Positions 1-64,000 are shown, counted from the stretch's first letter. The stretch: 64,000 nt of DNA from an uncultured Actinomycetes bacterium (GCA_963767005.1 CAVYCN010000003.1:256001-320000); one strand, 5' to 3'. The notes: a model not told the origin generated them from the sequence alone. Made by a program: numbers and translations.

Positions 1-1120
1 GCTGGGCCACCGTCACCCGACCGTCATGCGCGCCGTCCAGGGCCAGCTCCAGCACCAGGCGCTGCACTCGCAGGAGCTGCTCGACCCCATGCGCGGCTAC
101 CTGTGCGAGCTCGTCGCCATGGTCACGCCCGGCGACCTCCAGTACTCGTTCCTCGTGAACTCGGGCACCGAGGCCACCGAGGGCGCCCTCAAGTTCGCCA
201 AGGTCTATGCCTACGAGAAGAAGCCCGACCACATGCTGGGCGTGATCTCGACCACACGCGCCTTCCACGGCAAGTCGATGGGCAGCCTCAGCGTGAGCGG
301 CAAGCGCGAGTTCCGCGTGCCCTTCCAGCCGCTCGTGCCGGGCAGCCGCTTCGTGCCCTACGGCGACGCCGACGCGCTCGAGCGCGAGCTCGAGATCTGC
401 GACATGATCGGCTACGACATCGCCGCCTTCATCGTCGAGCCGGTCCAGGGCGAGGCCGGCGCCATCGTGCCGCCCGACGACTACCTGCCGCGCGTACGCG
501 AGATCTGCGACGAGTGGGACGTCGTGATGATCGCCGACGAGGTACAGACCGGCATGGGCCGCACCGGCAAGCTCTGGGGCGTCGACAACTGGGGCGTCGT
601 GCCCGACATCATGACCATGGGGAAGGCCTTCGGCGGCGCCGTGATCCCCTGCGGCAACATCGTCGTCAAGGAACGCATCTTCCACGCCATGTTCGCCAAC
701 CCCTACCTGCACACGACCACCTTCGGCGGCAACCCGCTGGCAACGGCCGCGGCGATCGGCGCCCTGCACGCGACGATCGAAGAGGACATCCCGCGCCAGG
801 CCGCCGAGAAAGGCGCCGTGCTGAAGGCCGGCGTGCAGACGCTCGCCGACGAGTACCCCGACATCTACGACGAGGTGCGCGGCCTCGGCCTGCTGATCGG
901 CATGGAGTTCCACGACGCCGAGACCGGCTACGCCGTCTCGTCGGGCCTGTTCAGCCGCGGCGTCCTGGTGGGCGGCACACTCAACAACGCCAAGACGCTA
1001 CGGCTCGAGCCGCCGGCCGTTATCAGCCTCGCGCAGATCGACGAGGTGCTGGCCCGCCTGGCCGAGACGCTCGCCGAGGTGCGCGCCACACGCGGCGCCG
1101 GCGCGCTCGTGACTCAGTAG
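1..1120 (+). CDS. patA: Putrescine aminotransferase (class III PLP), 5'-truncated by window edge
   Basis: Frame open from base 2 (LGHRHPTVM); motifs NSGTEATE, FHGKSMGSLS, EPVQGEAG, DEVQTGMGRTG, PLP lysine in TMGKAFGG, HTTTFGGNPLA and GTLNNAKTLRLEPP typical of PatA/YgjG. Confidence 0.88.
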   Translation, partial: LGHRHPTVMRAVQGQLQHQALHSQELLDPMRGYLCELVAMVTPGDLQYSFLVNSGTEATEGALKFAKVYAYEKKPDHMLGVISTTRAFHGKSMGSLSVSGKREFRVPFQPLVPGSRFVPYGDADALERELEICDMIGYDIAAFIVEPVQGEAGAIVPPDDYLPRVREICDEWDVVMIADEVQTGMGRTGKLWGVDNWGVVPDIMTMGKAFGGAVIPCGNIVVKERIFHAMFANPYLHTTTFGGNPLATAAAIGALHATIEEDIPRQAAEKGAVLKAGVQTLADEYPDIYDEVRGLGLLIGMEFHDAETGYAVSSGLFSRGVLVGGTLNNAKTLRLEPPAVISLAQIDEVLARLAETLAEVRATRGAGALVTQ

Positions 1121-1162
1121 CACCCGCTGACCGGCGGCGGCTGCCGCCGGGCGTCCGTACGA

Positions 1163-1212
1163 CGCGACGGGCGGCGGGGCGAGCCTTCTGGCTCGCCCCG
1201 CCGCCCGTCGCG
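1163..1212. terminator. 23-bp perfect stem, 4-nt loop; probable bidirectional terminator
   Basis: CGCGACGGGCGGCGGGGCGAGCC-TTCT-GGCTCGCCCCGCCGCCCGTCGCG between convergent stops at 1120 and 1254; no U-tract. Confidence 0.65.
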
Positions 1213-1253
1213 CTACGCCGCCGCGGGCGTCACCGCCCGCGGCGGCGCCTGTC

Positions 1254-2066
1254 TCACCAGTCCGAGAAGCCGGTGTTGTACCAGAGCTTGCTCGTGCCCT
1301 TCTTGGCACGCTTGTTCCAGGCCTTGGTCTTGGGCTCGGCCTCGATGCGCGCGAGCAACTGGTCGCAGCGATCCTTGACGTGCTGCTTCTGCTCCTCGCT
1401 GAACGCCGGGACCTTGTCGACGTGCTCCTTCACGCGGCCGAAGTTGGTCGTGGCCGTGTACCAGAAGCCCCAGTCGTCGCCGAAGCGCTTGGCGATGAAA
1501 GTCTGGTTGATCTTCTTCTCGTCGTCGTCGCCGATCGTGGCCGTCGTGAGCAGATACTCGATGTCCTTCAGGTCCTTGTCGTTGATCTCCCAGATCTGCA
1601 GCTTCTGCAGCATGATGTCGGACAGCGACACGCTGTAGGGGTCGAGCTCGAGGCGGCCTGCGTAGTTGACCTCGTGGCAGTAGTCGAGCTTGTCGAAGAA
1701 GACGTCGATCATCGGCACGGGGCCGGCGTAGTAGATGTGCCGCGTCTTGCCCGACGCCATCATCGTCTGCAGGTCGCACTCGTAGCCGAGCGTCTCCATG
1801 AACTTCGGCATCTTGCCGCTGGTCTTGCCGTAGGCGGCGTAGTCGATGTCGGTGAAGTACCGGTCGCCGAGGCGCTCCAGCTTCGCGTAGAGGTCGATCT
1901 GCTCCGGGAAGTAGTAGTGCAGCGCGAGCGGGCCCATGACGCGCATCGTGATGCCCGCCTGCTGGGCGGCCTCGACGATGCGTTTGCCCTCGGCCAGGAA
2001 GGTCTCGGGCGTGGGGTACTGGTCGAGCGGGATGTCCTTCGGCAGGATGAAGGGCTTGGTGCTCAT
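1254..2066 (-). CDS. Conserved hypothetical protein, probable Pol-beta-like nucleotidyltransferase fold
   Basis: 270 aa, RBS GAAGGAGG; hG-x-hA (VMGPLAL), DxD (TDIDY) and third acidic strand (MIDVF) pattern. Confidence 0.6.
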   Translation of the reverse strand: MSTKPFILPKDIPLDQYPTPETFLAEGKRIVEAAQQAGITMRVMGPLALHYYFPEQIDLYAKLERLGDRYFTDIDYAAYGKTSGKMPKFMETLGYECDLQTMMASGKTRHIYYAGPVPMIDVFFDKLDYCHEVNYAGRLELDPYSVSLSDIMLQKLQIWEINDKDLKDIEYLLTTATIGDDDEKKINQTFIAKRFGDDWGFWYTATTNFGRVKEHVDKVPAFSEEQKQHVKDRCDQLLARIEAEPKTKAWNKRAKKGTSKLWYNTGFSDW

Positions 2067-2173
2067 CGCCTGCTGTCGCCTCCTTCGGTAGGACGGGCGC
2101 GGGCGCGGGGGCGCCGCGGCGAGCGACCGGCGGGGCCCGCAGCCGGTGCGGGCCCCGCCGGTCTCAAGGGCGA

Positions 2174-3106
2174 TCAGCCCTGGGTGAAGACGTAGTCCTT
2201 CACCTTCTTCTTGTCGAGCATGATCACGACACCCTTGAGGATGCCCTCGGAGTACTCGCTGCCGGGGTTGATCATGAGCGTGCGGCCGGCCTTCTGGGCG
2301 CCGCGCGACTCGTGGATGTGCCCGTGCAGGCCGAGCAGCGGCTGGTACTTCTCGATCACCATCTTGGCGCCCTGGCTGCCCGCGTGGATCTTCTCCTCGG
2401 CGGACATCTTCATGTCCTTGTCGAGCTTCGGGCAGAGGTCGAGCGAGTAGCCGTGCGGCGGCACGTGGAAGTTGAAGATCGCGCCCTCGTAGTTGCTGAC
2501 CTTCTTGCAGAGCTCGTCGAGGTGAACGGACAGCTCCTCTTCGGACTCCTCACGCGGGGTGTCCCACGGCGTCGGGTTGCTGCGCGAGCACGACACCATC
2601 TCGTGGCCGTCGATGTCGACCACCATGTTGTCGCAGGGCTTGATGACCTTCATGCAGGAGATCATGTCGTCGACCTCCCACCAGTCGTCGTTGCCCGGGC
2701 AGATGTACATCGTGTGGCTCTTGCCCTCGAGCCGCTCGTCGGCCAGCTCGAGCCACTCCTGGATACGCTTGTAGGCGGCGTGCTTGAAGAGCTTGTCGAT
2801 CTCTTTCGGGTCGGCCTTGGTGGCCTCGAACTCCTCGCGGGTCTGGTTGATCCAGTAGTAGCCCGCGTTCTCGATGATCTTCTTGGTGTCGGCCAGCTCC
2901 TGCTCGGTGTTCATCTCGGTGTACATGCCCATGAGATGGCACTCGCGGCCACCGCCGGGCTTCTCGACCAGCGGGATGAGCACCTTGCCGAGCAGGTCGC
3001 CGTTCAGCACGGCGATATCGATGCCGTAGATCGGCAGGGCGTTCAAGAACTTGCGGTAGCAGACGTTCGAACCATGAATGTCGGTGACGTAGAACAGTTT
3101 GATCAT
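2174..3106 (-). CDS. Icc-like calcineurin-type metallophosphoesterase
   Basis: Motifs DIHG, GDL, PGNDD, FHVPP, HGHIHE, NPGS; RBS GGAGGGAGGG. Confidence 0.9.
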   Translation of the reverse strand: MIKLFYVTDIHGSNVCYRKFLNALPIYGIDIAVLNGDLLGKVLIPLVEKPGGGRECHLMGMYTEMNTEQELADTKKIIENAGYYWINQTREEFEATKADPKEIDKLFKHAAYKRIQEWLELADERLEGKSHTMYICPGNDDWWEVDDMISCMKVIKPCDNMVVDIDGHEMVSCSRSNPTPWDTPREESEEELSVHLDELCKKVSNYEGAIFNFHVPPHGYSLDLCPKLDKDMKMSAEEKIHAGSQGAKMVIEKYQPLLGLHGHIHESRGAQKAGRTLMINPGSEYSEGILKGVVIMLDKKKVKDYVFTQG

Positions 3107-3177
3107 CTATCACCCTCCCTCGGGCGGAGCGCGGGGGGCGAGAGCGGATGCTCCCGCCCCCCGCGCCGACGGTCAGA

Positions 3178-4812
3178 TCACTCCGGAGGCAGCTCGCCGT
3201 AGGTGACGGCCGAGATGTCCATGCCGGACTTGGCCTTGTTGTAGGCGCTCCAGGCGAAGTACCACACGACGCCGGCGGCCCAGATGCTGCCGAACAGAAT
3301 CCACGAAGGTCCGCTGAACGTCGCGGTCGCGGCGTTGTGGACGGTGAACTCCCAGAGCAGGATGACGAGGTAGACGAGGTCGACCGCGGCGCCCCAGACG
3401 ACGACCGGCAGGCCGAGGAAGGTCCACTTCTTGTAGGGCGACGAGTCCCACACGCCCTTGGCGCGCCGCGAGTACGGGAACCACAGTGCGGCGATCGCGG
3501 TCGGCAGGAAGACCGAGGTGATCTGCATGCCGGTCAGCACGATGTTCTGCATCTGGTTCTGCAGCAGCGTGTAGTAGAAGACCAGCAGCCCCTCGCCCAG
3601 GACCAGGCAGAGGATGTGGTTCTTAACCGGGCTCGCGTAGCGCGGGTTGATGTCGGTGAACCACTTCGGGCCCATGCGGTCCATGCCCCAGGCAAACAGG
3701 ATGCGCGGGAAGGCCAGGTACGAAAGCGCCAGCCACCACAGGGTGAAGGCCACGTACGAGAGGCCCATGAGCGCCGCGATCACCTTGGCCCATGCCGCCG
3801 ACGAGCCCAGCGAGTACACGGCCAAGTCGATGAAGTTCGTGCCGTGCGGCATGCCGGCCATCGACTTCAGCGTGTTGCCGTTATTGTCGTTCCAGGCGGT
3901 CGCGTTCAGGAACTGGAAGCCGACCGTCTTGTAGAGCACGATCGCGATCCAGAGCATGAACAGGAAGGGCACCAGAATGGCGAACAGGTTGGCCCAGATG
4001 ATCGACTTGTCGGGGCGCTTGACCTCGCCGGCGATGAAGGCGATCGAGTAGGCGTAGGCGAACAGCCACGACATGGCGACCATCGTGCCGAAGGTCGCAC
4101 CCCAGTTGGTGTGAGTCGGCATGGCGGTGCCGGCCTGGGCGGCGACCTGGGCCACGAAGGTGTGGTAGGTCGGGCCGTGGTTGGCCAGGGCCGCCGCGTT
4201 CCACTTCGACTCAAAGCCCGAGCGCGAGGTGATCGTCAGGACGACGCCGATGATCGCGCAGCCGCCGATGCCGAAGACCATGACGATCTTCTGCACCTTG
4301 GCGAAGATCTTGATGCCGAAGACCACGAAGAGGAAGCCGACCACGTTGAAGATCGAGGCGATGAAGAAGGTGTGCCAGGTGGGCGCGTCGACCCAGCTCG
4401 CAGCCTTCGTCCAGCCGAGATAGCTGAATGTGGTGTCGAGGCCGGGGCTGACGGCCAGAGGCGCCAGCACGTAGAGCCACATCAGCCAGATGGCGGCGTC
4501 GCCGAAGCTCTGGGCGATGCCGTAGACCGGGTGGATGATGCGCGAGTTGTAGACGTACTCGCCGCCGGACCGCGGCATCGAGCCGCCGAGGATGCCCCAG
4601 ACGAGCGGGAAGCCGATGCCGGCGAGCACCGCCGAGATGATCGCGGCGTAGATCAGGTTGCCGCCGAGGAAGACGCCGAGGCCGAGGCTCACGACGACCC
4701 AGATGCTCGGCGTCAGGCCCTGGTTCATGAAGCCGACCGCGAACGCGTCCATCATCGACAGACCGCGCACCAAGCCGCTTGCCTTACGTGCATACGCTAG
4801 TTCTTCAGACAC
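3178..4812 (-). CDS. APC-family amino acid/polyamine permease
   Basis: About 12 hydrophobic segments; RKASGLVR N-terminus, MPRSGGEYVY, AGEVKRP, RILFAWGMDR. Confidence 0.9.
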   Translation of the reverse strand: MSEELAYARKASGLVRGLSMMDAFAVGFMNQGLTPSIWVVVSLGLGVFLGGNLIYAAIISAVLAGIGFPLVWGILGGSMPRSGGEYVYNSRIIHPVYGIAQSFGDAAIWLMWLYVLAPLAVSPGLDTTFSYLGWTKAASWVDAPTWHTFFIASIFNVVGFLFVVFGIKIFAKVQKIVMVFGIGGCAIIGVVLTITSRSGFESKWNAAALANHGPTYHTFVAQVAAQAGTAMPTHTNWGATFGTMVAMSWLFAYAYSIAFIAGEVKRPDKSIIWANLFAILVPFLFMLWIAIVLYKTVGFQFLNATAWNDNNGNTLKSMAGMPHGTNFIDLAVYSLGSSAAWAKVIAALMGLSYVAFTLWWLALSYLAFPRILFAWGMDRMGPKWFTDINPRYASPVKNHILCLVLGEGLLVFYYTLLQNQMQNIVLTGMQITSVFLPTAIAALWFPYSRRAKGVWDSSPYKKWTFLGLPVVVWGAAVDLVYLVILLWEFTVHNAATATFSGPSWILFGSIWAAGVVWYFAWSAYNKAKSGMDISAVTYGELPPE

Positions 4813-4910
4813 TATCGCCCCCTTGGTTCCTTCAACGGCCGTGCCCTCGTTAGCGAAAGGAGAGACGAACGGACGGCCGTCCTACAACAACGTGTGCCTT
4901 CGTTTCGCGC

Positions 4911-5441
4911 CTACTCCCGACCGCCTCCCTTCTCCCCGACCGTCTCGGGAATGCGCCACTGATAGATGTCCTTGAGCTTCCAGGGGACCATGACGGTCCG
5001 CGTGCGCGAGACCCCGTTGACCTTGCCGATCACCTCGTCCACGAAGCGCAGCAGGTCTTCGGTGTCGCGCGCGTACACCTGCGCCGACAGGTCGCCGTTG
5101 CCCACGGCGCCGGCGACGTAGCTCACGTTGTCGAGGCTGCAGAGCTGCTCGGCGACCGACTGCACCATCCCGGGCGCGACCTCGATGATCACGTCGCCGG
5201 TGACCCGGTAGCCGACGGCCTGGGGATTGACGATGGCGGTGACCTTGACGACGCCGGCCCGCACGAGCCGCTCGATGCGGTAGCGTACCGCGCGCTCAGA
5301 CACGTGTCCGATGCGGCGCGTCATCTCGGCCGACGAGATACGGCCGTCCTCGGAGAGTAGTGCGACGATCTGGCGGTCGATCGCGTCGAGACTGAACGTC
5401 ACCCCTGACCCCTCTGGCGTGGACAGACCGGCTAACTTCAA
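4911..5441 (-). CDS. Lrp/AsnC family transcriptional regulator (start uncertain)
   Basis: LDAIDRQIVALLSEDGRIS HTH plus C-terminal RAM domain. Confidence 0.9.
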   Translation of the reverse strand: MKLAGLSTPEGSGVTFSLDAIDRQIVALLSEDGRISSAEMTRRIGHVSERAVRYRIERLVRAGVVKVTAIVNPQAVGYRVTGDVIIEVAPGMVQSVAEQLCSLDNVSYVAGAVGNGDLSAQVYARDTEDLLRFVDEVIGKVNGVSRTRTVMVPWKLKDIYQWRIPETVGEKGGGRE

Positions 5442-5654
5442 TCCAACCGTAGGAAAATGTCAACCTAGCGCGACGGGCCGTAGGATTCGTACACTCCGCC
5501 GCAATGGTGCCGTCGGTTTCGGACGGCCCCGGGCGTGACCCAACGACGGCCGGAGCCACGCACGGGTACCCCCCTGACGCAGGATATCGCAGGTCGCCCC
5601 CCGATGCGAGGCCGATCGACCCGGCGCACGACCTCGAGCCGGCGCGGCGGCGCG

Positions 5655-7547
5655 CTACACCTCGGCGCCGGCCACGACGCCGAGCGCCGCGCGCTCGTCG
5701 CCGGTCAGACGCTGGACAGCCTCGAAGCGGCAGACCTGACGGCAGGTGTCGCACTTCGTGCAGGCCGCCAGGTCGATCACATGGGGCTGTTTGCGCTCAC
5801 CGCTGATCGCCCCCACCGGGCACTTCTTGGCGCAGAGCATGCAGCCCGTGCAGGTGTCGGCGTCGATGTGGTAGCTCACGAGGGCGCTGCAGGCCCGCGC
5901 CGGGCAGGCGCCCTTGTAGATGTGGGCCTCGTACTCGTCGCGGAAGTAGCGGATCGTCGTGAGGACCGGGTTGGGCGCCGTCTGGCCCAGGCCGCAGAGG
6001 CTGGTCCGCTTGATCGTGACGGCCAGCTTCTCGAGGCGCTCGATGTCGCCGTCCTCGCCCTCGCCGGCGGTGATGCGCTCGAGGATCTCGAGCATGCGCT
6101 TGGTGCCGAGGCGGCAGGGCACGCACTTGCCGCAGCTCTCATTCTGCGTGAACTGCAGGAAGTACCGCGCGAGGTCGACCATGCAGGTCTGGTCGTCGGC
6201 CACGACCATGCCGCCCGAGCCCATGATGGCGCCCGTCGCGGCCAGGCTCTCGTAGTCGATCGGCGTGTCGATGAGCGCGGCCGGCACGCAGCCGCCCGAG
6301 GGGCCGCCGAGCTGCACGGCCTTGAAATCGCGCCCGCCCTTGATGCCGCCGCCGACGCCGTAGACCATCTCGCGGATGGTCGAGCCGATCGGCACCTCGG
6401 CGAGGCCGCCGTTCACTACCTTGCCGGCCAGCGAGAAGGCCTTGGTGCCGCGGCTCTTCTCGGTGCCGAGCGCCGCGTAGGCCGCGGCCCCGTGCGTGAT
6501 GATCCAGGGGATGTTGGCGTAGGTCTCGACGTTGTTGATGTTCGTCGGCTTGCCCCACAGGCCCGAGACCGCCGGGAACGGCGGCCGCGGCCGCGGCATG
6601 CCGCGGCGGCCTTCGATGCTCGCCATGAGGGCCGTCTCCTCGCCGCAGACGAAAGCGCCGGCCCCCTCCTTGATCTTCAGGTGGAAGTCCCAGTCGGTGC
6701 CGAAGACGTGATCGCCGAGAAAGCCGTGCTCCTCGGCCTGGGCGATCGCCATGCGCAGGCGCCGCACGGCCAGCGGATACTCGGCGCGCACGTAGATGTA
6801 ACCGTCGCGCGCGCCGATCGCAAAGGAGCCGATGATCATGCCCTCGATCACGGCGTGCGGGTCGCCGTCCATGATCGAGGCGTCCATGAAGGCGCCGGGG
6901 TCGCCCTCGTCGCCGTTGCAGATCAGGTACTTCTGATCGCCCTTCGAGGCCGCCGCGAACTTCCACTTCTGGCCGGTCGGAAAGCCGGCGCCGCCGCGGC
7001 CACGGAGGCCCGAGGCCAGGACCTCGTCGATGACCCACTGGGAGGTCTTCTCGGTCACGACGGTGCGCGCGGCGGCGTAGCCGCCGCGCGCGATGTACTC
7101 GTCGATGCGCTCGGGATGGATGATGCCGACGTCGCGCAGCGCGATGCGCTTCTGCTGGGCGTAGAAGGGGATGTCGTGCCAGCAGGCGATGCGTTCGCCC
7201 GTGCCCGGCTCGACGTACAGCAGGTCCTCGACGACCGCGCCGCCGACGAGGTGCTCGGCGACGATGCGCTTGACGTCTTTGGCCTTGAGCTTCGGGTAGT
7301 ACGTCTCGTCGCCCGACACGACGGCGAGCGGGCCCTGCGAGCAAAGGCCGTGACAGCCGATGATCGCGACCTCGACCTGGTCGGCAAGGCCGGCCTCGGC
7401 GATCTCGTGCTCGAAGGCCTCGAACATCTTCATCGAGCCGGCGAACACGCAGGCGGTGCCGGCGCAGACCTGGACACGGCGGCGCCCGTCGGACGCGGGC
7501 ACCACGCCGACGCGCACGCCCTCGGTAGCGGTCGTCGAGGCGCTCAT
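5655..7547 (-). CDS. HydB/NuoF-like flavin Fe-S subunit (NADH-binding, C-terminal 2x[4Fe-4S])
   Basis: ATG 7547 overlaps upstream stop; CAGTAC..CHGLC [2Fe-2S]; SGLRGRGGAGFPTG, GDEGDPGAFMD, GAGAFVCGEETAL, ESCGKCVPCR; two CxxCxxCxxxC motifs. Confidence 0.92.
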   Translation of the reverse strand: MSASTTATEGVRVGVVPASDGRRRVQVCAGTACVFAGSMKMFEAFEHEIAEAGLADQVEVAIIGCHGLCSQGPLAVVSGDETYYPKLKAKDVKRIVAEHLVGGAVVEDLLYVEPGTGERIACWHDIPFYAQQKRIALRDVGIIHPERIDEYIARGGYAAARTVVTEKTSQWVIDEVLASGLRGRGGAGFPTGQKWKFAAASKGDQKYLICNGDEGDPGAFMDASIMDGDPHAVIEGMIIGSFAIGARDGYIYVRAEYPLAVRRLRMAIAQAEEHGFLGDHVFGTDWDFHLKIKEGAGAFVCGEETALMASIEGRRGMPRPRPPFPAVSGLWGKPTNINNVETYANIPWIITHGAAAYAALGTEKSRGTKAFSLAGKVVNGGLAEVPIGSTIREMVYGVGGGIKGGRDFKAVQLGGPSGGCVPAALIDTPIDYESLAATGAIMGSGGMVVADDQTCMVDLARYFLQFTQNESCGKCVPCRLGTKRMLEILERITAGEGEDGDIERLEKLAVTIKRTSLCGLGQTAPNPVLTTIRYFRDEYEAHIYKGACPARACSALVSYHIDADTCTGCMLCAKKCPVGAISGERKQPHVIDLAACTKCDTCRQVCRFEAVQRLTGDERAALGVVAGAEV

Positions 7548-8143
7548 CGCCCGCCTCCGGCGCCGGCCGCGCCGTCGCCCGAAGCGCCGTCGTCGGCGCC
7601 CGCGGCGCCGCGCAGGTCGTCGCCGGTGAGGCCGAGCTGCTCGAGCACGCCGATGATGTAGGTGCGCGTGGAGTCGGGGGTGAGGTTGCCGAACGTGTCG
7701 CTGTCGATGCGCATGACGGGCGCCTGCGAGCAGGCCCCCATGCAGGCGACCGAGTCGAGCGTGAAGCTCATGTCGGGAGTGGTGCCGCCGTCGGCCACGC
7801 CGAGCTCCTGCTCGAGGGCCTCGGTGATGCGCGGCGCGCCCGCCACGTGGCAGGCCGTGCCGTGGCAGACGAAGACCTTGTGACGCCCGCTGGGCTCGGT
7901 CGAGAACTGCGCGTAGAAGGTGACGATGCCGTAGATGCGCGCCGCCGGCACGCCCGACAGGCGCGCGATCTCGTTGACCACGGGCTCCGGCAGGTAGCCG
8001 TAGTGCGCCTGTACGTGCTGCAGCACGGCGATGAGGTTGCCGTGGGGGTCGATCTCGCCGACCACCCGGCCGACCTCGGAGAGGTCGAGCTCGGGCACGG
8101 CCGCGCCGGCCTGGGCCTGAGAGTCTGTCACGCGCCTGGGCAT
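7544..8143 (-). CDS. HydC/NuoE-like [2Fe-2S] subunit
   Basis: LQHVQAHYGYLP, VTFYAQF, CHGTAC and CMGAC ligands. Confidence 0.92.
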   Translation of the reverse strand: MPRRVTDSQAQAGAAVPELDLSEVGRVVGEIDPHGNLIAVLQHVQAHYGYLPEPVVNEIARLSGVPAARIYGIVTFYAQFSTEPSGRHKVFVCHGTACHVAGAPRITEALEQELGVADGGTTPDMSFTLDSVACMGACSQAPVMRIDSDTFGNLTPDSTRTYIIGVLEQLGLTGDDLRGAAGADDGASGDGAAGAGGGR

Positions 8144-8315
8144 GTCCTACCTTCCGCTGTCGCTCCACCGCGATCGGCCCCGTGGGGGCCTTCCACCATC
8201 AACGTGCCGCCACGTGCCCGGCCGCGCCCGGCGCCCGCAGGCGCCGGCGCCGAGCCGGTGTCGTCATTGTCGCGCCTCGGCGTCGAGGCGCGCAACCGAG
8301 GCGTCCCGCGCCGAG

Positions 8316-8355
8316 GCGCCGGTGGCGGGGGCGTCGACGCCCCCGCCACCGGCGC
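8316..8355. repeat. Perfect 40-bp palindrome downstream of folD
   Basis: GCGCCGGTGGCGGGGGCGTC|GACGCCCCCGCCACCGGCGC. Confidence 0.85.
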
Positions 8356-8365
8356 TCGCGGGCTG

Positions 8366-9247
8366 TCAGGCGCCGCCGGTCTGGGCCTGGCAGGCCGCCA
8401 GGGCGTTCTTGAGCAGGATCACGTTCGTCACGGGGCCGACCCCGCCGGGCACCGGCGTGACCTTCGAGGCGACCTCGCAGACGGCGTCGAAGTCGAGGCT
8501 GCCGACCTGCTTGCCCTCGATGCGGATCGTGGTCACGTCGACGACGACCGCGCCGGGCTTGACCATGTCCTTCTTGATCAGGTTCTGCACCGGCGCGGCG
8601 CAGATCAGCACGTCGGCCTCGCGGCAGGCGGCCGCCACGTCCTTGCTGAAGACGTGGACCACGTGCACCGTCGCATTCTTGTTCAGGCAGAGCAGGGCGG
8701 CCGGCTTGCCGACGATGTTCGAGTGGTTGACGATCGTGACGTTCAGGCCCCTGTCCTTGCCCTCCCCGTCGACGTACATCAGATCGACACCCTCACGCGC
8801 GAGGATCTCCATGCAGGCCGACGGCGTCGCCGGAGCGAACAGGAAGTCGCCGAGCAGCACGTGGCCGATGTTGGCCGGGTTCACGCAGTCGAGGTCCTTG
8901 ATGGGGGCGATCGCGTTGAAGACGGCGTTCTGGTCGATGTCGCCGGCCATCGGCATCAGGGCGAGGATGCCGTGCACCGCCGGGTCGGCGTTGAGGGTCG
9001 CGATCAGGTCGAGCACCTCGGCCTGGCTCGTGCCGGCCGGCAGCGTGTGGTTGAAGTAGGCGAAGCCCACGGTGCCCGTGTTCTTCTCGATCTGGCCGCG
9101 ATAGAACTGCGCGCCGCCGTCGTCGCCGACGAGGATCGTCGCGACGCCCGGCTTGACGCCACGCGCGGCGAGCTTCTCGACCTCGGCGACGATCTCGGCA
9201 CGCACCTGTTCGGCGATCGCCTTGCCGTCGATGATCTGCGCTGTCAT
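8366..9247 (-). CDS. folD: Methylene-THF dehydrogenase (FolD family, variant)
   Basis: MTAQIIDGKAIA start, LNADPAVHGIL, KDLDC, PATP, IVGKP, TPVPGGVGPVT. Confidence 0.93.
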   Translation of the reverse strand: MTAQIIDGKAIAEQVRAEIVAEVEKLAARGVKPGVATILVGDDGGAQFYRGQIEKNTGTVGFAYFNHTLPAGTSQAEVLDLIATLNADPAVHGILALMPMAGDIDQNAVFNAIAPIKDLDCVNPANIGHVLLGDFLFAPATPSACMEILAREGVDLMYVDGEGKDRGLNVTIVNHSNIVGKPAALLCLNKNATVHVVHVFSKDVAAACREADVLICAAPVQNLIKKDMVKPGAVVVDVTTIRIEGKQVGSLDFDAVCEVASKVTPVPGGVGPVTNVILLKNALAACQAQTGGA

Positions 9248-9299
9248 GTCGTTCCAGCCCTTCTGTCGTCGTGGGGCGCGGCCCTGCGGCGCGCGCGGC

Positions 9300-9941
9300 T
9301 CACAGCTTGTCGTGGGTGACGGCCATGACCTCGGCACGCAGAATGACCGCCTCGCCGAGGATGCCGTCGAGCTCGGCGCGCGCGGCGGCGACGTAGCCTT
9401 CGTCCTTGATCGAGCCGAGGTTGATGAGCACGTTCAGGGCGGCGCCCTGGGCCGCCGACTCACCCAGGATCGCGCCGATCGCGGCGTCGGTCACGGCCGC
9501 CGGGTTGCCGATCTCGGCGGCCGTCTTGGCCAGGCGGCAGACCTCGAGCGCCACGCGGGCGATCTCGAGCGGCACATTGGCGGCCACCTTGAGGGCGGCC
9601 TGGATGTGGGCGGCGCGCGCGGCCTGCTGCTCGGGCGTGTCCTTGGGCATGCGGTAGCCCTCGATCACGCCGTTGTAGGCCGTCGTGTCGTCCTGGAGCA
9701 GGCGCTCGAGCTCGACGCGGCGCGCCTCGGAGGCGGTCACGACCTCGCGCACCTGCGCCTCGACGCCGGCGAACTTCTCCTTGCCGATCGTCAGGTTGCA
9801 GACCATCGACACGAGGGCCGCGCCGAGTGCCCCGGCACAGGCCGACACGCTGCCGCCGCCGGGCGCCGGCTTGCCCGACGCGGCGTCGTCGACGTAGGTC
9901 TGCAGCGACTCGTCGCGGTAGATGGTGGCCTGGTCGCTCAC
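9300..9941 (-). CDS. fchA: Methenyl-THF cyclohydrolase / formiminoTHF cyclodeaminase family
   Basis: PAPGGGSVSA, MVCNLTIGK, GNPAAVTD, NVLINL; GGAGG RBS; located between fhs and folD. Confidence 0.85.
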   Translation of the reverse strand: MSDQATIYRDESLQTYVDDAASGKPAPGGGSVSACAGALGAALVSMVCNLTIGKEKFAGVEAQVREVVTASEARRVELERLLQDDTTAYNGVIEGYRMPKDTPEQQAARAAHIQAALKVAANVPLEIARVALEVCRLAKTAAEIGNPAAVTDAAIGAILGESAAQGAALNVLINLGSIKDEGYVAAARAELDGILGEAVILRAEVMAVTHDKL

Positions 9942-10028
9942 GGCTTATCCTCCGATCACTGGCGTTCGCTCGATGTCGGGGCCGGTCCGGCGGCCGCGGC
10001 GCGCAACCGCGCACGGACGGCGGCGGCG

Positions 10029-10070
10029 AGGCGGGGGCGGCGGCGCCGTACGGCGCCGCCGCCCCCGCCT
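10029..10070. repeat. Perfect 42-bp palindrome downstream of fhs
   Basis: AGGCGGGGGCGGCGGCGCCGT|ACGGCGCCGCCGCCCCCGCCT. Confidence 0.85.
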
Positions 10071-10090
10071 GTCCGGCCCGCGGACCGCGT

Positions 10091-11806
10091 CTAGAACAGG
10101 CCGATGATGCGGCCGGTCTGCGTATCGATATCGACGTCGACCGCCGCCGGCCGCTTGGCCAGGCCCGGCATCGTACGCATCTCGCCGAGCAGCGGGTAGA
10201 GGTAACCCGCACCGGTCGCCGGACGGATGTCGCGGATCGGCACGCGGAAGCCGCGCGGCCGGCCCTTGAGCGCCGGGTCGTGACTGAGCGAGAGGTGCGT
10301 CTTGGCCATGCAGAGCGGCAGCTTGTCGAGGCCCTGCTCGGTGAAGAGCTTGATCTTGGCCTCGGCCTCGGGCAGATAGTCGACGCCGTCGGCGCCGTAG
10401 ATCTTGGTGGCGATGGTCTCGATCTTCTCCTTGATCGAGGCCTCGAGCGGGTAGAGGAACCTGAAGTCGCCGCCGCGGTCGGCCGCCGCCTTGACGACCT
10501 CGGCCGCCTCCTGGCCGCCGTCGCCGCCCAGGGCGTGGACGTTGATCGGCACCGCATCCTCGGCGCCGGCCGCCACGGCCGCCTTGCGCACGATCTCGAC
10601 CTCGGTCTCGCGGTCGAAGGCGAAGCGGTTGATGGTGACCACCACGGGGATGCCGAAGAACTTCATGTTCTCGATCTGCTTGGCGAGGTTCTCGCAGCCC
10701 TTCTCGAGGGCGACGTTGTTCTCGGCCTTGAGCGCCTCGGGATCGACCGGCATGCCGCCGTGCATCTTGAGCGCCCGCATGGTGCAGGTGATGACCACGG
10801 CGCTCGGCGCGAAGCCGCCGTAGCGGCAGATGATGTCCATGAACTTCTCGGCGCCCAGGTCGGCGGCGAAGCCGCTCTCGGTGACGACGTAGTCGGCCAG
10901 CTTCATGGCGACCTGGTCGGCGATGATCGAGTTGTTGCCCTGGGCGATGTTGGCGAACGGACCCGCGTGGATCAGGCTGGCGTTGCCCTCGAGGGTCTGC
11001 ATGAGGTTCGGCTTGATGGCGTCCTTGAGGAGCACCGTCATGGCGCCGCCGGCGCCGATGTCGTCGGCCGTGAGCGGCTTGCCCGTCTTGCTGTAGCCGA
11101 AGGTGATGCGGCCGAGACGCTCGCGCAGGTCCTTGAGCGAGGTCGCCAGGCCGAGGATGGCCATGACCTCGCTGGCGACCGTGATGTCGTAGCCGGTCTG
11201 GCGCGGGATGCCGTTCAAGCGGCCGCCGAGCCCGTTCACGATCTCGCGCATGGCGCGGTCGTTCAGGTCGACGCAGCGCCGCCACGAGATGGTCAGCGGG
11301 TCGATGTTCAGCTCGTTGCCGTGCATGAGATGGCTGTCGACCATGGCGGCGAGCAGGTTGTTGGCGGTGCCGACGGCGTGGATGTCGCCGGTGAAGTGGA
11401 GGTTCAGGTCCTCCATCGGGATGAGCTGCGAGTAACCGCCGCCGGCGGCGCCGCCCTTGATGCCGAAGACCGGCCCGAGCGACGGCTCGCGCAGCGCCAG
11501 CATCGTGTTGACGCCGATCGCGTTCATCGACTCGGACAGGCCGACGGCCGTGACCGTCTTGCCCTCGCCGAGCGGCGTCGGAGTGATGGCGGTGACGTCG
11601 ATGATCTTGCCGTCGGGCTTGTTCTTCAGCCGCTCGAGCAGGGCCATGTAGTCGATCTTGGCCTTGTAGCGGCCGTAGAGCTCGAGCTCCTCTTCGAGAA
11701 TGCCGACCTTGGCGGCGATCTCGGTGATCGGCAGCATGGTCGCCGCCTGGGCGATCTCGATGTCCTTGGGCACCGGGGACTTGCGGACAGGCTTTGCCGG
11801 ACTCAA
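10091..11806 (-). CDS. fhs: Formate--tetrahydrofolate ligase
   Basis: TTG start after GAGGAGGG; TPTPLGEGKT, KGGAAGGGYSQ, NLHFTGDIHA, GPFANIA, MAKTHLSLS, TMPGL. Confidence 0.97.
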   Translation of the reverse strand: MSPAKPVRKSPVPKDIEIAQAATMLPITEIAAKVGILEEELELYGRYKAKIDYMALLERLKNKPDGKIIDVTAITPTPLGEGKTVTAVGLSESMNAIGVNTMLALREPSLGPVFGIKGGAAGGGYSQLIPMEDLNLHFTGDIHAVGTANNLLAAMVDSHLMHGNELNIDPLTISWRRCVDLNDRAMREIVNGLGGRLNGIPRQTGYDITVASEVMAILGLATSLKDLRERLGRITFGYSKTGKPLTADDIGAGGAMTVLLKDAIKPNLMQTLEGNASLIHAGPFANIAQGNNSIIADQVAMKLADYVVTESGFAADLGAEKFMDIICRYGGFAPSAVVITCTMRALKMHGGMPVDPEALKAENNVALEKGCENLAKQIENMKFFGIPVVVTINRFAFDRETEVEIVRKAAVAAGAEDAVPINVHALGGDGGQEAAEVVKAAADRGGDFRFLYPLEASIKEKIETIATKIYGADGVDYLPEAEAKIKLFTEQGLDKLPLCMAKTHLSLSHDPALKGRPRGFRVPIRDIRPATGAGYLYPLLGEMRTMPGLAKRPAAVDVDIDTQTGRIIGLF

Positions 11807-11936
11807 CGCGCCCTCCTCTGTAGATCCACTTTCCACGCGCTTCACGATAGGACGGACAGAGGTCCCGGGCGGGTGCTCGCCGGCGTCGGACACGGTCGGT
11901 GGCCGAGCGACGACCCGCGCGGTGCGCTGACCGCTC

Positions 11937-11954
11937 TTGTGCACGATTCTACAA
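11937..11954. promoter_or_regulatory. Rex-operator-like palindrome overlapping the -10 box
   Basis: TTGTGCA-CGAT-TCTACAA matches TTGTGAA-N4-TTCACAA at 11 of 14 positions. Confidence 0.5.
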
Positions 11955-11975
11955 GGGCCGAAAAATGGGGGTCAA
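11946..11975 (-). promoter_or_regulatory. Sigma70-type promoter of the fhs operon
   Basis: TTGACC-N18-TAGAAT on minus strand. Confidence 0.7.
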
Positions 11976-12940
11976 ACCGGGCTCGACGGCGGTGCGGCGC
12001 CCGAGTCGCCACGATCCGACGTCCGCTCCCACAGGTCCCAGCGCTTGACCACCCGCATCCCGGCGCGTTCGTAGAGCGCAGCGGCGATCTCGTTGTCGGC
12101 GTCGACCGCGAGGGCCACGCGACCGATGCCACGAGCGGCGAACAGAGCGAACGAGTGGCGCAGCAGCGCCGTCGCCACACCGCGACCGCGATACGGCGCC
12201 GCGACGCCGAGAAAGCCGACCCAGCCGCGCGGTCCCATGGCGAGCCCGGTGAGCGCGCCGACCACGGCGGCGGCCTGTCGCGCCACGAGCCAGAGGGTTG
12301 GATCGTAGCCCGGGCCGCTCGCCTCCTCGTCGACCCAGCGCTCGTACGGTTGCGGCTCGTGGTCCCAGTGATCGGCGAAGGCCGCCTCGAGCACGCGATG
12401 GACGTCGGGCAGGTCGTCGGGCGAGCGGATGCCTTCGATCGCGATCCCCGCCGGCGACGGGCCCGCCTCGACCGGCCCCGCGAGCTCGATCTGCATGTGC
12501 CAGAAGTGACGTACGAACCGCAGCCCGCGGACCTCGAGCATCGCCGCCGCGGCGCGGTCGCCGGCGTTGATCGCGTGGCGGAACCGCACCGCCGGCAGGT
12601 CGGGCAGGAGACGAGCGGCGCGCTCCTCGATACGGTCCAGCAGCGCTGTGCCGAGCCCGCGACGCCGGTGGTCGGGGTGGACCACTCCCCACGACTCGAC
12701 CACGTCGGGATCCTCTCCGGCGACCTGCGCGTAGCCGACAATCGTGCCGCCGCCGTCAACGGCGACCCAGGCGTCGGTGGCCGGGTCGAAGCCCGGACGG
12801 CCCCAGCCGCTGCGCAGGAAGCCCTCGTCGAGCACGGCCTCGCCGGCGTCGTCCAGGTCGTCGGCGGCGAGCACTGCGGCGATCGCCCCGAGGTCGTCCC
12901 GGATGGGCGCTCGCAGGCTGTAGCCGTCAAGCAAACGCAT
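11972..12940 (-). CDS. Tandem-domain GNAT acetyltransferase
   Basis: Two acetyl-CoA motifs VHPDHRRRGLG and VAAPYRGRGVA; AAALYERAGM. Confidence 0.85.
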   Translation of the reverse strand: MRLLDGYSLRAPIRDDLGAIAAVLAADDLDDAGEAVLDEGFLRSGWGRPGFDPATDAWVAVDGGGTIVGYAQVAGEDPDVVESWGVVHPDHRRRGLGTALLDRIEERAARLLPDLPAVRFRHAINAGDRAAAAMLEVRGLRFVRHFWHMQIELAGPVEAGPSPAGIAIEGIRSPDDLPDVHRVLEAAFADHWDHEPQPYERWVDEEASGPGYDPTLWLVARQAAAVVGALTGLAMGPRGWVGFLGVAAPYRGRGVATALLRHSFALFAARGIGRVALAVDADNEIAAALYERAGMRVVKRWDLWERTSDRGDSGAAPPSSPV

Positions 12941-12989
12941 GGCGCCGGCGTATCCGTCCACGAGCGTCGCGCGGCCCGACCGGCGTTCT

Positions 12990-14318
12990 TCAGTCGCCGG
13001 CGGCGGCGCGGCGCCGGGCGGCGGCGCGCGCCGCGTCGTAGACGTCCTTGAGCGGCCGCCCGGCACGCGCCGCCGCCCGGCGGCAGTCTTCGTACTCGGG
13101 CGAGACGGTGACGAGCTCGTCGTCGAGGTAGCCCAGGCGGACGCGGATCGTGGCCGCGTCGCCGGCGCCCTCGTCCGGCGCCGGAGCGCCGGCCGCGGCG
13201 ACGGAGTCTCCAGGGGCGAGCCCGGTCGGATCGAGCTCGGCCGGCTCGACAACGGCCACGCGCTCGTCGAGCAGCAGGCGCCGCGCCGGCAGCACGCGCA
13301 GCCCGAAGGTCGAGGTCTCGCGGAACACGAGCGCCGCGAGCGCGGCCCGGTCCCCGGGCCGCGCGAGCACGCTGAGCACGGTGCCCGAGCGGCCCTTCTT
13401 CATGACCGCCGGCGTCGTCCAGACGTCGAGCGCACCGGCGTCGACCAGGCGTGCCGCCGCGTCTGCGAGCAGCTCGGCCGGCAGGTCGTCGATCGTCGCT
13501 TCGAGCAGCTCGACCTCGTCCTGCGACCAGGGCGCGCCCGGGCCGCCCGGCGCGCGGTCGAGCGGCTCGACGAGCAGGGCGCGCAACACGTTCGGCCGGC
13601 CCTCGAGCTCGCGCCGGCCGGCGCCGACGCCGGCGGTCAGCAGGCGGCCGGCAGGCAGGCCGCCGAAGCGCTCGACGAGGTGGGCGAGCAGGGCCGCTCC
13701 GGTGGGCGTGGCGAGCTCGGCGTCGGGCCCCGTGCCGGCGCCGGCCGTGGGCAGGCCGCGCAGCAGCCAGGCGACGGCCGGCGCCGGCACGGCGAGCTCG
13801 CCGTGGGCGGTGCGCACCGTGCCCGCGCCGAGCGCCGGCGGCGAGGCGCTCACCAGCGCCGGCGCGAGCGCCGCGACGAGGGAGACGACGGCGATGAGGT
13901 CGACGGCAGTGTCGAGGCCGGCGAGCTCGTGGAGGTGCTCCGCGCCGTCGCCGTGCACGGCGCGCTCGGCCGCGGCCATGCGCTCGGCGACGGCCACGAC
14001 CCCGTCGGATACGGCCGGCTCGAGGCGCGCCCCGCGCACGGCCGCGATGAGCTCGGCGAAGGTGGCAAAGCCGGGGCGCTCGTCGACGGTGAACGTCAGG
14101 GCGGCGAGGCCGCCGCGCCGCGCCGCCGCGACGTGCGCGACCGCCGGGTCGATGCCGACCGCCGCGAGGGCCGGCGCGACGATGCGGCCGAGCGCCGCGG
14201 CGGCGCCGGCAGCCGGGTCGCCCGCGTCCGCGCTCACCGCGAGCAGCGCCGCGGCCAGCATGTCGCCGCTCACGCCGCTCACGCAGTCGAGGTGCAGCAG
14301 CGGTCCATGGGCGCGCAT
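12990..14318 (-). CDS. larC: LarC-family nickel insertion protein
   Basis: DCVSGVSGDM, VHG..HLHELAGLD, AHGELAVPAPA, ELATPTGAA, MKKGRSG, RETSTFGLR, PEYED. Confidence 0.9.
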   Translation of the reverse strand: MRAHGPLLHLDCVSGVSGDMLAAALLAVSADAGDPAAGAAAALGRIVAPALAAVGIDPAVAHVAAARRGGLAALTFTVDERPGFATFAELIAAVRGARLEPAVSDGVVAVAERMAAAERAVHGDGAEHLHELAGLDTAVDLIAVVSLVAALAPALVSASPPALGAGTVRTAHGELAVPAPAVAWLLRGLPTAGAGTGPDAELATPTGAALLAHLVERFGGLPAGRLLTAGVGAGRRELEGRPNVLRALLVEPLDRAPGGPGAPWSQDEVELLEATIDDLPAELLADAAARLVDAGALDVWTTPAVMKKGRSGTVLSVLARPGDRAALAALVFRETSTFGLRVLPARRLLLDERVAVVEPAELDPTGLAPGDSVAAAGAPAPDEGAGDAATIRVRLGYLDDELVTVSPEYEDCRRAAARAGRPLKDVYDAARAAARRRAAAGD

Positions 14319-14435
14319 CGGTGCCTCCGCGTAACGGGGTCGTTGCGCCGCATCCTAGCATCGCCGCCACACCCGCGACCGCTCGCCGTTCGCGCGGGCC
14401 TCCGCGCCGTTTCCCGGTCGGATAGAATCGCGGCC

Positions 14436-15488
14436 ATGAGAATCGCCCAGATCGCCCCACCCTGGATCACCGTACCGCCGGCCGGCTACGGCGGCACCGA
14501 GTGGGTGGTCAAGCACCTCTGCGACGGCCTCACGGCGGCCGGCCACGAGGTCCACCTGTTCGCCACCGGCGACTCGCGCACGCCGGCGATCCTCCATGCC
14601 TACTACCCGCGGCAGCTACCCGATGTCATGGCCCTGCCGGGCGCCATGTCGTCCTACGAAGCACGCCACGTGGTCGACGCGGTCGCGACCATCCGCGCCG
14701 ACGGCGGCTTCGACGTCGTCCACGACCACTCCGGCTTCCAGCTCGTCGCCTACGCCCGCTTCCTCGGGCTGCCGCCCCTGCTGCACACCATCCACTGCGC
14801 GTTCGACACCCACGCCCTGCCCTTCTACGAGCAGTTCGCGCACACCGCCTCGTACGCCACCATCAGCGACTTCCAGCGCTCCCAGGGGCCGGCCGAGCTG
14901 AACTGGGCCGGCACTGTCTACAACGCCCTGCCGGTCGACGACTGGCCGTTTCGCACCGACAAGGACGGCTACCTGCTCGCCTTCGGCCGCGTGAGCGAGG
15001 CCAAGGGCTTCCACCTGGCCATCGAGATCGCCCGCCGCAGCGGGCGCCGGCTGATCATGGCCGGGGTCGTGCAGGACTGGTACCGGGACTACTTCCGCGA
15101 GCGGATCGAGCCCGAGATCGACGGCGACCAGATCGTGTTCGAAGACGAGGTCACCGACGCGCGCAAGCGCGAGCTGTTCGCCGGCGCCGACGCCTTCATC
15201 TTCCCCATCCTGTGGCCCGAGCCGTTCGGCCTCGTGATGGTCGAAGCTATGGCGTCGGGCACGCCGGTCATCGCCCTGCGCAACGGCTCGGTGTCCGAGG
15301 TCGTCGACGATGGTGTCACCGGCTTCGTCTGCGACGACGTCGACGGGATGCTGGCGGCGCTCGACCGGCTGGCCGAGGTCGACCCCCTCGTCTGCCGCCG
15401 GGCGGTCGAGGAGCGCTTCAGCGTGGCGGCCATGACGGCCGGCTACGAGGCGCTCTACAGCCGCCTCGCCGAGGGCGCCACGGCCTGA
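14436..15488 (+). CDS. Glycosyltransferase family 4
   Basis: MRIAQIAPP..PPAGYGGTE, WPEPFGLVMVEAMASGTPV; TAGAAT 7 nt before ATG. Confidence 0.92.
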   Translation: MRIAQIAPPWITVPPAGYGGTEWVVKHLCDGLTAAGHEVHLFATGDSRTPAILHAYYPRQLPDVMALPGAMSSYEARHVVDAVATIRADGGFDVVHDHSGFQLVAYARFLGLPPLLHTIHCAFDTHALPFYEQFAHTASYATISDFQRSQGPAELNWAGTVYNALPVDDWPFRTDKDGYLLAFGRVSEAKGFHLAIEIARRSGRRLIMAGVVQDWYRDYFRERIEPEIDGDQIVFEDEVTDARKRELFAGADAFIFPILWPEPFGLVMVEAMASGTPVIALRNGSVSEVVDDGVTGFVCDDVDGMLAALDRLAEVDPLVCRRAVEERFSVAAMTAGYEALYSRLAEGATA

Positions 15489-15489
15489 C

Positions 15490-16977
15490 CTATCGCCCCT
15501 CGGCCGCAAGCGCCCGCTTGCGGTCGATGTCGCGCCACTGCGCCGTCACCCACTTCTCGACGCTGTTGCGCAGCACGACCTCGCGAATCGCCCCGGCACG
15601 CGCCGCGCGCTCGTCGCGCGGCATCGTCAGGGCTCGGTAGATGGCCTGCGCCTGCTCCTCGATGTCGAACGGGTTCACGGCCACCGCCAGCGTGCCGATC
15701 TCCTCGAAGGCGCCGGTGTTCTCGGACAGGATCAGCACGCCGTCGATCGTGTTGACGAGGGCGCCCTCCTTGGCCACCAGGTTCATGCCGTCGAAGATGG
15801 CGTTCACCATGAGCGCGTCGTAGTGGCGGTAGGCGGCCAGCGACGCCGGAAAATCGTCCTCGATGCGCACGTCGATCGGCATCCAGTCGGTGTTGCCGTG
15901 GCGCGTGTTGATCTCGGCGACGAGCTGCATGACGCGCTCGCGGTAGGCGACGTACTCCTCGACGTCCTCACGCGACGGCTGCAGGTGGGCGAGGAACGTG
16001 ACGTGGTCCTTGAACTCGGGGTGCAGCTCGAGGAACCGGTCGAAGGCAAGAAAGCCGCGCAGGATGTTCTTGGACAGGTCGAGACGGTCGACGCGCACGA
16101 TCAGATGCTCGCGGCGGCGCTCGAGCAGCTCGCGCTCGGCGCGCGCCACGCGTGGCGAGGCCACGGCGCTCTCGAGCACGTCGGGGTCGATCGAGACCGG
16201 GTAGGCGCGCACCCAGGTGGAGTGGCCGCCGCTCAGCACCGCCCGCTCGTCCTCGTCGATGCGCGCGTCGAGCACGTCGCGGCAGCCCTGCAGGAAGTTG
16301 TCGACGTAGTGTTGCGTGTGGAAGGCCACCACGTCGTTGGCGAGCAGGCTGCGGAAGATCTGCTCGCGGATGTCGCGCGGCAGCACGCGCCAGTAGTCGG
16401 ACTGCGCCCAGGGGATGTGCACGAACTGCTGCAGGAACACCCGGGGGGCGCCGGCCCGCACGACCGGCGAGACGGTGTACAGGTGGTAGTCGTGGACGAT
16501 CACGATGCGGTCCTCGCCGTCGTCGCCGAGCTCGTCGAGGATCGCCTCGCCGAACAGCCGGTTCACCGGCACGTATCCCTCATACCAGGCGTCGAGCTCG
16601 TTCTGCCTGATGTCGGGGTGGCGGGCGAGGTCCCAGAGGTAGTGCTGGATGAACCACAGCATGGGGTTTGCGGCGATGTTGTAGAAGCGGCCGTAGGCCT
16701 CGCGCTCGGGAGCCACGTAGCGCACCTGGAAGGTCTCGCCGTCGAGCTCGACCCGCACCGACGTCGCGGCGGCGGCGATCTCCTCTTCCTCGGGGCTCGC
16801 CGCCGCCGCGATCCACACACCGGGGTGGCGCCGCAGCATGGCGCTGAGCACGGTGACGAGGCCGCCGGCGCCGCGCTTGACCACGGGCTCGCCGGCGGCG
16901 TCGCTGTGGAACGACACGGGGCCGCGGTTGGCGGCCACGATCAGGTTGGAGCGCTGGGGCGTGTACGCGCTGTCCAA
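15490..16977 (-). CDS. otsA: Trehalose-6-phosphate synthase (GT20)
   Basis: GAGGLV, VHDYHL, FVHIPW, RVDRLDLSKN, DGMNLVAKE; GT20 specificity (T6P vs glucosylglycerol-P) is not provable from motifs. Confidence 0.8.
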   Translation of the reverse strand: MDSAYTPQRSNLIVAANRGPVSFHSDAAGEPVVKRGAGGLVTVLSAMLRRHPGVWIAAAASPEEEEIAAAATSVRVELDGETFQVRYVAPEREAYGRFYNIAANPMLWFIQHYLWDLARHPDIRQNELDAWYEGYVPVNRLFGEAILDELGDDGEDRIVIVHDYHLYTVSPVVRAGAPRVFLQQFVHIPWAQSDYWRVLPRDIREQIFRSLLANDVVAFHTQHYVDNFLQGCRDVLDARIDEDERAVLSGGHSTWVRAYPVSIDPDVLESAVASPRVARAERELLERRREHLIVRVDRLDLSKNILRGFLAFDRFLELHPEFKDHVTFLAHLQPSREDVEEYVAYRERVMQLVAEINTRHGNTDWMPIDVRIEDDFPASLAAYRHYDALMVNAIFDGMNLVAKEGALVNTIDGVLILSENTGAFEEIGTLAVAVNPFDIEEQAQAIYRALTMPRDERAARAGAIREVVLRNSVEKWVTAQWRDIDRKRALAAEGR

Positions 16978-17029
16978 GACCCTCCCCCCTTTCGGGCGCG
17001 GCGACGACGCCTGCCGCGCGCTCCTACGT

Positions 17030-17086
17030 CCGTCGACCGACTTCGTCGTCGCCGCTCAGGCTTGTGTGACTTCGTCGCACGCCTAG
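17030..17086 (+). repeat. ~60-bp dispersed structured repeat, copy 1
   Basis: CCGTCGACCGACTTCGTCGTCGCCGCTCAGGCTTGTGTGACTTCGTCGCACGCCTAG; aligns with copies at 44160, 45014 and 45073. Confidence 0.8.
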
Positions 17087-18327
17087 TCGCCGTCGAGGAG
17101 ATCGTTGAAGATGCGCAGGTCGTCGCGCAGCAGACGCGGCGTGAGGAAGTGCCGCCGCACGTGCTCCTTGCCGCGCCGCGCCATGGCCTGGGCCCAGTCG
17201 GGTCGCTCGAGGATCTCGAGACAGCGTTCGGCGCAGGTCGCGCTCGAGTCGACGAGGAAGCCCGTGACTCCGTCCTCGATCTGCAGCGGGATGCCGCCGA
17301 CCGCCCCGGCGACGACCGGCCGCGCCTTCCAGAGGCCCTCGCTCACGGTCAGGCCGAACCCCTCGCGGGTCGACTTCTGCAGGACGACGGCGGCGTGCGA
17401 CTGGAACGCGTTCACCTCGACGCTGCCGATATTGTCGAGGTTGGACAGGACGAACACGTCGGGGTCGCCGCCCACGTAGGCGTGGAGCTTCTCGAGGTAC
17501 TCCCAGCCCTCGGGGTCGTCCGACGCCATCGAGCCGATCAGGGCGAGCTGCACCTCGGGCCGGTACGCCTTGACCTGGCGGTAGGCGTCGACCACGCCGA
17601 GCGGGTCCTTCCAGGGGTCGAAGCGCGAGACCTGCAGGAGCAGGGGCCGTTCGACGTCGATGCCGAACTGCCGCACGATGTAGTGGGCGTCGTCGGGCAC
17701 GAGGGTCATGTTCTTGGGCGCGAGCGGATCGATCGCCGGCGGCACCACCTCGAGCGGCACGCCGAGGCTCTCGGGCGCGTAGCTCGCCATGGTGTAGACG
17801 GCACGGTCGTAGCGCCTGATGAAGGGCAGCAGGTAGTCGTAGAGCTCCGCGTCGGGCGTCGAGGTGTCGATGTGGCAGCGCCACAGCCAGCGCGTGGGGC
17901 CCTCGCCGCCGTCGGCCACCCAGGTGCGCATGGCGCAGGGCTGGGGGTCGTGGATGACGACGAAGTCGTAGTGGCGCGAAAGCTGGGCCGCGTTGCGCCG
18001 GTTCACCTCTTCGTAGAGCTCCCGCACGTCGGCGGACAGCTCGATCGGCGCGCCCTGGAGACCGTTGTGGAAGCTCTTCGTGACGTTGAAGAACTCGCTG
18101 TCGGCCGTCATGACCTGCCACTCGGCCTCGAGGCCGACGTCGTTCATGAGGGGCAGCAGTGTGTAGAGGATCTCGGCGACGCCGCCGCCGAACGAGGTCG
18201 CGTTGACGTGGAGCACGCGCTTGCCGCGCAGCGGCTCGGCGAGCCGCCGGATCTCGGCCATGAGCTCCTTGTGGACGATGCTCTGGTACTCGGCCAGGTA
18301 CTTGCGGCCAACGTTGACGTCGCGCAC
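17083..18327 (-). CDS. treT: TreT-like trehalose glycosyltransferring synthase (GT4)
   Basis: NATSFGGGVAEIL, FFNVTKSFHNGLQG, IHDPQP, WRCHID, VSRFDPWKDP, EGFGLTVSEGLWK; GTG start after GAAAGG. Confidence 0.88.
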   Translation of the reverse strand: MRDVNVGRKYLAEYQSIVHKELMAEIRRLAEPLRGKRVLHVNATSFGGGVAEILYTLLPLMNDVGLEAEWQVMTADSEFFNVTKSFHNGLQGAPIELSADVRELYEEVNRRNAAQLSRHYDFVVIHDPQPCAMRTWVADGGEGPTRWLWRCHIDTSTPDAELYDYLLPFIRRYDRAVYTMASYAPESLGVPLEVVPPAIDPLAPKNMTLVPDDAHYIVRQFGIDVERPLLLQVSRFDPWKDPLGVVDAYRQVKAYRPEVQLALIGSMASDDPEGWEYLEKLHAYVGGDPDVFVLSNLDNIGSVEVNAFQSHAAVVLQKSTREGFGLTVSEGLWKARPVVAGAVGGIPLQIEDGVTGFLVDSSATCAERCLEILERPDWAQAMARRGKEHVRRHFLTPRLLRDDLRIFNDLLDGD

Positions 18328-18516
18328 GGGTCGCCTTTCGCGTAAGACAGGTCCGTAGTACATCACAACTGCGAAGGCGCCGCGCCCGCCGGGCCTTCCG
18401 CCGGGCGCGGGCTCCCCAGTCATACCCAGCGCGACGGCCGCCTGCACGCGGGGCCGCAGGACGGGCGCGCGGCGGGGCGGGTGCGTCAGCGGGGCGGGCG
18501 CGTCGGGCGGGACGTG

Positions 18517-19026
18517 TCAGGCCGGGCGGGCCGGCGCCGCGCGCTCGGTCAGCCCCAGGCGCCGCAGCCGCTGGTGCATGGCGGCGAGGCTCACCTCGAA
18601 GCGGTCGGCCAGGCGGCCCACGTCGAGGCCGTCCTCGAGCACGGCTTGGCGCACGAGCGTCGCGGGCATGAGCAGATCAGCCGCGAACTGGTCGGCCTCG
18701 CGCTCGTACCGCGCGGTGGCCGCGCTCGTCGCGCCGCCGCGCTCCGCCACGGCACGCTCGCCGTGCAGCAGGAAATGGCCGACCTCGTGGGCGATCGTGA
18801 AGCGCTGGCGGCGCTCGTGCGCGGGGCCGCGCAGCTCGATGGCGTGGCCGTCGCCGAGGGGCACGAGGGCGGCCTCGGCGACGAACGGGTCGCGGCGACG
18901 CTCGACGAGAGAGAGGTTGAGGTAGCTGACGACGTCGCGCAGCGACACGGGGGCGCGTGTGACCCGGGCGGCCCGCAACAACCGCTCGGCCTCGGCGCGG
19001 ATGGTCTCGTTCGTGTGGCTCGTCAT
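18517..19026 (-). CDS. ImmA/IrrE-family zinc metallopeptidase
   Basis: RQRFTIAHEVGH (HExxH), EREADQFAADLLMP, LADRFEVS. Confidence 0.88.
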   Translation of the reverse strand: MTSHTNETIRAEAERLLRAARVTRAPVSLRDVVSYLNLSLVERRRDPFVAEAALVPLGDGHAIELRGPAHERRQRFTIAHEVGHFLLHGERAVAERGGATSAATARYEREADQFAADLLMPATLVRQAVLEDGLDVGRLADRFEVSLAAMHQRLRRLGLTERAAPARPA

Positions 19027-19209
19027 GGCATCGCAGCTCGAGGAGGTGCGAGTGGCCCCGCCGACGCGGATCGTCACGAACGCCCCCCTGATCGTCCATG
19101 GTACCAGCGCGGCGTGACCGCGCAACTGCCGGCGGCCGTTGGCGGCGAGCCGGGCGGACCGAACGGTCCGCCCGGCTCGCCGCCCCGATGCTATACTCCT
19201 CGGAAGATC

Positions 19210-20751
19210 ATGGGCCGTCGCCGACAGCCGCTTCCGACTCGCGCGCGCGGGCGCGCCGCGGCGCTGGCGGCGCTGGCCGTGGCCCTCGTCCTCTCTACCC
19301 TCGCCGTGCTGCCCAGCGCCAGCGGCTCGACCGGCGCCGGAGCCTCCGCGAGCGTCGCCGCCGTCGGCGCGCAGACCTACGGTGGCGTCGCCGTCGACGC
19401 CGCCGCCACCGACAACACCGCGACGACCACGGCCGGGGCGCTCCCGGCGGGCCTCGTGGCGACGTCGACCGCCGCCTCGTGCTCGTCGTACGTGGTCGAC
19501 CGCACCCTCGTCTCCAGTGCACAGGCGACGGCGAGCGGCGTCGACCTGCTCGACGGGGTCGTCACCGCCAGCTCGGTCCAGGTGGTCGCCGGCGCCAGCG
19601 TCCTCGACGGCGTCGCCAAGGCGACGACCGACGGCAGCGCCGTGTCCGGCCTGCACGTGGCCGGCGTCGCCGACGCCGACCTGCCGACCCAGGGGCTCGT
19701 CACGGTCCCCGGCGTCGGCACCCTCAAGATCCTCTATCAGAGCAGCGAGGCGAGCGGCGGCGAGGGCAGCGCGAGCGCGATCGGCCTCAGCCTCACGCTC
19801 ACCAGCGCGACCGACGGCGTGCCGGCCGGCACGACCATCGTGGTCGGATCGGTGCGCGCCAGCGCCGACCAGGCCTCGCTCGACGCGCTGCTCGGCACGC
19901 CGAGCCCGACCCCGACGGTCACACCGACGCCGACCCGCAGCGCGACGCCCCACCCGACCCACAGCGCGACGCCGTACCCCACGCCCACCCCGAGCCCGAC
20001 CTGGCCGACGACGACCTACACGCCGATGCCGGCCCCGACGACGCCGTCGGCCGAGATCCTCGCCCGGTTCCCCGGCGCCGTGTTCCCCGTCGCGGGCACG
20101 TACACCTACACCGACACGTTCGGCGCCTACCGCGCCGACATGCCGAACCACCAGCACGAGGGCGACGACATCTTCGCGAGCTACGGCACGCCGGTCGTCG
20201 CCGTCCTCGACGGCACCATCACCGGCCTGTCGACCACCGACATCGGCGGCAACAACATCCACCTCACCGACGCGAGCGGCGACTACTTCTACTACGCGCA
20301 CCTCTCGCGTTTTGCCACCGGGCTCGCGCAGGGCGATCACGTGGTCGCCGGTCAGACGATCGGCTACGTCGGCAACACCGGCGACGCGCGCACGACGTCG
20401 CCCCACCTGCACTTCGAGATCCACCCCGACGGCGGCGCCGCGGTCGACCCCACCCCCTACCTCGACGCCTGGCGGGCGGCCGGCCACGCGGTCGCGACGA
20501 CCGGGCAGGGCAGCCTGACCACCGCCACCCCCAGCGCGACCCCCGCGACGACCGACCCGGCGATCGCCGCCGCGGTGCAGCAGGCGGCCGACGCCTTCGC
20601 CGCCCTGCAGGCGGGCGTCACCGGCGGCTCGCGGCAGACGCCGTCGAGCGGTGGCGGGATGGGTCTGCTGGGCGGCGTCCTCGCGGTCGCGAACGTCGGC
20701 GGCGCACTGCTCCTCAAGCGCCTGCAGCTCGCCGCCGTGTTGCTGCCGTAA
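19210..20751 (+). CDS. Secreted, membrane-anchored M23 peptidase with beta-rich N-terminal domain and Pro/Thr linker
   Basis: Signal peptide; HEGDD (HxxxD), YYAHL, PHLHFE; C-terminal hydrophobic helix; extended -10 TGCTATACT at 19189-19197. Confidence 0.88.
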   Translation: MGRRRQPLPTRARGRAAALAALAVALVLSTLAVLPSASGSTGAGASASVAAVGAQTYGGVAVDAAATDNTATTTAGALPAGLVATSTAASCSSYVVDRTLVSSAQATASGVDLLDGVVTASSVQVVAGASVLDGVAKATTDGSAVSGLHVAGVADADLPTQGLVTVPGVGTLKILYQSSEASGGEGSASAIGLSLTLTSATDGVPAGTTIVVGSVRASADQASLDALLGTPSPTPTVTPTPTRSATPHPTHSATPYPTPTPSPTWPTTTYTPMPAPTTPSAEILARFPGAVFPVAGTYTYTDTFGAYRADMPNHQHEGDDIFASYGTPVVAVLDGTITGLSTTDIGGNNIHLTDASGDYFYYAHLSRFATGLAQGDHVVAGQTIGYVGNTGDARTTSPHLHFEIHPDGGAAVDPTPYLDAWRAAGHAVATTGQGSLTTATPSATPATTDPAIAAAVQQAADAFAALQAGVTGGSRQTPSSGGGMGLLGGVLAVANVGGALLLKRLQLAAVLLP

Positions 20752-20850
20752 CGCCTCAGGCCTCGACGCGAAACGCGCCTGCCGTGCCTGGCGCACCGGC
20801 CGCCGGGCGGATCGTGGCGCACGACGGCGCGAGCACCGAGATCGGGGGGC

Positions 20851-20926
20851 TGGAGCGGATGACGGGACTCGAACCCGCGGTCTTCAGCTTGGGAAGCTGA
20901 CGCGTTACCAGCTACGCTACATCCGC
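20851..20926 (-). tRNA. tRNA-Gly(CCC)
   Basis: GCGGATGTAGCGTAGCTGGTAACGCGTCAGCTTCCCAAGCTGAAGACCGCGGGTTCGAGTCCCGTCATCCGCTCCA; cloverleaf, encoded CCA. Confidence 0.97.
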
Positions 20927-21019
20927 ACCGCGGTCAGCATACACCAGGTCGTAAGCGGCGCTCCACGGCGCCGCGCCGTGCCCGTACGGCGCTTCGCACA
21001 CCTGCCGGCAACGCCGACG

Positions 21020-22096
21020 TCAGGGCCGCGGCGTGAAGAAACCGGGCTCGTAGACCTCGCCCAGACGCCGCGCCACGGCGGCGATCAGCCGGGCCGCGGC
21101 CTCGAGGTCGTCGAGGTCGGCGACCTCGTGCGGCGAGTGCATGTAACGCACCGGCATGCCGAGGTTGAGGGCGGCCGTGCCGCCGCCCGCCGTCTGCAGC
21201 CACTCGTTGTCGGTCTGCGTGTCGCCCGGGAACGCCTTGACCTGCAAGGTGATGCCCTCGGCCTCGGCCACGTCGCGCACGAGCTCGAACAGGACGCTGT
21301 TGCTGCCGCCCCCACGACCCAGCGTGGGACCGCCGCCCAGCGCCGCGACGCCGCCGGCCTTGCGCGGCTCGACCTCGGGCTGGTCGGTGGCAAACTCGGC
21401 GTCGACCACGACGAGGCACTCGGGACGCTGCCGGCGCGACTGGACGTGAGCACCCATGAACCGGGTCTCCTCCTGCACGGTGGAGAGCGCGGTCAACGCG
21501 GCGCGGCCCGGTGCGGCGGCGTAGAGCTCGAGAGCCCGGACCACCACGTACACACCGGCGCGATCGTCGAGGGCGCGACCCGCGACGGCGTGCCCGCCGA
21601 GCTCCACGAAGTGCGGATCGAAGACGATCGGGTCGCCACAGGCGACACGCTGCAGGGCGTCGTCGCGGCCGCTCGCGCCGATGTCGATCCAGTGCTCGTT
21701 CACGGCCGCCGCCTTGCCGCGCTCGGCCTCGGGGATCATGTGCGTCGGCCGCTTGCCGATCACGCCCGGCACCGGGCCGCCACGGCCCTCGATCACGACG
21801 GCACGACCGGCGAGCAGCGCCGGATCGACGCCGCCGAGCTTTTCGAAGTAGACGAAACCGCGATCGTCGACCCACGTGGCCTGCAGTCCGATCTGGTCGA
21901 TGTGCGCGGCGATCACGATGCCCGGCACGCCCCCGGGGTTGACGGTCGCGACGACGTTGCCGAGCACGTCGGTCTCGGGCTCGGTCACGCCGGCGACGCG
22001 GCGGCGCACGACTTCCTGCGCCGGCTGCTCGAAGCCGCTCGGGCCGGCAGCCATGACCAGGTCGCGCAGGAACGCGACGTCGGGTTCGGTCTTCAC
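21020..22096 (-). CDS. M42-family (TET-like) aminopeptidase
   Basis: GPSGFE, DVLGN, AHIDQIG, ALDDR, VQEE, RYMHSPHE. Confidence 0.9.
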   Translation of the reverse strand: MKTEPDVAFLRDLVMAAGPSGFEQPAQEVVRRRVAGVTEPETDVLGNVVATVNPGGVPGIVIAAHIDQIGLQATWVDDRGFVYFEKLGGVDPALLAGRAVVIEGRGGPVPGVIGKRPTHMIPEAERGKAAAVNEHWIDIGASGRDDALQRVACGDPIVFDPHFVELGGHAVAGRALDDRAGVYVVVRALELYAAAPGRAALTALSTVQEETRFMGAHVQSRRQRPECLVVVDAEFATDQPEVEPRKAGGVAALGGGPTLGRGGGSNSVLFELVRDVAEAEGITLQVKAFPGDTQTDNEWLQTAGGGTAALNLGMPVRYMHSPHEVADLDDLEAAARLIAAVARRLGEVYEPGFFTPRP

Positions 22097-22443
22097 GGGG
22101 CCTCCTTGTCGTGCCGAAAAGTCATCCTACCAGAGGCCGTGGTGGGCCGTCTCCATCACCGCCGGGGGCGCCCCGGGACGCCGGTGGGCAGCCCGTCGAT
22201 GCAGGCCTTTCTGCTCGGCGTTTGGAATCGCCGAAAGCGCCCACACTAGCCCTGTGGCGACTCATACGGCCGGGTCCACCGGCTGTGTCGTCCAGGCAGT
22301 TGTCGAAATGGATGACCAACGGATTATTGCCGTCGTGCTGGGGCTATGGTAGGTATGTACTGGGTCCTTCGTCCTGCGTTCGCAGGAGCGGTCGCTTGGG
22401 TCCGTCACAACGGCAACAAGTCTTTCCGAAAGGGGGCGGGCGC

Positions 22444-22863
22444 ATGGAACGCATCAGGCCGAAGTGGCTGAAGAGCACGAAGGGTGCTCCGTTCACCGGC
22501 ATCGGCTCACTCGAAGCCGACATCCTCGCGATCATCTGGGAGCGCCAGCGGGCGACGGTGCGCGACGTCTACGAGACGCTGCGCGAGCAGCGCACGATCG
22601 CCTACACGACCGTCATGACGGTCATGAACAACCTGGTGAAGAAGGAGCTCCTGGCCCAGGATCGCACCGCCATCGCCTACGTCTACACACCGGCCATCCC
22701 CGGCAACGAGGTGGCCAGCACCATCCTCGACAGCGTCGTCCAGCGGCTGTTCCGGGGCCGCTCGAACCTCGCCCTGTCGCACCTGCTCGGCCTCGAACGC
22801 GACCTCAACCCCGAGCAGGCCGAGGAGCTGCGCAAGTACGCTCGCGAGCACTTCGTCGCCTGA
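22444..22863 (+). CDS. BlaI/MecI/CopY-family regulator
   Basis: GSLEADILAIIW..ATVRDV..IAYTTVMTVMNNLVKK winged HTH. Confidence 0.9.
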   Translation: MERIRPKWLKSTKGAPFTGIGSLEADILAIIWERQRATVRDVYETLREQRTIAYTTVMTVMNNLVKKELLAQDRTAIAYVYTPAIPGNEVASTILDSVVQRLFRGRSNLALSHLLGLERDLNPEQAEELRKYAREHFVA

Positions 22864-22983
22864 CGCCGCCACCGAGCGGCCGCGGCACGCGTCGGCGGCC
22901 GCGCGCCGGCCCCAGGGGCCGGCGCGCGGCCGCTTTTCGTTCGTGACGTGACACGCGGCGCGAGCGAGCTCGCGCCGCGCCCG

Positions 22984-24783
22984 TCACATGCTCTGCGGCG
23001 CGCTCACTCCGAGCAGCTCGAGGCCCTTGGCGAGCGTCGTGCGGCACACTTCGCACAGCCCCGTGCGGAAGGCGGTCGTAGCGGGGTCGTCGCCGATCAC
23101 GCGGCAGTTGCGGTAGAAGACGTGGAACTCGGCGGCGAGCTCGCCGAGATAGGCGTTCATCCGGTGCGGACCGCGCCGCTCGACCGCCTCGAGCACCACC
23201 ACGGGGAACCTCGCCAGCGCGCGCACCAGGTTGCGCTCGTACGGCCCGACCGCGACGCCGCCGAACGACGGCAGCGTCACCGCCGCTCCGGCGTCGTGGG
23301 CGCCGGCGAGCAAGCCCAGCACCTCGGGCGGGAGGGCCTCGGCATCCTCGAGGTTGCGCAGCACGCTGCAGATGCGGGCGTGGGCGTACTGCACGTAGAA
23401 GACCGGGTTCTTGTTCGACTGCTCGACGGCGAGGTCGAGGTCGAGGTCGAGCGTGGAGTCGTGGCTGCGACCGACCATGAAGAACCGCACGGCATCGACG
23501 CCGATCGCGTCGATCAGGTCGTCGACGGTGACGATGTCGCCGCGGCGCTTGGACATGCGCCGCGCCACGCCGCTCTCCAGCAGGTTGACGAGCTGCCCGA
23601 TGATGAGCTCGAGGCGGTCGGGGTCGTGCGGCGGCAGGGCCGTGAACATGGCCTTCATGCGCGGCACGTAGCCGTGGTGGTCGGCGCCCCAGATGTCGAT
23701 CAGGTGCTCGAAGCCGCGGTCCATCTTGTCGCGGTGATAGGCGATGTCCGACAGAAAGTACGTGGGCGCACCGGTCGTGCGGATGAGCACGCGGTCCTTG
23801 TCGTCGCCGTAGTCGGTGGTGCGCAGCCACACCGCGCCGTCGGCGTCGAACAGCTCGCCGTCGGCATCGAGCTCGCGCAGCGCCTTGCCGACCTCGCCGG
23901 CGAAGCCCCGATGCGGCGTGCCGCCGTCGTACAGCGTGGCCTCGCTCTTCCACACGTCGAACGGCACCCGCAGGCGTTCGAGCGTGGCCCGGAAGTTGTC
24001 GAGGATACGATCGCGGCCCCAGACCCTGATCTCGTCGAGCACCGTGTCCGGCGCCTTCGTGACGTCGGGGGCGACCGCGGCGAGGGGCTCGCGGTAGCGC
24101 TCGCCCACCTCGTCGATCAGGCGGTCTGCCACGTCGAGCACGTAGTCGCCGAGGTAGCCGTCGTCGGGCACCGGCAGCTCGAGCCCCAGGCGCTGGCCGT
24201 AACGCGCCGCGAGCGACTGGCCGAACTTGGCCATCTGCGTGCCGAAGTCGTTCACGTAGAATTCGCGGGTCACGTCGTGGCCGGCGTACGCGAAGAGCCG
24301 GCAGAGGGCGTCGCCCATCGACGCGTAGCGGGCGTGGCCGACGTGCAGCGGGCCCGTCGGGTTGACGCTCACGAACTCGACGTTCACTCGCCGGCGGCTC
24401 GCAGGTGGGAGCACGCCGCGGCCGTGGTCGGCGCCGAGGGCGAGCATACGGCGCGTGGTCGCGCGGTACCACTCGTCGCTCAGGAACAGGTTGAGAAAGC
24501 CGGGACCGGCGACCTCGTAGCGCGTGCACAGCCCGGCGCCGGGACCGGCGCACCAGCGCTCGCCGAGCGCGGCCGCGACGTCACGCGGCCTGGCGCCGGC
24601 CCGCTTGGCGACGGCGAGCGCGACGGGCGTCGAGACGTCGCCGAACTCGGGCTTCGGGGGGATGGTGAGCTCGACGGCCGGCACTTCGCCGACCGCAGGG
24701 GCCACCTCGACGAGGGTGCGCGCGAGCGATCGTCCGAGGCCGGTCAGGCCGTACAGATCCTCGTGCACGTCGCGCTCGCTCAT
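22984..24783 (-). CDS. argS: Arginine--tRNA ligase
   Basis: VEFVSVNPTGPLHVGH, EFYVNDFG, WGADHHGY, MSKRRG, YVQYAHAR. Confidence 0.97.
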   Translation of the reverse strand: MSERDVHEDLYGLTGLGRSLARTLVEVAPAVGEVPAVELTIPPKPEFGDVSTPVALAVAKRAGARPRDVAAALGERWCAGPGAGLCTRYEVAGPGFLNLFLSDEWYRATTRRMLALGADHGRGVLPPASRRRVNVEFVSVNPTGPLHVGHARYASMGDALCRLFAYAGHDVTREFYVNDFGTQMAKFGQSLAARYGQRLGLELPVPDDGYLGDYVLDVADRLIDEVGERYREPLAAVAPDVTKAPDTVLDEIRVWGRDRILDNFRATLERLRVPFDVWKSEATLYDGGTPHRGFAGEVGKALRELDADGELFDADGAVWLRTTDYGDDKDRVLIRTTGAPTYFLSDIAYHRDKMDRGFEHLIDIWGADHHGYVPRMKAMFTALPPHDPDRLELIIGQLVNLLESGVARRMSKRRGDIVTVDDLIDAIGVDAVRFFMVGRSHDSTLDLDLDLAVEQSNKNPVFYVQYAHARICSVLRNLEDAEALPPEVLGLLAGAHDAGAAVTLPSFGGVAVGPYERNLVRALARFPVVVLEAVERRGPHRMNAYLGELAAEFHVFYRNCRVIGDDPATTAFRTGLCEVCRTTLAKGLELLGVSAPQSM

Positions 24784-24796
24784 GTCCGTCCCTCGT

Positions 24797-25261
24797 TCAA
24801 TGATGGTACGTCTCACCGCGGGCGATCTTGAGCCCGCGGAACAGTTGCTCGGCCAGGACCACCCTGGCGAGCTGGTGCGGCAGCGTGAGCGGCGACAGCG
24901 AGAGCAGCTCGTGCGCCGCCGCCTTGACCTCGTCGGACAGGCCGAGCGAGCCGCCCACCACGAACGTCGCCGGCCCGCGGCCGGTCCACACCTGCAGCCG
25001 GGCGGCGAAGGCCTCGGTGCCGTAGGCCACCCCCGCCACATCGAGTGCCACCAGCGTGCCGCCGGCCGGCAGTGCCGCCATGAGCCGCCGGCCTTCGTCG
25101 CGCACGACCTCGGCGGCGGCCCGCCCCTGCAGCGGCACCTCGCGCACCTCGCGCACGGTGAACCGGGCGAGGCCGGCGAGCAACCGTTCGTAGTGGGCGA
25201 AGGCCGGCCGCAGGTCGGCGCCGAGGCGGCCGACGGCGAGGATCTCGAGACGCTCGGGCAC
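24797..25261 (-). CDS. rlmH: 23S rRNA m3psi1915 methyltransferase
   Basis: FVVGGSLGL, LSLSPLTLPHQLARVVLAEQLFRG..YHH. Confidence 0.93.
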   Translation of the reverse strand: MPERLEILAVGRLGADLRPAFAHYERLLAGLARFTVREVREVPLQGRAAAEVVRDEGRRLMAALPAGGTLVALDVAGVAYGTEAFAARLQVWTGRGPATFVVGGSLGLSDEVKAAAHELLSLSPLTLPHQLARVVLAEQLFRGLKIARGETYHH

Positions 25262-25305
25262 GGCAGGTCACCCTACCACGGCGCTCGCGCAACCGGCAAC
25301 GAGAC

Positions 25306-25393
25306 GTCCCGGCGGCGGGGACGCCGCCGTCAGTCCGACGCCTGTCCCGGCGGCGGGGACGCCGCCGTCAGTCCGACGCCTGCCCCGGCGGCG
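25306..25393. repeat. 38-bp tandem repeat (about 2.3 copies) over the GGDEF gene stop
   Basis: GTCCCGGCGGCGGGGACGCCGCCGTCAGTCCGACGCCT at 25306 and 25344, partial copy at 25382. Confidence 0.9.
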
Positions 25394-26546
25394 AGAAGAA
25401 GCCGATCTGGCCGGCGCCGCGCGACTTGGCCACGTACATGGTCGTGGTCGCCTTGGCCACGAGCTCCTCGACGATCGCGCCGTCTTCGGGGAAGGTCGCC
25501 ACGCCGGCGCTGGCGGTCAGGGTGAAGCGGTGCTCACCCGACTCGCAGACCGTCTCGGCGAGCGCGCCGCGCAGGCGCGAGAGCACGACGTCGGCGGCCT
25601 CGTCGTCGGTCTCGGGCAGCACCAGCAGGAACTCGTCGGCGCCGTAGCGGCACGTGAGGTCGCAGGAGCGCAGCAGCCCACGCAGGTGGTCGGCCCACTG
25701 GCGCATGACCTCGTCGCCGCCCGCCTCGCCCACCGCCTCGTTCACCGCCGCGAAGCCGTCGATGTCGAGCATGAGGAAGGCCACGGTGCGGTCGTGGCGG
25801 GCGGCGCGCGCGAGCTCGAGAGTCGCGTGCTCGCGCAGGTGGCGGAAGTTGTACATGCCGGTGAGCGCGTCGCGCGTCTCGGCGTAGCGATGGTCGTTCA
25901 TCAGGCGCAGGTTCTCGAGGGCGATGTCGGACTGGTCGGCGATGCCGGCGAGCAGGCGGCGCTGGACCTCGCGCTGCGAGCCGTCCTCGACGTACACATA
26001 GCCCTCGGCGCTCGAGTTGTAGGCCTCGAACTGACAGACCGTGTCGCCCAGGCCCCAGCAGAGGGTCTCGCGCGTGATGACGTCGGTGCCGGTGATGCGC
26101 TCGAGGGCGCCGTCGACCAAACCGCGCTCGAAGTCGCAGACGGCGCCGCCCAGCGCCGGGAGCCGGTAGCAGGTGAGGCACTTCGACAGCTTGACGAGCA
26201 CCTTGTCTTCGTCGAGCTCGACCTCGAGCTCGCCCAGCATCATGCCGGCAAACCACGACTTGAGGTCCTGGATGGACTGCAGCGCGAGCTTGGCGCTGAA
26301 GCGCTTGGCCGCCGCGTAGAGGACCGCCCCTGAGTTGCTGCCGAGCACCTCGGGCAGCACCACGAGCTGCAGCAGACGCAGCAGCGCGGTCGGCGGCGAC
26401 AGGTCGGGATCGGCTTCGGCGTTCGTGATCTGCTCGACCGACGGCACCGGCCGCGGGTCTTCGGGCTGCGTGAGGGCGATCAGGTTGCCCAGGGTGTGCG
26501 CGAACAGATCGGCGAGCGTTAGTTCCTCGCGAGAGCGGATGACCAT
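25368..26546 (-). CDS. V4R-domain / GGDEF (GADEF) fusion protein
   Basis: V4R: CLTC..CDFERG..ETLCWGLGDTVCQFE; GGDEF: DALTGMYN, LDIDGF, RSCD, RYGADEF, SAGVA. Confidence 0.85.
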   Translation of the reverse strand: MVIRSREELTLADLFAHTLGNLIALTQPEDPRPVPSVEQITNAEADPDLSPPTALLRLLQLVVLPEVLGSNSGAVLYAAAKRFSAKLALQSIQDLKSWFAGMMLGELEVELDEDKVLVKLSKCLTCYRLPALGGAVCDFERGLVDGALERITGTDVITRETLCWGLGDTVCQFEAYNSSAEGYVYVEDGSQREVQRRLLAGIADQSDIALENLRLMNDHRYAETRDALTGMYNFRHLREHATLELARAARHDRTVAFLMLDIDGFAAVNEAVGEAGGDEVMRQWADHLRGLLRSCDLTCRYGADEFLLVLPETDDEAADVVLSRLRGALAETVCESGEHRFTLTASAGVATFPEDGAIVEELVAKATTTMYVAKSRGAGQIGFFSPPGQASD

Positions 26547-26672
26547 CCCCCCACCCCTCCAGCGCCGGCCCTGACGGGCGGTTTGCCTTGCCGTCGGCCG
26601 CGACGACGGCGGGACCGCGACCCGGCGATATACTCCGCCCGAGTATACGACACAGGAAGGACGCTGCGACTC

Positions 26673-27317
26673 GTGGACGACCCGACCGGCTCTCTCGGCG
26701 TAACCGACCCTGGCGACGGCGCCGGCGCCGCCAAGCGCGAGCTGCGGCGGCGCATCGTCGCGCGCCGCGACGCGATGGCGGGCGCGCAGCGCCGCGCCGC
26801 CGGCGCGGCGCTGCGCGCCCGCCTCACTGCCCTGCCGGCCCTGACCGCCGCCCGCACCGTCCTCTGCTTCGCCTCGTTTCGCACCGAGGTCGACACGGCG
26901 CCTCTGGTCTCATGGCTGCTCGAACGCGACGTCACCGTGGCGCTGCCGCGCATGATGGGCCCGCGCCACATCGAGGCCCTCGCCGTGACCGAGCCGTCCG
27001 CCGACCTCGTGCCGGGACGTTACGACATCCCGGAGCCACGCGCCGGGCTGCCCGTGGTCGCGCCCGCGACGATCGACGTGGTGATCGTGCCCGGCTCGGC
27101 CTTCGACGCCCGCGGCGGACGCCTGGGCTACGGCGGCGGCTTCTACGACGCGTTCCTCGCCCGCACACGGCCCGAGACGCGGCGCGTCGGCATCTGCTTC
27201 GAGCTCCAGGTCGTCGCGTCCGTGCCTCGCGAACCTCACGACCTCTGCGTCGACGTCCTCGTCACTGAGCTGCGCGTCATCGAGACGGGCTGCCGGCCCG
27301 ACACCCCCGCTCCCTGA
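26673..27317 (+). CDS. 5-formyltetrahydrofolate cyclo-ligase (start approximate)
   Basis: KRELR, EVDT, IPEP, VPGSAFD..GGRLGYGGGFYD, HDLCVD. Confidence 0.92.
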   Translation: MDDPTGSLGVTDPGDGAGAAKRELRRRIVARRDAMAGAQRRAAGAALRARLTALPALTAARTVLCFASFRTEVDTAPLVSWLLERDVTVALPRMMGPRHIEALAVTEPSADLVPGRYDIPEPRAGLPVVAPATIDVVIVPGSAFDARGGRLGYGGGFYDAFLARTRPETRRVGICFELQVVASVPREPHDLCVDVLVTELRVIETGCRPDTPAP

Positions 27318-27350
27318 GCCGGGCCGACGGTGGCCCGGGGGCGGCCGTGC

Positions 27351-30300
27351 CTACCGCCTGACGGTGAACGTCTTCACGTTGCTGGTGCCGCTTCCCGTCG
27401 ACACCGTGACCTTGCACTTGCCGAGCCTTGCCTTAGCCGGCACCAGGCACCTGATGCGAGTAGAGCTCCACGAGATGTACCTGGTGCACTTGAAGCCGCC
27501 GAACTTGACATAGAACACCGACCGCCTGGAGCCGAAGTTGGCGCCGATGATCGTGACGCTTGCACCGCGACGCCCGGATGTCGGTGACACCCTGATAATG
27601 GCCGCCCTTGGTGGGACGACCGTGAACCTCGTCTGACTCGCTGCAGTACCGCCTGGCGTGGTGATCGTGATCGTCCCACTGGTCGCGCTCGCCGGCACGA
27701 TCGCTGTGATCTGCGCGTCCGAGCCCTCGGTGAAGCTCGCGCCGGTGCCGTTGAACTTGACCGCCGTCGCGCCGCTGAAGTCCGTGCCGGTGAGAGCCAC
27801 GCTGGTGCCGACGGGGCCCGAGGTCGGGGTGAAGCCGGTCACCGTCGGAGCCCCGATCACCGTGAAGTCCGTCGCGCTGGTGGCGGTGCCGAGCGGGGTC
27901 GTCACCGATACCGGGCCGCTGGTGGCGCCAGCCGGCACGGTGGCGTCGATCTCCGCTGCATTGTCTATGGTGAAGCTCGCCGCGGTGCCGTTGAACGTGA
28001 CCGCCGTGGCGCCGGTGAGGTCGCCGCCGAGCAGGGTCACGCTGGTGCCGACTGGGCCGGAGTCCGGCATGAGAAGGGCAAGCCGGAATCCCATGTCCAC
28101 CATGAAACTGGTCGCGCCGGTGGCGGTGCCGAGCGGAGTCGTCACCGACACCGGGCCGCTGGTGGCGCCGGCCGGCACGGTGGCGGTGATCTGCGCCGGA
28201 TTGTCCACGGTGAAGCTCGCGGCGGTGCCGTTGAACGTGACCGCCGTGGCGCCGGTGAGGCCACCGCCGAGCAGGGTCACGCTGGTGCCGGGCGGGCCGG
28301 AGTCCGGCATGAGAAGGGCAAGCCACGGCCCTGGAAGCACCGTGAAGGTCGCGGTGCTGGCAACACTACCGGCGGGAGTGGTGATCGAGATCACTCCACT
28401 GGTGGCTCCGCCGGGCACTTTGGCCGTGATCTGCGTTGCCGAATCCACCGTGAACGTCGTGGCGGCGAGGCCGTTGAACTCGACCGCCGTCGCGCCGGTG
28501 AAGCCGCCTCCGGTGACGGTGACCGTCGTGTCTGGCTTGCCCGCGGTGGGGGTGAAGGAGACCGGTGGTGCGACCGTGAAGTCGGCGGTCTTGTGGGCCT
28601 CGACGTTGCCGGCCGCGTCCACCGACCAGAACTCGAGATGGTAGGTGCCCAGGGTCGTCGCGCTGACCGTCGTCCCGGTCCCGCTGCGGTTCTCGGCGCC
28701 CGAAAGCACCCACTTCGTGGAGGCGACGCCAGAGCCCCCGGCGTTGTCTCTGGGGTCCAGCGTGATCGTCGCGGGTCCGGCGTAGAGGCCGACGGCATCG
28801 CAGGTGGTGCTGGGTGGGGTGTCGTCTGCGGTCGCATCAGAGAACGCGAGGATCGCACCCCCGTTGCCCACGGCCCAGCCGTGGTGATCGTCCACGAAGT
28901 GCACACCCCACAGCATCGGGGCGCGGATAGGCTCAGGCGTCCAGTGGGTGCCGCCGTCGGTGGTCGCGATGAGGCCGCTACCGTCGTACAGACTGACCGC
29001 CCAGCCGTGGGTCGGGTCGGCAAACGACACAGACTCGAGGGTGTCGGTGGTGCCCGATGACTGGGGAGTCCAGTGGGCACCACCGTCGGTAGTTGCGATG
29101 ATCGCGCCATTGAACCCCACCGCCCAGCCGTGGGTATCGTCGGTGAAGGCGACAGAGTTGAGGTCGCTCGAACCCGACGTCTGGGGAGTCCAATGGGCGC
29201 CGCCGTCGGTGGTCGCGAGGATGGCGCCCTGGAACCCCACGGCCCAGCCGTGGGTCGCGTCGGGGAAGGCGACTGCGTTGAGCTCCGTGGTCGCATTGCC
29301 TGCCGCCTGCGCTGCCCAGTGTGCGCCGCCGTCGGTCGTGGCGAGGATGAGGCTGGTGTAAACCCGCATCCCGGGATGGTAGTTGCTTCCCACCGCCCAG
29401 CCGTGGAGAGAGTCGCTGAACGCGACCCCGAGGAGATCCATGTCACCGTTGTTGTTCTGAACGTTCCAGGTGGCGCCACCGTCGCTGGTCGCAACGATGG
29501 CGCCGATAGAGCCCACCGCCCACCCGTGCTGGGCATCGGTGAAGGTCACCGAAGAGAGCGACCCGAAGCTGTTGCCGGAGGCCGTCTGAGCCGCCCAGTG
29601 GGCGCCGCCGTCCGATGTCGCGAGGATGGCGCCGCCGTAGCTGCCTCCCACCGCCCACCCCCGTTGGGCGTCGGCAAAGAACACCGAGTTGAGGTCGTCC
29701 TCGGTGCCGGCCGTCGGCGTCTGAGACGACCAATCGGCTCCGGCGTCGGTGGTTGCGAGGATCGTGCCGGATTCGTTCACCGCCCAGCCGCGATCGGGGT
29801 CGGCGAAGGTGACCGAGCTGAGGCCATCCAGCACGTGGGATTGCTGGACGGTCCAGTTCGCGCCACCGTCGGTGGTCGCGAGGACTTCGCCCGCGATGCT
29901 GCCGTCGGCATTAGAGTCAGCCGCCCAGCCGTGGGTGGCATCCGTGAAATGGACCGAGTAGAGATGGTTCGCCGTGCCCGGCGCCGTCTGGTTGGTCCAG
30001 TGCGCGCCGCCGTCGGTTGTCGCGACGATGGCGCCGGAACCCCAGCCCACCGCCCAGCCGTGCGCCGCATCGACGAAATCGACCGACTTCAGAGCGTCCG
30101 TGGTTCCCGAGGCCTGCAACGCCCAGTTGGCGCCACCGTCGGTGGTCGCTAGGATGGCGCCGTTGTAGCCGACCGCCCAGCCATGATCGGCGTCGGCGCA
30201 GTCGATCGACTCGAGGTCTTGCGTTGCGCCCGCGCTCTGAAGCGTCCAGTGCGCGCCGCCGTCGGTGGTCGCGTAGATCAGGCCGTCGAACCCCTCGAAC

Positions 30301-32489
30301 CCCGCCGCCCAGCCGTCGCTGTCGTCGGCGAAGGCCACGGACTCGAGCGTCGCCGCCGCGGTGATGCCCGATGCCTGTGCCACCCACGTGGCGCCGCCGT
30401 CGGTCGTCGCGACGACGGTGCCGGCAGCACCCACGGCCCAGCCGTGGTCGGCGTCGGCGAAGTCGACCGAGTTCAGGTGGTCCGTGATGCCCGAGTCCTG
30501 GGTGACCCAGTGCCCCCCGCCGTCGGTCGTCGCCAGGATGAGCCCGGCCGCGCCCACCGACCAGCCGTGGTCGACATCGGCGAAGCAGACGGAGCTGAAG
30601 CTCATGGCCTGCGGCAGCGGGTTCTGCCAGAACCAGTCATCGACTCCGGTGCAGATGAAGCTCAAGGAGCTCGTGGCCGAGCCTTCGGGCGCCGTGACGG
30701 TGATCGGGCCCGACGCGTCGCTTGAAGGCACAGTGGCCGTGATCTCGGAGTCCGAGTCGACGCTGAACGTCGTCGCGGGCGTGCCATTGAAGCTCACCGC
30801 CGTGACGTTCGTGAACCCGGTGCCGCTGATGGTCACGCTCGAGCCCACGGCGCCGGACGCCGGTCTGAAGCCGGTGATCGAGTGCGCCGGCGCGGTGACG
30901 GTGAAGCTCGTCGCGCTCGTGGCCGTCCCGATGGGCGTGGTCACGCTCACCCTGCCGCTGGTGGCGCCGCCGGGCACCGTAGCCGTGATCTGCGTGTCGG
31001 AGTCGACGCTGAACGCTAGCGCGGCGGTGCCGTGGAACCTGACCGATGTGGCCCCGCTGAAGTCGGTACCGGTGAGGGTCACGATGGTGCCGACCGGGCC
31101 CGACGCCGGGGCGAGACCAGTGATCGCGAACGGCGTCCCGCGATAGAGGGCGTTGGCCAGATCGAGACGGCCACCCGATGCGACCTTGCCCGCCAGCCCG
31201 TCGACCGGATCGACGCTGCTCTCGATCTCGCTGATACGCGTCGCCATGCTCTCGTCGGGGTAGGCCGCCGCCATCAGGGCGACGGCGCCGGTGACGTACG
31301 GCGCTGCCAGCGAGGTGCCGTTCTCCGACTCGTAGCCGGCGGAGTCGAGCGCTGTCGGGATCGTGCTCAGGATATCGACGCCGGGAGCCGCCAGGTCGAC
31401 GGTCGTCGGACCCCAGTTGGAGAACGACGCCAGGGAGTCGCTGCTGTCCGTCGCGGCCACCGTGATGATGTTGGGACAGTCGTAGGCCGCAGGGTAGAAG
31501 GGCGTCGTGTCGTTGTCGGTGCCGTTGTTGCCGGCGGCGCAGACGCAGACGATGCCGGCGTTGCCGGCGGCGGCGATGGCGTCGTGCAGGGTCTGGTCAT
31601 AGCCGCCCGCCTGTCCCCACGAGCAGTTGGCCGCCACGACGTCGACCCCGTAGTGGACCTTCTCCCAGGTCATGTAGTTGATGCAGGTGACGGCGTCGGA
31701 CGTATAGCCAGAGCCGGCGCTGCTCATGAACTTGAGCGCCATGACCTGGGCCGACCAGCACACGCCGGCCACGCCGGTGCCGTTGTCGCCCACCGCCGCC
31801 ATGATCCCGGCGGTGAGCGTGCCGTGGCCGTTGTCGTCGGCGGGGTCACCGCTCGCGGTGATGGCATTGATGCCGTGGACGTCGTCGACGTAGCCGTTGC
31901 CGTCGTCGTCGATGCCGTTGCCCGCCGTCTCGCCCGGGTTGTCCCACATGTTGGCGGCGAGGTCGGGGTGCGTGTAATCGACACCGGTATCGATGTCGGC
32001 GACCACGACGCCGGACGAGCCGGTCGACGTGCCCCAGGCGAGGGGCGCACTGATCTGGCTCAACCCCCAAAGGTTGGCGAAGAGGGGATCGTTCGGGGTG
32101 ACAGCCGCGGCGGCCTTGATCACATAGTCGGGTTCGACGTACTCGACCGCCGGGTCGCCTTTGTACTTGCCGATCAGCTCGCCGGTGCTGAGGCTGTCGG
32201 ACGACACGACGACGTAGCGGCCCGTGGCATTGAGTCCGAACGTGCGGACCCGGCCCACGACCTGCGCGTTCATGTCGGCGGCGGCGGACCGTGCGGCGGC
32301 CATCGGTACGCTGAGGCGGTACTTGACGATCACGCGCCCCTCAGCCTTCGGCGCGGCCCCCTTGGCCAAGGCCGGCGCAGCCGAGGCCGCGAAGACCAGG
32401 GCCAGGAAGATCAGAAGCGCAGGGCCAAGAAGGGTGTACGCACGCCGCCCGGAATTCGGCCTGCCTGCCAATGTTGCTGGACTCCCCAC
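27351..32489 (-). CDS. Large secreted S8 subtilase with IPT/TIG domains and YCF48/BNR-like beta-propeller repeats
   Basis: Signal peptide; catalytic [19 protein letters not shown]; repeated [18 protein letters not shown] units; several P.SGPVGT.VT.G IPT repeats. Confidence 0.9.
27861..28324. repeat. Intragenic tandem duplication with 240-bp period (two IPT domains)
   Basis: 27861-28084 and 28101-28324 are nearly identical at DNA level, e.g. GGGCCGGAGTCCGGCATGAGAAGGGCAAGCC in both. Confidence 0.85.
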
Positions 32490-32750
32490 GTACCGGCCCC
32501 CAGTCGGGTGCGATCTCCAGGCGTCGCGTCTGCCTCCCGTCTCCCGGAGGGAAGTACGGTCCGCCTAGCATACTGTGCACGAAACCCTGCGGCGACTCGG
32601 ACGATCCTCCAGGCGGCTCGCGGGCCGGCAGGGCGTCAGCCGGTCACCCCGTGGGTCGCAGGCGTGAGCGCTCTCTCGAAAGGAACGGGGCTGCGGAGTG
32701 GGGCTGCGTGAGCTGCGTGAACCGCCCCGAGTTCAGCGGTACGGACGCCC

Positions 32751-33359
32751 TCAGCCCGCGGACGGCCGCCGCAGGGTCGCCGCCATCGTGACGGCCATGG
32801 CGCGCACCTCGCCGACAAGCGCTGTGTTGCGCTCGGCGTCGCCCTCGCGGTAGGCCAGACCGCTCACCGCGAGCGGCCTCACCTTGTGGTCCGACGCGAG
32901 CGCCACGAACCGGCGCAGGGCGTCGAGCGCGTCGTCCAAGCCGGTGCTCTCGGCCACGGCGATCAGCCCGACCGCCCGCGCCCGCAGCCAGATCTCGTGG
33001 TAGTTGTTGAAGCAGCTGCGGTCGAGGAAGACCTTCATCTGACCGGCCAGGTTCTCGTAGTACACCGGTGTCGCCAGGATCAGCCCGTCGGCCGCGTACA
33101 TGCGCTCGAGCAGCCCGGCCGCGTCGTCGTCATGGGGGCACGCGCCGAGGCTTTCGCACTCGTCGTGACCCTGGCAGGGCAGCACGCGATGCTCGGCGAG
33201 CACGATCTTCTCGACGGCGACGCCTCGGCGGGCGAGCTCGTCGAGCGCGACGTCGGCGAGGAACGAGCTGTTGCCGTGACGGCGGGGACTGCCCACGATC
33301 GCCACGACGGCCGGTGCGTCGTCGATTGCGGGCTTGGGACTCTCGAAGGCCATGCGCAC
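32751..33359 (-). CDS. Flavodoxin family / iron-sulfur flavoprotein-like FMN reductase
   Basis: GSPRRHGNS, CxxHxxC-x5-C, TPVYY, KVFLDR. Confidence 0.85.
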   Translation of the reverse strand: MRMAFESPKPAIDDAPAVVAIVGSPRRHGNSSFLADVALDELARRGVAVEKIVLAEHRVLPCQGHDECESLGACPHDDDAAGLLERMYAADGLILATPVYYENLAGQMKVFLDRSCFNNYHEIWLRARAVGLIAVAESTGLDDALDALRRFVALASDHKVRPLAVSGLAYREGDAERNTALVGEVRAMAVTMAATLRRPSAG

Positions 33360-33631
33360 TCCAGGGTCGACTTCGGGATGGGCTGTCGGCGTGAGGAGTC
33401 TACTCCCCCGGCGACCGGCTCTGGTCGAGCAGCAGCGCCGGTCAGGCGCCCGACTCCGATCGACGGCCGAGCGCCGGCTGCGGTCGGAAGCCGGGCGCAG
33501 GCACCAATCTTGATTGTCGCCGTCCGAGACCGTACAGTGACCTAGGTGCCGATGCGGGGCTCGCCAGCGGCCGCGGCGGCACCTCCGCGGATGGCCGCGG
33601 AGCCGGTTCCCCCGAAGCAGAGAGATGGGAC

Positions 33632-33835
33632 ATGCCCAACATCGGCCTTCCCGAGTTGCTCATCATCTTCGCGATCATCGTGCTCCTGTTCGGCGCCACG
33701 CGGCTGCCTGGTCTCGGCAAGTCGGTCGGCCAGAGCGTCCGCGGCTTCAAGCAGGGCCTCTCCGGCGACGACGAAGAGAAGCCCAAGGAGCTCGAGAACA
33801 AGCCGACCGGCGACCCGAAGCCGCCGGTCGCCTGA
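33632..33835 (+). CDS. tatA: Twin-arginine translocase TatA/E
   Basis: IGLPELLIIFAIIVLLFGATRLPGLGKSVGQSVRGFK. Confidence 0.93.
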   Translation: MPNIGLPELLIIFAIIVLLFGATRLPGLGKSVGQSVRGFKQGLSGDDEEKPKELENKPTGDPKPPVA

Positions 33836-33884
33836 AGACCTCGCGCCGTACGCGACCGGCGACCCGAAGCCGCCGGTCGTCTGA
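33804..33884. repeat. Direct repeat of a 27-32 bp hairpin (period 49) at the tatA 3' end
   Basis: CGACCGGCG-ACCCGAAGC-CGCCGGTCG at 33804 and 33853, followed by CCTGA and TCTGA. Confidence 0.88.
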
Positions 33885-33928
33885 CAGTCGTGCACGCGTC
33901 GCGGCAGCCCTGAGCGCGCCGCCGACCC

Positions 33929-34417
33929 TCAGCCCGCGGCCGGTCGCCCTCCGACGCGTTCGAGCAGACACACCGCCGTCGCCGACATGCCCTCGGCGCG
34001 ACCCTCGAAGCCCATGCCCTCGGTGGTCGTCGCCTTGACCCCGACCGCGTCGGACGTCACCTCGAGCGCCTCGGCCAGCCGCGCCCTCATGCGTTCGCGG
34101 TAGGTCGCGAGGCGCGGCCGCTGCGCCACGATCACGAGATCGACGTTGCCGACGGCCCATCCGGCGGCGTGGGCGCGCGCCACCACGTCGCGCAGCAGGG
34201 CGATGCTCGAAGCCCCTTCGTAGGCCGGGTCGGTGTCCGGGAACAGGGCGCCGATGTCGCCCAGGCCGGCGGCGCCCAGGACGGCGTCGATCACGGCATG
34301 CGTGGCGACGTCGGCGTCGGAGTGGCCGGCGAGGCCGAGCTCGTGGTCGATGGCAAGACCGCAGAGCACGAGGCGCCGGTCCGGCGCCAGGCGGTGCGCG
34401 TCGAAACCGATCCCCAC
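33929..34417 (-). CDS. ispF: MECDP synthase
   Basis: GIGFDAH, GHSDADV, GDIGALFPD, KATTTEGMGF. Confidence 0.95.
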   Translation of the reverse strand: MGIGFDAHRLAPDRRLVLCGLAIDHELGLAGHSDADVATHAVIDAVLGAAGLGDIGALFPDTDPAYEGASSIALLRDVVARAHAAGWAVGNVDLVIVAQRPRLATYRERMRARLAEALEVTSDAVGVKATTTEGMGFEGRAEGMSATAVCLLERVGGRPAAG

Positions 34418-34418
34418 C

Positions 34419-35153
34419 CTAGACGTCAGCCTCGGCCTCCCACGACAGCAGGGCGCTCGCCAGCGGCAGGTCGGCCGGCGTCGTGATCTTGACGTTGGCC
34501 GGCGTCGAGGGCACGACGACCACGCTCGAGCCGGCCCGCTCGAGGATCGACGCGTCGTCGGTCGCGCCGCTCACGTCGGTGCGGTCGTAGGCGGCCCGCA
34601 GGGCCGCCGCGCGGAACACCTGGGGGGTCTGCACGGCCCAGAGCTCGCGACGGTCGACCGTGCGCAGCACGAGACCGTCGCCGTCGGCCCGCTTGAGCGT
34701 ATCGACGACGGCGGTCGCCGGCACGGCGCCGTCGGCCCGGTCGAGGGCGCTGAGACAGTCGAGGAACACATGGCGGCCGAACAGCGGCCGGGCGCCATCG
34801 TGCACGGCGATCACGTCGGCGTCGGCCGGCACCGCGGCAAGCCCGGCCCGCACCGAGTCGCAGCGCTCGCGGCCGCCCTCGGCGATCAGCACGGGCTTGC
34901 CCTGGCCGGCGGCGACCTCGAGGCCGGCGAAGCGCACCACGTGCGACGGATGCAGCACGACGACGACGCCGGCCACCTCGTCGATCGCCGACAGGCGCCG
35001 CACCGAGTGGCAGATGATGGGCTCGCCGGCGAGCAGCAGGAACTGCTTGGACTCGCCCTCGGGCAGCCCCATGCGGCGGCTCTCGCCGGCCGCCGCCACG
35101 ATCACCCAGACGCGTGCACCTGCGGGCACCGTCGTCTCACCGCCCTTCGTCAC
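34419..35153 (-). CDS. ispD: MEP cytidylyltransferase
   Basis: AAAGESRRMG, GGRERCDSV, VHDGARP, QTPQVF, TDDA, NVKITTPADL. Confidence 0.95.
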   Translation of the reverse strand: MTKGGETTVPAGARVWVIVAAAGESRRMGLPEGESKQFLLLAGEPIICHSVRRLSAIDEVAGVVVVLHPSHVVRFAGLEVAAGQGKPVLIAEGGRERCDSVRAGLAAVPADADVIAVHDGARPLFGRHVFLDCLSALDRADGAVPATAVVDTLKRADGDGLVLRTVDRRELWAVQTPQVFRAAALRAAYDRTDVSGATDDASILERAGSSVVVVPSTPANVKITTPADLPLASALLSWEAEADV

Positions 35154-36217
35154 GCGCGGGCCGGCGCGCGGGCCGGCCGTGCGAAGATCATCTTGCCCGC
35201 CGGGTTCTGCAGCACGCTCGTCACCTCGACGCTCACCACGCTGCCCACGAGGGTGCGGCCGTCCTCGACCACGACCATCGTGCCGTCGTCCATGTAGCCC
35301 ACGCCCTGACCGGCCTCGCGTCCTTCGCGCAGCACCTTCACCTCGACCGCCTCGCCGGGCAGGACCGCCGTCTTGACGGCGTGCGCAAGACCGTTGACGT
35401 TGAGTACCCGCACACCCTTGATCTCGGCCACCTTGGCAAGGTTGAAGTCGGTCGTGAGCACGTCGGCGTCGAGCTGCTGGCCCATCCGCACGAGCTTGGC
35501 GTCGACGTCGGGCAGGTCGGGATAGTCGTCGTCGGGTGCCTGGACGTCGCGCACGGCCATGAGCTTGCGCACGAGGTCGAGGCCACGACGGCCGCGGGCG
35601 CGCTTCTCGGGGTCGGCCGAGTCGGCCAGGCGCTGCAGCTCGGCCAGCACGAAGCCCGGCACGACCAGCTCACCGGGCAGGAACCCGCTCTCGATGATGC
35701 CGATGATGCGCCCGTCGATGATCGCGCTCGTGTCGACCAGATGGCGCGGCGGCGGCGCGACCGGTTCACCCGCGGCGCGGGCCGGATCGAGGCCGATCAG
35801 GCGCAGGAGCTCGGCGTCCTTGCGAGCAGCGAGGTAGGCGAAGGCGTAGCCGAGCACGACGAACAGCGGGACCAGCAGGTAGGGGCCGCCCGGCAGGCGC
35901 ACGACGGCGAGGCTGCAGAGGGCGGCGATCGCCAGGCCCACGACGAGGCCCACGGTGCCGACCGCGACCTCGGCCGCCGAGCGCCGCGCCAGGAACCGCT
36001 CCATGCGGTCGACGAGCCGCACGCAGAGGCGGCCGACGAAGCCGCCGATGACGAAGCCGATGAGGCCGCCGAGCAGCGCCAGCAGGCAGTAGGCAAGAGG
36101 ATCGGAGCCGTGCGGCAGGAACGAGAGGCGGTCGCCGTGCTGCAGGTAGACGGTCGACTGGTAGCCCACGAGGGCTCCGAGGACCGTGAAGACGAAGCGG
36201 ACGATCTCGACGAACAC
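35150..36217 (-). CDS. Membrane PIN/TRAM-domain protein (YacL-like; start approximate)
   Basis: N-terminal TM helices, VDTSAIIDGRI, RARGRRGLD, TTDFNL, GVGYMDDGTMVVVE. Confidence 0.92.
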   Translation of the reverse strand: MFVEIVRFVFTVLGALVGYQSTVYLQHGDRLSFLPHGSDPLAYCLLALLGGLIGFVIGGFVGRLCVRLVDRMERFLARRSAAEVAVGTVGLVVGLAIAALCSLAVVRLPGGPYLLVPLFVVLGYAFAYLAARKDAELLRLIGLDPARAAGEPVAPPPRHLVDTSAIIDGRIIGIIESGFLPGELVVPGFVLAELQRLADSADPEKRARGRRGLDLVRKLMAVRDVQAPDDDYPDLPDVDAKLVRMGQQLDADVLTTDFNLAKVAEIKGVRVLNVNGLAHAVKTAVLPGEAVEVKVLREGREAGQGVGYMDDGTMVVVEDGRTLVGSVVSVEVTSVLQNPAGKMIFARPARAPARA

Positions 36218-36251
36218 GACGTACCCGGCGCCGGCGTCGCGATCCCGCGAC

Positions 36252-36797
36252 TCAGGCGACGGGGGCGACCTCGTGGGCGAGCTCGTGACTGCCGACACGA
36301 CCACCCGGCGCTCCACCGACTTCGTCGAGCACCGCGTCGAGGAAGGCGTTGGCGGCGTCTTCGCCCAGGTCGCGCGCGTACATGAGCTCGCTCGCGAGGA
36401 TCTTCTTGGCCTTGGAGAACATCTGCTTTTCGCCGGTCGACAGACCCTTGTCGCAGTGCCGGATCGCGAGGTTGCGCACGACCTCGGCGACCTCGAAGAT
36501 GTCGCCCGTCTTGAGCTTGTCGCGATTGTGCTTGTAGCGACGGCTCCAGTTCTTGGGCATCTTCGTCGGGTTGCCGTGCAGCACGGCGAGCACGTCGTCG
36601 ACCACATCCGACGCAACGACCTTGCGCAGGCCCGCGCGGTCGGCGGAGTCGACCGGGACCATGACGGTCATGTCGTTGTGCAGGATCTGGATGGTGAGGT
36701 ACTCGCGCAGCTGACCGCGCACTTCCATGTCCTCGATCTTCATGATCTTGCCCGCGCCGTGATGCGGGTAGACGACCTTATCGCCCACTCTGTACAA
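36252..36797 (-). CDS. carD: CarD-family transcription factor
   Basis: GDKVVYPHHGAG, NWSRRYK.N..KLKTGD, LSTGEKQM. Confidence 0.95.
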   Translation of the reverse strand: MYRVGDKVVYPHHGAGKIMKIEDMEVRGQLREYLTIQILHNDMTVMVPVDSADRAGLRKVVASDVVDDVLAVLHGNPTKMPKNWSRRYKHNRDKLKTGDIFEVAEVVRNLAIRHCDKGLSTGEKQMFSKAKKILASELMYARDLGEDAANAFLDAVLDEVGGAPGGRVGSHELAHEVAPVA

Positions 36798-36799
36798 GA

Positions 36800-38242
36800 T
36801 CAGCCACCTCCCGGCCGGTCGTTCTGTGGGTGGCGTCTGCGTCGGTCGTCGGACACCGGCAGGCCCCTGGCGATGGCGTCGCTGAGTGTGGCGAGACCCT
36901 CCACCCGGGCCACCACACGCACTCGCCGGGCGTCGGCTCGCGGCACGAGCACCGTCTCGAAGCCGACCTTGGTGGCCTCGGCGACTCTGCGCTCCGGCTG
37001 CCCGGTCGATCGCAGCTCGCCCGTGAGACCGATCTCACCGAACACCGCGACGTTGCTGGCCAGCGCGACACCCCGTTCAGCCGAGGCCACTGCGAGAGCG
37101 ACGGCGAGATCGGCCGCCGGCTCTTCGATGCGCACCCCGCCGACTATGTTAACAAAAACGTCGGCACTTGCCAAAGAGAGCCGGCCGTGGCGGGCCAGGA
37201 CGGCCACGATCATGGCTAGGCGGTTGCGGTCGAAACCGGTCGCGATGCGACGGGGCAGGGCGAGGTCGGTGGGATTGACCAGAGCCTGCACCTCGACCAG
37301 AAAGCAGCGCGTACCCTCGACGGCCACGTGCACGCACGAGCCGGCCGCGCCGCGCTCGGCGAGGAACACCGCGGTCGGGTCGGCGACGGTCACGAGGCCG
37401 GCCTCGCCCATCTCGAACACGCCGAGCTCGTTGGTCGAGCCGAAGCGGTTCTTGACGGCGCGCAGCAGGCGGAAGAAGCGGTTGCGGTCGCCCTCGAACT
37501 GCAGGACGGTGTCGACCATGTGCTCGAGCACGCGCGGACCGGCGATCGCGCCGTCCTTGGTCACGTGACCGACCAGGAACACGGCCGTGCCGCCGGCCTT
37601 GGCCAGGCGCAGGAACCGTGAGGCCGCCTCGCGCACCTGGCTGACGCTGCCGGGCGCCGACGACAGCTCGTCGCTGTAGAGCGTCTGCACCGAGTCGACG
37701 ACGACGAGCGCAGGCTGCAGGCTCTCGACCGCGTCGAGCACGGTCTCGAGCTCGGTCTCGGGCAGCACCTGGATGGCGCCCGGCGCGCGGCAGACGCGCT
37801 CGGCGCGCATCCTGACCTGGGCCGGCGATTCTTCGCCGCAGACGAGCAGGACAGGGCGTCCGCCGGCGCTCGCCGCGACCGCGTCGAGGACCTGGAGCAG
37901 CAGCGTGGACTTGCCCACGCCGGGCTCGCCGCCGACCAGCACGAGCGAGCCCGGCACGATGCCGCCGCCCAGCACGCGGTCGAGCTCGGGCAGGCCGCTC
38001 GAGAAACGGTCGTCGGCCGACGACGAGAAGTCCGACAGGGGGCGCGCCAGAGCGGCGTGACCTTCGGCGGAACGGCGGCGGGACGAGGCGGCCTTGCCGC
38101 CTCGTCCCGCCGCCCCTGTGCCCTTAACGACCTCTTCGACGAACGAGTTCCAGGCGCCGCATTCGGGGCAGCGCCCCAGCCAGCGCGCCTCGGTGCGGCC
38201 GCACTGGCCGCACGTGAAGACGACGTGGTCTTTGGCGGCCAC
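36800..38242 (-). CDS. radA: DNA repair protein RadA/Sms
   Basis: C4 zinc finger, GGEPGVGKSTL, KNRFG motif, GEIGLTGE. Confidence 0.97.
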   Translation of the reverse strand: MAAKDHVVFTCGQCGRTEARWLGRCPECGAWNSFVEEVVKGTGAAGRGGKAASSRRRSAEGHAALARPLSDFSSSADDRFSSGLPELDRVLGGGIVPGSLVLVGGEPGVGKSTLLLQVLDAVAASAGGRPVLLVCGEESPAQVRMRAERVCRAPGAIQVLPETELETVLDAVESLQPALVVVDSVQTLYSDELSSAPGSVSQVREAASRFLRLAKAGGTAVFLVGHVTKDGAIAGPRVLEHMVDTVLQFEGDRNRFFRLLRAVKNRFGSTNELGVFEMGEAGLVTVADPTAVFLAERGAAGSCVHVAVEGTRCFLVEVQALVNPTDLALPRRIATGFDRNRLAMIVAVLARHGRLSLASADVFVNIVGGVRIEEPAADLAVALAVASAERGVALASNVAVFGEIGLTGELRSTGQPERRVAEATKVGFETVLVPRADARRVRVVARVEGLATLSDAIARGLPVSDDRRRRHPQNDRPGGG

Positions 38243-38262
38243 CCCCGCCGCAGAGCCCCGGT

Positions 38263-40815
<2,553 letters not shown>

Positions 40816-41055
40816 GCTTAGCTCCTTCTTGCTGGGTACCCCTGTATGTTACCCGATTCCCCAGACTCGGCGACCTGAGCCCGATCCTTGAGGGGGAGAC
40901 GTTGCGGACCGTTCGGGGCGGAGCCTGACTTGTACCTTCCCGAGCTCGAAACGAAACGGGCAGGTCGGACCGGCGCGGCGCGGCCGTCGAGAGCGAGGTC
41001 TACCCCGGCCCCGTTTTCGGCGGCGCCACGCGTGAAGTGGGCCCCGGCCGGCCGC

Positions 41056-42543
41056 TCAGCCGCGCAGCGCCGGGAACAGGATGACGTCGCGGATCGAGGC
41101 CGAGTCGGTGAGCACCATGACGAGGCGGTCGATCCCCATGCCCATGCCGCCGGTCGGCGGCATGCCGTGCTCCATGGCCTCGAGGAAGTCCTCGTCCAGC
41201 TGGTGGGCCTCTTCGTCGCCGGCGTCGAAGGCGGCGAGCTGGTCGAGGAAGCGCTGGCGCTGATCGTCGGGGTCGTTCAGCTCGCTGAAGGCATTGGAGC
41301 TCTCCATGCCGGCGATGAAGCCCTCGAAGCGCTCGACGAAGCGCGGGTCGTGCGGCGTCTTCTTGGCGAACGGGCTGAGCTCGAGCGGGTACTCGGTGAT
41401 GAACACCGGCTGGATGAGGCCGGGCTCGACCGTCTCGCTGAACAGCTCGTCGACCTGCATGCCCCAGGTGGGCTGGGGCGGCACGCGCTCGTCGAGGCCG
41501 CGCGCCTTGATCGCCGCCTGCAGCCCGCCGACGACGCGGGTCTCGTCGGCGGCGATGTCGATGCCGCTGGCGTCGAGGATGGCCTTGCGCATGGTCACGC
41601 GCGGCCACGGCGGCGTGAGGTCGATCTCGTGGCCGCGGAAGTGGGCGACCAGGCTGCCGACGGCCGCGGCGGCCGCGCCCACGAGCTGCTCGACCATCTC
41701 CATCACGAAGTTGTAGTCGACGTAGGCCTCGTAGGTCTCGAGCATCGTGAACTCGGGGTTGTGCTTGAAGCTCACGCCTTCGTTGCGGAAGTTGCGGCCG
41801 ATCTCGTACACGCGGTCGATGCCGCCGATGATGCAGCGCTTGAGGTAGAGCTCGACGGCGATACGCAGGTACAGGTCGCGCTTGAGCTCGTTGTGGTGGG
41901 TCACGAACGGGCGCGCCATGGCGCCGCCGTAGAGCGGCTGCAGGATGGGCGTCTCGACCTCGACGAAGCCACGCTCGTCGAGGAACCGGCGGATGGCGGT
42001 GATGATCTTCGCGCGCTTGACGAACACGGCCTTCGACTCGTCGTTCATGATCGTGTCGAGGTAGCGCTTGCGGTAGCGCGTCTCGACGTCGGTCAGCCCG
42101 TGGAACTTCTCGGGCAGCGGACGCAGCGCCTTGGCCAGGAAGCGCCACGAGGCCGGCCGCAGCGAGAGCTCGCCGCGCCGCGTCTTGAGCACGACGCCCT
42201 CGGCGCCGACGAAGTCGCCCACGTCGACCTCGAGCAGGCGATGGTAGTCGTCGGCGCCCAGGGCGTCGACGGTGACGAAGAGCTGCAGGTGGCCGGAGCC
42301 GTCCTTGATCGTGAGGAAGGCGAGCTTGCCGTGCTCGCGCCGCGACATGACGCGGCCGGCCACCCGATGCGTGCCGGGCGCCTCGGCGCCGGCCTCGAGC
42401 TCGTCGTAGCGGGCGTGCAGCTCGCCGATCTCGTCGCGGTCCTCGAAGCGGGTGGGAAAGACCTCGTCCGGGCCCTCGCGCAGCCGCGCCAGCTTGTGCA
42501 GTCGCTCCGCGGCGGAGCCGACCGGCTGCTCCTCGTCGGCCAC
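41056..42543 (-). CDS. lysS: Lysine--tRNA ligase (class II)
   Basis: LPEKFHGL, RNFRNEG..HNPEFT, GMPPTGGMGMGIDRL. Confidence 0.97.
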   Translation of the reverse strand: MADEEQPVGSAAERLHKLARLREGPDEVFPTRFEDRDEIGELHARYDELEAGAEAPGTHRVAGRVMSRREHGKLAFLTIKDGSGHLQLFVTVDALGADDYHRLLEVDVGDFVGAEGVVLKTRRGELSLRPASWRFLAKALRPLPEKFHGLTDVETRYRKRYLDTIMNDESKAVFVKRAKIITAIRRFLDERGFVEVETPILQPLYGGAMARPFVTHHNELKRDLYLRIAVELYLKRCIIGGIDRVYEIGRNFRNEGVSFKHNPEFTMLETYEAYVDYNFVMEMVEQLVGAAAAAVGSLVAHFRGHEIDLTPPWPRVTMRKAILDASGIDIAADETRVVGGLQAAIKARGLDERVPPQPTWGMQVDELFSETVEPGLIQPVFITEYPLELSPFAKKTPHDPRFVERFEGFIAGMESSNAFSELNDPDDQRQRFLDQLAAFDAGDEEAHQLDEDFLEAMEHGMPPTGGMGMGIDRLVMVLTDSASIRDVILFPALRG

Positions 42544-42557
42544 GACCGGCCGGTCCC

Positions 42558-43037
42558 CTACGCCCGTTCGATGTCGATGATCTTGAGGCGCGTCTCGCCG
42601 CGCGGCGTCGCGACGGTGACGATCTCGCCCGGCTTGTGGCCGATGATCGCCCGGCCGACCGGCGACTCGTTGGACAGCTTGTGGTCGGTAGGATCGGCCT
42701 CGGCGGAGCCCACGATCGAGTACTGCACGACGTCGGCGCGCTTGACGTCCTGCAGGGTCACCTTGGTGCCCACGCCGACCGCCTCTGTGCTGACGTCGCT
42801 CTCGTCGATGACGAGCGCCGAGCGCAGCTTCTCTTCGAGGGCGAAGATGCGCTGCTCGAGCATGGCCTGCTCGTTCTTGGCGTCGTCGTATTCGGAGTTC
42901 TCGGTGATGTCGCCGAAATACCGCGCCTCTTTGATGCGGTCGGCGACCTCTTCACGCTTCTTGGTCGAGAGGTACTCGATCTCGTCCTTCAGGCGCCGGT
43001 ACCCCGCGGGGGTGAGGATGATCTCTCGTTCCGGCAC
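42558..43037 (-). CDS. greA: Transcription elongation factor GreA
   Basis: GDITENSEYDDAK, EADP..SNESPVG; GTG start after AAGGA. Confidence 0.96.
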   Translation of the reverse strand: MPEREIILTPAGYRRLKDEIEYLSTKKREEVADRIKEARYFGDITENSEYDDAKNEQAMLEQRIFALEEKLRSALVIDESDVSTEAVGVGTKVTLQDVKRADVVQYSIVGSAEADPTDHKLSNESPVGRAIIGHKPGEIVTVATPRGETRLKIIDIERA

Positions 43038-43095
43038 GTCGGCATCCTTTCTTACGACGAACGGGCCGCTAGCTGCAGGCCCGGGCAAGCAAGGG

Positions 43096-43124
43096 ATTAT
43101 AGGGCTTCGCCCGGCCGCTGCCAA
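43096..43124 (-). promoter_or_regulatory. Sigma70 promoter for greA-lysS
   Basis: TTGGCA-N17-TATAAT. Confidence 0.8.
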
Positions 43125-43153
43125 CCGTGCCGAGCGTACCGGGCGTTCTGGGC

Positions 43154-44185
43154 TCATTCTGCCCGTACGAGAGCCGAGACAGTCGCGATGTCGGCGGCCG
43201 CCATGAGCCGGGCGGCGAGCTCCGGCGTAAGCGCCCCGCTGCGCCGGAAGCGCGGCCAGAAGCGCCGCAGGTAGCCTACGGCGCGGGGGCCCAGGTCGGC
43301 CGCCGCCTCGTCGACGAAACGGGCGAGGGCGCGCCGCCGCTCGACGAGCGGCGGCGCGCCCCTCCCGTCGAGCAGCTCGGCAAAGACCCAGGGCCGGCCC
43401 AGGGCGGCGCGGGCGACCATGACGGCGGCGACGCCGCCGGCGAGCAGGCGGGCGGTGAGCTCGCGGTCGGGGCGCGCGTCGGGGCCGACCACGGCGACGT
43501 CGCCCGAGGCGATCACCGGCACTGGCAGCTCGGCCGCGAGGGCGAGCGTGACGGCGTGGTCGGCGCGCCCCCGGTAGAGCTGCGCGGCGCTGCGCGGGTG
43601 CAGGCACAGGGCGGCGGCGCCGGCGGCGACGAGGCGGGGCGCCAGGCGGCGCCCCGCCTCGTCGCCGCCGCGCACGCCGCTGCGGAGCTTCACCGTCACC
43701 GGCACAGCGCCGGCGACGGCCTCGACGACCGCCGCCAGACAGGCGACCGCGAGGTCGGGCGCGTCGAGCAGGGCGGCGCCGGCGCCGGTCTTCATGACCT
43801 TGCGCACCGGGCAGGCCATGTTCAGGTCGACCAGGTCGGCGCCGGCGCGCAGGCAGACGCGCGCCGCCCCGGCGAGCGCGGCCGGGTCGGCGGCGAAGAG
43901 CTGGAAGCCGACGGGGTGCTCGTCGGCGCCGCAGGCGAGGTAGTCCAGCGTGCGACGGTTGTCGTGGACGATGCCATGCGCCGAGATCATCTCGGTGAAC
44001 ACGAGGCCGGCGCCGGCGCGCCGCACCGAGCGCCGAAAGGCCGGCACGCTGACGCCGGCCATGGGCGCCATGAAGAGCCGGCGGTCGAGCTCGAGCGCGC
44101 CGATCGCGAGCGGCTCGAGCAGCCTGTCGCGCAACTCGTCGATGACTCGCCCCTCCCCCGTGCCGCTGATCGACTTCGTCGTCAT
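43154..44185 (-). CDS. dus: tRNA-dihydrouridine synthase (start uncertain)
   Basis: APMAG, TEMIS, DLNMACP, VTVKLRSG, HPR, ASGD. Confidence 0.9.
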   Translation of the reverse strand: MTTKSISGTGEGRVIDELRDRLLEPLAIGALELDRRLFMAPMAGVSVPAFRRSVRRAGAGLVFTEMISAHGIVHDNRRTLDYLACGADEHPVGFQLFAADPAALAGAARVCLRAGADLVDLNMACPVRKVMKTGAGAALLDAPDLAVACLAAVVEAVAGAVPVTVKLRSGVRGGDEAGRRLAPRLVAAGAAALCLHPRSAAQLYRGRADHAVTLALAAELPVPVIASGDVAVVGPDARPDRELTARLLAGGVAAVMVARAALGRPWVFAELLDGRGAPPLVERRRALARFVDEAAADLGPRAVGYLRRFWPRFRRSGALTPELAARLMAAADIATVSALVRAE

Positions 44186-44220
44186 CGCTCAGGCATGCGT
44201 GGCTTCGCTTCCGCGCCTCG
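44160..44220 (+). repeat. ~60-bp dispersed structured repeat, copy 2 (more diverged)
   Basis: GTGCCGCTGATCGACTTCGTCGTCATCGCTCAGGCATGCGTGGCTTCGCTTCCGCGCCTCG. Confidence 0.7.
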
Positions 44221-44237
44221 TCGGGCGGCGGCGGCCG

Positions 44238-45011
44238 TCAGCGCGTCTGCTGGCGGCGCAGGACGAGCTCGATGCCGCGCAGCGTGAGCGAGCGGTCGAC
44301 GGTCGAGATCGTGCGGCTGTGCGGCGCGATCAGCTGGGCCAGCCCCCCGGTGGCCACGACCGGCGCCTCGGCTCCGAGCTCGGCGCGGATCGCCTCGGCG
44401 ATGCCGTCGACCTGGCCGGCGAAGCCATACACGGCGCCCGAGCGCAGCGCCTCGGTCGTGTCGCGGCCGATGGCCCGACCGGGCTCGTCGAGGTCGACCT
44501 TGGTGAGGCGCGCGGCGCGCGTGGTGAGCGCCTCCATCGAGACCTCGACGCCGGGCGCGATCGAGCCGCCCACGTAGTCGCCCTGCTGGTCGACGACGTC
44601 GAAGTTGGTCGACGTCCCGAAGTCGACGACGATCACCGGTGCGCCGTAGGTCTCGAGGCCCGCGACCGCGTTGGCGACACGGTCGGCGCCGACCTCGGTC
44701 GGGTTCTTCAGGCGGATGCGGATGCCGGTCCGCACGCCGGGACCGAGCACGAAGGGCGCGAGCTCGAGGTGCTTCTGGCTCATCGTCACCCACTTGGTGG
44801 TCAGCGTCGGCACCACCGAGGCGATCGCGACCTCGTCGACCGTCTCCCTGAGACGCTCGCCGAGCAGCGAGAAGAAGCCCTGGAGCAGGCCGGCGAGCTC
44901 GTCGGCCGTGCGGTGCCGCACGGTCGCGATACGCCAGTCGGCCACGATCGCGCCGCCGTCCATGAGGCCGATCACGGTCTGCGTGTTGCCGACGTCGACG
45001 GCCAGGAGCAT
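44238..45011 (-). CDS. coaX: Type III pantothenate kinase
   Basis: DVGNT, SVVP, GADR, VDFGT, GGSIAPG, ATGG. Confidence 0.95.
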   Translation of the reverse strand: MLLAVDVGNTQTVIGLMDGGAIVADWRIATVRHRTADELAGLLQGFFSLLGERLRETVDEVAIASVVPTLTTKWVTMSQKHLELAPFVLGPGVRTGIRIRLKNPTEVGADRVANAVAGLETYGAPVIVVDFGTSTNFDVVDQQGDYVGGSIAPGVEVSMEALTTRAARLTKVDLDEPGRAIGRDTTEALRSGAVYGFAGQVDGIAEAIRAELGAEAPVVATGGLAQLIAPHSRTISTVDRSLTLRGIELVLRRQQTR

Positions 45012-45013
45012 CA

Positions 45014-45130
45014 GTACCGCCCAGCGACTGCGTCGTCGCCGCTCAGCCAGGTGTGACCACGTTGCACCGCTCGTACCGTCGAGCGACTGCGTCGTCGCCG
45101 CTCAGCCAGGTGACTACGTTGCACGGCTCG
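45014..45130 (+). repeat. ~60-bp dispersed structured repeat, copies 3 and 4 in tandem (period 59)
   Basis: GTACCG..AGCGACTGCGTCGTCGCCGCTCAGCCAGGTG(TG)ACYACGTTGCACSGCTCG at 45014 and 45073. Confidence 0.9.
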
Positions 45131-45974
45131 TCACCACCAGAGTGAGGTCGATCCAGGGCGCGGCGGTCGTGAGAGCGCCGACCGAGATCACGTCGACGCC
45201 AGCCTGCGCGTAGTCGCGCACGCGATCGAGCGTGACGCCGCCGGAGACCTCGATCACCGCCCGGCCGGCCACGCGCGCCACGGCGGCGCGCACGGCGGCG
45301 ACGTCCATGTTGTCGAGCAGGACGACCGGCACGGCGGCCTCGAGCGCCTCGTCGAGCTGCTCGACCGTGTCGACCTCGACCTCGAGCAGGTGGGCGTGCG
45401 ACAGGCCGGCGCGCACCGCGGCCACGGCCGCGGTCACGCCGCCGGCCGCCGCCACGTGGTTGTCCTTGATCATGGCCCCGTCGTAGAGCCCGAACCTGTG
45501 CGGGCTGCCGCCGCCGTCGACGATCGCCTGCTTCTCGAGGGCGCGTAGCCCCGGCGTGGTCTTGCGGGTCCCGGCGATCACTGCCCGCGTACCGGCCGCC
45601 TCGGCCACGTAGCGCGCCGTGAGGGTCGCCACGCCGGACAGGCGGGCCAAGAAATTGAGGCCGGTGCGCTCGAGCGCGAGGATGCTCGACAGGCGACCGG
45701 CGAGCGCGACGAGCGTGCGACCGGCGGTGAACGGCTCGCCGGCCTGCAGCCGCGCTTCGACCTCGAGCCCGGGATCGACGAGGCGAGCGGCCTCGAGGAA
45801 CGGCGCGAGACCCGACAGCACGCCGGCGGCGCGCGCCTCGACGCGGGCGCTGCCGGGGCCGTCGAAGACGCGCCCGGTGAGGTCGCCGAGGCCGGACAGG
45901 TCTTCGGCGAGCGCCCTGCGGGCGGCGGCGTGCGCCGCCGCCCGCAGGGCCTGCTCGGACAGGCCGGCCGTCAC
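45114..45974 (-). CDS. nadC: Nicotinate-nucleotide pyrophosphorylase
   Basis: ERTGLNFL, TRKTTPG, HRFGL, IKDNH, EVEV, LLDNM, SGG. Confidence 0.95.
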   Translation of the reverse strand: MTAGLSEQALRAAAHAAARRALAEDLSGLGDLTGRVFDGPGSARVEARAAGVLSGLAPFLEAARLVDPGLEVEARLQAGEPFTAGRTLVALAGRLSSILALERTGLNFLARLSGVATLTARYVAEAAGTRAVIAGTRKTTPGLRALEKQAIVDGGGSPHRFGLYDGAMIKDNHVAAAGGVTAAVAAVRAGLSHAHLLEVEVDTVEQLDEALEAAVPVVLLDNMDVAAVRAAVARVAGRAVIEVSGGVTLDRVRDYAQAGVDVISVGALTTAAPWIDLTLVVTSRAT

Positions 45975-47596
45975 GCGTGCTCCACGGCAGCGGGCCGGCC
46001 GGGCAGCCGCAGCGTGATGTGGCGCTGCCAGTCGCGGTCGTCGCGCTCGGGATGGTCGTCGCGCACGTGCACGCCACGGGTCTCCTCGCGCAGCAGGGCG
46101 CACTTGGTGATCTGGGTGGCCAGCGTGAGCACGTTGAGCAGCTCGAACTCGGGCGGCCCGGCGGCACCGAGCCGCAGCCCCGAGTTGATCGCGCTCAGCC
46201 GTTCGAGGGCCTCGATGAGCGCGTCCTCGGTGCGCACCCAGCCGACCTTGTCAGCCATGAGGGCCGTCACGCCGGCGCGCAGCGAGGCGACGTCGGTCGC
46301 GGCCGCCACGTCGCCCGATGCCGAGGGCAGCTCGAACTGCAGGCGCCGGACGTCCTCGCCGAGACGCCCGATGTAGCGGTCGAGGTGGCGCACCACCCGG
46401 TCGCCGAACACGAGGCCCTCGAGCAGCGAGTTCGAGGCCAGCCGGTTGGCGCCGTGGACGCCTGTGCTCGCCACCTCGCCGGCGGCGTAGAGCCCGGGCA
46501 CGGTGGTGCGGCCCCAGACGTCGGTGACGACGCCTCCGATGAAGTAGTGCGCGACGGGCGCGACGGGGATGAGGTCGCGCGCGAGGTCGAGGTCGTGCTC
46601 GGCGAGCAGGGCCGTGACCCGCGGGAAACGCTCGCGCAGCATCGTCGCGTCGAGCGCGGTCGCGTCGAGGAAGACGTGCGACGTACCGTCGCGGCGCATC
46701 TGGTCGATCATGCCGCGCACGACGACGTCGCGCGCGGCGAGCTCGGCCTTGGGGTCGACCGCGGGCATGAAGCGCTCTCCGGCGCTGCTGCGCAGGAGCG
46801 CGCCCTCGCCGCGCAGGGCCTCGGTGATGAGCGGCGTCGGCGAGCCTCCGACGGCGAGCCCGGTCGGGTGGAACTGGACGAACTCGAGGTCGCGGATCGA
46901 GGCACCGGCCCGATAGGCCATGGCGACACCGTCGCCCGTCGCGACCGTGGGGTTCGTCGTGCGCGCGTAGACCTGGCCGGCGCCGCCGGTCGCGAGGATG
47001 GTGACCATCGCGAGGTTCAGCGTGTACTCGCCGTCGGCGAGGTTGAGCGAGAGGGCGCCGATGCAGCGTCCGTCGATCGTGAGCAGGTCGATCACGAACT
47101 CGTCCTCGTAGAGCTGCACGCGGCTGCCCAGACGGGCCGCCTCGGACAGGGCGCTCGACACCTCGCGGCCCGTGGCGTCGCCGCCGGCGTGGACCACGCG
47201 CCGCACCGAGTGCGCGCCCTCGCGACCGAGCACGATCTCGCCGTTCTGGCGATCGAAGCGCGGGCAGATCTCGATGAGCTCGCGGACGCGGTCGGGTCCT
47301 TCGTTTACGAGCACGCGCACGGCTTCGGGATCGCAAAGGCCGGCGCCGGCAGCGACCGTGTCCTTGAAGTGCAGGTCGGGCGAGTCGGCCTCGCCGAGGG
47401 CCGCCGCGATGCCGCCCTGGGCGAGGAAGGTGGTGGTGTCGTTCAGGCTCGCCTTGGTGAGCAGGCCGACGCGCCAGCGACGGGCGGCCGCGATGGCCGC
47501 CGTAAGGCCGGCGATGCCGCCGCCGAGCACGAGCACGTCGAACTGCCGGCGCAGCAGCGGCCGGTCGGGCACGCTGCCGATGTAGGGGCGCGGCAC
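45971..47596 (-). CDS. nadB: L-aspartate oxidase
   Basis: GGGIAG, AQGGIA, REGAHS, QFHPT, TEALRGEG, GVHGANRLASNSLLE. Confidence 0.95.
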   Translation of the reverse strand: MPRPYIGSVPDRPLLRRQFDVLVLGGGIAGLTAAIAAARRWRVGLLTKASLNDTTTFLAQGGIAAALGEADSPDLHFKDTVAAGAGLCDPEAVRVLVNEGPDRVRELIEICPRFDRQNGEIVLGREGAHSVRRVVHAGGDATGREVSSALSEAARLGSRVQLYEDEFVIDLLTIDGRCIGALSLNLADGEYTLNLAMVTILATGGAGQVYARTTNPTVATGDGVAMAYRAGASIRDLEFVQFHPTGLAVGGSPTPLITEALRGEGALLRSSAGERFMPAVDPKAELAARDVVVRGMIDQMRRDGTSHVFLDATALDATMLRERFPRVTALLAEHDLDLARDLIPVAPVAHYFIGGVVTDVWGRTTVPGLYAAGEVASTGVHGANRLASNSLLEGLVFGDRVVRHLDRYIGRLGEDVRRLQFELPSASGDVAAATDVASLRAGVTALMADKVGWVRTEDALIEALERLSAINSGLRLGAAGPPEFELLNVLTLATQITKCALLREETRGVHVRDDHPERDDRDWQRHITLRLPGRPAAVEHA

Positions 47597-47667
47597 GGCG
47601 CTCAGCGACCGGCCGCGGGGCGGATCCGCGTCGGCCAGAGTGGCGGGGTGGCGTCGATGGTCGTGGG

Positions 47668-48186
47668 TCAGTCCTCCGCGACGTACGGCTTGACGTCCTG
47701 GCGTGCGGCCAGCTCGGCGGCGAGGCCGGCCACGTCGACCCGCGGCATGTCACGCGCGAGCGACCACAGCTCGGCGAGCGGCACGAGCACGAAGGCCCGC
47801 TGCCACAGGCGTGGGTGCGGGAGCGTGAGCTCCTGGTCGGCGCTCTCGACGCCTTGGAAGAGGAGTATATCGACATCGAGGGTGCGCGGGCCAAAGCGCA
47901 CGTCGCGCAGGCGCCCGGCTTCGTCCTCGATGCGCTGGGCGGCGGCGAGCAGCTCGGCGGGGCTGAGCGTGGTCTCGAGGGCGACGACCTGGTTCAGGAA
48001 CGCTGGCTGGTCGACCAGGTCCTGCGGCGCCGTCTCGTAGACCCGCGAGCTCGCGCGCAGCGTGGTGCCGGGCAGCGCGGCGAGCGCGGCGCGGGCGGCG
48101 CCCAGCGCCGCGGCACGCTCGCCCAGGTTCGCGCCGAGCGACAGGTAAGCCAGACGACGCTCGCCGGCGCGCGCGCCCCCGCTCAT
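47668..48186 (-). CDS. folK: HPPK
   Basis: LSLGANLG, FLNQV, GPRTLDVDIL, LPHP..RAFVL. Confidence 0.95.
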   Translation of the reverse strand: MSGGARAGERRLAYLSLGANLGERAAALGAARAALAALPGTTLRASSRVYETAPQDLVDQPAFLNQVVALETTLSPAELLAAAQRIEDEAGRLRDVRFGPRTLDVDILLFQGVESADQELTLPHPRLWQRAFVLVPLAELWSLARDMPRVDVAGLAAELAARQDVKPYVAED

Positions 48187-48554
48187 CGGCGGTAGGAGAT
48201 CTCGGCGCCGGCCCAGGCGGCCGGCAGGCTCCCCGGCGAAGGCTTGCGCACCAGGACGTGCAGCTCGGCGAGCTCGCGGGCGCCCCAGATGCGGTCGGCG
48301 ATCTCGGTCGCGAGGCGCTCGAGCAGGCGGTAGGGGCGCTCGGCAGCGGTCGCCACCGCGAGGCGCCCCAGGGCGCCGTAGTCGACGGTCTGCGCGACGT
48401 CGTCGGCGGCGTAGTCGGAGACGAGGAGCGGCGTGAGCCGCAGGTCGACGAGGAGCGTCTGCGGCGCGCGCCGCTCCTCGTCGGTCACGCCGACGTGGCA
48501 GGCCGCCTGGAGCCCGCTGAGGCTGATCTCGACCGACCGCTCCGGGCTCGTCAC
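48183..48554 (-). CDS. folB: Dihydroneopterin aldolase
   Basis: HVGVTDEER..Q, TVDY, LLE.LA, VRKP; overlaps folP and folK. Confidence 0.9.
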   Translation of the reverse strand: MTSPERSVEISLSGLQAACHVGVTDEERRAPQTLLVDLRLTPLLVSDYAADDVAQTVDYGALGRLAVATAAERPYRLLERLATEIADRIWGARELAELHVLVRKPSPGSLPAAWAGAEISYRR

Positions 48555-49390
48555 GCCGGCGCCTCCGCCACGGCGAGGATGGCCTGCGCCACGCGCAGGG
48601 CCTCGACATTGGGCCGCACGTCGTGCACGCGCAGCACGGCGGCCCCGCGGGCCAGGCCGAGCACCGTGGTCGCCACGGTCCCGACCACGCGCTCGCCGGG
48701 CCCGAGCCCGAGCAGCGCGCCGATGAAACGCTTGCGCGAGGCCCCGAGCACGACCGGCCGGCCGATGGCGGCGATCCGGTCGAGGTGGGCGAGGAGCGCG
48801 AGGTTGTGCGCGAGCGTCTTGCCGAACCCGATGCCGGGGTCGAGCAGCACCTGCTCCTCGCGCACGCCGGCAGCCACGGCGGCCGCGAGGCGCGCCTCGA
48901 GGAACGCCGTCACCTCGGCCACGACGTCGTCGTAGCGGGGGTCGTCCTGCATCGTGCGCGGCTCGCCCAGCATGTGCATGAGGCACACCGGGCAGCCCCG
49001 CTCGGCCACGAGGGCGGCCATGGCGGGATCGCCGCGCAGAGCGGTGACGTCGTTGACGATCGCCGCGCCGGCGTCGAGCGCCGCGCGCGCCACCGCCGCC
49101 TTGGTGGTGTCGACCGACAGGACGACCGGCGAGACGGCCGCGAGACCCTCGACGACGGGCACGACACGGCGCACCTCCTCGTCGACGGGTACCGGGTCGG
49201 AACCCGGCCGGGTCGACTCGCCGCCGATGTCGAGGATCGCCGCGCCCTCAGCGGCCAGGCGCAGACCGTGCGCCACGGCCGACCCAGTGTCGGCGTGCTC
49301 GCCGCCGTCGGAGAACGAGTCGGGCGTCGCGTTGACGATGCCCATCACGCAGGGCAGCGCGACCGGCAGATCTGTGGGGGGATAGTGCAC
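48551..49390 (-). CDS. folP: Dihydropteroate synthase
   Basis: MGIVNATPDSFSDGG, GGESTRPG, DPGIGFGK, SRKRF, RVHDV. Confidence 0.96.
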   Translation of the reverse strand: MHYPPTDLPVALPCVMGIVNATPDSFSDGGEHADTGSAVAHGLRLAAEGAAILDIGGESTRPGSDPVPVDEEVRRVVPVVEGLAAVSPVVLSVDTTKAAVARAALDAGAAIVNDVTALRGDPAMAALVAERGCPVCLMHMLGEPRTMQDDPRYDDVVAEVTAFLEARLAAAVAAGVREEQVLLDPGIGFGKTLAHNLALLAHLDRIAAIGRPVVLGASRKRFIGALLGLGPGERVVGTVATTVLGLARGAAVLRVHDVRPNVEALRVAQAILAVAEAPA

Positions 49391-49408
49391 GGGGTCGGCG
49401 GCGAGCGC

Positions 49409-49975
49409 CTAGCGGCGTGCGTTGATGAGCGTGAGCACCTCGGCCCGCGTCGCCTCGTTGGACTCGACGATGCCGCGCACGGCGCTGGTCACGGTCTTGG
49501 CCCCGGGGCTGCGCACGCCGCGCATGGACATGCAGAGGTGCTCTGCCTCGATCAGGACGAGCGCGCCCAGCGGGTGGAGGGTGTCGACGATCGTGTCGGC
49601 GAGCTCGCTCGTGATGCGTTCCTGCAACTGAGGGCGAGCGGCGATCGTGCGCACCACCCTGGCGAGCTTGGAGAGCCCGGCGATGTGCCCGCTCGTGCTC
49701 GGGATGTAGGCGACGTGCGCGGTGCCGACGAAGGGCAGGAGGTGATGCTCGCAGACCGAGTAGAAGGCGATGTCGCGCACGAGCACCATCTCGTGATGGT
49801 GGTCGTCGCTCATCGGCACGAGGAGCTCGCGGGGGTCGGCCTCGAGGCCGAAGAAGATGTCGTCCCACATGTCGGCGACCCGTCGCGGGGTCTCGCGCAG
49901 TCCCGGCCGCGTCGGGTCGTCGCCGATGCCTTCGAGGAAGAGGAGTACCGCCTGCTCTATCTTGTCCCTGTCCAC
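49409..49975 (-). CDS. folE: GTP cyclohydrolase I
   Basis: TPRRVA, CEHHLLPF, GLSKLAR, QLQER, HLCMSMRG. Confidence 0.96.
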   Translation of the reverse strand: MDRDKIEQAVLLFLEGIGDDPTRPGLRETPRRVADMWDDIFFGLEADPRELLVPMSDDHHHEMVLVRDIAFYSVCEHHLLPFVGTAHVAYIPSTSGHIAGLSKLARVVRTIAARPQLQERITSELADTIVDTLHPLGALVLIEAEHLCMSMRGVRSPGAKTVTSAVRGIVESNEATRAEVLTLINARR

Positions 49976-50002
49976 CGGCCGGATGAGCGTGGGAGCCGAA
50001 GC

Positions 50003-52349
50003 TCAGGTAGTCTCGGGGTTGAGCGGGTTGACCGGCGAGGGCTGTCCCACCCGGGGCGTGCGCGGCGTGGGCCGCCGGTCGCCGACGCCCTCCTGCTCGC
50101 TGCGCTGGCGGGCCTTCTGGTCTTTGGCGGCAAAGACCTCCTCGGCCGGGGTGCCGCCAAGCAGCGCCTCGAACTCCTCGCGTTCGATCGTCTCGCGCTC
50201 GATCAGGATGGCGGCCACGCTGTCGAGCTGGCTGCGATGCTCGCCCAGCACGCCGCGGGCACGCTCGTGGGCATCGGCGATGATGCGCCTGATCTCCTCG
50301 TCGATCGCGCGGGCGATCTCCTCGGAGTAGTCGGGCTCCTGGTTGAAGTCTCTACCTAGGAAGGGCATCGCCTGGTTGTGGCCCAAGGTGCGCGGCCCGA
50401 GCAGCTCGCTCATGCCGTAGCGCATGATCATCTGCTTGGCGGTGTCGGTGGCCTTCTCCAAGTCGTTGGCGGCCCCGGTCGTGATCTCGGCAAAGACGAT
50501 CTCCTCGGCGGCCCGGCCGCCCAGGGTCATCGCCAGGGTGTCGTTTAACTCGCCCATCGTGGTCAGGAACTTATCCTCGGAGGGCAGCGAGATGGTAAAG
50601 CCCAAGGCGGCGCCGCGGGAGACGATCGAGATCTTGTGGACCGGGTCGGTGTGTTCCAGGTAGTGGGCCACCAGGGCGTGGCCCATCTCGTGGTAGGCGG
50701 TGATGCGGCGCTCGCGCTCGGAGAGCAGGCGGCTCTTCTTCTCGGGGCCGGCCAGCACGCGCATGATGCCCTCTTCGCACTCGGCCTGATCGATCGTCTT
50801 GCGGCCGTGCCGTGCGGCCAGCAGGGCGGCCTCGTTGACCAAGTTGGCCAGATCGGCGCCGGTGAAGCCCGGGGTCTGGGCGGCCAGGGTGTCTAAGATC
50901 CACGCCCTTGGCCAGCGGCTTACCGCGGGTGTGGACGGCAAGGATCGCCTGCCTTCCGATGCGGTCGGGGCGATCGACCACGATCTGGCGGTCGAAGCGG
51001 CCCGGGCGCAGCAGGGCGGGGTCCAAGATGTCGGGGCGGTTGGTGGCGGCGATCAGGATGATGTTGTCCTTCATCTCAAAGCCGTCCATCTCGACCAGGA
51101 GCTGGTTCAGGGTCTGCTCGCGCTCGTCGTGGCCGCCGCCCATGCCCGTCCCGCGGTGACGGCCCACCGCGTCGATCTCGTCCATGAAGATGATGCAGGG
51201 GCTGTTCTGCTTGGCCTGCTCGAACAGGTCCCTGACCCGCGAGGCGCCGACCCCGACGAACATCTCGACGAAGTCGGAGCCGGAGATGGAAAAGAAGGGC
51301 ACCCCGGCCTCACCGGCCACGGCGCGGGCCAGCAGCGTCTTGCCGGTGCCGGGCGGGCCGTAGAGCAGCACGCCCTTGGGGATGCGGGCGCCGAGCTGCT
51401 GGAACTTGCGCGGGTTCTCTAAGAACTCCTTGATCTCCTGGAGCTCCTCGACGGTCTCGTCGATGCCGGCCACATCGCGGAAGGTCACCTTGGGCGAGTC
51501 GACGCTCACGCGGCGGGCCCGGCTCTTGCCGAAGCTCATCACCTTGGAGCCGCCCCCCTGCATCTGGTTCATGATGAAGAACCAGAACGCGAGGATCAGC
51601 ACGACCGGCAGAACGAAGGTCAGCAGGCTGCTCCACAGCGGGCTGCCGGGGCTCTTCGACGTGAGCTGGACGTTGTACTGGTTGATCAGCTGCGTGGTGG
51701 TCGTGGTGTCGGGATAGGACACCGTGTACTTGGTCTTGCCGCCGGCGAGCGCCACCTGCAGCGTCTGGCTCTTGGTGTTCATCGCGACCGACTGGACGCG
51801 ACCGTTCTGCAGGTCGTTGACGAAGCTGGCCGGCGAGCTCCGGGTGGCGACGGTGCCGGCGACGGGCGTCACGTTGTACTTGGCGAGCAGCTGCGTGAAC
51901 GCCGTCGTGTCGGTGATCAGGACGCCGTAGGTGGCGCCGGCCGGCGTGGCTGAGCTCGAGCCGGTGGTCGCCGTACCCGAGGTCGACGCGGTCGCGCCGC
52001 TCGTGCTCGTCGCGCTCGGCGCCGGGCTCGATGTGCCCGACGTCGCCGCGCCCGACGTGGCGGTCGCGCTGCCGGCGGTCGCGCCGCTCTTGGCCGCCGT
52101 GCCGGTCGTGACGAGCGCGGCGTCGGTCTGCTCGTCGACCACGACCTTGCGCACGGTGCCGGCGGCGAGGTCGTTCGTGAGCCGTCCGATCGACTCCTGA
52201 GAGGTGTTCGAGACGGCCGTCGCGCCCTGGTAGACGTGCTTGGCCGCGCTCCCGCCGGAACCCCGGTGGCTCAGGAACATGTTGAGCACGAGCGCAAGGA
52301 CGATCACGACGAGGATCGGGAAGAACGCGCTCCGGATGAATCTGCTCAC
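50003..52349 (-). CDS. ftsH: ATP-dependent metalloprotease FtsH, split by a +1 frameshift near 50894-50897 (probable assembly error)
   Basis: AAA part ([19 protein letters not shown]) in ORF 50571-52349; TPGFTGADL and HEMGH protease part in ORF 50003-50941; removing one base restores [13 protein letters not shown]. Confidence 0.93.
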
Positions 52350-52446
52350 GTCAACTCTCTTGCTGAGGCGGCCGACCGTCAGAATGGGGCGCCTGATGGA
52401 CGCCTGAGCCTAGCATACCCCTCGGCCGAGGGCAAAGAACCCCGCT

Positions 52447-52998
52447 TCAGGCGCCGTCGGTCTCGGCGATGGCCTCGGTGCGGACGCCGGCCACGTGGTC
52501 GAGCGTGCGGTACCGCTCGGCCCAGTCGAGCCCGTACCCGACGACGAAGACGTTCGGGATCTCGAAGCCGATGTACCGGCAGTCGAGGTTGATGCGGCGC
52601 CGTTCCGGCTTGGTGAGCAGGGCGCAGACCTCGAGCGAGGCCGGCTTGCGCGAGCGCAGGTTCTTGAGCAGGTAGCTGAGCGTGAGGCCCGAGTCGATGA
52701 TGTCCTCGACGATGAGGATGTCGCGCCCCTCGATCGGGTGGTCGAGGTCCTTGAGGATGCGCACGACACCCGACGAGTCGGTGGCCGAGCCGTAGCTCGT
52801 GACCGCCATGAAGTCGATCGAGCACGGGATGGTGAGCTCGCGGGCGAGGTCGGCCAGGAAGAACACGGCGCCCTTGAGCACGCCGACGAGCTCGAGGTCC
52901 TTGCCGGCGTAGTCGATCGAGATCTGCGCGCCGAGCTCCGCGATCTTGGCGCGCAGCTCGTCGCGCCCTACGAGGGTGTCGCCGATGGGGTCGATCAC
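52447..52998 (-). CDS. hpt: Hypoxanthine phosphoribosyltransferase
   Basis: VLKGA, SYG..SSG, IVEDIIDSGLTL, FVVGYGLD. Confidence 0.96.
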   Translation of the reverse strand: MIDPIGDTLVGRDELRAKIAELGAQISIDYAGKDLELVGVLKGAVFFLADLARELTIPCSIDFMAVTSYGSATDSSGVVRILKDLDHPIEGRDILIVEDIIDSGLTLSYLLKNLRSRKPASLEVCALLTKPERRRINLDCRYIGFEIPNVFVVGYGLDWAERYRTLDHVAGVRTEAIAETDGA

Positions 52999-54428
52999 GT
53001 CGCCTCCGTTGCCTCCGCGAAGATGTGAAGAGTATACGGTGTGTCCGAGCGCACCCGGAACCATTCGGAGCTCCGTCCAGGGCAGACCCAGGCCGGGCGA
53101 CCGTCCACTTCGGCCACAACGGCCGTCGCCCGCCGGGCGCGTGGCACGCGGGCGGCGGTGAAGAGGTCGCTGAGCAGCGCGTCGGCCGGCATGCCGAAGG
53201 GCCGCATGCGGTCGCCCGGCCGGGGATGCCGCAGCACGATCGCGGGCTCCAGATGCTCTACCGCGAGCCAGGCCTCGGCCGTCGTGCGTTCGAAGGCCGC
53301 GCCACGCTCGAGCTCGGCGCGAAAGCGCCGCCCGCAGAAGGCGACCGCGTCCCCCGCGCGCAGCGCCACCGGGGGACAGTCGTGCGCGGCGTGTGCCGCG
53401 CGCACAGTCAGCACGCCGTACTCGCGCACCGCCTCGCGGTCGTCGCCGAGCGACACGAGCCGCGAGCCGGCCCGGCCGGCGGCGAGCGCCTCGAGCCGCC
53501 CGGTGACGCGGCGGCCGAGCAGTGCGTGCTCGCCCAGCGCGCTCAGCGCAAGGCGTCGCAGGCAGAGCGCGCGCAGCGCCACCGGCTCGGCTGCCAGCGC
53601 CGCGAGGTCGAGCGTCCACGGCGCGTCGCCCGGCCCGGCCGGCGCCGGCCGCGCGACGCGCGCCCAGGCCTCGGCGGCGGCCGCGGCGAGCGCCTCGTGG
53701 TCGCGGTCGGCGAGCACGGCCGCGGCGGCGAGCGCCTCGACCACCCGCGGGTTGACCCGGGCGAGCACCGGCAGGACCTCGTGGCGCAGCAGGTTGCGCC
53801 GATAGTCGACCGTGTCGTTGCTTTCGTCGTGGCCGTACGCGATGCCGAGCGCAGCGCAGTAGGCGCGCAGCTCGGTGGCGCCGATGCCCAGCAGCGGGCG
53901 CGCGAGACCGTCCTCGCGCGGCCGCATGCCGCGCAGCGCCGACGGCGCCGCGTACTTGACGAGGCGGTAGAGAACGGTCTCGGCCTGGTCGTCGCGGTTG
54001 TGCGCCGTGACCACGACGTCGGCGCGGCCCTGCGCCACGAGCGCGCGCGCCGCGTCGTAGCGGATGCGACGCGCGCGCTCCTGAAAGTCGGGACCGGCCG
54101 GCTTGCGCGCCAGCCGGACGACATGCAGCGGCACGCCGAGCGCCGCGCAGGCGTCGGCGACGATGCCGCGGTCGCGGGCCGACGCCGCGCCGCGGGTGGC
54201 GTAGTCGACGTGCAGCACCGCCAGCGTGAGGCCCAGGCCGAGCCGCCGGTCGACGGCGCCCACGATATCGAGAAGGGCCATCGAGTCGGCGCCGCCCGAC
54301 AGCATGAGGAGCGCGCGCTCGCCGGAGCGCAGCAGCGCCCCCGCGGCGACGGCGGCGGCCACCCGCCGGCGCACCGACGCGACGAGGCTCGCCTGAGCCC
54401 GCTGCTCGGGCGTGGGTGGCTCGGCCAC
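52995..54428 (-). CDS. tilS: tRNA(Ile)-lysidine synthase (start approximate)
   Basis: SGGADS, AR..RY, AHNRDDQAET, RPLL, DESN, RN.LR. Confidence 0.93.
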   Translation of the reverse strand: MAEPPTPEQRAQASLVASVRRRVAAAVAAGALLRSGERALLMLSGGADSMALLDIVGAVDRRLGLGLTLAVLHVDYATRGAASARDRGIVADACAALGVPLHVVRLARKPAGPDFQERARRIRYDAARALVAQGRADVVVTAHNRDDQAETVLYRLVKYAAPSALRGMRPREDGLARPLLGIGATELRAYCAALGIAYGHDESNDTVDYRRNLLRHEVLPVLARVNPRVVEALAAAAVLADRDHEALAAAAAEAWARVARPAPAGPGDAPWTLDLAALAAEPVALRALCLRRLALSALGEHALLGRRVTGRLEALAAGRAGSRLVSLGDDREAVREYGVLTVRAAHAAHDCPPVALRAGDAVAFCGRRFRAELERGAAFERTTAEAWLAVEHLEPAIVLRHPRPGDRMRPFGMPADALLSDLFTAARVPRARRATAVVAEVDGRPAWVCPGRSSEWFRVRSDTPYTLHIFAEATEAT

Positions 54429-54439
54429 CCTCGCCCCCG

Positions 54440-54787
54440 CTAGAAGGACACGACCCGGTCGCTGCGCGCGACCAGGTCGGCGAGGTCGTGGATCGTGCCC
54501 AGGCGGACGCCGTCGATCACCTCGGCCGCCGTGAGGCCACGAGTCTGGCAGCAGGTGCCGCACAGCGTGACGACCGCGCCCTTGGCGACGAGCTCGGCCA
54601 GCATGTCCTCGAGTGAAACGTGGGCGCCGCGAGGCTGCTGGCCGCGCCGCGCCGTGTGCACGCCGTCGCCCAGGAAGAACAGCTCGACCCAGTGCTCCTT
54701 GACCTGGAGCGCGGCGGCGAGACGCAGGGCGTTGTAGGGCAGCTCGCTGCCGTAGGGGCTGCCGTTCACGATCACCGTCGTCACCAT
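54440..54787 (-). CDS. DsrE/YchN-family protein
   Basis: PYGSE..YNALRLA, FFLGDGV, CGTC..RG. Confidence 0.88.
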   Translation of the reverse strand: MVTTVIVNGSPYGSELPYNALRLAAALQVKEHWVELFFLGDGVHTARRGQQPRGAHVSLEDMLAELVAKGAVVTLCGTCCQTRGLTAAEVIDGVRLGTIHDLADLVARSDRVVSF

Positions 54788-54904
54788 GCGTCGCTCCTTC
54801 GCGCGGTCGCCGTGCCGTCGCCGCCGTCCGGGGCGGTCGTCGCGCCCGTCGCCGCCGGGGCCGTCACGGCCCGTCGGCGAGGTCGTCGTGCGGCGCTCGC
54901 CCCC

Positions 54905-54934
54905 AAAAAAATAGGGCGCCCGAACGGGCGCCCC
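54905..54934 (-). terminator. Intrinsic terminator after tRNA-fMet
   Basis: GGGCGCCC-GTTC-GGGCGCCC followed by TATTTTTTT. Confidence 0.88.
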
Positions 54935-54942
54935 GGAAGGCT

Positions 54943-55019
<77 letters not shown>

Positions 55020-55055
55020 ACGTCTCCAGCGGGTTCTTCCCCAACTGGGGATGGC

Positions 55056-55085
55056 AGTATACCGCCGGCCACCCGACCCTGTAAA
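55056..55085 (-). promoter_or_regulatory. Sigma70 promoter of tRNA-fMet
   Basis: TTTACA-N18-TATACT. Confidence 0.75.
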
Positions 55086-55115
55086 GGCCCCGGCTGAGCG
55101 GCCGATAGAGACTCC

Positions 55116-56246
55116 ATGAGCCTTTCGACCGCGCCCCCGGCCACCACGCGTCGCGCTCGCCGCCCGGGCCTCGTCGCGGCGGCGTTCGTCGTGTGCGTCG
55201 CAGCCGCCTTCGCCTGCCTGACCCTGCCGGGCGGCGGCTCGCGCGCGGCCGCGAGCCCCGGCGTGATCGTCGCCAGCCAGCCGGCCAGCCTGGCGCAGCT
55301 CGAGCAGTCCGCCGACAAGGCGCAGCGCCAGGTGGCGGCGCTCGACGACCGGCTCGAGGTCGTGGTCGAGGACTGGGACGCCGCCGAGTCGCAGCTTCAG
55401 GCAGTCGAGGCGCAGCTCGGTGACGTGCGCCTGCAGCTCTCCCAGGCCCAGAACGACCTGACCCAGCAGCAGGCCGTCCTCGGCGCCCACCTCGCCTGGA
55501 TGTACAAGCTGGGCGACTACGGGCTGCTCGACGAGCTGCTGAACGGCGGGAGCCTGACCAGCGCGGGCGCCCGCCTCGAGCTGTACCGCCGCGTGAACGA
55601 GCAGGACCGGGCGCTGCGGGCCAGCTTCCTCGCCACGGTGCAGCGGGTCGGCCAGCTCCAGACCGAGATCTCGAAGCAGCGCGACAAGGCCATGGCGGCC
55701 CAGCAGAAGGTCGACGCCGAGCGCCTCATCATCGCCGACAGGCTGGCCCAGCGTCAGGCCATCCTCGACGGCCTGAACGGCCGCATCCGCAAGATCCTCG
55801 ACCAGCGCGACAAGGCGGCCGCCCTGGCGTCGGGCCACCTGGCCAGCGTCGCGCTCGCCCAGCTCGGCACCATCACGGCCACCCAGGCGCAGATCGGTGT
55901 CGTACGCGACGCGCTGCACTTTCTGGGCGTCCCCTACGTGTGGGGCGGGGCGAGCCCCAGCGGCTTCGACTGCTCGGGCCTCGTCCTGTACGTGTACGCC
56001 CGGTACGGCGTCAAGTTCCCGCACTTCGCCGCCTGGCAGGCGCAGATGGGCACACCGGTGCCGGAGTCGCAGCTCGAGCCGGCCGACCTCGTGTTCTTCG
56101 GCGACCCCATCCACCACGTGGTGATCTACGCCGGCAACGGCCTCGTGGTGCAGGCGCCCCACACGGGCGACGTCGTCAAGGTGAGCCGTCTGTCCGACTT
56201 CGGACCCCCCGCCGCCTGCCGCCGCTACCTGCTCCGGCTGCCCTGA
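55116..56246 (+). CDS. Coiled-coil NlpC/P60 peptidoglycan endopeptidase (CwlO/RipA-like)
   Basis: Signal peptide, long coiled coil, LGVPYVWGG..FDCSGL, HHVVIYAGNG..QAPH. Confidence 0.92.
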   Translation: MSLSTAPPATTRRARRPGLVAAAFVVCVAAAFACLTLPGGGSRAAASPGVIVASQPASLAQLEQSADKAQRQVAALDDRLEVVVEDWDAAESQLQAVEAQLGDVRLQLSQAQNDLTQQQAVLGAHLAWMYKLGDYGLLDELLNGGSLTSAGARLELYRRVNEQDRALRASFLATVQRVGQLQTEISKQRDKAMAAQQKVDAERLIIADRLAQRQAILDGLNGRIRKILDQRDKAAALASGHLASVALAQLGTITATQAQIGVVRDALHFLGVPYVWGGASPSGFDCSGLVLYVYARYGVKFPHFAAWQAQMGTPVPESQLEPADLVFFGDPIHHVVIYAGNGLVVQAPHTGDVVKVSRLSDFGPPAACRRYLLRLP

Positions 56247-56294
56247 CGCCGTCGCGGTACCCGCGACGGCGCGACGCGGGGTAGACTGTCGGCC

Positions 56295-56615
56295 ATGAAC
56301 GGCTGGATCCTGCTCGGTCTCCTCATCGTCGTCGTGGTCGGCACGCTGGCCGCCTGCGTGCCCCTCGGGCTGCACGCGCTGCGGCTGTACCGCACGGGAC
56401 GACGTGCCCAACGCGAGCTGTTGCCTCTGGTCGAGGGGCTCGCGCGGCGCGCCGACGCGGCCGCCACCAGGGCCGTCGCCCTCGGCGACAGGGGCCAGGA
56501 CCTGAGCGAGCGTCTCGTCGAGCTGCAGCGCACCGTGACGCGCGTGAGCGTGCTCAGCGAGGCTCTGCGGACCGCCTCTGCGCCCTGGCTGCGCCTGCGG
56601 CGCTACCTCACCTGA
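56295..56615 (+). CDS. Small membrane-anchored coiled-coil hypothetical protein
   Basis: N-terminal TM helix; TAGACT 7 nt before ATG; followed by a hairpin. Confidence 0.7.
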   Translation: MNGWILLGLLIVVVVGTLAACVPLGLHALRLYRTGRRAQRELLPLVEGLARRADAAATRAVALGDRGQDLSERLVELQRTVTRVSVLSEALRTASAPWLRLRRYLT

Positions 56616-56655
56616 CCGACGCGCCCGGCGGCGCCGGCGGCACCCCCGAAAACGG

Positions 56656-56692
56656 CGAAGCGGGCCGGGCCCACCGGGCCCGGCCCGCTTCG
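56656..56692. terminator. 17-bp stem hairpin between convergent genes
   Basis: CGAAGCGGGCCGGGCCC-ACC-GGGCCCGGCCCGCTTCG. Confidence 0.7.
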
Positions 56693-56718
56693 TGTGCTTC
56701 AGGCCGCAGAGCTGCTCG

Positions 56719-57852
56719 TCAGGCGACGGCAGCCTTGAGGGCGTCGGCCAGCGGTGTGTACTTGAGGCCGTGGGCCTCGGCGACCGACGGGATGGTGAGC
56801 TTGCCACGGTAGACGTTGACGCCGAGCGCCAGCGAGGCGTCGTCGGCGACGGCCTTCTCGAAGCCCTTGTTCGCGATAGCGAGGCCCTGAGGCAGGGTGG
56901 CGCCGGCGAGAGCCATCGTCGACGTGCGGGCGACGGCACCGGGCATGTTGGCGACGCAGTAATGGATGACGCCGTCGACCACGTAGGTCGGCTCGGTGTG
57001 AGTGGTGGGCTTGGAGGTCTCGAAGCAGCCGCCCTGGTCGATGGCGACGTCGACGAGCACCGAACCCGGCAGCATGTCCTTGAGCCAGGCCTTCTTGACC
57101 AGATGCGGAGCCTGGGCGCCGCCCGGCAGCAGGACGCCGCCGACCACGAGGTCGGCGTCCATGACCTCGGCCTCGATCGCGGACTCGGTGGAGAGGACGG
57201 TCTCGATGTGGCCGCCGAACATGTCGTCGAGGTAGGTGAGGCGCTCGGCGCTCTTATCGATCACGACCGTGCGGGCGCCGATGCCGACGGCGACCTTGAC
57301 GGCGTTGGTGCCGACGGTGCCGCCGCCGATCACGACGACCTTCGCCTGCGGCACGCCGGTGACGCCGCCGAGCAGGACGCCGCGGCCGCCGTTGTTCTTC
57401 TGCAGTGCCGTGGCGCCGGCCTGGATGGCCAGCTTGCCGGCGACCTCGCTCATCGGGAAGAGGAGCGGATGGGCGTGGCTCGGCGTCTCGACCGTCTCGA
57501 AGGCGATCGCGCGAATGTCGGCGGCGATCATGGCGTCGGTGAGCTGCCGCGCGTAGGCGGCCGCCATGTGCAGGTACGTGTAGAGGATCTGGCCCGGCTT
57601 GAACTTGCTGTACTCGACCGGGATGGGCTCCTTGACCTTGTAGATCATGTCGGCGCGCGCGAAGACGTCGTCGACCGGGGCGAGCTCGGCGCCCGCCGCC
57701 TTGTACTCGTCGTCGCTGAAGCCCGAGCCCACGCCGGCGCCGGCCTCGACGACCACGGTGTGACCCGCGCGCACGAAGTCCTTGACGCCGTTGGGCGTCA
57801 TGGCAACGCGGTACTCCTCGTTTTTGATCTCCTTCGGCACGCCGACGATCAT
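56719..57852 (-). CDS. ald: Alanine dehydrogenase
   Basis: GVPKEIKNEEYRV, KVKEP, TYLH, PMSEVAG, GGGTVG, DVAIDQGGC, YCVANMPGAV. Confidence 0.97.
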   Translation of the reverse strand: MIVGVPKEIKNEEYRVAMTPNGVKDFVRAGHTVVVEAGAGVGSGFSDDEYKAAGAELAPVDDVFARADMIYKVKEPIPVEYSKFKPGQILYTYLHMAAAYARQLTDAMIAADIRAIAFETVETPSHAHPLLFPMSEVAGKLAIQAGATALQKNNGGRGVLLGGVTGVPQAKVVVIGGGTVGTNAVKVAVGIGARTVVIDKSAERLTYLDDMFGGHIETVLSTESAIEAEVMDADLVVGGVLLPGGAQAPHLVKKAWLKDMLPGSVLVDVAIDQGGCFETSKPTTHTEPTYVVDGVIHYCVANMPGAVARTSTMALAGATLPQGLAIANKGFEKAVADDASLALGVNVYRGKLTIPSVAEAHGLKYTPLADALKAAVA

Positions 57853-58031
57853 CGAGTCCTCCTTGGTCTACCGCTTCACCGACAGTTGCGAGGCACGAGG
57901 AACGTCGCCGGTTCCCTTCGCCTCTTCGACACGGTGGAGTCTAACAGAATTCCCGCGTCGTTCCTTCCGAAGTTGAAAGCACAAATGGCCCACGCTTGCC
58001 GATTCGCCAAAAACCAGCGCACCCGCCCCGG

Positions 58032-58529
58032 TCAGCCGTGGCTGCCGTTTGCCCGGGTCCAGGCGGCGGCCATCGCCGGCGGCACCACGAGCCACTTGTC
58101 GGCGGCCTTCATGACGACGAAGACCTCGCTCGACTGTACGCCCCCGAGCTTCTGCAGCGAGGCGTTCAGGAACTCGTAGATGCCGTTCATGCCGTCGGCC
58201 GTCACGATCTGGGCGATGATGTCGTAGCGGCCGGTGACGACCGCCGCCCAGCTCACCTCGTCGAGCGCGGCGATGCGCTCGACCATCTCGTCCAGGTTGT
58301 AGCGCTCGAGGCTGAGCCCGACGATGGCCACGGTGAGCTCGGGCATCTCGGAGGCGTCGACCATCGCGGCGATGCGCAGGACGCGCCGGGCGAGCAGGTG
58401 GCGCAGACGGCCGCGCACCGTCGGCGTCGAGATACCCAGGCGCGCGGCGATGTCGGAAGCGGCGAGCCGACCGTCTTCGCACAGCGTGCCGATCAGCGCC
58501 TTGTCGAGCACATCGAGTCCGCGTCTCAT
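58032..58529 (-). CDS. Lrp/AsnC regulator (AldR-like by position)
   Basis: LDVLDKALIGTLCEDGR HTH, VTGRYD; directly upstream of ald. Confidence 0.88.
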   Translation of the reverse strand: MRRGLDVLDKALIGTLCEDGRLAASDIAARLGISTPTVRGRLRHLLARRVLRIAAMVDASEMPELTVAIVGLSLERYNLDEMVERIAALDEVSWAAVVTGRYDIIAQIVTADGMNGIYEFLNASLQKLGGVQSSEVFVVMKAADKWLVVPPAMAAAWTRANGSHG

Positions 58530-58658
58530 GGTCCCCCCGACCCTGCGACCGGCGGGCCGTGTGGGTCCGCCCAGCCGTGACTTGCTGTGTATCATACTGA
58601 GGCGGCGGTAGAAAGCGGACGGGGCGCGGCGCGGTCCCGGGACTGGCGGTACGAAGGC

Positions 58659-59477
58659 GTGGAGCTCGACGGAGCGCGGTGTCTCGTGATCGGCGGCGCC
58701 CGCCGCCTGGGGCGCGTGATCGCGCTCGACCTGGCGGCCCACGGCGCCGACGTCGCGGTGAGCACCCGGGCCGCGCTCGCCGAAGCCGACGCCACCTGCG
58801 CGGCCATCCGCGCCGAGGGGCGGCGGGCCGCCGCGGTCGTCGGCGACCCCGGCACGCCCCGAGGAGCGGCCGATCTCGTAGCCGCGGCCGCCGACGCGTT
58901 CGGCGGGCTCGACGCGCTCGTATATGCCGCAAGCGGGCCGTTCCGGCCGGCCTCGCCCCACGACGCCGACCTCGACGACTGGCAGGCGTCGTTCGACGTC
59001 ATCGCGCGCGGCTTCTTCGTGGCGGCCCGCGCCGCCCGCGAGCGGTTCGTGGCCGGTGGTCGCACGACCAACCGAGCGCCGGAGCCGTCCGGCGCGGCGC
59101 AGGCCGGGGCCGGCCGGTCCCGCGTCACGCGCGGCGTGATCGTCGCCCTCACCGACGTGCTCGGCCGGCGGCCGTCGACGGCCTTCGCCGGGCATGGCGC
59201 CGCGAAGGCCGCGCAGATCATGCTGGTCGCGTCGCTCGCGCGGGCCTGGGGCACCGACGGCGTGCGCGTCTGCGGCGTAGCTCCTGGTCCTACCGCGCTC
59301 GGCGACGACCCGCGCGCCGACGCCACGCTGCGCGCCGCGGCACGCGCCCCGCTGGGGCGTCCGGTGACGCCGGCCGAGGTGGCCGCGGTCGTGCGCTTCG
59401 CGATCGAGTGCGACGCGCTGACCGGCGTCGACCTGCCGGTCGACGGAGGCGCGTCGCTGGGCGAGCCGGTGCTGTAG
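58659..59477 (+). CDS. SDR oxidoreductase, pteridine-reductase-like (start approximate)
   Basis: GGARRLGR cofactor motif, FGGLDALV, VAPG, LTG..LPVDGG. Confidence 0.82.
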   Translation: MELDGARCLVIGGARRLGRVIALDLAAHGADVAVSTRAALAEADATCAAIRAEGRRAAAVVGDPGTPRGAADLVAAAADAFGGLDALVYAASGPFRPASPHDADLDDWQASFDVIARGFFVAARAARERFVAGGRTTNRAPEPSGAAQAGAGRSRVTRGVIVALTDVLGRRPSTAFAGHGAAKAAQIMLVASLARAWGTDGVRVCGVAPGPTALGDDPRADATLRAAARAPLGRPVTPAEVAAVVRFAIECDALTGVDLPVDGGASLGEPVL

Positions 59478-59522
59478 GGCCCGAGCCGGGTCGGGCGCCG
59501 CTCATGCGGCGCCGACGTCGGA

Positions 59523-59564
59523 CGCTCGACGCCGGGCGCTCAACGCCGGGCGCTCAACGCCGGG
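59523..59564. repeat. 14-bp tandem repeat x3
   Basis: CGCTCGACGCCGGG CGCTCAACGCCGGG CGCTCAACGCCGGG. Confidence 0.85.
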
Positions 59565-59574
59565 CCGCCGGCGT

Positions 59575-61236
59575 CTACCCCTGACGCACCGCGCGCGGGC
59601 GCTTGCCCGACTGGGCGATCAGCTCGCGCGCCTTGAGGGCGAGCCAGAACTCCATGCGGTCCTGCGAGCTGGCGAGGTCGCGCCCCGTGATCTCCTCGAC
59701 GCGCTTCATGCGGTAGCGCAGCGTATGACGATGCACGTAGAGGCGCTCGGCGGCCTCGCCCCAGTGGCCGTTGGCCTCGAGGAAGCAGGCGAGGCTCTTG
59801 ACCAGGTCGCTCGCGTTCTGCTCGTCGTACTCGTGCAGCTTGCCGAGCACGCTGTCGTAGAAGACCTCGAGCGACACCGTGTCCTGCAGGCCCAGCAGCA
59901 GGCCGTAGGAGCCGAGGTCGTCGAAGCTCGCGATCACGCTCGTGCCGCCCTTGAGCTTGCGGATCTGGATCGCGTACAGGGCCTCGTAGTAGCTCTGCCG
60001 CAGGTCGACCAGCAGATGATGCGGGCGCCCGATGCCGATCGACACGGTGACCTCGGGGATCAGGCCGGCGATCGCCGTCTGCAGCTCGGCGGTGAGCGCC
60101 AGAATGTCGTGGGCGCTGCGCTCGCCGAGCTGCAGCAGGACGATGACCGAGTCGCTGTGCGAGGCCGAGATGAACAGCAGCTCGCGCTGGGCGAGGAACT
60201 CGTCGACCGCCCAGTGCAGGCGCTCCTTGACGTCCTGCACCGTCTCCTCGCGGTCGCGGGCGCCGTCGACGAAGGCCTTGAAGCCGTCGACGTCGACCAG
60301 CATGATGAGCTGCTCGGCGCCGGGCTCGAGGCCGAAGAAGGCGAGGCGCCGGGCGATCTCCTCTTCGTAGAGGTCGCTGGCGATGAGCTCGTCGAAGAAG
60401 TCGCCGGCGAGGCGCTTCTCGGTCTCGGCGACGGCCTTCTTCTTGACGAGCTCGAGCGCGCTCACGGTGACCACGTGGTGCAGGATGATGCGGTCGTAGT
60501 CGGAGAACTCGCCGCCGTCCTTGATGACCGCGAGGAACGCGCCGATGCGGTGCGAGGCGACCACCGGGTAGACCTGCGCGACCCCGCCGCCGCCGTGCGG
60601 CAGCTCGACCGTGAAGTCCTGGCGCGAGGCGCGCTTGTCGGAGATCTCCTTCCAGAGGTCGGCGATCAGCTCGGCCGGGATGCGGCGGCGGTGCGCCGCC
60701 TCGCAGAGCACAAGGCCGTGGAAGTCGAAGAGCACGGCCGAGCAGCCCACCAGGGCCGACAGGGTCGAGATGATGAACTGCAGGCCCTTCTCCTCGAGCA
60801 CGATCTTGGTGAGCTTCTCGTGGACGGCGAGCGAGCGCTGCAGGAGCGAGTACTGCTCGTTCACGATCTTCGAGGCGACGGCCTCGGTGATGGCGATGAA
60901 CGGCACGTTGTAGGGCACCTCGAACAGGGGGAAGTCGTGGCGCTCCGCGAGCTCGACCATGGCGTCGGGCACGGTCTTGAAACCGAAGCCGACGCCGAAA
61001 CCGAGGCCCGAGAGGTTGGCGTCGATCAGACGCTGCAGCATGGCGAGCTGTTCGGCCTCGCGGCCGACCAGGGCGAGGCCGGTCGTGAGCAGGAGCTCGC
61101 CGCCCTTGAGCCAGCGCGTCGGGTCGGACATCTCGGCGATGTGCACCCAGCGCACCGGGTTGCTCACCGCCTTCTTGCCGGCGCACAGCTTGAGGTTGAG
61201 CCCGGGGATCTCGAGGATGTCCTGAACGGTGATCAT
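59575..61236 (-). CDS. PucR-family transcriptional regulator
   Basis: N-terminal VRWVHIAE..WLKGGELLLTTG; C-terminal HTH AAERLYVHRHTLRYRM. Confidence 0.93.
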   Translation of the reverse strand: MITVQDILEIPGLNLKLCAGKKAVSNPVRWVHIAEMSDPTRWLKGGELLLTTGLALVGREAEQLAMLQRLIDANLSGLGFGVGFGFKTVPDAMVELAERHDFPLFEVPYNVPFIAITEAVASKIVNEQYSLLQRSLAVHEKLTKIVLEEKGLQFIISTLSALVGCSAVLFDFHGLVLCEAAHRRRIPAELIADLWKEISDKRASRQDFTVELPHGGGGVAQVYPVVASHRIGAFLAVIKDGGEFSDYDRIILHHVVTVSALELVKKKAVAETEKRLAGDFFDELIASDLYEEEIARRLAFFGLEPGAEQLIMLVDVDGFKAFVDGARDREETVQDVKERLHWAVDEFLAQRELLFISASHSDSVIVLLQLGERSAHDILALTAELQTAIAGLIPEVTVSIGIGRPHHLLVDLRQSYYEALYAIQIRKLKGGTSVIASFDDLGSYGLLLGLQDTVSLEVFYDSVLGKLHEYDEQNASDLVKSLACFLEANGHWGEAAERLYVHRHTLRYRMKRVEEITGRDLASSQDRMEFWLALKARELIAQSGKRPRAVRQG

Positions 61237-61449
61237 GTCGATCGGCCCCCTCCGCGCACATGCCGTCGCAGTGTGTCGCCGCCCATTCTACCTTCTGTCC
61301 AAGTGCAAGGCCAGAGGGCCGCCCATATTGTCCAAGGCGTCGATGACGAGTGGCTGGCGGCACGCCGCCCGCGGTCGTGGCCGCGACGGCCCCAGCGGCG
61401 CTCGGCGAGGCAGGCGACCCTCCCCCGGCGCCGCCTGGGTGGCCCCGGC

Positions 61450-61791
61450 TCAGGCTCCCGGCGCGTTGGCCTCGACGACGACCGCGCTGCCGTAGCAGAT
61501 GACCTCGGTCATGTTCTGCATGAGCTCGGTCGCGTCGTAGCGCACGCCGATGATGGCGTTGGCGCCCATCTGGTCGGCATGCGCCGCCATGATGGCGAAG
61601 GCCTCGGCGCGGGCCTGCTCGCACAGCTCCACATACTCGTCGATACGGCCGCCCGCCAGCGAGCGAAGGCCGGCGGCGATCTGGCTGCCGATATGCGCGG
61701 CACGCACGGTCACCCCGCGCACCACGCCCAGGTTGCGCACCACATGGCAACCCGGCATCTCGAACGTCGTCGATGTCCACGCGTAGTCCAC
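61450..61791 (-). CDS. YbjQ (UPF0145) family protein
   Basis: LGVVRG, GGRIDEY, AR.EA..M..A..MGANAIIGVRYD, YGSAV; RBS GAGGAGGG. Confidence 0.9.
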   Translation of the reverse strand: MDYAWTSTTFEMPGCHVVRNLGVVRGVTVRAAHIGSQIAAGLRSLAGGRIDEYVELCEQARAEAFAIMAAHADQMGANAIIGVRYDATELMQNMTEVICYGSAVVVEANAPGA

Positions 61792-61902
61792 GACACCCTC
61801 CTCGCTGCGGCGGCCGGTGACGACGCGGGGCATGGCGGGCCGCGTCGCGTCGCATCCTGTGTTCGCGACGCGACGGGGGCGTCCCTGCCCGGGCGGTGCG
61901 GG

Positions 61903-63000
61903 TCAGTCCATCTCGAAGACGCGGTACGGGTTCTCGCAGGGCGGACCCGCGCAGGCGTACAGGCGACGCTCGTCGAGGTCGCAGATCATGCTGCCCACCG
62001 TCTGGCCCTGCTCGGCGAGCGGCTCGCTCGTGTCGGGATGGCCGCAGATGGCCGCGTCGGGCGCGGGCTCGTGGCAGCGCAGCACACGGGCGACGAGCTC
62101 GATCGGGTCGTCGCCCCTCGCCACACCCTCGGCCAGCAGACGGCGGGCGGTGTCGAGACGCGTGCGTGTCTCCTCGTGGCGCACGGCCTCGTGACCGGCC
62201 ATCTCGGCCAGGTCGTAGTGATTGGTGTGCGCCAGGTACGACTCGCCGGAGGCGACCGCGAAGGCCGTAGCCGATGTCTCGACGTCTTCGAGGCGGCCGT
62301 GCGTGTCGGCGAAGAGCTGGTTGGTGCCCCGGGCGCGGGCGGCGAGCGTGCCGCGCGCACGCGCCTCGTCGACCGTCGGCGCCTCGATCGACCAGCGCCG
62401 CACGAAGGCGTTCGGCACACCCACCCGGTTGTCGCTGGAGTGCAGCGAGTTGCTCACGTTGCCGACGCCGTGCGAGTTCATGCCGAGCATCGGCAGGTAG
62501 GGCACGCCGGCGATCGTCAGGATGCGGGTGCCGTCGGGCACCGTGACATCGAACAGCACGTTGTTCTCGACGTCGACCACGTACCAGTCCATGTTGTGAC
62601 CCACGACGTGCCGCCCTGCGGCACTCACCGCCACGGCCGTGCAGTGGTCGCCCTGGCCGGCGCCCGCCGGCAGCGGCGCCGGGACGCCCTCGACCGGCTC
62701 GCCCGATGTGAACTCCTCGGCGCAGTTCGGCACGAAGAGCTCCATGAAGGGACGGCCCGACCCCTCGGCCATGCCCTCGAGCTCTTCGACGTACTGCGGC
62801 AGCCAGGCGCGCGCGTGGCACAGATAGGCGGCGGCCTCGCGCCGCGCGTCGACGAACGACAGGCCGCCGCTCATCGCCGCGAACTGCTCGCGGTAGAAGT
62901 CCAGGGACGCTTCGATCTGGGGTCGGGCGGCCTCGCCGATCTGGCGGCCGATCTCGCGGTACGACCCGCGAGCGCGCACGTACACGAACGGGACCGCCAT
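61903..63000 (-). CDS. C45-family autoproteolytic Ntn peptidase/acyltransferase
   Basis: EELEGMAEG, nucleophile in DHCTA, GHNMDW, GMNSHG, HTNHY, GPPC. Confidence 0.88.
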   Translation of the reverse strand: MAVPFVYVRARGSYREIGRQIGEAARPQIEASLDFYREQFAAMSGGLSFVDARREAAAYLCHARAWLPQYVEELEGMAEGSGRPFMELFVPNCAEEFTSGEPVEGVPAPLPAGAGQGDHCTAVAVSAAGRHVVGHNMDWYVVDVENNVLFDVTVPDGTRILTIAGVPYLPMLGMNSHGVGNVSNSLHSSDNRVGVPNAFVRRWSIEAPTVDEARARGTLAARARGTNQLFADTHGRLEDVETSATAFAVASGESYLAHTNHYDLAEMAGHEAVRHEETRTRLDTARRLLAEGVARGDDPIELVARVLRCHEPAPDAAICGHPDTSEPLAEQGQTVGSMICDLDERRLYACAGPPCENPYRVFEMD

Positions 63001-63117
63001 GGGGCTCCTTTCGCTCGAGCCGGTGGGCCGCCGCGCCGGGCCGATCGCCGGGGCCGGCGACGCGCACGGATAGGCGGCGGCGGGGCGGCCGCCGCAGGCG
63101 GCCGCCCCGCCGCCTTC

Positions 63118-64000
63118 CTAGCTTGCCCCTCCCAGCCGCAGGCAGGCCGCGTGGTGGCTGCCCCGCACCTGCACGTCCGAGGGGTCCTGCTGTGAGCAGA
63201 TGTCCATCACCTCGGGGCAGCGCGGATGAAAGCGACAGCCGCTCGGGATGGCGGCCGGGTTGGGCGTCTCGCCGGTGAGCACCAGGTGCTCGCGGCGGGC
63301 GGTCGGGTCGGGCACCGGGATCACGCTGATCAGGGCCTTGGTGTAGGGGTGCTGGGGGTTGGCCACGACCTCTTCGGTCTCGCCGATCTCGACGATCTTG
63401 CCGAGGTACATGACGGCGATGCGATCGGAGATCACCCAGGCCAGCGAGAGGTCGTGGGTGATGAACAGATAGGTGACGCCGAGCTCGCGCTTGTGGGCCA
63501 CCATGAGCTTCAGGATGTCGTTGCGGATCGAGACGTCGAGGCTCGCCACGGGCTCGTCGGCGACGATCATGTCGGGCTCGAGCACGATCGCCCCGGCGAT
63601 GCAGACGCGCTGGCGCTGGCCGCCGGAGAGCTCGTGCGGGTAGCGGTAGAGGTAGTCGCGGGCGGGCCGCAGGCCGGCCTCCTCTAAGGCGCGCACGACG
63701 CGCTCCTCCTTGTCGCGCTCGCTTACCACCAGGTGGTTGACCACAAGCGGCTCGGCCACGATGTCGAAGATCGTGTGCTTGGGGTTGATCGCGTTGTAGG
63801 GGTCCTGGAAGATGATCTGGCAGTTTCTCCGGTAGTCGCGGATCGCCTGGGGGCTGAAGCGCCCCACCTCGAGGCCCTTGTAGAAGATCTGGCCGCCGGT
63901 CTGGCGCTCCAAGCCCAGCAGGGTGCGCCCGGTCGTGGTCTTGCCGCAGCCGCTCTCGCCCACTAAGGCCAGGATCTCGCCGGCCCCGATCGTAAAGGAG
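63118..64000 (-). CDS. Oligopeptide/dipeptide ABC ATP-binding subunit (OppF/DppF-like), 5'-truncated
   Basis: GESGCGKT, YPHELSGGQRQR, ADEPV, HPYT, PSGCRFHPRCP; frame open to the window end. Confidence 0.93.
   Translation of the reverse strand, partial: SFTIGAGEILALVGESGCGKTTTGRTLLGLERQTGGQIFYKGLEVGRFSPQAIRDYRRNCQIIFQDPYNAINPKHTIFDIVAEPLVVNHLVVSERDKEERVVRALEEAGLRPARDYLYRYPHELSGGQRQRVCIAGAIVLEPDMIVADEPVASLDVSIRNDILKLMVAHKRELGVTYLFITHDLSLAWVISDRIAVMYLGKIVEIGETEEVVANPQHPYTKALISVIPVPDPTARREHLVLTGETPNPAAIPSGCRFHPRCPEVMDICSQQDPSDVQVRGSHHAACLRLGGAS

Follow-up and report, generated by a model that had tools for sequence, protein, structure and literature searches.

A nucleotidyltransferase, a metallophosphoesterase and an APC permease form a conserved three-gene module that may act as a reversible transporter switch

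Results

Organization of the locus

The window, which is the whole stretch of DNA analysed here, comprises 64,000 nt of an uncultured Actinomycetes bacterium, and the locus lies at positions 1-5,441. Genes for an Lrp regulator, an APC permease, a calcineurin-like metallophosphoesterase (MPE) and a Pol-beta nucleotidyltransferase (NT) lie on the minus strand and run towards a class III aminotransferase gene on the plus strand. This is the arrangement given in a preliminary description, four co-oriented genes facing patA, and every gene was recovered at the following coordinates. NT, MPE and the permease are referred to together as the trio.

1..1120, plus strand: PatA-like putrescine aminotransferase, 3' part (by NF008570 score)
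1163..1247: pair of perfect hairpins, GC-rich, between the stop codons of the convergent genes (23-bp stem at 1163-1212, 14-bp stem at 1216-1247), likely their shared terminator
1254..2066, minus strand: NT gene, 270 aa, Pol-beta superfamily by fold and conserved residues, of a family without a name
2125..2163: perfect 17-bp hairpin in the intergenic region between MPE and NT
2174..3106, minus strand: MPE gene, 310 aa, calcineurin-like by metal ligands and fold
3129..3166: 17-bp hairpin, 94% complementary, in the intergenic region between permease and MPE
3178..4812, minus strand: APC-superfamily permease gene, 544 aa, CAT/GkApcT-like by Pfam and profile matches
3181..3225, minus strand: conserved permease C-terminal tail, G530 ... 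E-L-P542-P-E, at the extreme protein end
4765..4794, minus strand: conserved permease N-terminal motif F/Y-x-R-x-x-[S/T]-G-L-x-R/K, residues 7-16
4911..5402, minus strand: Lrp/AsnC regulator (AsnC/Lrp Pfam matches), 163 aa from GTG 5402; the ORF reaches TTG 5441

GTG 5402 is the probable Lrp start because the resulting 163 aa match the length of relatives. The full-length aminotransferase has 463 aa, its start lying 272 bases ahead of the window (G000 C3:255729). It passed the putrescine aminotransferase model NF008570 (626.8 vs. a cut-off of 612) and scored below the cut-off of TIGR03372 (522 vs. 659). BLAST with the intergenic hairpins returned 4, 2 and 1 rows, self and reverse matches included, which ruled out a genome-wide repeat for all three. 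A search of the locus for a sigma-70 promoter found none, and terminator-like matches were at chance level (3 vs. 1.9 +/- 1.6).

NT and MPE had been described as Lys/Glu-rich, and they indeed rank at percentiles 99.2 and 99.8 among 2143 called proteins. GC3 was 0.98 for NT and 0.96 for MPE, with a genome median of 0.945. Since neither value is below the median, the Lys/Glu richness is no sign of recent transfer, and recent horizontal transfer was rejected as its source. The RNA runs contained relatives only, with a word share of at most 0.09. In four metatranscriptomes, contigs 85-99% identical span permease, MPE and NT, some of them linking MPE to NT or the permease to MPE; because contigs cannot prove a transcript, they were not counted as evidence of expression.

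The two enzymes of the trio

The hG..DxD..D pattern noted earlier in NT is real, and its aspartates are conserved across 127 relatives. G45 was found in 126 of them, D73 in all 127 and D75 in 126, while position 121 carries D in 115 relatives and E in another 11. In the window clade, position 46 is P. The motif Arg is conserved as well (R65 or R69 by the alignment used), as are H131, K155, Q157, D165, D168, W199, K246 and R253, with K155, D165 and D168 invariant in the same alignment. A Foldseek check on the product of 1254-2066, suggested in the preliminary description, found the Pol-beta fold in the AlphaFold model (pLDDT 93.9). Among the matches listed in the structure search, the 8 with Z of at least 8 were all nucleotidyltransferases, and NT belongs to the ANT(2'')-Ia/MenT/LnuA structural clade (top Z 11.6). 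With its hG[GS]-type motif, DxD, third carboxylate and modelled alpha/beta core, NT is predicted to be a member of the Pol-beta superfamily.

No named Pfam nucleotidyltransferase family (NTP_transf_5, DUF6036, Aminoglyc_resit) reached its curated cut-off. The window NT scored 12.4 bits against PF14907 (cut-off 31.2), and 15 of 40 NT members matched this family (best E 1.2e-4), with 1/40 each for PF19502 and PF10706. NT sequence or profile searches against PDB sequences gave nothing meaningful, and NCBIfam holds no model for NT or for the permease. In the protein atlas, NT falls in unnamed clusters and MPE in generic metallophosphoesterase clusters. The cyclic-dinucleotide synthase CdnE resembled NT weakly (Foldseek E 0.018, below the ANT/MenT clade) and was absent among the 50 structural matches listed.

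NT-MPE fusions exist in L065 (581 aa) and P0241 (579 aa). A search for longer NT forms, with 7991 scored, gave 4 matches, namely one NT-MPE fusion, one single-occurrence IclR-type join and two apparent assembly or frameshift artefacts. A sister clade of NT is fused to Fic protein-AMPylase domains, and a stand-alone sister clade has no permease nearby. The underlying NT tree is a quick tree with many long branches, and its use was limited to the window and stand-alone clades.

All seven MPE metal ligands (D9, H11, D37, N139, H214, H263, H265) were present in 60/60 aligned relatives. MPE is a calcineurin-like protein, as its DxH, GD, GN, H and HxH ligands lie on a beta-sandwich fold (Z 24.2 to 2yvt), with aq_1956, TT1561 and MPPED2 as its closest folds. 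It also carries an insert of about 90 residues that is specific to the family, and its third motif is GNDD. Its Pfam scores were below the cut-offs, and the single MPE sequence had no match among PDB sequences. It is not assigned to the Icc/CpdA cAMP phosphodiesterase equivalog, the sole NCBIfam match being PRK09453 with 20.9 bits against 117.

The three genes are inherited together

We searched 604 genomes, 151 from each of four groups, with profiles for NT, MPE and the permease. All three genes were present in 85 genomes, none in 511, and 8 were mixed. In the archaeal phylum of G001, NT was found in 21 genomes, strong MPE in 20, the permease in 20 and all three in 19. The corresponding numbers were 23, 24, 23 and 22 in the phylum of the Chloroflexota locus (G002), where copy numbers also match, e.g. 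5/5/6 in G208, and 45, 44, 44 and 43 in the window's own class. In the phylum of G003, trio genes occurred only in the centre genome, which carries all three. These NT counts include the stand-alone sister clade, the sole type found in G529 and G589. In four of the 8 mixed genomes the locus lies at a contig end (G247, G226, G167, G566); G049 has a lone NT with an internal TAG, G008 has a divergent permease only, and the remaining two are G001 and G517. For five long or isolated NT-only loci, MPE and permease were present elsewhere in every genome. The linkage of the trio is far beyond chance, and the recurrence in archaea and Chloroflexota, suggested in the preliminary description, was found in both.

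The three genes need not be adjacent. G034, G042, G063, G117, G124 and G154 have one NT match each, away from MPE and permease genes, and the one strong NT match of G113 is likewise apart. Archaeal genomes with a single unlinked NT carry 3-9 permeases, and the single copies adjoin housekeeping genes. One genome carries six MPEs and several trios. Within 67 trios, MPE and permease were adjacent in 53, NT and MPE in 43, and NT and permease in 9. Partial distance correlations in these trios were 0.71 for MPE-permease, 0.48 for NT-MPE and 0.03 for NT-permease, figures that come from related, query-biased and non-independent loci in which at least 6/67 trios were paired by nearest distance and are possibly mispaired.

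The pathway context follows the permease

A class III aminotransferase gene lies near 19/27 trios of the window permease clade, including the Anaerolineae and Thermoplasmata copies, the latter flanked by arginine decarboxylase and deoxyhypusine synthase genes. It lies near only 2/40 trios of other permease clades. The aminotransferase thus tracks the permease clade and not NT, as a pathway partner of the permease. NTs 66-77% identical to the window NT pair with permeases only 25-29% identical, beside dimethylamine methyltransferase. Other neighbours, from 74 representatives scanned in Pfam, include xylulokinase, glycerol-kinase-like, inositol-dehydrogenase-like, tryptophanase and betaine/choline genes, so that amine, choline, amino-acid and sugar pathways are all represented. 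Lrp, found in 20/80 loci, goes with the window clade and not with the module generally; DeoR, GntR, TetR and LacI regulators are also common beside trios. A CBS-domain gene follows NT in 13/80 loci, and in 5 loci the permease has a member of a second CBS family nearby; these genes are lineage-restricted.

The preliminary description had read the locus as an amine-processing system and had proposed a neighbourhood analysis. The amine reading applies to the window permease clade, which goes with diamine/polyamine genes, and does not extend to the other trios; likewise, permease and MPE co-occur with NT, whereas the aminotransferase is mostly confined to one permease clade. These results indicate that the trio is a conserved three-gene module tied to a permease family and not to any pathway. 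Its writer/eraser-like pair, suspected earlier to be an undescribed system, is real and conserved. The literature searched, chiefly openly licensed (CC) papers, described no APC transporter with an obligate nucleotidyltransferase and phosphoesterase, and the trio is apparently undescribed.

The permease has conserved cytoplasmic tails

The permease belongs to the APC superfamily: it scored 46.7 bits against PF13520 (AA_permease_2; cut-off 27), and its profile matched solved APC carriers (CAT4, GkApcT, CAT1, LAT, AdiC). Judging from neighbour genes, the likely cargo of the window permease clade is putrescine or a related polyamine.

Both terminal tails are cytoplasmic and among the best-conserved residues of the family. 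A terminal [ILV]-P-x-x was found in 106/116 permeases. In the N-terminal motif F-x-R-x-x-[S/T]-G-L-x-R, whose frame was located by a pattern without the S/T requirement, the S/T position was S or T in 103/103 permeases (S 81, T 22) and never A, D, N or G. The 60/60 S/T of the 60-row alignment A9 was not used, since that alignment had been preselected on the tail motif and the count is circular. In the window permease this residue is Ser12 (codon at 4777-4779). The motif was missing from 13 of the 116 permeases scoring at least 150, comprising 3 with late starts, 5 truncated at the end of a locus or contig, 1 Ser-keeping variant, 2 of a divergent subgroup and 2 remaining. The divergent subgroup (L121-L124) has no N-terminal motif and is the sole permease type of G008, in which no NT or MPE match was found. 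The conservation pattern makes the N-terminal motif a candidate acceptor of a modification and the C-terminal tail a candidate docking site.

Discussion

Comparison with known systems

According to PMC4285133, GlnD both attaches NMP to PII and removes it, actinobacteria have an amtB-glnK-glnD operon, and glnD occurs mainly in proteobacteria and actinobacteria. As in AmtB-GlnK(PII)-GlnD so described, the trio brings a nitrogen-compound transporter together with a Pol-beta nucleotidyltransferase and a metal-dependent hydrolase that are linked or fused, and by analogy it might likewise perform reversible protein NMPylation. However, the transporter is APC and not Amt, and the eraser, to which NT is fused in L065 and P0241, is calcineurin-like instead of an HD domain. 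NT is a small single unit of the ANT(2'')/MenT clade, too short to accommodate ACT or HD domains. Neither the window's five genes nor the 74 neighbour representatives included a PII family; therefore the proposed target is the transporter's own tail. The trio would resemble GlnD-PII-AmtB in its operation without belonging to that system.

NT resembles ANT(2'')-Ia (4xje; Z 11.6, rmsd 3.4 over 154 residues) and LnuA (4wh5; Z 9.6, rmsd 3.1 over 137), with which it shares a three-Asp metal site and an upstream Arg. It differs from them in sequence (14-15% identity), in an extra helical C-terminal part of about 70 residues with invariant W/K/R/G residues, and in its chromosomal trio context, which is not a resistance context. 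It also resembles MenT/AbiEii proteins in fold (DUF1814; MenT1 Z 11.3, rmsd 3.5 over 169 residues), and its conserved Lys and C-terminal Asp residues may correspond to theirs. According to PMC11375011, MenT toxins act on tRNA, their motifs I-IV include a catalytic Lys and Asp (K137/D152 in MenT1), and MenT1 can transfer phosphate to a Thr, which provides a precedent. Unlike MenT/AbiEii, the three NTs scanned had no PADLOC match, and no antitoxin family was among the 74 neighbour representatives; the recurring, obligate partners of NT are MPE and the permease.

The MPE fold is shared with aq_1956 (Z 24.2) and TT1561 (23.8), both PF14582, MPPED2 (21.0), Rv0805 (18.0) and PptH (16.4), all with the full binuclear site. 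PptH strips the covalent 4'-phosphopantetheine from carrier proteins (PMC8557913). MPE is set apart from these phosphodiesterases by 11-18% identity, the GNDD motif, the insert and the strict link to one permease family.

In Escherichia coli, the APC permease PuuP lies beside putrescine catabolism, with PuuA and PuuD for glutamate-based protection and its removal, and the PatA/PatD route uses a PatA-type putrescine aminotransferase. The window locus likewise has an APC permease and a PatA-type aminotransferase, but its enzyme pair does not follow putrescine genes. None of its five genes encodes a PuuA ligase (glutamine-synthetase-like) or a PuuD hydrolase (amidotransferase-like), and a glutamine-synthetase-family gene was near the trio in L044 only, among the neighbours scanned.

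A proposed reversible switch and its alternatives

The explanation we favour, tentatively and at a little under an even chance, is that the trio is a reversible covalent switch in which NT puts a mark on the permease tail and MPE, docked on the permease, takes it off. MPE would dock on the cytoplasmic face of the permease. The group that NT would move from NTP to the N-terminal Ser/Thr would be an NMP, probably AMP, or possibly a phosphate, and MPE would hydrolyse the mark off the tail. Uptake would thereby probably be switched off and on by nutrient or energy state. Y86 or S90 of the permease, or MPE itself, may be the acceptor instead. At the window locus, the cargo would likely be putrescine or a related polyamine, handed to the aminotransferase.

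Gene content, folds, active-site motifs, co-inheritance, pathway independence, tail motifs and NT-MPE fusions support this switch. Because neighbours vary and close NT paralogues pair with distant permeases, it would serve the transporter and not a pathway. The fusions put opposing activities in one chain, MPE is the hub of gene order, and the motif-less permeases are the sole type in a genome without NT or MPE. GlnD, PptH, the phosphate transfer by MenT1 and the Fic fusions of the NT sister clade serve as precedents. On the other side, the S/T-only column may be structural (hydrogen bond, helix cap), docking tails suit rival mechanisms equally, the closest solved folds of NT target small molecules or tRNA and not proteins, and the near 1:1:1 duplication in Chloroflexota is more like machine subunits than a shared regulator.

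That duplication, near-obligate co-occurrence, the fusions and the co-variation of MPE with its own permease would also fit a transport machine, in which NT and MPE, as cytoplasmic subunits docked on the tails, spend NTP in each transport cycle, through solute tagging and release in the manner of generic trapping or group translocation, or through a carrier-driving mark. This shifts the earlier tag-and-untag idea from the pathway to the transporter. ANT(2'') and LnuA, the closest folds, adenylylate small amino-sugar drugs. However, one NT would have to take diamines, quaternary amines, amino acids and polyols with pocket residues invariant across these contexts, and some archaea have just one unlinked NT for 3-9 permeases. 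Ion-coupled permeases also remain compatible with the data, and we consider such a machine rather unlikely.

It is unlikely that the trio instead signals as a transceptor, with permease conformation controlling NT and a diffusible nucleotide, imagined as of cyclic or dinucleoside type, being degraded by MPE and read by local regulators. This develops the earlier idea of a nucleotidylated signal. The phosphodiesterases MPPED2 and Rv0805 as closest characterised MPE folds, the CBS-domain genes and the frequent regulators are consistent with it. However, no receptor family is common to all lineages, the CdnE match is weak, and in the genome with six MPEs and several trios a shared pool would lead to cross-talk.

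Quite unlikely is an APC carrier driven or gated by NTP, with one subunit nucleotidylating the tail Ser/Thr and another hydrolysing the mark. If true, the trio would be a new type of transporter, its secondary-carrier scaffold converted to primary active or group-translocating import, and it would be in use in archaea as well as in uncultured bacteria of soil and sediment.

In the preliminary description, NT was suggested to protect one putrescine amine as an NMP-phosphoramidate during catabolism, in the manner of PuuA/PuuD, with MPE removing it. The adjacent PatA-like gene and the aminotransferases of the window clade agree with this, but it is very improbable given their near absence from other trios, the close NTs in dimethylamine-methyltransferase loci, the unrelated sugar, polyol, tryptophan and betaine contexts and the archaeal NTs shared by 3-9 permeases; moreover, the PatA route works on free putrescine by transamination, for which a protecting group is not required. 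Least credible is a MenT/AbiEii-type tRNA toxin with MPE as antidote, the pair stabilising catabolic islands: NT matches MenT1, TglT (Z 9.5) and MenT4 (8.6), and its Lys/Asp may correspond to motifs III and IV (PMC11375011), but three NTs scanned had no PADLOC match, no AbiEi/MenA-type family was among the 74 neighbour representatives, single archaeal copies adjoin housekeeping genes, and dependence on one permease family is left unexplained.

Implications

If the switch is true, a prokaryotic solute carrier would be nucleotidylated directly and reversibly, at a residue that can be named. Two enzyme families without a name would acquire a function, as would the conserved tails shared by a large permease family. 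The switch would further point to control of nutrient uptake in archaea, where, given the distribution of glnD in PMC4285133, GlnD-type control is not the rule. Since the module is frequent (19/151 archaeal, 22/151 Chloroflexota-sample and 43/151 own-class genomes), the switch would affect the uptake of amines, methylamines and sugars in soils, peat and sediments.

The trio in the window and its predicted enzymes

The window spans C3:256001-320000 of the own genome (G000), and close homologues of the NT described below bear Thermoleophilia names. The five genes named in the preliminary description were all found where it had placed them. They encode Lrp, an APC permease, a calcineurin-like metallophosphoesterase (MPE), a Pol-beta nucleotidyltransferase (NT) and a PatA-like class III aminotransferase. 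The last is truncated by the window edge; the full-length protein scored above the NF008570 cut-off and below that of TIGR03372. Permease, MPE and NT form the trio, and three intergenic gaps hold perfect or near-perfect GC-rich hairpins:

1163-1247, hairpins 3' of the NT gene
1254-2066, minus strand, NT
2125-2163, hairpin 3' of the MPE gene
2174-3106, minus strand, MPE
3129-3166, hairpin 3' of the permease gene
3178-4812, minus strand, permease

The hairpins lack U tails and could have a role in transcript stability or stoichiometry. Directly upstream of lrp, positions 5655-11773 (minus strand) hold genes which we take to encode NuoE/NuoF-like electron-bifurcating subunits, FolD, a cyclodeaminase-like protein and formate-tetrahydrofolate ligase. 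This block is also kept ahead of the operon in relatives (families f9, f13, f22 and f23). The Lys/Glu richness reported earlier for NT and MPE was borne out, both being in the top 1% of the genome for Lys+Glu. Since their codon GC equals the genome median or exceeds it, they are native, conserved genes.

NT had no family match above cut-off in Pfam or NCBIfam. Its AlphaFold model was confident (pLDDT 93.9, built from 94 sequences) and best matched ANT(2'')-Ia (Z 11.6, rmsd 3.4, 154 residues), followed by MenT1 (Z 11.3), 5uvd (11.0), JHP933 (10.1) and LnuA (9.6). Pol-beta itself reached only Z 5.4, far under the ANT(2'')-Ia/MenT1/LnuA group, and a Foldseek check on 1254-2066, suggested in the preliminary description, agreed with the ANT(2'')-Ia/MenT ranking. 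D73, H131, K155, Q157, D165, D168, W199 and the motif Arg were invariant in 127/127 relatives, and D75, G45, G200 and K246 were kept in 126/127. The MPE model (pLDDT 96.1) matched aq_1956 (Z 24.2), TT1561 (23.8) and MPPED2 (21.0), and further Mre11, Rv0805 (Z 18.0) and PptH (Z 16.4). All seven metal ligands were present in 60/60 aligned relatives. Assignment of MPE to Icc/CpdA was rejected by score. As predicted from sequence, NT and MPE both look like active enzymes.

The two enzymes are fused in one chain in locus L065 and in protein P0241. Small unnamed genes separate the NT-MPE fusion from the permease (L065:5093-5997, L159:9466), and a relative of these comes after the permease in genome G167.

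Stand-alone NT sister clade and Fic fusions

A sister clade of stand-alone NTs, with 4-5 copies in the own genome, had no permease or MPE in its neighbourhood. Some of its members carry a Fic domain in the same chain, as seen in the own genome and, among proteins selected for long open frames, in 12 from 10 relatives. The features are as follows:

L007:2260-4275 (own genome, C2:614260-616275), Fic + NT fusion; also at loci L167-L172, L175, L176 and L178-L180
C3:91593, C2:594889, C4:294088 and C19:85745 (own genome), stand-alone NT sister clade; also at loci L172-L174, L177 and L182-L185

The fusions are about 670-700 aa long (one, of 784 aa, is apparently frameshifted), and their Fic motif mostly has Gly at a position where an acidic residue is usual. 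Next to some of the stand-alone NTs lie unnamed small genes or one for an LMW phosphatase/arsenate reductase. The Fic fusion hints at protein-directed chemistry.

Co-inheritance of the three genes

The own genome has 9 NT, 6 MPE and 8-9 strong permease matches, arranged as four full trios plus two MPE+permease pairs. Their neighbours encode an aminotransferase, dimethylamine and monomethylamine methyltransferases, a choline-kinase-like protein, amidinotransferase, carbamoyltransferase and carbamate kinase. Two near-identical NT+MPE copies on different contigs, at C3:96909-98736 and C2:300533-302360 (MPE identical, NT ~2 residues apart), stand in front of diverged permeases, which may reflect a recent duplication, gene conversion or heterogeneity of the bin.

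Scanning of genome contigs gave at least 495 relatives. Among the best 80, the fetched flank contained the complete trio in 65, NT+MPE in seven, NT+permease in one and NT only in seven. For five of these seven NT-only loci the rest of the genome was inspected, and MPE and permease were found elsewhere in every case. Because close relatives are over-represented in the best-80 set, three profiles were run against the same random draws of genomes. In the phylum of the archaeal genome G001 (151 genomes), NT was found in 21, MPE in 22 (20 strong, two weak partial), the permease in 20 and all three in 19. The corresponding numbers were 23, 24, 23 and 22 in the phylum of G002, the genome of a Chloroflexota locus, and 45, 44, 44 and 43 in the own class; in the phylum of G003 each gene was found once, in the centre genome alone. 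Summed over the four groups, where counts include non-independent kin and at most nine permease candidates were scored per genome, 85/604 genomes had all three, 511 had none (two of these with a weak MPE match only) and eight were mixed. Four of the mixed cases lay at contig ends; in one the sole match was an NT interrupted by a stop, and in another it was a divergent permease. The distribution was patchy inside families and genera.

Five loci (L030, L032, L036, L037 and L038) have a second same-family permease upstream of lrp, giving two permeases to one MPE and one NT. Ten archaeal trio loci, among L051-L061 and L066, contain family f15 (~232 aa, e.g. L051:203-898), which had no Pfam or NCBIfam match and is a possible fourth component in those lineages.

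The permease family and its tails

The permease is an APC carrier, nearest to CAT/GkApcT. Its clades are 19-25% identical to each other, and they retain loop residues general to APC carriers together with two motifs at the termini. An N-tail frame pattern that did not require Ser or Thr was applied to 116 permeases scoring at least 150. It was present in 103, with Ser (81) or Thr (22) before G-L, and 106/116 had a C-terminal [ILV]-P-x-x ending. Eleven of the 13 permeases lacking the N-tail frame were accounted for, and the motif was absent from all fifteen weak APC matches (score <60). The remaining near-invariant hydroxyls predicted on the cytoplasmic side are Y86 and S90.

A divergent archaeal subgroup (L121-L124) has no S/T-G tail, and this type is the sole one in a genome without NT or MPE match; the subgroup is a natural control for the module. 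In three of these four loci the same unnamed 520-600 aa gene comes after the permease.

Pathway context

Among 67 trios, a class III aminotransferase lay within 6 kb in 19 of the 27 with a permease at least 33% identical to that of the window, versus only 2 of the remaining 40 (<33%). The putrescine link of the preliminary description is therefore real for the window's permease clade, whose cargo is likely a diamine, but it fails for the module as a putrescine pathway. NTs that share 66-77% identity with the window's go with permeases of 25-29% and MPEs of 39-41% identity, adjoined by a dimethylamine methyltransferase. Other neighbours are DAO-GcvT dehydrogenases with choline kinases, acetamidase, proline racemase, agmatinase, and oxoprolinase-like, tryptophanase, xylulokinase, glycerol-kinase-like and inositol-dehydrogenase-like genes; some trios have none. 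The constant across these contexts is the permease family, not the pathway.

Seven archaeal genomes (G034, G042, G063, G113, G117, G124 and G154) have 3-9 permeases and one strong NT match each, located apart from the MPE and permease genes. The enzyme pair is cargo-independent and can be encoded far from permease genes.

Genes for pylB, pylC and pylD scored above NCBIfam cut-offs at L001:5102-8370 (C3:243102-246370), 10-13 kb before the window starts. An MtbB gene adjoining another trio is interrupted by a stop, in relatives as well as in the own genome, a pattern that fits pyrrolysine read-through.

Proposed mechanism

Two predicted, opposing enzyme chemistries, sometimes fused, accompany a single transporter family, in whose tail a hydroxyl is invariant. 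In the proposed switch, MPE would dock on the permease, NT would transfer NMP (or phosphate) to permease Ser12, MPE would take it off again, and uptake would be switched by the tag state. Because of adjacency and distance correlations, MPE is placed between permease and NT. Each of the chemical steps has a precedent, in GlnD-PII (PMC4285133), PptH (PMC8557913) and MenT1 auto-phosphorylation (PMC11375011), and MntA is reported to adenylylate HepT (PMC7641770). However, the S/T conservation may be structural, and the nearest solved NT relatives have drugs and tRNA as substrates. We hold the switch as a whole tentatively, at slightly less than an even chance.

A role at the transporter in trapping or energising coupled to NTP is unlikely but deserves weight; the 1:1:1 duplication of the three genes fits such a transport machine. 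A nucleotide signal controlled by the permease is rather unlikely. Protection specific to putrescine is very improbable, and that NT is a tRNA toxin is slightly more so; other readings together carry a small probability. The switch may work on a principle like that of AmtB-GlnK-GlnD. Membership in that system was rejected, since the module has neither an Amt nor an HD domain and no PII gene in its vicinity; Puu and, by context, a MenT toxin-antitoxin pair were rejected too.

No account of the trio was found in the open-access literature searched. The trio is a real, widespread, transporter-coupled and apparently undescribed module. This analysis addressed its profile across four groups, how far permease clade and pathway part ways, its action in trans, and the Ser/Thr of the permease tail.
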